Below, in pieces: positions 1 to 32,000 of a DNA stretch of 32,000 nucleotides. The stretch's first letter is position 1; every line of letters begins with the position of its first letter. The notes beneath the pieces were generated by a model. That model saw only the letters and a list, made by a program, of their open reading frames with translations, was not told where the DNA came from and made no database searches. The DNA comes from Candidatus Nanopusillus sp. GTDB taxonomy: Archaea; Nanobdellota; Nanobdellia; Nanobdellales; Nanobdellaceae. The DNA lies in the NCBI GenBank assembly GCA_028276785.1, contig JAPYVP010000004.1:1-32000 (forward strand), in the 5' to 3' direction. The position numbers were made by a program, and so were the translations under genes.

Positions 1-2268
1 TTGATTAAACGCTGTATTATATGCATTTATGTATGATTTTACAAATATTGGTTCTCCTGTTATTGTATTTTTAGATACTGGTGGGTTTGGTAGTATTGCA
101 TATGCACTTTTTCCATCCCAGCTATATCTTTCTGAAGCGAGCGAATAATTAAATATATTTCCATTCATTAAGAAAAATATATTCATATTATCATATGCTT
201 GGAACCAATTATATAACCAAAATACTCCAAATTGATAATAATTTGAATTATTTTGTTGATCTGGTGGCATAAATGGGAAATAGTCTTCTCCTTCATATCC
301 TCGTATATTTCCAGTATTATCCTCTACAAAGAAATATTTTAGTTTCCAACAAATTGGGGGAATATTCAAACAAGTGAATGAATACCATCCAGATCCTGAA
401 TAATAATAGTTCCAATACTGATTATATGAATTTGTAGCTGGATTTTTTGTATATTGTGTAGTTAAAAAATATCCTATAGTATCATTATATTGCAATATTC
501 CAACATAATAACCCGCACTATTTCCCGGTTTTGCACCCCCTGGTACCCAACCATATTCATACATAAACATTGGAAAATTAAGTGGTAAATATGTTCCTCC
601 CCCAACCCTTATTCCTATATCTTCATTTCCAGTAGAAACACACTCTCCTCCTACTGAACATACTTGATTTTTATTATGATTATAATCATTATAATTATTT
701 ACAGTATTTATTTTTAAATTACTATTATCTGCAATATATGATAATACTACTGCATGTGAAACAAAATTATTCTCATGAGGATCTAACCAAGGTATTCCAG
801 AAAAGTATGCAAATGTTTGTAATCCCAATCCATTACGTGATTTAGATAATTGATAAAATGTATTTTTTAAAATATCAGATGTAATTAATGCATAAGATCC
901 TTGATCTGTTCCATTAACCATTAATAATCCTTTAAAAGGTCTATCAATTACAATATCTATCATAGCAGTTCCATTTAAATAAACATTTACATTATTATAT
1001 GGGAGTAATATGTTATTTTGTTGAAATAATATATTATTATTTTGATAACATCTTTTATATCTACTGATATCGCAATTATCCGAAGGTATCATCTCTACCC
1101 AATATGCATTATTATCTGGATATGGATAGAAATTTACATATATTGGAAATACATTTAATCCATTATCATACATAACTGCTGAAGATGGGTTATTTGGATT
1201 TAAAGCTTCTGGAGCACCACCAATTGTTCCATTTAAATGCGGTAATAAATTCTCATCACTAAATCCAACAAATAGTGATATAATATTACAACCAAAATTA
1301 TTATTATATAATGAAGGGACATTTAATAGATTAATGAAGAAATAATAATTCCCATTATATTCTCCAGCATACCATGAAGGTAATGCATAATATTTACCTT
1401 TATAATTAAGTATAAATACTACATTATCCCCAACATATGGAGATCTTTTAATATAATTATTTAGCGGAGGACCAATTATAACTAATATATTTTGGAAATC
1501 ATCCATAACATATCCACCATTATTTGATAAAGGTATAGCTAAATATGTTCCATTAATAATTTTTACATTATTTATTGTATAATCATAATATTTAGAATTT
1601 GGATAAGAATTTCCTAATAAAGATATTGCTGGAGTTATATTTATATATAAAGGTTCATTTAAATAGAAATTTTGTATATTTTGGCCATTATTTGATTTAC
1701 ATAATATACAAAAATATACAAAATCACCTGCCCGATATCTTACACGATCATTTCCTACAATACTACATTCATATGTATTTCCATTATATGTATATTTAAC
1801 ACTATTTCCTTCAAAAGTATTATTTGATATATTAATTACGGATTCTATATCAACATTATTTAATGATTCTATACTATAAGATCTTGAACTAATATTTGTT
1901 ATATTTGGAGGATTTATTTTTAATACATTAACACTATTATTAACTCCACTATAAGTATTTGTAATATTATAATATATATTCCAATTGTCTTGATCTACAA
2001 TAAATGAAGGAACATATTGTATAATAAATCCATTTTGATAATATATACTTACCATAATTGTAGAATTTATAGTATTCAAATTATTATTATCTTGATTATT
2101 TTGGGTATTTTGATCTTGTATAGAAATATAATATTGAGATGGATTATAAATATGGTAATATTTAAATATTGAAGTTAAAATAAATATAACTCCTGCAAGA
2201 ATTATAATAAATATTGGAAGATAATATCCTATAAATAGCATAAGACTATCAAAAATTTTTCCTCTCAT
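1..2268 (-). CDS. Large N-terminally anchored or secreted Asn/Tyr-rich surface protein. Only the 5' part is present (756 codons in the window); the C-terminus lies beyond position 1.
   Basis: Absent from the ORF track because it runs off the left edge. I checked every in-frame triplet on the minus strand from 2268 to 1 and found no stop. The ATG at 2268-2266 overlaps the TGA of the upstream 62-aa ORF (ATGA). The protein starts MRGKIFDSLMLFIGYYLPIFIIILAGVIFILTSIFKYYHIYNPSQYY. It has one N-terminal hydrophobic helix followed by N/Y/G-rich polar sequence with many N-x-S/T sequons. There are 10 Cys, mostly in close pairs (FCILC, CDISRYKRC, CSVGGEC, CLNIPPIC). No family recognised. Confidence 0.75.
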   Translation of the reverse strand, partial: MRGKIFDSLMLFIGYYLPIFIIILAGVIFILTSIFKYYHIYNPSQYYISIQDQNTQNNQDNNNLNTINSTIMVSIYYQNGFIIQYVPSFIVDQDNWNIYYNITNTYSGVNNSVNVLKINPPNITNISSRSYSIESLNNVDIESVINISNNTFEGNSVKYTYNGNTYECSIVGNDRVRYRAGDFVYFCILCKSNNGQNIQNFYLNEPLYINITPAISLLGNSYPNSKYYDYTINNVKIINGTYLAIPLSNNGGYVMDDFQNILVIIGPPLNNYIKRSPYVGDNVVFILNYKGKYYALPSWYAGEYNGNYYFFINLLNVPSLYNNNFGCNIISLFVGFSDENLLPHLNGTIGGAPEALNPNNPSSAVMYDNGLNVFPIYVNFYPYPDNNAYWVEMIPSDNCDISRYKRCYQNNNILFQQNNILLPYNNVNVYLNGTAMIDIVIDRPFKGLLMVNGTDQGSYALITSDILKNTFYQLSKSRNGLGLQTFAYFSGIPWLDPHENNFVSHAVVLSYIADNSNLKINTVNNYNDYNHNKNQVCSVGGECVSTGNEDIGIRVGGGTYLPLNFPMFMYEYGWVPGGAKPGNSAGYYVGILQYNDTIGYFLTTQYTKNPATNSYNQYWNYYYSGSGWYSFTCLNIPPICWKLKYFFVEDNTGNIRGYEGEDYFPFMPPDQQNNSNYYQFGVFWLYNWFQAYDNMNIFFLMNGNIFNYSLASERYSWDGKSAYAILPNPPVSKNTITGEPIFVKSYINAYNTAFNQ

Positions 2269-2453
2269 CTTATTATATCAGGAATTGATTGATTTGTAAT
2301 ATTATTAAAACTATTATTGATGAAATTGAATGATTGATTTGATGCTGTATTTCCACCCAAAAATATTTTATAACCAAACATAACTGCTAAAACCAATATA
2401 ACCAGTGCAATAACTAAAATAATTACCATATCTATTGATATACTATTTTTCAT
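2265..2453 (-). CDS. Mini membrane or pilin-like protein (62 aa): N-terminal hydrophobic helix plus an Asn-rich, sequon-rich tail
   Basis: Track ORF MKNSISIDMVIILVIALVILVLAVMFGYKIF... with tail NQSFNFINNSFNNITNQS. Its stop overlaps the start of the large surface-protein ORF (ATGA). It has the same architecture as the ORFs at 8942 and 9218. Confidence 0.55.
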   Translation of the reverse strand: MKNSISIDMVIILVIALVILVLAVMFGYKIFLGGNTASNQSFNFINNSFNNITNQSIPDIIR

Positions 2454-2485
2454 ATATATCTAAAAAATCTCATTAATTATAAATT

Positions 2486-2926
2486 TTATTCAAAAACTTT
2501 CTTTTTATAATAATACAAAATTGTTCCAAGATTAATAATTAATATTCCATCTGCTATAAGACAATATATACATATTGAATTAATTAAAAAGAACATAGTA
2601 TATAATGAAAATATTACAAATATTATACCAATTGACCTATAAAATATATTATAAATTATTTTCAACATTTTCTTATACAACAAAAATATCAAAAATAAAT
2701 CTATTATAAAATATACAATTGCGTAAATTCCCAAAGGTATTCCAAATAACTTTGAATATGGACTATTCAATACTTTTTCACAATCAATTAATGTATTATT
2801 AACGGAACAGAAATATGGTAATGAACTACTTATCAAAACAGTATATTCCAGATATATAAATACAATTATACCTATTATTGAGAATATTGTCAATAAAAAT
2901 AATCTTTTATCAAATTTTAAGTTCAT
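2486..2926 (-). CDS. VKOR-family (vitamin K epoxide reductase-like) membrane thiol oxidoreductase
   Basis: Four predicted TM helices. The loop Cys pair and motif FCSVNNTLIDCEKVLNSPYSKLFGIPLGIYA match the VKOR pattern C..C..V..S.Y...fGiP. A CXXC (CIYC) sits at the start of the last TM helix. Confidence 0.82.
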   Translation of the reverse strand: MNLKFDKRLFLLTIFSIIGIIVFIYLEYTVLISSSLPYFCSVNNTLIDCEKVLNSPYSKLFGIPLGIYAIVYFIIDLFLIFLLYKKMLKIIYNIFYRSIGIIFVIFSLYTMFFLINSICIYCLIADGILIINLGTILYYYKKKVFE

Positions 2927-2978
2927 AAAAGTAAATAAATATTATAGATTTATAAATTTTTAAATAAATAAGCAAAAA

Positions 2979-3536
2979 ATGGGAAAATATTACCATTTAT
3001 CATTTGAAAAAGAAGAAATTAACAAAAAAATAAAATTAGAAGATGAAGATCCATTATTTATTATTAGTTATAACCCATCAGCATATTCTTTTAGATATAC
3101 ATTTCCATTATATTTGCTTTTTTGTATATATGGTATTGTATTTTCTATTTCAACATACTATAACCCAAACATAATGTCTTTTATTTTATTATTTTTTATT
3201 ACTTCAATTTTATTCTATATTGCAATTAAATATTATGAAATAGCAAAGAATCGTTATATAATATTTACAAATAATAGATTAATATTACTTGAAAATGAAA
3301 ATATAAGGTCAATAGATAATTCATATATAAATAATATAGAAATATATCAAAGTTTATATGAGAGATCTAAAAAATTATATACAATAAAAATATATACCAG
3401 TACACTCTTATTAAATAAAAATATAAGCTTAATAATTGAATTACCATTACTTAAGAAGGAAGATATGGAAAAAATAAGAGAAATTATTCTAAATAATATA
3501 CCTAAGAAGCCTGAGCAGGCAAAACCTGTTCCTTAA
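2979..3536 (+). CDS. Membrane protein with two TM helices followed by a possible bPH/YdbT-like (DUF304-type) region
   Basis: Track ORF with hydrophobic segments FPLYLLFCIYGIVFSI and SFILLFFITSILFYIAI, then YIIFTNNRLILLEN, which resembles the bacterial PH-like membrane family. A TATA-like tttataaatttttaaata lies about 30 nt upstream. The 3' end overlaps rpl21e convergently by 35 nt. Confidence 0.45.
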   Translation: MGKYYHLSFEKEEINKKIKLEDEDPLFIISYNPSAYSFRYTFPLYLLFCIYGIVFSISTYYNPNIMSFILLFFITSILFYIAIKYYEIAKNRYIIFTNNRLILLENENIRSIDNSYINNIEIYQSLYERSKKLYTIKIYTSTLLLNKNISLIIELPLLKKEDMEKIREIILNNIPKKPEQAKPVP

Positions 3537-3825
3537 ATTTTTCTAAATGTGCTGGATGAACAATTATGATTTTTTCTTTTCCTTTATCATTTACTAAAAC
3601 CTCATAACAACTTCCCCTCTTTCCCAAAATTATTCCAATCATTCCATGATATTTTGGATGTGGCATTGTTCTATTATATGAAGGATCTATCTTTATTACA
3701 ACCTTATCGTTTATATTAAATTCTTGTAATATTTTCCTTATCTTTATTTTACCATGTTCTCTTATATGTAATGATAATTTATCCCTTGATTTTCTTCTCA
3801 ACCCCTTTCCCTTTCTTGCAGTCAT
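3502..3825 (-). CDS. rpl21e: 50S ribosomal protein L21e
   Basis: The N-terminus MTARKGKGLRRKSRDKLS and HPKYHGMIGIILGKRGSCYEVLV are typical of the L21e family. It sits in the conserved archaeal neighbourhood L21e-RpoF-DUF655. Confidence 0.9.
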   Translation of the reverse strand: MTARKGKGLRRKSRDKLSLHIREHGKIKIRKILQEFNINDKVVIKIDPSYNRTMPHPKYHGMIGIILGKRGSCYEVLVNDKGKEKIIIVHPAHLEKFKEQVLPAQAS

Positions 3826-3877
3826 TAAATTAAAAGTTCATGATATATTTTTAAATAATATTTAAAAAGATATATAA

Positions 3878-4195
3878 ATGGAAGTACTGAACAAAAAGAT
3901 TATAACACCAGCAAATGTTAAAAGTATATTATTAAAAAATAAAGAAAAGAGAAATTTATTATATATAGAAGAAAGAACATTGAAATTCCTTAACGATACA
4001 TATAAATTAGATGAAAATGAAGAAAAAGAAATATTGGAAGCTTTAAAAGATATAAATTTACCTGATGAGGTAAAAATACAAATATTAGAAATGTTGCCAA
4101 AAAATGAGGAAGAATTAAGAGTAGTATTATATACACATACTTTAAGCAAACAAGATATGGAAAAAATATTAAATGTAATAAAGAAATATGGATAG
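3878..4195 (+). CDS. rpoF: DNA-directed RNA polymerase subunit F (Rpo4)
   Basis: A 105-aa helical, K/E-rich protein in the conserved position between rpl21e and the DUF655 gene. It overlaps the next gene by 8 nt. Confidence 0.72.
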   Translation: MEVLNKKIITPANVKSILLKNKEKRNLLYIEERTLKFLNDTYKLDENEEKEILEALKDINLPDEVKIQILEMLPKNEEELRVVLYTHTLSKQDMEKILNVIKKYG

Positions 4196-4727
4196 AAAGG
4201 AAGAGTATGCGGTTGTAATATATTATTTACCCGGGGGTGACCCCACAAAAAATATAAAAGAGCCAGTAGTATATGCAGTTGGGAGGGATTATTTCACATT
4301 ATTATTATTAACATTAAAGCCAGGTGTTACAGTAAATTTATTTGAAGAACTATATGTTGGAAATAAACAAAGGGATAAAGTAAGATCAGTATTAAGAAGG
4401 TTATCATTTGATGAATTACCAGAAATTGCAAAAACAAATTTAGAAAAAGCAATAAAAGATTTAATAATAAAAAATGAGAAAAAATTTGTAGAATTCTTTA
4501 ATAAAGCTGGTCCATTAAATATTAGAATTCATTCATTAGAATTATTACCAGATATTGGGAAAGTAACTGTACAAAAAATTATAGAAGAAAGGCAGAAAAA
4601 ACCATTTGAATCGTTTAAAGATATTGAAGAAAGAGTAAAAGGAATTAAAAATGTACAAAATATAATTTATGAAAGAATAATAAGAGAGTTATCTGGAAAA
4701 GAAAAGACAAAATTATTCACTATCTAG
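4188..4727 (+). CDS. DUF655-family protein (OB-like N-terminus plus helix-hairpin-helix; putative nucleic-acid binding)
   Basis: EEYAVVIYYLPGGDP at the N-terminus, and FVEFFNKAGPLNIRIHSLELLPDIGKVTVQKIIEERQKKPFESFKDIEERV, which matches the DUF655 signature as I recall it. Confidence 0.78.
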   Translation: MDRKEEYAVVIYYLPGGDPTKNIKEPVVYAVGRDYFTLLLLTLKPGVTVNLFEELYVGNKQRDKVRSVLRRLSFDELPEIAKTNLEKAIKDLIIKNEKKFVEFFNKAGPLNIRIHSLELLPDIGKVTVQKIIEERQKKPFESFKDIEERVKGIKNVQNIIYERIIRELSGKEKTKLFTI

Positions 4728-4988
4728 CTTTATATTATTTAACTTTGCTTTTATCTTTAAATATTTTTCATAATTTGTTAGTTCAATATTGCTATTTTCT
4801 TTTATATTAACTAATAATAATTGCTTCATGAATTTTTTCCATTTTCTTTTATTCATTGTAACATTTCTTAAATGAGATTTCATAAAATGTCTACTATATT
4901 TTTTACTATTTACAAATATATGACCACATAATGGGCATTTAAATATTTCTCTTCCATTTCTGTCAATTTCCCTTATAGCATGTAGCAT
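4713..4988 (-). CDS. Small C2H2 zinc-finger protein
   Basis: CPLCGHIFVNSKKYSRHFMKSH equals C-x2-C-x12-H-x4-H, the exact classical C2H2 spacing, followed by a basic K-rich tail. It overlaps the DUF655 gene convergently by 15 nt. Confidence 0.6.
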   Translation of the reverse strand: MLHAIREIDRNGREIFKCPLCGHIFVNSKKYSRHFMKSHLRNVTMNKRKWKKFMKQLLLVNIKENSNIELTNYEKYLKIKAKLNNIKLDSE

Positions 4989-5018
4989 TTTTTATATATT
5001 TATGATAACCTTTAAAAA

Positions 5019-5693
5019 TTATTTATTTTGGACTAAAAACATTGAATGATCAATATGATGTGGTTCTAATCTTACTTCTTTTATTATCTTTAATCCATAA
5101 TCTTCTAATTCCTTTCTTACTGCCCTAAATATTTCTTTTGGATCCTTAGATACATCAATTGATCTAGCTTTTACCGCTAAAAACCCATATCCTTTATTCT
5201 TTAAATAATATTCTATATTTTTAATAAATATTTTTACCTGATGTGGTTGAGCAACGTCTTGATATATTAAATCAACCTTTGTAACAATATGTAAATATTC
5301 CCATGGCTTATCTGCATCTGCTAATATTCCAATGATATTTTTTCTATCATATAGTACCGGAACTAAATCCCTCAATATCCTTGAAGAAACATCTATACCA
5401 AATATTAATCCATTTTTATCAACTATATCAGAAATATGAGATGCTGTTGTACCAGAAGCAATACCTAAATATAATATTCTATCACCTTTATCAATTGGTA
5501 CTTCTCCAATATTTTTCTTAATTGCTGCTGCTAATTTAGATCTATTTACAATCCATTCCCTATATTCTTCATTATTATATTTAATCAACTTCTCTTCATA
5601 TACACTCTTCCCAGGTACTAAATTTTTTGTATATAATCTCCCTTTCTCATCAATAAATATATTTTTATTTTCTTTTAGTGGTTTTAATTTCAT
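5019..5693 (-). CDS. flpA: Fibrillarin (rRNA/tRNA 2'-O-methyltransferase of the C/D box sRNP)
   Basis: ILYLGIASGTTASHISDIV is the SAM-binding motif. Length is typical, and there is a 4-nt start/stop overlap with nop5 upstream. Confidence 0.95.
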   Translation of the reverse strand: MKLKPLKENKNIFIDEKGRLYTKNLVPGKSVYEEKLIKYNNEEYREWIVNRSKLAAAIKKNIGEVPIDKGDRILYLGIASGTTASHISDIVDKNGLIFGIDVSSRILRDLVPVLYDRKNIIGILADADKPWEYLHIVTKVDLIYQDVAQPHQVKIFIKNIEYYLKNKGYGFLAVKARSIDVSKDPKEIFRAVRKELEDYGLKIIKEVRLEPHHIDHSMFLVQNK

Positions 5694-6673
5694 TTTTCAG
5701 ATAATTCTCTAAATCTTTTATCCAATTCTTCCTTCAATTTATGATATATTATTTTTCCACTCAGATCTGCTTTTACTGCAATAGATATTTTTGATGCCAA
5801 CGTTCTAGCCATTGCTCCTCTTCTTTTTGGTGGTAATCTTTGTAAATATGGATGATTAAATATTACACCATGCTTTGGGGGTTTTATACCCTTAGATAAA
5901 TGTAAAAATAATGCTTTTTCCGCACCCAAAACCTGTATTGTTGATGAAGGTAATAATGATAATTCTTTTAATCCACCGGCTAATAATATTAATCTTGCAC
6001 CAATTTTTGGAGTAGCAATTTCTGATAAATTTGGAGCAATTTCCTTCATTAATTTTTCGATATAATTTTCTAAATCTTTTCTTAAATCATACAATTCCTT
6101 TATTTTTAATGATATTTCATTCATTATTTCTAAATCTTCTTTTTTAAATATTTTTCCACCCATTGTTTTGTTAATATTATATTTTTTCATCAATTCTTCC
6201 CTATCAGAATTTACAATTGCTCTTATAAATTTTTCATGATCTTCAATTTCTTGTGAAATTTCTGGAAGATATAATCCATACCATTCTCTAAATCTCTCCA
6301 TGAATAAATTTAGTGATTTGTTCAAATCATCAAGAAAACTTATTGCTTGAATTATTATTTCATCTCTACTTATAGAATCTGATATTTGTTCTTTTAATAA
6401 GTCAATAAATAATTTATTATCAATTTTTTCTTCCCCAATTTTTTCCATTACTTTTCTTATTATACTTATATCTTCTGTATATTTATATCCATCAAATCTT
6501 TGTCCAATAAAAATATCATTTTCCTTTATATATTTCTTTACCTTTTCAGGTAATTTATTTTTATATATTTCCTTTAAATCGTCTAAATTTAACTCAACAT
6601 TAATTTTCTGAAAATTTTCTAAATTATCATCGAATATATATAATCCATTATACCTCAACAAAATATAACTCAT
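5690..6673 (-). CDS. nop5: Nop5 (Nop56/58) C/D box sRNP scaffold protein
   Basis: The conserved C-terminal Nop domain reads GAEKALFLHLSKGIKPPKHGVIFNHPYLQRLPPKRRGAMARTLASKISIAVKAD. It is adjacent to fibrillarin. Confidence 0.92.
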   Translation of the reverse strand: MSYILLRYNGLYIFDDNLENFQKINVELNLDDLKEIYKNKLPEKVKKYIKENDIFIGQRFDGYKYTEDISIIRKVMEKIGEEKIDNKLFIDLLKEQISDSISRDEIIIQAISFLDDLNKSLNLFMERFREWYGLYLPEISQEIEDHEKFIRAIVNSDREELMKKYNINKTMGGKIFKKEDLEIMNEISLKIKELYDLRKDLENYIEKLMKEIAPNLSEIATPKIGARLILLAGGLKELSLLPSSTIQVLGAEKALFLHLSKGIKPPKHGVIFNHPYLQRLPPKRRGAMARTLASKISIAVKADLSGKIIYHKLKEELDKRFRELSEK

Positions 6674-6984
6674 TTTAATATCTTTAACGATATTCTAAAT
6701 CCTTTTGATGGAATTTGCATATTTATAAAATAATTTTTGAAAAATCTTTCATCATTCGCAACATCCAAAAATCTTCTATATATTCTTATTTGATATGTTT
6801 CATATATTTTTGTTCCTCTCTTTCCCAATGTTCTCATAGTTGGTATTCTAATTATTTTTGTTGGTAAATTAACAGGACCCCTCTTTTCAATACCCAATTG
6901 TTCAATTATTTTTAACAATTGATTAGTAAACTGATTCATTGTCTTTAAATCTGTTCCCCACATTTTAATCCTTATCATTGACAT
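6670..6984 (-). CDS. rps10: 30S ribosomal protein S10 (uS10)
   Basis: IRIKMWGTDLKTMNQFTNQLLKIIEQLGIEKRGPVNLPTK ... YQIRIYRRFLDV matches the S10 pattern. There is a 4-nt overlap with nop5. Confidence 0.85.
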   Translation of the reverse strand: MSMIRIKMWGTDLKTMNQFTNQLLKIIEQLGIEKRGPVNLPTKIIRIPTMRTLGKRGTKIYETYQIRIYRRFLDVANDERFFKNYFINMQIPSKGFRISLKILK

Positions 6985-7008
6985 AAATTGATAATATATA
7001 TTATATTT

Positions 7009-8889
7009 TTAAATACTTTCTACAGGTTCAATTTTTAATATATAAAATATTCTATCTAATACTTCTTTCGTTAAATATACTAGGAATAACCTATGTGGAT
7101 ATTTATCTTTATAATTTAATATTGGGACATTCTGATAAAATTCATTAAATGATCTAACCAAATCTATTAAATATCTATACAAATGGTTTAATTCTAATGA
7201 CTTTTCAATATCATAAATTATATCTTTAAATTTAAATAAATTAATAATTAATTTCTCTTCATACTTATTTAATTCATTTATTTCAAATTCTTCAGGTATT
7301 CTATCAACTTTATTTAATAATGATCTTATCCTTGCATATGTATATAAAAAGTATATTACATTTCCCTCTTCCAAATTTAACATTTTATCAATATCAAACA
7401 ATATTGTGGTATTTCTATCATATTTTAACATTTCCAATGATATAAAACTTTTTACTATCCTTTCAGAAGTTTCTTTATCTTTAAATTTATCATATGCAAT
7501 ATTATATAATTTCTCATATAAATCATCAACATTTATATATAACCCCTTTCTTCCAGACATTTTTATATCTTCATTTATTCCAAATATTTTTGCAGTATTT
7601 CTATGTAATCTAACCAACCCATATCCATAATATATATATTTAGATTCTTTATCAATCTCTTCAATTACCCTTTTCACCATTAATTGATTATGCATTTGTT
7701 CCATTCCAATTACATTTATTGAAATTTTACATGGTTCAATTTCCTTTCCTCCATTATTTACTTCATATATATATTCACCATTTGGTTGTCTTATATATTC
7801 TTTAAATTTAATATTTGATCTTATTATACCATGTTTCCACATTGCATATGCAATATCTTTTGCAATATATGTTGTAGTTCCATTTGATCTTACAAGAACC
7901 TTTTCTTTATTTGAATATGCCCTATATATATCTTCCCATCTTGTTAAATCTAGAGAAATTGTATCATTCTTTTTTATCATTTTATTTTCTTCCAATATTT
8001 TTAATGCACTATCAAATAATTTATATTTTAATATATCAGATTCTCTAATAATTATATTAAAATATATATTAAATTTCCACAATGTATTTAATTGTTCGTA
8101 TAAAATTCTTTCAGATATTTTTTTAGATAAATAATATACATCATTATTACCTTCTTCAATCATCTTCATAATATTATATTTGTATTTTTCCAATTCTGGA
8201 ATTATCTCATATAATTTATTAACTATTACATATATAAAATCACCATAATAATGATCAAATTTTTCAGGAACTTCATATCCATATAAACTTTTCAATAATC
8301 TCATTCTTTCCAAAAATATTTTCCTAATTTTTTCTTCATATTCTTCTTTATATATATTTTCTTTTATTAAAAACTCTTTAATATTATTTATTACTTTTTC
8401 TAAGTTGAAATCTTTCGGTTCTTCAGGTATCTTTAAATAATATATTCCTAAAATATTATCACTAACCTGAACTCCTGTATCATCTATATAATTTATTACA
8501 TATATGTCATAGTTTAATGTTTTAAACAACCTATACAGAGAATCTCCAATTATTGAATTTCTTAAATGACCTATATGCAATGCTTTATTGGGATTTGCTG
8601 ATGTATGTTCTAAAAATATTCTAATATTCTTTTTTTCAAAATCAAACAATTTTCTATAATTTTCTAATAATTTTCCCTTATTTAATTTAATATTTAAATA
8701 TCCATTTATAAATTTGTAATCTAAAACAAATTCTCTTATCTTTTCAATTATTTCGTTTATTAATATATTTATGTCTCTTCCTTTTTTCATTTCTTTGAAC
8801 AATTTAATTGCTATATCATAATCTAAATTCTTTGGAGGTTCAGAAAATTCTATATCATAATCTTTTAATTTTTCTTTTATTATCCACAT
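7009..8889 (-). CDS. argS: Arginyl-tRNA synthetase
   Basis: The class I HIGH region reads HTSANPNKALHIGHLRNSIIGD. MSGRKG stands in place of KMSKS, and a C-terminal DALR-like anticodon-binding region is present. The 626-aa length fits. Confidence 0.9.
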   Translation of the reverse strand: MWIIKEKLKDYDIEFSEPPKNLDYDIAIKLFKEMKKGRDINILINEIIEKIREFVLDYKFINGYLNIKLNKGKLLENYRKLFDFEKKNIRIFLEHTSANPNKALHIGHLRNSIIGDSLYRLFKTLNYDIYVINYIDDTGVQVSDNILGIYYLKIPEEPKDFNLEKVINNIKEFLIKENIYKEEYEEKIRKIFLERMRLLKSLYGYEVPEKFDHYYGDFIYVIVNKLYEIIPELEKYKYNIMKMIEEGNNDVYYLSKKISERILYEQLNTLWKFNIYFNIIIRESDILKYKLFDSALKILEENKMIKKNDTISLDLTRWEDIYRAYSNKEKVLVRSNGTTTYIAKDIAYAMWKHGIIRSNIKFKEYIRQPNGEYIYEVNNGGKEIEPCKISINVIGMEQMHNQLMVKRVIEEIDKESKYIYYGYGLVRLHRNTAKIFGINEDIKMSGRKGLYINVDDLYEKLYNIAYDKFKDKETSERIVKSFISLEMLKYDRNTTILFDIDKMLNLEEGNVIYFLYTYARIRSLLNKVDRIPEEFEINELNKYEEKLIINLFKFKDIIYDIEKSLELNHLYRYLIDLVRSFNEFYQNVPILNYKDKYPHRLFLVYLTKEVLDRIFYILKIEPVESI

Positions 8890-8941
8890 AAAATTGATTT
8901 TTTATAAAAAGTTTAAAAATATGGCAATTGTATAAAAATTT

Positions 8942-9202
8942 ATGATAAAGAAAGGTCAATCCTTACCAATTAATACAATAGTTATATTGATATTAGCCCT
9001 TGTTGCTTTAGTATTTATAATCTTGTTTTTTACAGGTATGTTTTCTAAAGGTACAACTGGAACAAATAATGTACTAAATCCTGCATTAAATCAAACAAAT
9101 CAAACGGGCCAATTAATCAACAATCTATCAAACAGATTAATGGTTAATAATTATATATTCAATAATACAACATACATTTTTACAAGCCAATCTTCTATGT
9201 AA
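8942..9202 (+). CDS. Mini pilin-like protein with a candidate class III (type IV pilin-like) signal peptide
   Basis: MIKKGQSLPINTIVILILALVALVFIILFF has a basic residue, then Gly, then a hydrophobic helix, which is the layout of prepilin-peptidase substrates. The tail is rich in sequons (NQT, NQT, NLS, NNT, NTT). A TATA-like gtttaaaaata lies about 30 nt upstream. Confidence 0.5.
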   Translation: MIKKGQSLPINTIVILILALVALVFIILFFTGMFSKGTTGTNNVLNPALNQTNQTGQLINNLSNRLMVNNYIFNNTTYIFTSQSSM

Positions 9203-9217
9203 TAAATCAATTAAAAT

Positions 9218-9406
9218 ATGAAAAGATCTGATGTTATTAATTTTATAATCTTTTTGATAATTGGACTCGTTGTTTTAGCATTGGTTATAGTTTTTGTAGT
9301 TCCACAGACTATGAAAATAATGTCATCTCAACAAAATTTATCAAATGTATCAAACAATGTTCTAAATCAAACATTTAGCAATATATCAAATATATCAATT
9401 AAATAA
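9218..9406 (+). CDS. Mini membrane or pilin-like protein, paralogous in architecture to 2265..2453
   Basis: MKRSDVINFIIFLIIGLVVLALVIVFVV followed by QQNLSNVSNNVLNQTFSNISNISIK (five N-x-S/T sequons in 25 aa). It starts 15 nt after the previous mini-ORF. Confidence 0.5.
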   Translation: MKRSDVINFIIFLIIGLVVLALVIVFVVPQTMKIMSSQQNLSNVSNNVLNQTFSNISNISIK

Positions 9407-9458
9407 AAATTTTTATGTAGTTTATACTTTTAACTTTAAAATATTTAACTTCGGGTCT

Positions 9459-9529
9459 TGGGCCCGGGGGGATTCGAACCCCCGTCAATGGGTCTGGAGC
9501 CCACCGTCCTGCCACTAGACTACGGGCCC
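9459..9529 (-). tRNA. tRNA-Trp (anticodon CCA), intron-less, no encoded CCA end
   Basis: Hand-folded cloverleaf: GGGCCCG TA GTCT AGTGGCA GGAC G GTGGG CTCCAGA CCCAT TGAC GGGGG TTCGAAT CCCCC CGGGCCC A. It is one of only two GC-rich islands in the window. Nucleotide 1 is also the last base of the aIF-1A TAG stop codon. Confidence 0.9.
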
Positions 9530-9834
9530 TAAAACTCTTCTTCAATTTTTAAATATCCTTTCTTTTTTAACCATTCAACTTCAGCATCTGTATATGAATA
9601 CAATATATCTCCCTTTTTATCTGATTGCAACTCCCATGGTTCTACCAATACATATGTACCTTTTTTTAACCATATATTTCTATGCATTCTCTTATTTTGT
9701 GGTACTCTACATATTCTTGTTTTTCCATCAAAACATCTTACCCTTGCATGTGCCCAACCAACAACTTCTTCAATTATTCCTATAACTTGTCTATCCTTTG
9801 GAACGGGAATTCCCTCCTCTTCTAAAAGAGGCAT
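9529..9834 (-). CDS. eif1a: Translation initiation factor aIF-1A
   Basis: The S1-like OB core reads VIGIIEEVVGWAHARVRCFDGKTRICRVPQNKRMHRNIWLKKGTYVLVEPWELQSDKKGDILYSY, typical of eIF-1A. Confidence 0.9.
   Translation of the reverse strand: MPLLEEEGIPVPKDRQVIGIIEEVVGWAHARVRCFDGKTRICRVPQNKRMHRNIWLKKGTYVLVEPWELQSDKKGDILYSYTDAEVEWLKKKGYLKIEEEF
9545..9556 (-). promoter_or_regulatory. TATA-like element (ATATTTAAAAAT) inside the 3' end of the aIF-1A CDS, positioned to drive tRNA-Trp
   Basis: It lies at -27 to -16 relative to tRNA nucleotide 1. There is no non-coding DNA upstream of the tRNA, so any dedicated promoter must lie in the CDS. Confidence 0.35.
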
Positions 9835-9866
9835 TTAAAAAATACTATAAATTAAGCATTAATAAT

Positions 9867-10019
9867 TTACCATTCTTCTTCCCATTCCTCTTCCCAATCC
9901 TCATCCCATTCATCTTCATACTCCTCATCCCATTCCTCATCCAACTCTTCTTCATCTTCTTCATCCATTTCCTCCATCCTTAATTCCCTTATCCTATTTT
10001 TTAAGTCTTCCCAATCCAT
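9867..10019 (-). CDS. 50-aa hyper-acidic protein with periodic tryptophans; unknown function
   Basis: Below the ORF-track size cut-off. My hand translation is MDWEDLKNRIRELRMEEMDEEDEEELDEEWDEEYEDEWDEDWEEEWEEEW. A canonical TATA (CTTATAAAAG, 10041-10050) lies at -31 to -22 from its ATG. It shares the strand of all its neighbours. The 61-aa plus-strand ORF 9798..9983 is its low-complexity mirror image. Confidence 0.6.
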   Translation of the reverse strand: MDWEDLKNRIRELRMEEMDEEDEEELDEEWDEEYEDEWDEDWEEEWEEEW

Positions 10020-10040
10020 ACCCTTTTATTATTATCTAAA

Positions 10041-10050
10041 CTTTTATAAG
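10041..10050 (-). promoter_or_regulatory. TATA box for the acidic mini-protein gene
   Basis: CTTATAAAAG on the minus strand, at -31 to -22 from the ATG at 10019. This is the same spacing seen at several other genes in the window. Confidence 0.5.
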
Positions 10051-10055
10051 ATTTT

Positions 10056-10574
10056 TCACGAATCTTCATCACCCCTTAGTAATATTGTTACAATATATTT
10101 TTTATTTCCCTTATTTTTATCATAGCCAACTAATTTTTTACTTAATTTTACTTCTCCATATTTTTTTAATATGTTATAATAGCTTTTTACCCTATTTTTT
10201 CCTACATATAAATATATATCAATATCTTTTTCGTTTATTTCATCCACTTTTTTTATTATATCTTTATTTTTCTTCGCTATTTTTAATATTTCATCTTCAA
10301 TAATTTTATTATATCCTCTTATTTGCAAAATTAAATTTGCTTTTCTACTTAAACCCCTACATCTTGGACAAACAGTATATTCATACTCAAAATTATCAAT
10401 ATTAAGGTTATTATACCATTTATTATGATATTTTATCCTTCCACAATATTTACATATATATACTTTTTCCTCCTTTTTTTCTTCCTTCTTATTTGTTTTT
10501 AAATAACATTCATAACACAATCCATCATATAATTTTTCAACTTCTCTTCCACAAGATGGACATATTCTCTTCAT
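10056..10574 (-). CDS. NMD3-family zinc-ribbon protein (short form, N-terminal domain only)
   Basis: Four CxxC pairs are arranged as in NMD3: CPSCGREVEKLYDGLCYEC, CKYCG, and CPRCRGLSRKANLILQIRG (NMD3 signature C..C....a.lQ.R). At 172 aa it is much shorter than the typical archaeal NMD3. Confidence 0.6.
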   Translation of the reverse strand: MKRICPSCGREVEKLYDGLCYECYLKTNKKEEKKEEKVYICKYCGRIKYHNKWYNNLNIDNFEYEYTVCPRCRGLSRKANLILQIRGYNKIIEDEILKIAKKNKDIIKKVDEINEKDIDIYLYVGKNRVKSYYNILKKYGEVKLSKKLVGYDKNKGNKKYIVTILLRGDEDS

Positions 10575-10858
10575 AAATAAATAACAAAAGTATATGGTAT
10601 ACCGGCAATTCTCTTAATATCTTTTTCATCAATTATTTTTTTCTCTTTTAATATATTGATAGATTCTTCTCCAACAGCATATATAAAATATATATCTTCA
10701 AAATCTTTTTCATCAATTTTTTCCTTTTCTTCTCCATTAAAAAATTCATTTAGTTCTAATACAAACTCTCCTTCTTCAAATTTTTTTCCATATAAATTTT
10801 TATCACATAAGACCAAAACATATCCATAACTATCTCTATATTTTTTTACCAATATCAT
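10571..10858 (-). CDS. DUF424-like small conserved archaeal protein
   Basis: YVLVLCDKNLYGKKFEEGEFVLELNEFFNGEE resembles the DUF424 pattern (CD..llGk.f.eg...l.v...FY.G). There are 4-nt overlaps with both neighbours. Confidence 0.55.
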   Translation of the reverse strand: MILVKKYRDSYGYVLVLCDKNLYGKKFEEGEFVLELNEFFNGEEKEKIDEKDFEDIYFIYAVGEESINILKEKKIIDEKDIKRIAGIPYTFVIYL

Positions 10859-11283
10859 TTTAGCCTATATATTACTGGACTTTCTGCACCACAAGCCAGA
10901 CATTTAATAATATATACCCTTTCCCTCTTTTCCAATTTTGTATCTAACTTTTTACATATTGAACATCTAACAAATATATCTATAAATTTATCTATCTTTG
11001 CCTTTATTTTCTCAAATTCTATCTTTTTTTGCAATATTATTTTCTTATCTTCAACTTTCGATGCAACATTAAATTCCTTTCTTAAAAATTCTGCTAATAA
11101 ATTTATATCTCTATTTATTATATCACAAATTGTCCCGGCATTTTCTATAGATGTCCATTTTCCAATATGATTTATTTTTGGTAATGGTATATTTATTGAT
11201 CCAAGTATAGATCCATGTAAAACTTTCATACTACTCAATTTTTTATATGCTTCATCTAACATTTCTTCATATGTTGGTGTCAT
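10855..11283 (-). CDS. eif2b: Translation initiation factor aIF-2 beta subunit
   Basis: YEEMLDEAYKKL at the N-terminus, the central alpha/beta domain, and a C-terminal zinc ribbon FVRCSICKKLDTKLEKRERVYIIKCLACGA. Confidence 0.9.
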   Translation of the reverse strand: MTPTYEEMLDEAYKKLSSMKVLHGSILGSINIPLPKINHIGKWTSIENAGTICDIINRDINLLAEFLRKEFNVASKVEDKKIILQKKIEFEKIKAKIDKFIDIFVRCSICKKLDTKLEKRERVYIIKCLACGAESPVIYRLK

Positions 11284-11855
11284 ATAACTTTATATTTTTC
11301 TGGTGAAGATTCATAAATCTCTCCAGATGATAACAGATCTTTTATAATATTTAATAACTTTTCTTCATTTATATCAAAGAAATTTTCTATATCTTTTAAA
11401 GATACACCATCACCTTTATCATTATCTCTTATAAATTCCAAAATCTGTTTTCTTAATTTTGCTTCTTCCGGTAATTCTTCATAATATATTTTTTCTTCTT
11501 TCTCGTTTTCTTCATCCATTTTATCTTCTTTATTATTTTTCTTTATATTTCTTTTTATTTTTTTAATAAAGAATTTTTTCCATAGGATTTCGTCATCCCC
11601 ATTCAATACACTTACATATCTTGCAACTACAGAAAAATTATTATTATATTCAGAAACTTTTCCTAAAATTAACAAAGTATCGAATAATTTAATATTATAT
11701 ACATCAAATAGAACAACATCAAAAAACCCAAAAGTATCCAATAATTTTATCCTAATTAATTTCTTTTCTTCCTGAATGTCTATCACTTTTCCAATTAAAC
11801 AAACCTTCTTATCCTTATAATTCTTTAGATCCTTTGAAAATACTGGCAAATACAT
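11280..11855 (-). CDS. OB-fold plus C-terminal winged-helix protein with RPA32/Stn1-like architecture
   Basis: The N-terminal pattern VCLIGKVIDIQEEKKLIRIKLLDTFGFFDVVLFD...LLILGKVSEYNNNFSVVARYVSVLNGDDEILW is typical of RPA32-type OB folds. A K/E-rich linker follows. The C-terminal wH reads GVSLKDIENFF..LLNIIKDLLSSGEIYESSPEKYKVI. The gene lies 2 nt downstream of mcm. Confidence 0.55.
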   Translation of the reverse strand: MYLPVFSKDLKNYKDKKVCLIGKVIDIQEEKKLIRIKLLDTFGFFDVVLFDVYNIKLFDTLLILGKVSEYNNNFSVVARYVSVLNGDDEILWKKFFIKKIKRNIKKNNKEDKMDEENEKEEKIYYEELPEEAKLRKQILEFIRDNDKGDGVSLKDIENFFDINEEKLLNIIKDLLSSGEIYESSPEKYKVI

Positions 11856-11857
11856 AT

Positions 11858-13858
11858 TTATACGGCTTTATATTTCTTATCTCCAGATTCATATATATAT
11901 CCTTCCTTCAATAATTTTTCAATTGTTTCTTTTACTTTTTCTTCTTCCAGATTATATTTTTTAGATTCATTTAATATTTCATTTAATGGAACTCCTTCTG
12001 GAAAATCTTTTTGCAAGTCCTTTATTATATCTAATACCTTTGATAGTTTTTGTCTTTGTGTAGAAGAAATTCCGGACATTATTATATCTATATCCAATTT
12101 ATTAGTTTCTGGATTTATTCCAACCTCCTTTAGACTATATAACAATATTTCCTTCGCAAGATTTACATCATCTTCAGTAACTACTGGAGATAATCTTATC
12201 TTTGCAGAAGCTTCAGCTATTCTTATTATTGACATTAATTGCCTCGTAGTTATTGGTATTGTACCTTCTCCAGAACTAGATCTTAACTTTATATAGAAAT
12301 CTTTCACAATATCTAAAGCAGTGTTTGTCCATTGTGGCTCAATTTTCTTTGCATATATTATATATTTTCTTAATAAATCTTTATCCAATGGTGGCTTTCT
12401 CTCTTCTTTTAAACCTTTAAGCAATTCATTAACAATTGTTTCATCTTGTTGGGGGTTTGGTTCATCTATAAGAACAAATATTAAATCAAATCTATTAATT
12501 ATTGTTGGTGGTAAATCTATTTGATCAACTATATTTTTCATTTTATCCCACCTACCAAACTTTGGATTTGCAGCTGCCAAAATTGATGTTTCTGTTCTAA
12601 GTGTTGCATGAATATTTGCTTTATCAATTGTTATTGTTTGTTGTTCCATTGCTTCATGTAAAGATTGTAATTCTTCTGTAGATAATTTGTCAAGTTCATC
12701 AATACATACAAGTCCACCAGATGCTAAAACTAACGCTCCAGCTTCTAAAACCCAACCGCCCTTAAATATTTCATCCCTTCTAACAGAAGCAGTTAAACCC
12801 ACTGATGATGATGTTACTCCAACCACATATTTTGATTTTGGAGCAATTTCAGATACATATCTTAATAATTTTGATTTTCCTACACCAGGATCTCCTAAAA
12901 TTAATATATGAATATTTTTTCTTTCATCAACACTTCTCTTTCTTTTTCCACCAGATACCAGTTGTAATGCAATTGCTTTTTTAATTATTTCATACTGTTT
13001 TCCATATAGACCAGGAGCAACAGAATTGGCAATCAAACTCAATATGTCTGCAGATTTTGCTAATTCTCTTATTTTTCTCTCATCTTCCGGGGATATTGAT
13101 ATATCTTCAACATCTCTATCCACAGGTTCAATATAAATTGCATCTATATATAGATCTAGTATTGCTTTTAAATTTGAACTTTTTAATTCTTTTACAACCC
13201 CATATACTTTAACCCTTATTCCAGGCAATGTCTTTCTTTCCATTCTTGGTTCACACAAATCTTCCTTTAATATTACAGTAATTTGGGCTGGTTGTTCACC
13301 CTTTTCAATTTGGTCTGCAGGCTCTTCAATTAGCAATCTTTGTACATCAATTGTTTCATGATCTATTTCAATAAATTTTCCTTTCGTACCACCACATACA
13401 GGACATTTTTTTGGTTTTTCTATTACAAAATTTTTATTTTCAACCCAAAATTCTCCACCACAATCTTCATGTAAATACTTTGTTTTTATAATAAATGGTC
13501 TTACTTCAGAAGATATTTTTATTATACCCTCAATTTGTACTAGTTTATCTTTATGTTCAGATCTAATATCTCTTATTCTTATATATCTTAAGCTTTCTGG
13601 AAGATTCTTTATTCTTACCTTTACTTTTCTATCCAATCTTTCAGAAAAATATATACTTATTTGTTCTAGAAATTTTTCTGTTTTATTTAATAGAAGATCT
13701 AGTTGTTTATTATTTAAATATGATTTTATTTTCTCATAATCCAATATTATAGATCTTTCTTCTTCTCTAATAAATTTTTCAATTTCTTCTTTTGAAGCAT
13801 CAAAAATTTGTCCGAGAAATCCAGCACCCAAAATTTCAACCTCCTTTACCTTATCCAT
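11858..13858 (-). CDS. mcm: MCM replicative helicase
   Basis: Zn motif CGGEF...CPVCGG, Walker A GDPGVGKSKLL, Walker B CIDELDK, the arginine-finger region and a C-terminal wH. The 666-aa length fits. Confidence 0.96.
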   Translation of the reverse strand: MDKVKEVEILGAGFLGQIFDASKEEIEKFIREEERSIILDYEKIKSYLNNKQLDLLLNKTEKFLEQISIYFSERLDRKVKVRIKNLPESLRYIRIRDIRSEHKDKLVQIEGIIKISSEVRPFIIKTKYLHEDCGGEFWVENKNFVIEKPKKCPVCGGTKGKFIEIDHETIDVQRLLIEEPADQIEKGEQPAQITVILKEDLCEPRMERKTLPGIRVKVYGVVKELKSSNLKAILDLYIDAIYIEPVDRDVEDISISPEDERKIRELAKSADILSLIANSVAPGLYGKQYEIIKKAIALQLVSGGKRKRSVDERKNIHILILGDPGVGKSKLLRYVSEIAPKSKYVVGVTSSSVGLTASVRRDEIFKGGWVLEAGALVLASGGLVCIDELDKLSTEELQSLHEAMEQQTITIDKANIHATLRTETSILAAANPKFGRWDKMKNIVDQIDLPPTIINRFDLIFVLIDEPNPQQDETIVNELLKGLKEERKPPLDKDLLRKYIIYAKKIEPQWTNTALDIVKDFYIKLRSSSGEGTIPITTRQLMSIIRIAEASAKIRLSPVVTEDDVNLAKEILLYSLKEVGINPETNKLDIDIIMSGISSTQRQKLSKVLDIIKDLQKDFPEGVPLNEILNESKKYNLEEEKVKETIEKLLKEGYIYESGDKKYKAV

Positions 13859-13893
13859 ATATCTTATATTACAAAAAACACATATAAGAAAAA

Positions 13894-13901
13894 ATATAAA
13901 A
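13894..13901 (+). promoter_or_regulatory. TATA-like element upstream of tRNA-Ile
   Basis: atataaaa at -34 to -27 relative to tRNA nucleotide 1 (13928). Confidence 0.35.
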
Positions 13902-13927
13902 ATTAATCAAATGAAAAATATGTATAA

Positions 13928-14017
13928 GGGCCCGTAGCTCAGAGGTGGAGCGCCGGCCTTATAAGGCTACGCTCCTAAGAAAGCCGGAGGTCAGGGGTTC
14001 GAGTCCCCTCGGGCCCA
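13928..14017 (+). tRNA. tRNA-Ile (anticodon UAU) with an 18-nt intron at the canonical 37/38 position
   Basis: Hand-folded: GGGCCCG TA GCTC AGAGGTG GAGC G CCGGC CTTATA[intron]A GCCGG AGGTC AGGGG TTCGAGT CCCCT CGGGCCC A. The mature length is 72 nt. This is a GC-rich island, followed by an oligo-T run. Confidence 0.85.
13964..13981 (+). other. tRNA intron forming a bulge-helix-bulge splice motif
   Basis: The anticodon-loop bases CTTA (13958-13961) pair with the intron bases TAAG (13976-13979), forming a 4-bp helix. That helix is flanked by the 3-nt bulges TAA and AAA, and the symmetric cut sites give an 18-nt intron, AGGCTACGCTCCTAAGAA. Confidence 0.7.
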
Positions 14018-14062
14018 AAAATTTTTATAAAGAATTATTTAAATTAAAATAAAACTAAAAAA

Positions 14063-15394
14063 TTATTTTATTTGTATCTGCTTTTCTTTTACACTTAATA
14101 CCTGTCCAATTCCAATTGTTTTATTCATATCTCTAATTGCAAATCTTCCTAATGATGTGTTTGGGAAATCTTCAAATCTTTCTACTACTAATGGTTTTGT
14201 TGGTACAAACTTTACAATCGCTGCATCTCCTGTCTTTAAGAATTGTGGATTCTTTTCAACTTCCTGTCCAGTCCTTGGATCTATCTTTGATTGTATTTCT
14301 ACAATTTTACAAGCTACTGCTGCAGTATGTATATGTATTACTGGTGTATATCCTACTGCAATTGCAGATGGGTGATATAATACATAAATTCTTGCAGTAA
14401 ATTCTTCTGCTACCTTTGGTAATGGTTCTCCCAATTTTCCACATACATCGCCCCTTAATATATCACCACTTTCAGGTCCTTTAACATTAAATCCAATATT
14501 ATCCCCGGGTAATGCCTCATCCAATTTTTCATGATGCATTTCTATAGATTTTACTTCACCTACAACACCATTTGGTTTCTTTGATGGTAAGAATATTACT
14601 CTATCACCAGGTTTTAATCTTCCAGATTCTACCTTTCCAGTTGGTACGAGTCCTACACCTTTAATATTGTATACATCACCAATTGGTATTCTTAATGGTT
14701 TATCTACCAATCTTGGAGGTTCATCTAATATATCAAATGCCTCATATATTGTTGGACCATTGTACCAGGGCATCTTTTGTGATTTTTGTGTTACATTTTC
14801 ATCAGATAAGAATGCAGCAATTGGAACAATTGCTTTTATTTGTTTTTCAGTATAACCAATTTGTTTTGCCAATGTTAATACCATGTTCTTTACTTGCTCA
14901 TATCTTTTTTGATCATAATTTACAGCATCCATCTTTGACACCGCAATAATAATTTGTGGAATTCCCAATGTTCTTAATAATAATAAATGTTCTCTTCCCT
15001 GTCCTTCTGGACCTAATGCAGTTTCTGCTTCACCTGGTGCTGCAGAGACTACTAATATTGCTGCATCAGATTGTGCAGTACCGCTAATCATGTTCTTTAT
15101 AAAGTCTCTATGACCTGGAGCATCTAATATTGTTAACACATATTTCTTTGCGGGTATTTTAATTGCAGCTACATCAATTGTTACTCCTCTTTTTCTTTCT
15201 TCTATTGATTTATCTAATAAGAATGCCAAATATTCTGATTCTTTTCCAAATTCCTTTGCTATATTCTTTAATTCTTCTAATACTTTCGGGTCTATTAAAT
15301 TCAAAGATACCATTAGCCTTCCTACTAATGTTGATTTTCCATTGTCTACATGCCCTACTACTACCAAATTAATATGTGGTTTTTCTCTTGCCAT
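14063..15394 (-). CDS. tuf: Translation elongation factor EF-1 alpha
   Basis: KPHINLVVVGHVDNGKSTLVGRL (G1), DAPGHRDF (G3) and SKMD (G4). The 443-aa length fits. Confidence 0.97.
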   Translation of the reverse strand: MAREKPHINLVVVGHVDNGKSTLVGRLMVSLNLIDPKVLEELKNIAKEFGKESEYLAFLLDKSIEERKRGVTIDVAAIKIPAKKYVLTILDAPGHRDFIKNMISGTAQSDAAILVVSAAPGEAETALGPEGQGREHLLLLRTLGIPQIIIAVSKMDAVNYDQKRYEQVKNMVLTLAKQIGYTEKQIKAIVPIAAFLSDENVTQKSQKMPWYNGPTIYEAFDILDEPPRLVDKPLRIPIGDVYNIKGVGLVPTGKVESGRLKPGDRVIFLPSKKPNGVVGEVKSIEMHHEKLDEALPGDNIGFNVKGPESGDILRGDVCGKLGEPLPKVAEEFTARIYVLYHPSAIAVGYTPVIHIHTAAVACKIVEIQSKIDPRTGQEVEKNPQFLKTGDAAIVKFVPTKPLVVERFEDFPNTSLGRFAIRDMNKTIGIGQVLSVKEKQIQIK

Positions 15395-15429
15395 TTAAGA
15401 TTATATTTATAAAAAAATTTATATGTAAT

Positions 15430-16347
15430 TCAGCTGGATACTAAAGGTTGCAATATACTATTAAATAAATTATATGGCAGAGCTCCTGAAAATACAAACA
15501 TTATATAATTATAATCCTCTGTTGTATATACTGAAGGACTTAATCCATATTGTCTTAATTGATTTAATACATTATTAACTTGTTGAACTGTTTGGAATGT
15601 AATTGAAGATGTCTTTACAACTACCATAAATGATGGAGTTCCTCCAATTCCATATGTACTACTATAATAATTTAATTCACTATTTATCTGATTATAATAT
15701 TTTGAACTATTTACACATGATTCAATTTTATTAACATCCAATCCTAAAGATTGTGCCTTTTTATTAAATTCTCTATATACATCTTGTTGACTTGGTAAAG
15801 TACTCCAAGACACTCCTTGCATTTGATTATACCAGGTCCAGTTTGAAAATTTATCCCATGTTTCAAATCCATATAATTTGTATACGCATGTTAAATATTG
15901 TGCTGTTAGATTTGCATATGGATGTATCTGATATAATGGAAAATTAACAAATACCCATGCTATCTTTCCATTGTCTATATAATTTTGTCTAATTTGTGAG
16001 AATGTTTGTAAGTGAAATAGATCACAATATGGACATTGAAAATCGGAAAATTCATATACAATAACATTTACATTATTTGGATTTCCATATACCGGATCTA
16101 TATCAGAAATATTTGGCAATGGTGCCTGTGGTAATGTTTGCAAATATGCCTGCAATTGATTTGAAGAACTACTAGATGATCCATATATTTTTATATTCGA
16201 TATTGAATTGGCTATGACATAAGATCCCATAATTACTGAGATCGCCAAAATTATAAATCCAATTATTATTGATTTCTCCACAGTAATATTAAACTTCCAT
16301 TCCTTCTTTTCATTATTTTCTTTATTTTTTTCTTTTTCTATTTCCAT
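15430..16347 (-). CDS. Membrane-anchored DsbA-like thiol:disulfide oxidoreductase (thioredoxin fold, CPYC)
   Basis: A K/E-rich N-terminus, one TM helix (IIIGFIILAISVIMGSYVI) and a Ser-rich linker, then VYEFSDFQCPYCDLFH (CxxC) and the cis-Pro motif GIGGTPSF, typical of the DsbA/Thioredoxin_4 family. A TATA (AAATATAAAT, 16370-16379) lies at -32 to -23. Confidence 0.78.
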   Translation of the reverse strand: MEIEKEKNKENNEKKEWKFNITVEKSIIIGFIILAISVIMGSYVIANSISNIKIYGSSSSSSNQLQAYLQTLPQAPLPNISDIDPVYGNPNNVNVIVYEFSDFQCPYCDLFHLQTFSQIRQNYIDNGKIAWVFVNFPLYQIHPYANLTAQYLTCVYKLYGFETWDKFSNWTWYNQMQGVSWSTLPSQQDVYREFNKKAQSLGLDVNKIESCVNSSKYYNQINSELNYYSSTYGIGGTPSFMVVVKTSSITFQTVQQVNNVLNQLRQYGLSPSVYTTEDYNYIMFVFSGALPYNLFNSILQPLVSS

Positions 16348-16386
16348 TTAGAATATCTTAATAAGAAAGATTTATATTTGTTTAAA

Positions 16387-16530
16387 TTACTTACTTTCAA
16401 GTAAATAAAATATCCCCATTATAAATGGTATTATTGATAGACTTATTGAATATGTTAATAGATAAGTCAAAACTCCCAAAAAGATTATTATTCCAAATAT
16501 TATCATATCTTTTTTATTTATTTTTATCAT
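16387..16530 (-). CDS. 47-aa hydrophobic mini-protein (hypothetical)
   Basis: Below the ORF-track cut-off. My hand translation is MIKINKKDMIIFGIIIFLGVLTYLLTYSISLSIIPFIMGIFYLLESK. A TATA (TATATAAAA, 16552-16560) lies at -30 to -22 from its ATG. It is immediately upstream of, and co-oriented with, the DsbA-like gene. Confidence 0.42.
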   Translation of the reverse strand: MIKINKKDMIIFGIIIFLGVLTYLLTYSISLSIIPFIMGIFYLLESK

Positions 16531-16551
16531 GAATATTGTTTTATAGAAACA

Positions 16552-16579
16552 TTTTATATACTTTTTTAAATATATAAAA
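16552..16579. promoter_or_regulatory. Back-to-back divergent TATA boxes (for the 47-aa ORF on the minus strand and ileS on the plus strand)
   Basis: The minus-strand TATATAAAA (16552-16560) lies at -30 to -22 from ATG 16530. The plus-strand atatataaaa (16570-16579) lies at -31 to -22 from ATG 16601. Confidence 0.5.
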
Positions 16580-16600
16580 TTATGGTAGAATATCGGATCT

Positions 16601-19600
16601 ATGAACGTAAATTGGAATAGAAATATAGAAGAGGAGATAAAAAAATTCTGGAAAGAAAATTATATATATGAAAAATGGGTTTTAAAGAATGAGAAAAATA
16701 AAAAATATATATTTCTAGAGGGTCCACCATATACAACTGGTTCTCCACATATGGGACATGCATATAATAGAACAATTAAAGATATTGTATTGAGATATTA
16801 CCAAAAGAAAGGATTTAATGTGTGGAATCAGGCTGGTTTTGATATGCACGGATTGCCAATTGAAGTAAAAGTTGAAGAAAAATTAAAGATTAGGGATAAA
16901 AGAGAGATAGAGAAAATTGGTGTTGATAAATTTATTAGAGAATGTTTTAACTTTGCGTATGGATCAATGAAAGAATTTACAAAATTTTACGAAGATATGG
17001 CACACTGGCAAGATATAGATAATCCATATTTACCAATTAAGAATGAGTTTATTGAAAAAGTATGGGAAGCATTAGCAAAAGGTTATGAAAATAAGCTAAT
17101 ATATAAAGAAAAGAAGCCTGTTTGGTGGTGTCCTCATTGTCAAACATCATTATCAAAACAAGAAATAGATTTGGGATATGAAGATCCTTTATATAAAAAA
17201 GAGATTTCAAACTCAATCTATGTAAAATTTAAGTCAAAAGATATGGAAAATACATATTATATAATTTGGACAACAACTCCATGGACTTTATTATATAATT
17301 TGGGTATTATGGTAAATCCAGAATTAAAATATGTAAAAATAAAAGTTCCAAAGATATACATTGAAGAACTAGAAGTAGATTATAATAATCATAAAATTAT
17401 AAAAATGAATATAAAGAGAGAAAATAGTTATGAATATTGGATTGTTGCGAAAGATGCATTAGAAAAAATAATGAGTAAATTAAATATTGAATATGAAATA
17501 GTAGATGAATTTTATGGAAAAGATTTAGAATTTAAAGAATACGAACCTTTGTTCCGTGATGAATTAAAAGATTATATAGAAAAGTTTAAATCTGAAAGTA
17601 GTGGAATATTTAGGATTTGGTTATCTAAAGAATATGTAAATACTCAAGAAGGTACTGGTTTAGTCCATTCAGCCCCGGGCTGTGGTTTTGAAGATTATGA
17701 AGTTGCTAAAAAATATAATGTTCCACCATTCAATACAACTGATGAAACAGGAACTATTTTAGATATAAAATATTTTGAAGGATGGGTTGCAAAGAAAGAT
17801 GATTATAAATTTATATTAGAAGTATTAAAGAAGAAAGCCCTGGTATACTTTGAATGGTATGAACATGATTATCCAATATGTTGGAGATGTAGAAATAGAG
17901 TAATTGTTAGATCTCCAGAACAAATATTCATTAATATATCTTTAATAAAACCAAAAGCATTATTAGATATTGAAAATGTTAATTTTGTACCTGAAGCAGC
18001 AAAAAATGCATTTATAAATATTGTAAAATCCGCACCAGATTGGGTAATATCTAGACAAAGATATTGGGGAATTCCAATACCAATGTGGGTTGATAAAAAT
18101 GGACATGTAAAATTTGTTAGAAATGTTGAAGAATTGGAAAAATTAACTGGACATAAATTTAAGGAAATAATAATAGTAATAAAGTTTACAGATTATGCTG
18201 AAAAATTATTGTCAAGATATTTTAAAGAAAATAAAATATATTATGAGGATGAAATAAATGATATAAATAAACTCTACGAGATATTTAATAAATATGAAAA
18301 CAAATCCATAGTAATTGTAAATAAGTTTAAAGAAGATATATTAAACCAGGTAAATGATCTATACTATGTAAGAACATATGGGTCAAGAGATTACGAAATA
18401 ATATATTTATATAATTACAATTTACATAGACCATATGTAGATAAATTTACATTCAAATGTGAAAAATGTGGAGAAGAAATGAAAAGAATTCCAGATATAT
18501 TAGATGTATGGGTTGATTCTGGTTCAGCAACAGTTGCAACAGATATATATCCCGTAGATTTCATAACAGAAAATTATGACCAAATTAAGGGATGGTTTTA
18601 TTCTTTAGCAATGATTGGAGAATTATATTACAACAATATACCATATAAAAATGTATATGTTGGTGGATATGTTTTAGATGCATATGGAAGAAAAATGTCA
18701 AAATCTTTAGGAAATGCTGTTTCTCCATATGATATAATTAATAAGTATGGGGCGGATACTATGAGATTATATTTAGGATCTATTGTAGAAGCTTATGAGG
18801 ATATAAAATTAAAATGGGAAGATATAAAAGTAAAATATCAGGTATTAAATATATTATTAAATATTTCAACATATTTAGAAGAATATTCTAAATATTACAA
18901 TATAAATCCAGCAAAAGTAAATGTAGAAAATTTAAGATGGGAAGATAAATATATGTTACATTTCATAGAAAAAAGCAAAAAAGAGATATACAATGCGTTA
19001 GATAATTATTTAATATGGAAAGCTGGAAGAATATTACAAGATATGATACTAGAATTATCAAGATTTTATATAAAAGCAACAAGAGAAAGAATAAAGAGAG
19101 AACCTGAAAAAGTATTATTTGTAATATATAAATCTCTATATAATATAATAAATATAGGATCTATTATAGTTCCATTTATTTCCGAATATATCTATCAAAA
19201 ATTGAGAAATTTATACAAATTGGAAGGTGAATCAATAATTTTAGAAGACTTACCAAAAGTTGAAGAACAACATATAAATGAAAAAATAGAAAAAGAATAT
19301 GAACTATTTAATATAATTGTTGAAAATGCATTAAAACTAAGAAATATGATAAATATAAATATAAGAAGGCCATTGAAAACATTATATTTATATAAAGATG
19401 ATGGAGGCATTTTATTTGAAATTTTAAATAATAATGATATTGTAGAATTATTAAAAGATTACTTGAATGTAAAAGAAATAAAGATTGATAATGTAGAAAA
19501 GGATTATGTAACTGCACAAACCGATTACGGAGTTATAAAAATAGGGTTCGATATTAAATATTATCCAGAATTGGAAGAAGAATGGTTATATAGAGAAATA

Positions 19601-19828
19601 AGAAGGAGATTACAAGATATAAGAAAGGAAAACAAATTAAGAAAAGGTCAAAAGGCAAATATAGAAATATACGCTGATGAAAAGCTATTAAATATAATAA
19701 GAAAATATAAAGATATCTTAGAAAAGGATACAGATACCATAATAATAATAAAGGACTCAAGAGATGGTTTAAACAATGTAGAAAGAATATATGAAATGAG
19801 TATATATTATAGGCTAAATATTTTATAA
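16601..19828 (+). CDS. ileS: Isoleucyl-tRNA synthetase
   Basis: PPYTTGSPHMGHAYN (HIGH), GFDMHGLPIE, WTTTPWTL, ISRQRYWGIPIP and KMSKSLGN. The HGLPIE and WTTTPWT motifs favour IleRS over ValRS or LeuRS. Confidence 0.9.
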   Translation: MNVNWNRNIEEEIKKFWKENYIYEKWVLKNEKNKKYIFLEGPPYTTGSPHMGHAYNRTIKDIVLRYYQKKGFNVWNQAGFDMHGLPIEVKVEEKLKIRDKREIEKIGVDKFIRECFNFAYGSMKEFTKFYEDMAHWQDIDNPYLPIKNEFIEKVWEALAKGYENKLIYKEKKPVWWCPHCQTSLSKQEIDLGYEDPLYKKEISNSIYVKFKSKDMENTYYIIWTTTPWTLLYNLGIMVNPELKYVKIKVPKIYIEELEVDYNNHKIIKMNIKRENSYEYWIVAKDALEKIMSKLNIEYEIVDEFYGKDLEFKEYEPLFRDELKDYIEKFKSESSGIFRIWLSKEYVNTQEGTGLVHSAPGCGFEDYEVAKKYNVPPFNTTDETGTILDIKYFEGWVAKKDDYKFILEVLKKKALVYFEWYEHDYPICWRCRNRVIVRSPEQIFINISLIKPKALLDIENVNFVPEAAKNAFINIVKSAPDWVISRQRYWGIPIPMWVDKNGHVKFVRNVEELEKLTGHKFKEIIIVIKFTDYAEKLLSRYFKENKIYYEDEINDINKLYEIFNKYENKSIVIVNKFKEDILNQVNDLYYVRTYGSRDYEIIYLYNYNLHRPYVDKFTFKCEKCGEEMKRIPDILDVWVDSGSATVATDIYPVDFITENYDQIKGWFYSLAMIGELYYNNIPYKNVYVGGYVLDAYGRKMSKSLGNAVSPYDIINKYGADTMRLYLGSIVEAYEDIKLKWEDIKVKYQVLNILLNISTYLEEYSKYYNINPAKVNVENLRWEDKYMLHFIEKSKKEIYNALDNYLIWKAGRILQDMILELSRFYIKATRERIKREPEKVLFVIYKSLYNIINIGSIIVPFISEYIYQKLRNLYKLEGESIILEDLPKVEEQHINEKIEKEYELFNIIVENALKLRNMININIRRPLKTLYLYKDDGGILFEILNNNDIVELLKDYLNVKEIKIDNVEKDYVTAQTDYGVIKIGFDIKYYPELEEEWLYREIRRRLQDIRKENKLRKGQKANIEIYADEKLLNIIRKYKDILEKDTDTIIIIKDSRDGLNNVERIYEMSIYYRLNIL

Positions 19829-19850
19829 GTTTTTATTAGATTTATTAAAA

Positions 19851-20444
19851 ATGGTTACATGGGAGATATCGAACGCCGTTGTTACAATATATTTTAATGT
19901 AAGGTTACCATTAGATAAAATTGCAAATTTAATTCCTTATGCTCAATATGATCCAGAAACCTTTCCTGGATTGATTATACCATTAAAGGGGGGCGGAGGT
20001 AAAGAAGAAAATATTAAAGCACTAGTATTTAATAGTGGAACAATAAATATATCTGGAATAAAAAGATTAGAAGATATAGAATATGTAGCAAAAAAATTAA
20101 GAGAATTATTTAAACAAATTGATATAGAACTTCCAAAAGATTATAAAATAAAGGTACAAAACATTGTTGTAAATGGAAAATTTGATTATGATAATATAGA
20201 TATAGTAAGATTGGCAGATGAAGTACCAGATTCTCAATATAATCCAGAAGCTTTCCCAGCTGTTACTGTTGTGTTTGATGTATCTGAAAATTATAGAGTA
20301 AAATTTAACGTATTCAAAAATGGAAAATTTGTATGTCCTGGATTAAAGGGAGAATTTAATAGTTTTGATGAAATTAGACGACATGTAGATTATGTATTAA
20401 ATTCATTCCAAGAAAAAGTAATAAAAAAATATGCGAAAAAATAG
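19851..20444 (+). CDS. tbp: TATA-box binding protein (divergent)
   Basis: There are two internal repeats. Repeat 1 reads YDPETFPGLIIPLK...ALVFNSGTINISGIK. Repeat 2 reads VQNIVVNGKF...YNPEAFPAVTVVF...FNVFKNGKFVCPGLK. The 197-aa length fits. Confidence 0.8.
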   Translation: MVTWEISNAVVTIYFNVRLPLDKIANLIPYAQYDPETFPGLIIPLKGGGGKEENIKALVFNSGTINISGIKRLEDIEYVAKKLRELFKQIDIELPKDYKIKVQNIVVNGKFDYDNIDIVRLADEVPDSQYNPEAFPAVTVVFDVSENYRVKFNVFKNGKFVCPGLKGEFNSFDEIRRHVDYVLNSFQEKVIKKYAKK

Positions 20445-20475
20445 CTTATAAATATATTTTATTATACATAAAACT

Positions 20476-21093
20476 ATGACAGAATCGTCGGGAACAACAA
20501 TTGTTGCAATAAAATTTAAGGATGGGGTATTAATTGCATCGGATAAACAATCAACGGCAGGAATGCTAGTATATCATAAGAAAGTACAAAAATTACATCA
20601 AATTACCGATAATATATTAATGGGGGCTGCTGGTTTAGTTGGTGATATTCAAGCTTTAGTAAAGATATTACAGGCAAACTTAAAATTAAAATATTTGAGA
20701 TCAAAAAACGAACCAACTGCAGAGGAAGCCGCAAATTTTCTAGCTACATTAATGAACTATTATAAATGGTTCCCATTCTTTTCAGAAGTAATAATTGTTG
20801 GAAAAGATAACAATGGTTATCATATATATTCAATAGATGAGGCGGGAGGATTAGAAAAATTTGATAACTTTACATCTACGGGTTCTGGAATGATGTTTGC
20901 TTTAGGTGTATTAGAAGCAGAATATAAAGAGAATATGAGTGAAGAAGAAGCAAAAGAATTAGCAAAAAAAGCAGTATTATCAGCTATAAAAAGAGATTTG
21001 GGATCTGGATATGGCATTGAGATTTGGACATTAACAAAAGAAGGATTAAAGAAGGAGCTTTATGAGGTAAAAGAAGAATTGCAGAAAAAATAA
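20476..21093 (+). CDS. psmB: Proteasome beta subunit
   Basis: A short propeptide MTESSG is followed by the catalytic Thr in TTIVAIKFKDGVLIASDKQST. The GSG motif is FTSTGSGMMFA. Confidence 0.92.
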   Translation: MTESSGTTIVAIKFKDGVLIASDKQSTAGMLVYHKKVQKLHQITDNILMGAAGLVGDIQALVKILQANLKLKYLRSKNEPTAEEAANFLATLMNYYKWFPFFSEVIIVGKDNNGYHIYSIDEAGGLEKFDNFTSTGSGMMFALGVLEAEYKENMSEEEAKELAKKAVLSAIKRDLGSGYGIEIWTLTKEGLKKELYEVKEELQKK

Positions 21094-21138
21094 TTTTTTA
21101 AATTTTATAATTAATTATAAAAGGTATTTACATTATTT

Positions 21139-22992
21139 ATGATGAACATTAAAGAAGAATTATTAAAGGAATTCCAATCAAAGGATATAAATAAGATAAT
21201 ATTTGAAGGACCAAAGATAGTGATATATGTAAACAATGTAGATTTATTTATTAGAGGAATTGAAATAGGAAAAAATTTTGCACAAAAATATAAAAAAAGG
21301 ATAGAAATAAGGGTAAATCCAAAATTATTGAGGGGAGAAGAATATATTAAAGAAAAAGTAAAGGAAATATTAAATGGAATAAAAATAAAGGATGTTTATC
21401 TTGAAAAACATAGATCTACATTATATATTGAAACTTATGAACCAGAAAAAATTGATTTAAATTTAATAAATAAATTAAGGGAAGAAACTCTATGTAATAT
21501 TATAATACAAAGAGCTCCATTAAAATCCTCAAAAATAATAAATGTTGTTAGGGCATATTTACATAAAAATTCTTTGTATAAATCTGAATTTTTAAATAAA
21601 GTTGGAGAAAAAATATTAGAAAGAAAACCACAAAGGTTAGATCATTATAGAATTGCTTTTTTAGGTGCTGGAAGGGAGGTTGGAAGGTCTTCATTTTTAT
21701 TACAAACAAGGGAAAGTAATATTTTATTAGATTGTGGCCTAGGTGCTGGAAATTATTCAGAAGATAGATATCCAATGTTAAATATACCAGAATTTGATAT
21801 ACAAAATTTGGATGCTGTAATTATTTCACATGCACATTTAGATCATGTAGGATTTATCCCATACTTATTTAGAATTGGATGGAGAGGACCGGTTTATTTA
21901 ACAGAACCAACAAGAGATGTTGCGGCTTTAGTTTTATTAGATTATTTAAAAGTGAGCAATAAACAGAGCAAAAATCCAATATTTACAACAAAAGAAATTA
22001 AATTATTTTTAAAACATTCTATTACATTAAATTATTCTGAAGTAACGGATATAACCAGTGACATAAAGATATCATTTCATAATGCAAATCATATAATTGG
22101 ATCTTCAATGGTTCATATAAACATTGAAGGAAAACATAACATACTATATACCGGAGATTATAAATTCAATAAAATGCCTTTATTAGAAAGACCGAACACC
22201 ATATATCAAAGATTAGAAACGTTAATAATTGAAAGTACATATGGGGGGTTTAATGATAAACATCCATCAAGAGAAGAAACTGAAGCATTATTTATTCATG
22301 ATATAAAAGAAACAATTGAAAGGGGAGGAAAAGTATTAATACCAGTATTAGCAGTAGGAAGAGGACAAGATGTTTTATTAACATTAATAAATGCAATTGA
22401 AAATAAAATATTGCCAGAAGTAAATATATATTTAGAAGGAATTGTTTGGGAAACATCGATGATTCATACAGCATATCCAGAATTTTTAAGTAAAGAAATT
22501 AAAGAAAAAATAGAATCTGGAAAAAATCCTTTTGAAAGAGAAAATGTAATAAGAGCAAGTAAACATGAAAGAGAACAAATTATGACATCTAATGAGCCTT
22601 CAATAATAATTGCAACTTCTGGTATGATGCAGGGAGGTCCCATACTGGATTATTTTAGTTATGCTGCAGAAGATGAAAAAAATTTATTAGCTTTCGTTTC
22701 ATATCAGGCACAGGGTACTTTGGGTAGAACAATATTAGATGGTCAAAGAGAGATTGTACTAAATGATAGAAAAATAAATGTAAAAATGAAAGTAAATAGA
22801 TATGAAGGTTTTTCTGGTCATGCAGATCATTTTGAAGCAATATCTTTTATTAAATATTTAAGACCAAAACCAAAACAAGTTATTACAGTACATGGTGAAA
22901 TTCCAAAACCATATGAACTATCATCAAAGATATATAAAAAATTTGGAATATATTCATATGCTCCAAAAAATGGTGATATAATTAGATTATAA
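21139..22992 (+). CDS. aCPSF1: aCPSF1-type beta-CASP ribonuclease (KH domains, metallo-beta-lactamase and beta-CASP)
   Basis: A KH-like N-terminal region, the MBL motif ISHAHLDHVG, downstream beta-CASP motifs and the C-terminal HGE. It is adjacent to the proteasome beta subunit, a frequent arrangement in archaea. Confidence 0.9.
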   Translation: MMNIKEELLKEFQSKDINKIIFEGPKIVIYVNNVDLFIRGIEIGKNFAQKYKKRIEIRVNPKLLRGEEYIKEKVKEILNGIKIKDVYLEKHRSTLYIETYEPEKIDLNLINKLREETLCNIIIQRAPLKSSKIINVVRAYLHKNSLYKSEFLNKVGEKILERKPQRLDHYRIAFLGAGREVGRSSFLLQTRESNILLDCGLGAGNYSEDRYPMLNIPEFDIQNLDAVIISHAHLDHVGFIPYLFRIGWRGPVYLTEPTRDVAALVLLDYLKVSNKQSKNPIFTTKEIKLFLKHSITLNYSEVTDITSDIKISFHNANHIIGSSMVHINIEGKHNILYTGDYKFNKMPLLERPNTIYQRLETLIIESTYGGFNDKHPSREETEALFIHDIKETIERGGKVLIPVLAVGRGQDVLLTLINAIENKILPEVNIYLEGIVWETSMIHTAYPEFLSKEIKEKIESGKNPFERENVIRASKHEREQIMTSNEPSIIIATSGMMQGGPILDYFSYAAEDEKNLLAFVSYQAQGTLGRTILDGQREIVLNDRKINVKMKVNRYEGFSGHADHFEAISFIKYLRPKPKQVITVHGEIPKPYELSSKIYKKFGIYSYAPKNGDIIRL

Positions 22993-23014
22993 AATTTTTT
23001 TAAAAGAAGAATAA

Positions 23015-23629
23015 ATGATTAAAAAATATAGATATATTGCTATAGAGGGTATTGATGGATCTGGAAAAACAACAATTGCAAACTTATTATACAATGAATT
23101 ATCTAAAAAATATAATAAGGTAATATTAATGAAAGAACCATATGATAATGATTTATCTAAAAAAATAAAAGAAATAATTTCAAAAGAGCATGAAAAAAAT
23201 TTAGATTATGGATATCTATTGGCATTATTATTTACTGCAGATAGAAGTATAAAAAATATTGATTTAAAGAAATATTTAAGCACTGGTTATATTGTTATTT
23301 CTGATAGAAGTATTTACTCTACATTTTCTTATCAAATTTTATATGAAGGGATGGACATTGAATGGTTAAAATGTATATCAAAATATATAATTAGACCAGA
23401 TATTACATTTATATTAGATATTGATCCGAAAATTGCAATAGAGAGAATAAATTTAAGGAGTAAAAGTACTTCAAGTTATGAAAATGTTGAATTTCTAAAA
23501 AAGGTAAGAGAAAATTTCTTAAAGTTGAAGGAAATATTTCCAGAAGATAATATAATTTACATTAATGGAGAAGAAAAACCTGAAGAAATATTATATAAAA
23601 TATTAAATATAATTGAAAACTATATTTAA
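23015..23629 (+). CDS. tmk: Thymidylate kinase
   Basis: The P-loop reads IAIEGIDGSGKTT, with the DRS motif (ISDRSIYS) and a lid region. The 204-aa length fits. Confidence 0.9.
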   Translation: MIKKYRYIAIEGIDGSGKTTIANLLYNELSKKYNKVILMKEPYDNDLSKKIKEIISKEHEKNLDYGYLLALLFTADRSIKNIDLKKYLSTGYIVISDRSIYSTFSYQILYEGMDIEWLKCISKYIIRPDITFILDIDPKIAIERINLRSKSTSSYENVEFLKKVRENFLKLKEIFPEDNIIYINGEEKPEEILYKILNIIENYI

Positions 23630-23693
23630 GCATTATCTTATATTTAACCCCATATAAACTTTACTATTATATTTTATAAAGTTTCAAAAATCT

Positions 23694-24257
23694 CTAAATT
23701 AAAAATCTGAACAATTCAATTATTTTAATATTTGATATCAAAGGATTTAATAATTCAGAAAAATTAAAGATAGAACTAAAAAATAAGTAAAAAATATAAG
23801 ATAAAATTATAGAAAAGAATGCATCCGATAACCAGTGCTTTATAGTAATAATTCTTAATATTGGAGTTATTAATACCAAAATATTACCTGTTATTATAAA
23901 GGATAATGTTGCAATTATTGTATGTTCACTTGGAAAAGAGTGATTCTCATGAACCAATATAGCAAATCTTTTATCAAAGAAATAGTATGGTCTTTTTCTA
24001 CCAAATATTAATTTCAATAAATAAGTTATTGCTGTAGATATAATAAAAAGAAAAATATAGCCAAAATCGATGAAAAATACTATATATAAAATGAAATATA
24101 AATTTATTAAATATGAAATTGTATCAATTATATAAACAAGCACCAATTTATCTTTTAATTTTTTATAGAAATATTCTGATATTTTATAATCAATTATAAA
24201 TATTTTATTAAGCAATATTAAATTATTATTTCTCATAAATCTATTATACAAACCCAT
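23694..24257 (-). CDS. PAP2-family membrane phosphatase (candidate polyprenyl or dolichyl pyrophosphate phosphatase)
   Basis: The three PAP2 motifs appear in order: KLIFGRKRPY, SFPSEHT and IKHWLSDA. Multiple TM helices are present. Confidence 0.75.
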   Translation of the reverse strand: MGLYNRFMRNNNLILLNKIFIIDYKISEYFYKKLKDKLVLVYIIDTISYLINLYFILYIVFFIDFGYIFLFIISTAITYLLKLIFGRKRPYYFFDKRFAILVHENHSFPSEHTIIATLSFIITGNILVLITPILRIITIKHWLSDAFFSIILSYIFYLFFSSIFNFSELLNPLISNIKIIELFRFLI

Positions 24258-24344
24258 CTTTTATATAGTTATAGCCGTATTACCTAAAGATAAATATAAC
24301 CCATCACTTATGATTTATAGTTTATGAGTATTATCTAACTGTGT

Positions 24345-24443
24345 TGAAAACTTATAAATTTCAAAATAGCATATTATAGGAATCAATTTCTGAAATTAAT
24401 TTTTTGGCTATATATATACTACTTTGAAATTTATAAGTTTTCA
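24345..24443. repeat. 21-bp perfect inverted repeat (arms 24345-24365 and 24423-24443) separated by a 57-nt spacer
   Basis: The left arm tgaaaacttataaatttcaaa is the exact reverse complement of the right arm tttgaaatttataagttttca. The spacer contains a second small palindrome aatttc-t-gaaatt (24385-24397) followed by an oligo-T run. Confidence 0.85.
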
Positions 24444-24637
24444 TATAAGTTAAACATATAAATCTTTTTATTTTCAATTTATAAAATTTTGCTCATAGTA
24501 ATGAGAAATACATATATTAGTAGTTACGTAGGAATAGATAAATTCCACAAATGAAATAACTATTCCATAGTTGTATCACAAGTTGATATTAACAGATAAT
24601 AAAATTCTATCCAGAATTTTATGACTATATATAATTT

Positions 24638-25903
24638 TTACCTTTTCAATAACCATTTCCACAGTGGTATTAATTTTATTTCTTTATTATCTTTAATTAT
24701 TCTATCTTCTAAATCCCATGTAATAATTTTTAAATCATTACAATTTAATAAATTAGATGCTTTAATTAAAGATCTAATTTCTCTTTTGTCCATTTCATCT
24801 ATATTATTTATATAAGAAACCTGGATTAATTCTTTTACTATATTATTTTCTTTTATTAAAAAATCTACTTCGTGTTGTTGATAATCTCTAAAATAGTATA
24901 TTTCAATTAGTGGATTGTTATTAATTAATCTTAACAAATCTAAATAAACCATATTTTCTATTCTTTTTCCTATATCATATTTACCAAACAAATTTGCAAA
25001 AGATACATCACATAAATAAACCTTTCTTGGCCACCTTTTTCTTTCAAAATATTTGTTAGAATATTTTTCTACAAAAAATATAGACATTGTATCTTGTATT
25101 TTATCCAAATATGAAAATATTGTATTTTTTGTATTTATATTAAATTGATTTTCTATAAATTTTTTTATTCTATTTATACTTATTTCATTAGAAAAATTTT
25201 GCATTAAATATTCAAAAATTATTTTTGCAACATTAAAGCTTCTAATTTTCCCTCTTTCTATAAAATCTTTATAAAAAATTGTTTCATAATATTCTTTAAT
25301 TATTCTTTCTTTATCTTCTATAAAAATTACTTCTGGATATCCTCCAAATTTTATATATTCCATTAAATATTCTTTTATTTTTTCTATTTCACTTATACCC
25401 AATATCTTAGAAACATTCATCTTTGTTTTTAGAAATTCTCTAAAAGAAAATGGTAATAAAATATAATATATTGTTCTACCTCTTAATTCGGTTAATAATT
25501 CTTTTGGTAATAACCTTGAGGACGAACCTGTTAAATATACATTATACCCCCTATCAATTAGCGTTCTTACTAATTTATCCCAATTTTCTAAATTTTGTAT
25601 TTCATCTAAAAATATTGTATTTATTTTTACATCATATTTAGATTCATATAAAGATATTATATTTAAAATTTCTTCTGGCTTAATATTTGAAAATTCTATA
25701 CTCTCAAAATTAATATATATTGACTTATCTTTACTTGATAAATATCTATTTAATAATAAATATGTTTTTCCTGCTCTTCTAGGGCCAACAATAGATATAG
25801 CCTTATTTTCTATATTTTTTATATTTAATTCTCTTTCAATATAATTTATTTTTCTTTCCCTTATTCTTTCAAAATATTCTATTATAAATTTTTCATCATA
25901 CAT
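24638..25903 (-). CDS. COG1373-type AAA ATPase with a C-terminal DUF4143 (PD-(D/E)xK nuclease-like) domain
   Basis: Walker A reads ISIVGPRRAGKTYLL and Walker B reads IFLDEIQ. The C-terminus YFRDYQQHEVDFLIKE is typical of DUF4143. The track ORF extends to 26008, but a palindromic TATA (tttttataaaaa, 25924-25935) lies inside that extension at -21 to -32 from the ATG at 25903 (MYDEKFIIEYF...). I therefore prefer 25903 as the start. Confidence 0.8.
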   Translation of the reverse strand: MYDEKFIIEYFERIRERKINYIERELNIKNIENKAISIVGPRRAGKTYLLLNRYLSSKDKSIYINFESIEFSNIKPEEILNIISLYESKYDVKINTIFLDEIQNLENWDKLVRTLIDRGYNVYLTGSSSRLLPKELLTELRGRTIYYILLPFSFREFLKTKMNVSKILGISEIEKIKEYLMEYIKFGGYPEVIFIEDKERIIKEYYETIFYKDFIERGKIRSFNVAKIIFEYLMQNFSNEISINRIKKFIENQFNINTKNTIFSYLDKIQDTMSIFFVEKYSNKYFERKRWPRKVYLCDVSFANLFGKYDIGKRIENMVYLDLLRLINNNPLIEIYYFRDYQQHEVDFLIKENNIVKELIQVSYINNIDEMDKREIRSLIKASNLLNCNDLKIITWDLEDRIIKDNKEIKLIPLWKWLLKR

Positions 25904-25923
25904 GTCATTATTATTATACCAAA

Positions 25924-25935
25924 TTTTTATAAAAA
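25924..25935 (-). promoter_or_regulatory. TATA box for the COG1373 ATPase gene
   Basis: tttttataaaaa lies at -21 to -32 from ATG 25903, inside the upstream extension called by the ORF track. Confidence 0.5.
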
Positions 25936-26028
25936 TTGTATAGTTACTATACCAAATATTCAAGATTTTGTCATATATATAAAACAATATCAACAGATTT
26001 TGTTTCATGAATTATAACAAATTACATA

Positions 26029-26439
26029 TCATAGTTCCAAAACTTTTATACTATATTTTTTAGCTATTTTTTTCAAATCTTCATCATAAGTAATAAATGA
26101 ACAATTTAATCTTTTAACAATTGATAATAAAATAAAATCATTTAAATTACTTTTACTTAATTTTTTATTATTTTCCTTTATCATCTTTAAAGCTTCCTTA
26201 ACATCTTTAATTTTTATGCTTTCTATTTCAAATAATTCTAAGTTATTTATTACTCTATAAATAGTATCAATATCATCCACATATTCTATTAAAACCCCTA
26301 GAAATTCATAAATAACCACTTCTGGCAATATAATATCATAACTCGTTAATATATCTAGACTTTTTTGATGATCTTCATAATCCTCAAATGTAGCCCTAAC
26401 TAGAACATTTGTATCAACAACTATTCTTTCTTTTTCCAT
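26029..26439 (-). CDS. vapC: PIN-domain toxin (VapC)
   Basis: RIVVDTNVLVRA is the N-terminal acidic PIN motif, with further acidic residues spaced as in PIN domains. There is a 19-nt overlap with the upstream antitoxin gene. Confidence 0.85.
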   Translation of the reverse strand: MEKERIVVDTNVLVRATFEDYEDHQKSLDILTSYDIILPEVVIYEFLGVLIEYVDDIDTIYRVINNLELFEIESIKIKDVKEALKMIKENNKKLSKSNLNDFILLSIVKRLNCSFITYDEDLKKIAKKYSIKVLEL

Positions 26440-26684
26440 CTTTTTATTTCTGGATATTCTTCTTCAATAATATCCTTATCATGTTTTTCTATAACTCTAT
26501 TTATATCTTCTTGAGTTAACTTTCTACCCAATCTTAATTTTACCCATTCTATTGGTTTAATTATTATAGCATTATTTTTTTCATCTTCTTCTACTATTAA
26601 ATATTGACCCTCCTTTATATTCAACTTTTTCCTAATCTTTGCCGGTATAGTTATTTGGTAATTTCTAGTAACTTTTACTTTCAT
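26421..26684 (-). CDS. vapB: AbrB/SpoVT-type antitoxin (VapB)
   Basis: MKVKVTRNYQITIPAKIRKKLNIKEGQYLIVEEDE is the swapped-hairpin AbrB motif. A TATA (TTTATAA, 26708-26714) lies at -30 to -24. Confidence 0.8.
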   Translation of the reverse strand: MKVKVTRNYQITIPAKIRKKLNIKEGQYLIVEEDEKNNAIIIKPIEWVKLRLGRKLTQEDINRVIEKHDKDIIEEEYPEIKRWKKKE

Positions 26685-26818
26685 ACTATATTTATGTATA
26701 CCATTACTTATAAATCTATATCTATTACAAAATATTTTCTTTATTTACTTGTTCCAAATTAAATCAATCTTATCGTCCAAAATTTTCTTTGAAAATAAAT
26801 AATTAGTAAACTAAAAAA

Positions 26819-27220
26819 TTACATTCTAAATTGTCCTCCTTGGCCTCCCGGATAATTTGGATATCCCGGATATTGTTGTGGTGGCATACCTGGTCCCATC
26901 ATTTGTCCTTTACCATAATTCCTCGCTATTTCATTTAAATCTCTTTGAACCATATATGGCATAATTATACCTACAAGTAAGAATAGTATAAAGTATATTA
27001 TTGCATTATCTTTTTTAGTAACATAGGCCCATCCTTCTGTATACTTATATAGCCAGAATATACTCACTATTGGTAGTAGAGCTAATATAAATGATGGTAT
27101 ATTTGCTCCCAATTCATTTAATTCATTTTTTGTCTTATATAGCCAATACAGGAAATATATCCCAAGCGTTACAAAACCCAATATATAAACCAAAAGTATA
27201 TTTCTTTCTTGTGGCGGCAT
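26819..27220 (-). CDS. DUF4234-like membrane protein with a Pro/Gln/Gly/Tyr-rich C-terminal tail
   Basis: ILGFVTLGIYFLYWLYKTKNELNELG matches the DUF4234 pattern (T.GIY..yW.yk...el) as I recall it. The tail is GQMMGPGMPPQQYPGYPNYPGGQGGQFRM. A TATA-like atttataaata lies about 22-32 nt upstream. Confidence 0.6.
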   Translation of the reverse strand: MPPQERNILLVYILGFVTLGIYFLYWLYKTKNELNELGANIPSFILALLPIVSIFWLYKYTEGWAYVTKKDNAIIYFILFLLVGIIMPYMVQRDLNEIARNYGKGQMMGPGMPPQQYPGYPNYPGGQGGQFRM

Positions 27221-27261
27221 TTAATTTTAATTTTCATTATTATTTATAAATCTTTCGTTAA

Positions 27262-29037
27262 TTATTTTTTCATCTTTTTCTTATTTAAATAATCTTTAAT
27301 AAAATTATACAATTCCTCTCCAATTTTTCTCTCATTTTCCTTCATAACTTTAGACAAATCTTTTATTATTTCCACATTTTCTTCAATTATTTTTTCCTTT
27401 AAACTTACATTGGGTTTATTTTCTAATTTTTCTAAATTTTCTTCCATTTTTCTTGTAAAGTTTATATCTAAAATATCTGGATAATATCTCTCAAATATTT
27501 CAACAATTTTTTTGCCCAATTCAGTGATTTTTATTGATCTACCTTCAACATATTTTCTCCTAAATAAAATTTCGACAATATCTGCCCTTGTGCTTTTTGT
27601 TCCTAAATTTAATTCTTCCATTTTTTTAACTAAGGAAGCCCTATTATATCTTGATGGTGGTTTTGTTTTTCTTTTTAATATATTAACTTTATCTATCAAC
27701 AACTTTTCTCCTATACTAAATTTCAAAGAAACAAAATTGTCCTTATATATTCCCCAATAAATATCTAACCACCCTTTATATTTTATATCATAATAATTAT
27801 AAATAAAATTTTCTTTCGTAATAACATTTATTTTATATACAATTGCTGGATCATAAAATGTTGCAATAAATCTCTTAACTATTAAATCATAAATCAACTT
27901 TTCTTTATATTCTAAATACTCTGGAATATTTCCTGTAGGATGTATTGCCGGATGTACATCGTCTTTAGATCCATTGTTTGGCTTTAAAATTTGTTTTTCC
28001 AATAAAAGAATTGTATATTTTTTGTAAGAATTTATTAATGATAAATTTGCTAATATTTCTCTAAAATTAATTGTTTCAGGTAATTTTTGAGATGATGTTC
28101 TTGGATAAGATATATAACCTTTTTCGTACAAGGATTGCAAAATATCTAAAGTTCTCTTTGGACTAATTTTATAATATTTATATGCATCCATCTGTATATC
28201 TGTTAAATTATATGGGTGTGGTGGGCTTATTTTTTCTTCTTTTTTATCTACATTGCTAACAATTAAATATTTTCCTAAATTATTTTTTACTTTGTTTGCT
28301 TCATCCTTATCCTTTATTTTATCTTTTATATATGAAAATTTCAATTTTTTGTCACCCTTTATAACTAAAGCTTCAACTTTATAATATTCTTCCGGTTTAA
28401 AGTTTTTAATTTCATTTTCTCTATTAAATATTAACATTAATGTCGGACCTTGAACCCTTCCAATACTTAAAACAAATTTTCTAGTATAATAAAATAAAGA
28501 TCTTGTTAATGCTCTAGATAAATTAATACCGTATAACCAATCAATTATATGTCTAGTCTCTCCAGCAAATATATATCCAAAATTTAGGCTTTCTTTTCTA
28601 TTATTAAAAGCTCTAACTATATCTTTATATGTTATGGCAGAAAATATCATTCTACTTGCATTTTCTTTATTTAATATATATCTTAAGATGTTATAACCTA
28701 TCAATTCACCTTCTATATCATAATCTGTCGCAATTATTATATCATTCTCATTTTTAAATTTACTAAACATTTCAATATAATATTTTTTTGCAATAATTCC
28801 ATCCTCAAAATATGATGGAACCCATCTATAATTGAATGTAGGATAATCATATTTTTTATCCAAATCTGATAATGTAAATAAATGACCAATTGCCGGAACA
28901 ACATATATATTTTTTCCTTCCAGATTAAAATAATAATAATATATGTTTTTTGAAAATTTTATTATCCTATACCTATTATTTGATAAAAATGATGAAATCT
29001 TTCTAGCCACAGAAGGTTTTTCTGTGATTATTAACAT
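27262..29037 (-). CDS. topA: Type IA DNA topoisomerase, core domains only
   Basis: The Toprim N-terminus reads MLIITEKPSVARKI and the acidic cluster reads ATDYDIEGELIG. The active-site Tyr context is LYEKGYISYPRTSS. At 591 aa there are no C-terminal zinc ribbons. Confidence 0.9.
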   Translation of the reverse strand: MLIITEKPSVARKISSFLSNNRYRIIKFSKNIYYYYFNLEGKNIYVVPAIGHLFTLSDLDKKYDYPTFNYRWVPSYFEDGIIAKKYYIEMFSKFKNENDIIIATDYDIEGELIGYNILRYILNKENASRMIFSAITYKDIVRAFNNRKESLNFGYIFAGETRHIIDWLYGINLSRALTRSLFYYTRKFVLSIGRVQGPTLMLIFNRENEIKNFKPEEYYKVEALVIKGDKKLKFSYIKDKIKDKDEANKVKNNLGKYLIVSNVDKKEEKISPPHPYNLTDIQMDAYKYYKISPKRTLDILQSLYEKGYISYPRTSSQKLPETINFREILANLSLINSYKKYTILLLEKQILKPNNGSKDDVHPAIHPTGNIPEYLEYKEKLIYDLIVKRFIATFYDPAIVYKINVITKENFIYNYYDIKYKGWLDIYWGIYKDNFVSLKFSIGEKLLIDKVNILKRKTKPPSRYNRASLVKKMEELNLGTKSTRADIVEILFRRKYVEGRSIKITELGKKIVEIFERYYPDILDINFTRKMEENLEKLENKPNVSLKEKIIEENVEIIKDLSKVMKENERKIGEELYNFIKDYLNKKKMKK

Positions 29038-29190
29038 AAAAATATTTTATTAATTATATTTTTGAGTATTATAATATCAAATCAATATATTGTTTTATCA
29101 AAATTTAAGTATCAATAGATGTTAGTATTCGTTTACTACTCATAAGTTTAAACACATATTCATTTATTTCTTGAAAGATTCTTTATATTA

Positions 29191-30918
29191 ATGAATAAAC
29201 TCTATAGATATATAATTATACATTTGTCATCCACTTTAATCCCAGTAATTCCTTTTCTTATCTTACTAATAAATAATGAATCCGTATCCCCTATAACTCT
29301 GATCATATCATCATCTCCAATAATTATTTCTTTTATATTTTTATCCTATCTATTTAGAGATTCCATTACAAGAGATCCAAATCCAATGGGTATTTTTTAC
29401 TTTATATCCAAATTATCTAAATATTTATTGCCAACTTTCGGATTCTTTTATTACTTATCAATAATATCTTTTATTTCTTCAGAATTATTATTGATAGGTG
29501 GTTATTTTAAAATAATAAATTCTTTTTCATTTTTAATACCTTATATAATAATATTTACTTTTTTATTATTTAATTTACTTAACATAAACATTGAAAGCAA
29601 AATACAGGAAATTATTTCATATACTTCTGTTATATCTCTTATTATTTTAATTTTGCTTTTTACATTTCCAATAGACATAAATATTCAATATAATTATATA
29701 GATCCTTTTTTATTTATAATAGCATATAATATATCGGTATTTTCTGGTCTAGATGTACTCACATATTATTCCAATTACTCAAACAATAGAAAAACTGGAA
29801 ATGCTACTTTTTATGGAACAATACTTTTGTCAATAATTTCTATATTTTTATACATAAGTCTATTAAATATTAAAATAAAAGATCTTAGCAACATAATTCT
29901 TTTAATATTCTTACCAATCAGTATATATTCTACATATATATGGTTTTATACTGCAAACAAAATATTAGAAAATATATCAGAAAATAGATTATTACCATAT
30001 TTCTTTAGGATAAAAAGCAACGGGAATTCTCCAATTTTTAATATCTTTCTATCTGCATCCATTATTTTAGTATTTCTATCATTAAATGACTTTGGCCATT
30101 TGTTATCTTTCTTCTCCTCCTTTACAATTATTATATACATACTATATGTAATATCTTATATAAAAATTAAAGTGGAAGGAAAAAATTTGCATAAGTGGAG
30201 ATTAGTAAAAATATTTATTGCTGTCTTTTCAATGACAACTTTATCCTATATGTTATTATATAATTTCCTAAATAATATATATGCAGCTATACTTACCTTT
30301 TTTATATCTTTTATTGTATTAATAATAACATTAAAAATAACATGGAAAAAAGATAAAAAACTTATAGAATTATACTTTTCCAAATTTCATTTTCTTCCAT
30401 ATTTAATTAGAAAATTATGGTATAAAGAAGATATAAAAATAATCGAATATTATATAAAAGATGGATATAAAATATTGGATTTCGGTCCATTTCTTGGTGA
30501 TATAGCTATACATATTGCAAGAAAATACAATGTAAAAGTTTATGCTCTAGAAATATCCCAAAAAATTGCAAAAAAATTACAGGAAAAAACAAAAAATATG
30601 GACAATTTTTTTGTATATATTGTAAAAAAGGATGAAATTCCAAAGATATTTTATAATAACATTGATTTAATAATCATATATGAAACATTAAAATTTATTA
30701 TAGATAAAAATAAATTTGTAAAAAGCATATATAGAACATTGAAAAATAATGGATATTTAATATCAATAACTTATGCAGACTTTTTAGAAAGAAAAGATAT
30801 AGAAGATGAAATTAAAAAAATAAAAGAATTGCTTGAATATCATAATATAAAGACATTATTAATAAAATCTCATAAAGGATTGTATACTAAATATATATTA
30901 ATAGGTAAGAAAATCTAA
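29191..30918 (+). CDS. Fusion protein: N-terminal polytopic APC-superfamily-like permease (about 390 aa) plus a C-terminal class I SAM-methyltransferase-like domain (about 170 aa)
   Basis: The N-terminal part has 10 or more hydrophobic segments. It includes ISENRLLPYFFRIKSNGNSPIFNIFLSASIILVF, which resembles the APC permease loop (..dg.lP..f.kv...g.P..a......i....). The C-terminal part has motif I (YKILDFGPFLGDIAIHIA), an acidic post-I residue (VYALEIS) and motif II-like IDLIIIYETLKFI. Confidence 0.6.
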   Translation: MNKLYRYIIIHLSSTLIPVIPFLILLINNESVSPITLIISSSPIIISFIFLSYLFRDSITRDPNPMGIFYFISKLSKYLLPTFGFFYYLSIISFISSELLLIGGYFKIINSFSFLIPYIIIFTFLLFNLLNINIESKIQEIISYTSVISLIILILLFTFPIDINIQYNYIDPFLFIIAYNISVFSGLDVLTYYSNYSNNRKTGNATFYGTILLSIISIFLYISLLNIKIKDLSNIILLIFLPISIYSTYIWFYTANKILENISENRLLPYFFRIKSNGNSPIFNIFLSASIILVFLSLNDFGHLLSFFSSFTIIIYILYVISYIKIKVEGKNLHKWRLVKIFIAVFSMTTLSYMLLYNFLNNIYAAILTFFISFIVLIITLKITWKKDKKLIELYFSKFHFLPYLIRKLWYKEDIKIIEYYIKDGYKILDFGPFLGDIAIHIARKYNVKVYALEISQKIAKKLQEKTKNMDNFFVYIVKKDEIPKIFYNNIDLIIIYETLKFIIDKNKFVKSIYRTLKNNGYLISITYADFLERKDIEDEIKKIKELLEYHNIKTLLIKSHKGLYTKYILIGKKI

Positions 30919-30922
30919 TATT

Positions 30923-31933
30923 ATGATAAATTATTTTGAACTGAAGAAATGGTATAATGACAATGCCGAAAAAATAAATAATTCAATAGTAAAAAACATA
31001 TATAATATTGAAGATGGGGTTGTTTTTGAATTATATAAACCAGGTTTAGAAAATAAATTTTTATACATAATCCCAGGAAAAATTATTTTTCTATATAATG
31101 TTAAAGAAAGAGAAGAAATAAATAAATTTACACTAAAATTAAGGAAAGATTTTAATGAGACAAAGATAAATATTGAAATTGATAATAATGATAAAATTAT
31201 TATAATAAAAAATAATGAAAAAAAATTATATATAGAGCTTTTTCCAAATGGGTTATTAATTGTAACTGATTATAATGATACAATTCTATATGCAAATCAA
31301 TATAAAAATTTTGGAGTAAGAAAAATATTTAGAAATGAAAAATATATAAAGCCACCAGGTTCTGTAAATATTATAAATAATATAAATGAATTTTTTGAAA
31401 AGGTAAATAATACAAATAAAAAAGATGTTGTAAGATTTTTAGCAATAGATTTGTCATTGGGGGGAAAGTATTCTGAATACATAATAAAAAAAGCAAATAT
31501 TGAAAAAAACAAAAGTCCAAAAGAATTAAATAAAGAAGAAATAGAAAAAATATATAACATTTATAATGATATAGTAAAATTAAAAATCATAATAGATGAA
31601 AATGGAAATATTATCGAAGATATTAATAAATATTTCATAAATCTTTATTTAAATAGTAGAGAAAATAAAAGAATTAGGAAATTAAATGAAGAAAAAGAAA
31701 AAATAAAAAGAATAATAGAAGAGCAAAAAAAATATTTGGAGGAAATTAATAATGAAATTTATAAATTAGAGAAAATTGGTGAATTTTTAAACATATATTC
31801 CTGGATATTTAAGGACTATGACGTAAATAATATAATAAAAAATTTTAGAGAAATTAATATTGATATAGATATTAAAATGGATAATAGATATTTAATTATT
31901 AATATAGATGATAAATATTTAGAGAATAAATAA
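30923..31933 (+). CDS. NFACT-family (RqcH/NEMF/FbpA-like) protein, short form: NFACT-N, HhH and coiled coil only
   Basis: FTLKLRKDFNETKINIEIDNNDKIIIIKNNEKKLYIELFPNGLLIVTDYNDTILYANQYKNFGVRKIFRNEKYIKPPG follows the NFACT-N pattern (F...LRK.l.g..i..i.q...DRi......y.L..El...GN.il.d....il......R.i..g..Y..PP). An HhH-like FLAIDLSLGGKYSEYIIKKANI and a K/E coiled coil follow. No NFACT-R/C region is present within the 336 aa. Confidence 0.55.
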   Translation: MINYFELKKWYNDNAEKINNSIVKNIYNIEDGVVFELYKPGLENKFLYIIPGKIIFLYNVKEREEINKFTLKLRKDFNETKINIEIDNNDKIIIIKNNEKKLYIELFPNGLLIVTDYNDTILYANQYKNFGVRKIFRNEKYIKPPGSVNIINNINEFFEKVNNTNKKDVVRFLAIDLSLGGKYSEYIIKKANIEKNKSPKELNKEEIEKIYNIYNDIVKLKIIIDENGNIIEDINKYFINLYLNSRENKRIRKLNEEKEKIKRIIEEQKKYLEEINNEIYKLEKIGEFLNIYSWIFKDYDVNNIIKNFREINIDIDIKMDNRYLIINIDDKYLENK

Positions 31934-32000
31934 ATCCTTTTTTCTTTTATTTTTTATAGAATTTTTTCTTTTAAAATTTATATATTTACCCAATAAATAT

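Follow-up and report, generated by a model that had tools for sequence, protein, structure and literature searches.

Three adjacent genes on the minus strand at the left edge of the window (the whole 32,000-nucleotide stretch of the Candidatus Nanopusillus contig analysed here) are real, and we lean, on balance, towards reading them as a helix-anchored, diversifying adhesin complex encoded next to a general enzyme, the VKOR-family oxidase. A host-contact role for the large protein is plausible, most likely as an adhesin. The features are listed in Table 1.

Table 1 Positions of the features discussed in the text
Feature	Position in window	Strand	Basis
Large surface protein gene, first 756 of 851 codons	1..2268	-	Open frame; full length is P0001 on locus L001
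N-terminal hydrophobic helix of large protein (residues 4-36), membrane anchor or pilin-like helix	2161..2259	-	Sole hydrophobic segment; AlphaFold helix 4-36
Asn/Gln-rich low-complexity linker from helix to globular part (residues 37-63)	2080..2160	-	pLDDT <50 at residues 35-63 in both models
Four invariant cysteines C168, C187-x2-C190, C327	1288..1767	-	26/26 full-length homologues
Variable ectodomain part with short cysteine loops C399/C407, C537/C543, C633/C640	349..1074	-	Cysteine columns
62-aa single-helix protein with sequon-bearing tail; possible partner of large protein or pilin-like subunit	2265..2453	-	ORF
ATGA overlap of small-gene stop and large-gene start	2265..2268	-	Read from sequence
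VKOR-family membrane thiol oxidase	2486..2926	-	PF07884; just upstream of small gene
VKOR loop cysteines C40 and C49	2807-2809 and 2780-2782	-	Invariant
VKOR active site C119-x-x-C122	2561-2572	-	C119-I-Y-C122 invariant
Membrane-anchored DsbA-like thioredoxin-fold protein	15430..16347	-	PF13462, E = 2e-17; PF01323; CPYC at 16024-16035

Large protein and its family

The initial annotation had described a large open frame running into the window edge, and this frame was confirmed: its 756 codons contain no in-frame stop, which has a chance probability of about 1e-31 at this base composition. The full-length protein P0001 has 851 aa and is 100% identical over the window part. Its orthologues are Nps_00210 (N. 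acidilobi), Nst1_036, MJ1_0040 and YN1_3820. All of the 46 homologues are nanoarchaeal, and the distribution is restricted to Nanopusillaceae, Nanobdella and YN1; the family profile found no match outside this lineage among 1.84 billion representative proteins, and Pfam, NCBIfam and the PDB sequence families gave no match for the large protein. The family is uncharacterised, as had been thought, but it is not without a name, since Nps_00210 was already assigned to arCOG10265 (PMC4935971, supplement file 2). A distant full-length relative (P0122/P0165, locus L006) is solitary, without the small gene, the cluster or a nearby VKOR.

In its sequence the large protein looks like an extracellular, disulfide-braced glycoprotein anchored at the N-terminus, in agreement with the earlier description. 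There is a single hydrophobic segment (residues 4-40), and residues 1-50 form the best-conserved 50-residue block (0.86); the least conserved blocks of the window part are 401-450, 501-550 and 601-650. The window part has exactly ten cysteines, the number originally counted, but the spacings are C-x2-C (187/190), C-x7-C (399/407), C-x5-C (537/543) and C-x6-C (633/640), with C168 and C327 isolated, and not x2, x8, x6 and x7. Conservation of the cysteines was high for the four invariant ones and for the C399/C407 pair (24 of 26 homologues), and the C537/C543 and C633/C640 loops varied with lineage; the total count was even in 22 of 26. The dozens of N-x-S/T sequons that had been reported came down to 17 over the full length, 15 of them before the window edge, which is no excess over shuffles of its own composition (14.2 +/- 3.3 expected, p = 0.24), and the density is about fourfold that of the window's cytoplasmic proteins. 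Eight sequons are well kept: N149, N239 and N346 occur in all homologues, and a further five in at least 21 of 26. The protein is composed like an exported one, with 14.7% Asn and only 4.7% Lys+Arg, compared with 13-23% Lys+Arg in cytoplasmic neighbours. Wheat-germ agglutinin has been found to bind N. acidilobi cells (PMC4935971).

The AlphaFold model of the large protein (pLDDT 72.6, pTM 0.72) has a helix joined through a disordered linker to beta-rich domains, and the modelled ectodomain is probably lectin-like. When viral models were searched with Foldseek, the best match was a DUF2341 protein of Sulfolobales Beppu rod-shaped virus 1 (A0A3Q8Q3Y8, E = 1.7e-5, prob 1.00) and the third-best was the LamG protein ORF1341 of AFV8 (E = 1.5e-3), with a further ConA-like match; the TM-scores of the viral matches were low (0.24/0.34). 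ORF1341 itself carries Laminin_G_3, and its own DUF2341 match is weak and below the Pfam cut-off. The PF10102, PF13385 and PF02210 profiles did not match the window protein or eight diverse homologues even at E<=10, hhalign of family alignment A1 against ORF1341 gave a probability of 0.3%, tblastn of the large protein against phage and archaeal-virus genomes gave no match, and Foldseek against the PDB gave no backing for the lectin-like fold.

The large protein had also been suggested as a candidate S-layer component, and we consider it very improbable that it forms the S-layer or otherwise serves as a bulk envelope protein. A large, beta-rich surface protein of glycosylated type with few tryptic sites would suit this role, and few tryptic sites were invoked to explain why the predicted S-layer protein is missing from the N. 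acidilobi proteome (PMC4935971). However, the proposed S-layer genes are different ones. The predicted S-layer/cell-surface gene of N. acidilobi is Nps_00760, not the orthologue Nps_00210; in N. aerobiophila the top-expressed candidate is MJ1_0160 and the proposed anchor is MJ1_0707, with MJ1_0040 unmentioned, and YN1 has orthologues of both candidates (YN1_5000 and YN1_2560). The anchor candidates of the N. aerobiophila study have a C-terminal TM helix, whereas the large protein is anchored N-terminally, and its gene is frameshifted in some strains. S-layer identity was not supported; among the representative proteins searched, the family profile matches its own lineage only.

Coupled small gene

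The 62-aa frame proved to be as first described, with one hydrophobic segment and an Asn-rich tail. Nearly all of its 69 homologues are exactly 62 aa long, the tail has four sequons in the window copy and three or four in orthologues, helix and sequons are kept in six lineages, and dN/dS is 0.12-0.18. The ATGA overlap with the large gene, also noted at the start, was read directly in the window and at five further loci (L002, L003, L004, L005 and L008); at L011-L015 the small-protein match ends on the base that starts the large-protein match, and at L021 and L023 the next called gene begins four bases before the end of the small gene. The 4-base overlap was present in every relative examined, and because of it the small protein would be made in step with the large one. 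From its sequence and position the small protein may be a partner of the large protein. It had been called pilin-like, for which the 3-residue leader, the long N-terminal helix, the glycosylated-type tail and the similar genes of the block described below speak, but no pilin profile matched it at E<=10 and the leader (MKN↓S or MRN↓D) has Asn and not Gly or Ala at -1; the label is suggestive only.

Divergence and interrupted copies

The order VKOR-small-large was found, with 32-35-bp spacing and the ATGA overlap, in the window, the Nanopusillus MAGs, Nst1, N. acidilobi 7A and YN1. Three-gene synteny, proposed initially as a check, extends from Nanopusillus to YN1, but VKOR is absent from the locus in MJ1, and the whole region is collinear among relatives anyway, including L21e, Rpo4 and others. 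The large gene is the fastest-evolving gene locally. The identity of its product is 83/76/63/37/38%, compared with 91-98% for housekeeping neighbours (three close relatives), and its dN of 0.086 and 0.213, against 0.008-0.05 in the housekeeping genes, is 4-10x that of most neighbours, with dN/dS of 0.34-0.56. In Nanoarchaeota, the highest non-synonymous SNP density was reported in hypothetical surface proteins with an N-terminal TM segment (PMC6142677). Metagenome assemblies break at the 5' end of the large gene, five independent ones stopping 48-200 bp into it.

Interruption in relatives, another check named at the outset, gave a mixed picture. The large gene is frameshifted by a 4-nt deletion at L010, it has a 1-nt deletion, a lost start and a different gene context at L009, and about 9 of the 46 database homologues begin at internal Met255; because of these copies the gene may be dispensable or switched off in some strains. 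Together with the raised dN/dS and the lack of proteome detection in N. acidilobi, they could even point to a decaying or dispensable gene whose features are leftovers of an ancestral surface protein, but we regard this as extremely improbable. The gene is intact in the window part and full-length in every complete or near-complete genome checked (L002, L003, L004, L005, L008, L013 and L015), dN/dS stays below 1, the cysteines, sequons and N-terminal helix are invariant across genera, and chance persistence of a 2.5-kb open frame at 24% GC is ruled out.

VKOR and its candidate partner

The assignment of the upstream gene as a VKOR-type oxidase was well supported. The 146-aa product scored 69.5 bits with PF07884 (cut-off 27.5; E = 4.2e-19, profile positions 2-128/134), the NCBIfam VKOR models matched it below their equivalog cut-offs, and all catalytic residues are kept: seven orthologues, with identities as low as 39%, share C40, C49, S55/S58, C119 and C122 without exception. 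The VKOR of N. acidilobi has been annotated with four TM helices (PMC4935971). The DsbA-like protein of the window is composed like an exported protein and has an N-terminal hydrophobic segment (residues 19-50) and CPYC at residue 105. Characterised VKOR enzymes work via a thioredoxin-fold partner, and this CPYC protein is likely to be the direct oxidant that is recycled by VKOR. Quinone synthesis is reported to be lacking in the organism (PMC6142677), and therefore the electron acceptor would need to come from the host.

It had been suggested that VKOR and the large protein are a dedicated enzyme/substrate pair, which would make the three genes a self-contained module with a private oxidase. 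Several features would fit such a module: adjacency and orientation are kept as far as YN1, despite a large-protein identity of only 38% there, the spacer between VKOR and the small gene keeps its length, and the large protein has conserved cysteines. However, VKOR is a pseudogene with in-frame stops at L003 and is missing from the locus in N. aerobiophila MJ1 (Nanobdella), yet both have a complete large protein, with 14 and 12 cysteines, respectively; a scan of species-representative genomes, which detects close relatives only, found no second close VKOR. Nor is there a VKOR near the distant homologue at L006. The CPYC gene that could provide the thioredoxin-fold partner lies 12.5 kb away, paired cysteines occur in many other exported proteins of the cluster, and the adjacency of VKOR is non-specific because L21e, Rpo4, DUF655 and fibrillarin genes are equally syntenic. 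The dedicated pairing is improbable on these grounds, and we favour a general role: VKOR would be a DsbB-type enzyme that passes electrons from the DsbA-like CPYC protein to a quinone, presumably host-derived, and it would serve all exported cysteine-bearing proteins, including those of the cluster, with no private oxidase for the large protein.

The gene block and type IV pili

The small/large pair heads a conserved block with nine to ten further genes, located left of the window. The products of these eleven to twelve consecutive genes have a polar leader of 2-6 residues followed by an N-terminal helix of 22-30 residues, and because all the further genes share this format with the pair, the whole would look like a pilin-type surface assembly. 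Canonical motifs were found in several block orthologues (MKKG↓V, HKG↓Q, KKG↓Q, KRG↓S, MRA↓L, MRG↓D and MRG↓K), an early-helix acidic residue is present in many block proteins, and cysteine counts are mostly even in the other cluster proteins. The leader of the large protein is MRG↓K in Nanopusillus, MKT↓Q in MJ1 and MKS↓D in YN1. In the N. acidilobi proteome there are no values for Nps_00195-Nps_00255, Nps_00210 included (PMC4935971); few tryptic sites could explain the missing value for the large protein.

We give the formation of a true type IV filament by the block somewhat less than an even chance. The fuller interpretation as a filament operon, which we find doubtful, is that the 62-aa and other short proteins (43-63 aa) are small glycosylated pilins and the large protein is a pilin-headed or pilus-tip adhesin of the DUF2341/PilY type, with processing by a prepilin peptidase and assembly by one of the nanoarchaeal type IV pilus ATPase/platform pairs encoded elsewhere. 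If so, the block would represent the cognate pilins that were left unidentifiable in 2016. The shared leader and helix format, the several canonical motifs and the N-terminal helix as the best-conserved part of the large protein, as in pilins, are consistent with it, and so is the DUF2341 protein as top fold match, since a pilus-tip adhesin role was proposed for the DUF2341 proteins of archaeal type IV pilus loci, and the nanoarchaeal ATPases have no identified pilins (PMC4858521). M. maripaludis offers a precedent: its major pilin is glycosylated and 62 aa long when mature, its 11-gene pilin operon lacks ATPase and platform genes (PMC3875500), and its epd pilus genes include one for a large DUF2341 protein (PMC10133366).

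However, the type IV pilin and class III signal peptide families did not match any cluster protein or isolated N-terminus even at E<=10; profile searches of the block returned only generic transmembrane matches and, below threshold (E = 0.095), one pilin-like conjugal-transfer family, which matched internally in the 378-aa protein of MJ1. By eye, most N-termini misfit the [KRDE][GA] pattern published for cleavage sites; the two genes of the window read K-N↓S and R-G↓K, and MJ1 and YN1 lack the motif of the large protein. Neither the window nor any locus examined contained a gene for an ATPase, platform protein or peptidase, and in two nanoarchaea no prepilin peptidase had been identified (PMC4858521). 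In addition, arCOG10265 and arCOG10353 are absent from the accessible part of the type IV pilus supplementary files of PMC4858521, and a disordered linker of 27 residues separates the helix of the large protein from its head.

Proposed arrangement and its meaning

In the adhesin-complex reading that we prefer, VKOR, the 62-aa gene and the large gene would form one transcription unit in the Nanopusillus genome. The 851-aa product would be exported and attached to the cell through its highly conserved N-terminal helix, which would be followed by the flexible Asn/Gln-rich linker and the beta-rich ectodomain. This ectodomain would be N-glycosylated at about eight conserved sites and held by two conserved disulfides plus the lineage-variable short loops, and the 62-aa product would be a single-helix glycopeptide, most likely packed against the helix of the large protein. 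The quick strain-to-strain diversification of the ectodomain would fit host contact or adhesion on Sulfolobales/Desulfurococcales hosts.

A bolder extension, which we think rather unlikely, is that the pair and its nine to ten companions are a non-canonical type IV filament-like apparatus of Nanopusillaceae/Nanobdellaceae, built of tiny glycosylated pilins and a diversifying lectin-like adhesin. The nanoarchaeal type IV pilus ATPases would thereby gain their "missing" pilins. Such an apparatus could also match one of the host-contact structures that are described structurally but molecularly unassigned, namely the 15-nm "second appendage", the intercellular filament or the attachment-organelle cone that cryo-tomography revealed in N. 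aerobiophila, YN1 and YN4.

Comparison with known systems

The VKOR/DsbA oxidative pathway, in which VKOR stands in for DsbB, is matched by the Pfam score above threshold, the retained loop cysteines, serine and CXXC, and the membrane-anchored CPYC protein of the window. As differences, the VKOR here has no fused thioredoxin domain, its gene was lost in two related lineages, and its acceptor would be host-derived. The BasEF-bearing system resembles the block in having large globular surface proteins on a pilin-like N-terminal helix and flexible linker, with small helix-only proteins alongside. This system is mentioned in PMC4858521; the nanoarchaeal block differs from it in having no solute-binding-protein fold, no ABC transporter, no BasEF-like ATPase or membrane genes nearby and no detected homology.

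The block shares with the Epd-type (system 1) pilin operon of M. maripaludis its many N-terminal-helix proteins without ATPase or platform in cis, its tiny (about 60 aa) glycosylatable subunits and its one large protein, whose only fold relatives here are DUF2341/LamG lectin-like proteins. It differs by the lack of a sequence-profile match to pilin N-termini or DUF2341, by leaders of 2-6 residues, often with no Gly/Ala at -1, in which +1 Gln and +5 Glu are not conserved, and by the lack of a peptidase gene in the cluster. The viral DUF2341/LamG proteins are unlike the large protein in sequence and in the absence of the N-terminal helix format, and their own role in attachment is inferred. They are nevertheless its best and third-best fold matches, and the Sulfolobales filamentous viruses, like nanoarchaea, must bind a crenarchaeal host surface.

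Three-gene structure and gene content of the window

The G+C content of the window is about 24%, and the closest relative of its genes is Candidatus Nanopusillus (Nanoarchaeota/Nanobdellota). The three co-oriented genes that the initial annotation had described at the left edge were found where it had placed them (see table). The frame of the large gene contains 756 codons without a stop, which has a chance probability of about 1e-31 at the local composition, and its full length of 851 aa was recovered from L001, a related contig with 100% identity to the window across 2271 nt. The ATGA overlap between the stop of the small gene and the start of the large gene was seen directly in the window and in five related loci (L002-L005 and L008), and the coordinates of the two genes, or of the matches to them, abut likewise in L011-L015, L021, and L023. 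The three genes and the conserved coupling of the small and large genes are thus real. A “Nanopusillus sp.” protein matches the large protein at 100% identity, and further relatives are Nst1_036 of Nanobsidianus stetteri, an orthologue in N. acidilobi, MJ1_0040 of Nanobdella aerobiophila, and YN1_3820 of strain YN1.

The remainder of the window carries housekeeping genes (L21e, Rpo4, fibrillarin, Nop5, S10, ArgRS, eIF1A, MCM, EF1A, a class I tRNA synthetase, TBP, a proteasome subunit, an FttA-like (beta-CASP/KH) RNase, and a topoisomerase). The conserved membrane-protein gene that is divergent from VKOR and convergent with L21e was present in all related loci; its product gave a weak bacterial-PH-domain match, and the N. 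acidilobi copy, Nps_00195, is annotated with 2 TM helices. The 336-aa ORF near the right edge has 14.9% Asn, equal in Asn-richness to the large surface protein, and its sole match, to ribosomal protein S13, was weak and below threshold.

Coordinates of the features discussed, in the window and in related loci
Feature	Position	Strand	Description
Large surface-protein gene	1-2268	-	frame runs from 2268 to 1, cut by the window edge
Small gene	2265-2453	-	62 aa
VKOR gene	2486-2926	-	
Membrane-protein gene	2979-3536	+	185 aa; 3' end overlaps L21e by 35 bases (3502-3536)
tRNA-Trp	9459-9529	-	abuts start of eIF1A gene
tRNA, probably intron-containing	13928-14017	+	90 nt; Rfam tRNA model 64 bits; no anticodon assignment by ARAGORN
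DsbA-like protein gene	15430-16347	-	membrane-anchored thioredoxin fold; PF13462; CPYC at residue 105; adjoins EF-1alpha
AAA_14/DUF4143 ATPase and PIN-domain genes	24638-26439	-	
Asn-rich ORF	30923-31933	+	336 aa
Junction with unrelated DNA	L001:6680-6687		three bases before ATG of large gene
VKOR pseudogene	L003:5468-5816		several in-frame stops
VKOR deletion	L005:5753-5822		N. aerobiophila MJ1
Distant full-length relative of large protein	L006:8001-10118		705-730 aa (also P0165)
Interrupted large gene	L009:5640-8237		1-nt deletion near codon 133, start lost
Interrupted large gene	L010:6240-8815		4-nt deletion at codon 224
Pilin-like cluster	L002:9811-14556		left of the window
Pilin-like cluster	L004:11269-14610		left of the window
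Pilin-like cluster	L005:9433-14373		left of the window; MJ1
Pilin-like cluster	L008:11480-18184		left of the window; YN1

Features of the large protein

The large protein contains 14.7% Asn, 10.5% Tyr, and 4.7% Lys+Arg, compared with 13-23% Lys+Arg in the cytoplasmic proteins of the window, and in the window comparison its composition resembled only that of the exported DsbA-like protein. A single hydrophobic segment lies at residues 4-40. Cysteines and sequons were counted in 26 full-length homologues (BLASTP identity 37-83%). C168, C187, C190, and C327 were invariant and C399/C407 were present in 24 of the 26; further cysteines were variable, being gained or lost as close pairs, and the cysteine count was even in 22/26. 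The loop spacings given in the initial annotation were wrong (the actual loops are x2, x7, x5, and x6), and its “dozens” of sequons came down to 15 in the window part and 17 in total, an enrichment that was not significant relative to the Asn-rich composition of the protein itself. Sequons N149, N239, and N346 were invariant, and N68, N101, N210, N432, and N595 were kept in at least 21 of the 26 homologues. Because of these cysteine, sequon, composition, and hydrophobic-segment features, we infer that the protein has an exported, glycosylated, and disulfide-bonded ectodomain, as had been proposed.

The large protein, the small protein, and eight diverse homologues were scanned against Pfam and NCBIfam with no meaningful result, and a profile search of PDB sequences with the large protein gave zero matches. 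When 1.84 billion representative proteins were searched with a profile, the large-protein family alone was returned, mostly as fragments, together with one distant full-length lineage (P0122/P0165). The N. acidilobi orthologue Nps_00210 is annotated as arCOG10265, “uncharacterized conserved protein, 1 TM.” The distant relative, from locus L006, retains the CILC motif as well as the conserved strands near the C-terminus; its gene lies between MCM and the FBPase and L12 genes, and the small gene, VKOR, and the pilin-like cluster are all absent there.

The first structure model, made from a shallow 26-sequence alignment, was poor (pLDDT 55), and its Foldseek search against PDB was uninformative. 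With 124 sequences the model reached pLDDT 72.6 and pTM 0.72, and predicted a helix at residues 4-36, then a disordered linker rich in Asn and Gln (residues 37-63), and beta-rich domains after it. Foldseek of this second model against PDB found nothing convincing (the top match was a Gram-positive basal pilin, TM 0.09/0.16). Among predicted viral structures, the model matched best to a DUF2341 protein from Sulfolobales Beppu rod-shaped virus 1 (E = 1.7e-5, prob 1.00, TM 0.24/0.34), followed by ORF1341 of Acidianus filamentous virus 8, which contains LamG, and by a ConA-like protein. Laminin_G_3 is present in ORF1341, and its DUF2341 match is weak and under the Pfam cut-off. Neither of two sequence-level checks confirmed the fold match: the alignment of the large-protein family to ORF1341 by hhalign had a probability of 0.3%, and tblastn of the large protein against phage and archaeal-virus genomes gave no match. 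The predicted “lectin-like jelly roll” is therefore kept as a lead and not as a result.

An S-layer role had also been suggested for the large protein. Other genes have been proposed for the S-layer: MJ1_0160 and MJ1_0707 of N. aerobiophila, YN1_5000 and YN1_2560 of YN1, and Nps_00760 of N. acidilobi. These locus tags all differ from those of the large gene, so this role was unsupported and we rejected it. In the N. acidilobi proteome no values were recorded for the whole block Nps_00195-Nps_00255, which counts weakly against very high abundance, because few tryptic sites and glycosylation hinder detection.

Rapid evolution of the large gene

No other gene in the neighbourhood evolves as fast as the large gene: protein identity to three close relatives was 83, 76, and 63%, compared with 91-98% for the housekeeping neighbours, its dN was 4- to 10-fold that of most neighbours, and its dN/dS was 0.34-0.56. 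The small gene had a dN/dS of 0.12-0.18, which means strong purifying selection. Its product had 69 homologues, almost all exactly 62 aa long, with a conserved helix and a tail in which the window copy has four sequons and orthologues have three or four.

Five independent assemblies with an identical small gene (contig ends L019-L023) terminate 48-200 bp downstream of the large-gene start, and in L001 an identical large gene is fused to unrelated upstream DNA, which encodes proteins with Tat-like RRDFLK signals; N. aerobiophila was reported to have the Sec system only. L001 was considered as a second genomic context of the large gene and rejected; it is probably an assembly chimera, because the breaks in the five other assemblies fall at this point too. 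We read the five breaks and L001 as strain heterogeneity that breaks or mis-joins assemblies at the large gene.

The reading frame was intact in L003 and MJ1 but interrupted by small deletions in L010 and L009, and the internal Met255 is the start of about 9 of 46 database homologues. Therefore, the deletions, the lost start, and the Met255 starts indicate that some copies are inactivated or mis-sequenced. The L009 context also differs, with a transposase fragment, a restriction-enzyme (Mrr) gene, and an ABC-transporter ATPase gene; because this contig was deposited as “Stygiolobus sp.,” it is probably symbiont DNA inside a host assembly. In Nanoarchaeota, the highest density of non-synonymous SNPs was reported for hypothetical N-terminal-TM surface proteins (PMC6142677); the variation of the large gene agrees with that report and fits a host-contact role.

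VKOR and the oxidation route

The window shares the order VKOR-small-large with two Nanopusillus MAGs, with Nst1 and another single-cell genome of N. stetteri, with N. acidilobi 7A and several metagenome contigs, and with YN1, where the large protein is just 38% identical. The synteny is thus kept as far as YN1, but VKOR is a pseudogene in the Nanopusillus strain of L003 (JGI sample 3300036468) and is deleted from the locus in MJ1, with intact flanks in both cases. Despite the VKOR loss, the large proteins of L003 and MJ1 are intact, with 14 and 12 cysteines. The genes upstream (the 185-aa membrane protein, L21e, Rpo4, DUF655, fibrillarin, and others) are equally collinear, and therefore VKOR adjacency alone is no sign of a functional pair. 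The dedicated oxidase/substrate pairing that had been proposed was thus unsupported. In YN1, AAA_14/DUF4143 genes break the synteny on the upstream side of the cluster, so the AAA_14/DUF4143 genes of the window may be mobile or defence-related.

The ordinary reading is that the adjacent VKOR is part of a VKOR/DsbA export-oxidation route. The DsbA-like protein of the window is its likely partner, and in the distant lineage L006 a Thioredoxin_4-family gene likewise adjoins EF-1alpha. In such a general route, DsbA would be reoxidised by VKOR and exported proteins would be oxidised by DsbA; cysteine counts in the remaining cluster genes were mostly even. Because quinone synthesis was reported absent in terrestrial Nanoarchaeota (PMC6142677), the electron acceptor of VKOR may be host-derived. 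The route and its losses therefore bear on disulfide formation at pH 3 and 80 °C in a reported quinone non-producer.

A pilin-like cluster beyond the large gene

Past the large gene, L002, L004, L005, and L008 each carry a single opposite-strand gene and then a tightly packed series of co-oriented genes. The YN1 contig was long enough to show nine of these cluster genes, encoding proteins of approximately 423, 43, 63, 49, 304, 386, 301, 160, and 487 aa. All cluster proteins have a polar leader of 2-6 residues and a hydrophobic N-terminal helix of 22-30 residues, and none has a Pfam match. FBPase and L12 sit immediately past the cluster in N. acidilobi.

On balance, we lean slightly towards a reading in which the large protein is exported, helix-anchored, glycosylated, disulfide-braced, and rapidly diversifying, is made together with its mini-partner, heads the pilin-like cluster, and is oxidised by the general VKOR/DsbA route. 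Cryo-tomography papers of 2024 and 2026 described an attachment organelle and extra appendages in these archaea, and the 2024 papers stated that the forming proteins are unknown. The cluster is a reasonable but unproven candidate for these structures. The locus is conserved exactly in the cultivated lineages concerned (N. acidilobi, N. aerobiophila, and YN1), so it offers a short, testable candidate list that bears on host recognition and holding by ultra-small DPANN/Nanobdellota archaea. Even if the large protein is an ordinary anchored glycoprotein, the “dedicated oxidase” and S-layer readings would be corrected.

A true type IV filament operon is a stronger claim for the cluster, and we consider it possible but rather doubtful. 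Pilin profiles gave zero matches to the N-termini even at E<=10; the small protein earlier called pilin-like has the leader/helix format of its cluster but no pilin profile match. The -1 residue is Asn, Ser, or Thr in many cluster proteins, pilus machinery genes are absent nearby, and arCOG10265 and arCOG10353 did not appear in the accessible part of the type IV pilus supplementary files of PMC4858521. However, the short-leader/long-helix format runs throughout the cluster, some orthologues have canonical class III motifs (MKKG/V, HKG/Q, KKG/Q, KRG/S, MRA/L, and MRG/D, with / as the predicted cleavage point), and the N-terminal helix is the best-conserved part of the large protein. Makarova et al. 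pointed out that cognate pilins had not been identified for nanoarchaeal type IV pilus ATPases, and suggested that DUF2341 proteins are pilus-tip adhesins (PMC4858521), and in M. maripaludis a large DUF2341 protein is encoded amid the epd pilus genes (PMC10133366). The M. maripaludis major pilin is glycosylated and 62 aa long once processed, and an 11-gene pilin operon of this species is without ATPase and platform genes (PMC3875500). The nanoarchaeal cluster mirrors such pilin operons in its many helix-headed genes and its tiny products of about 60 aa.
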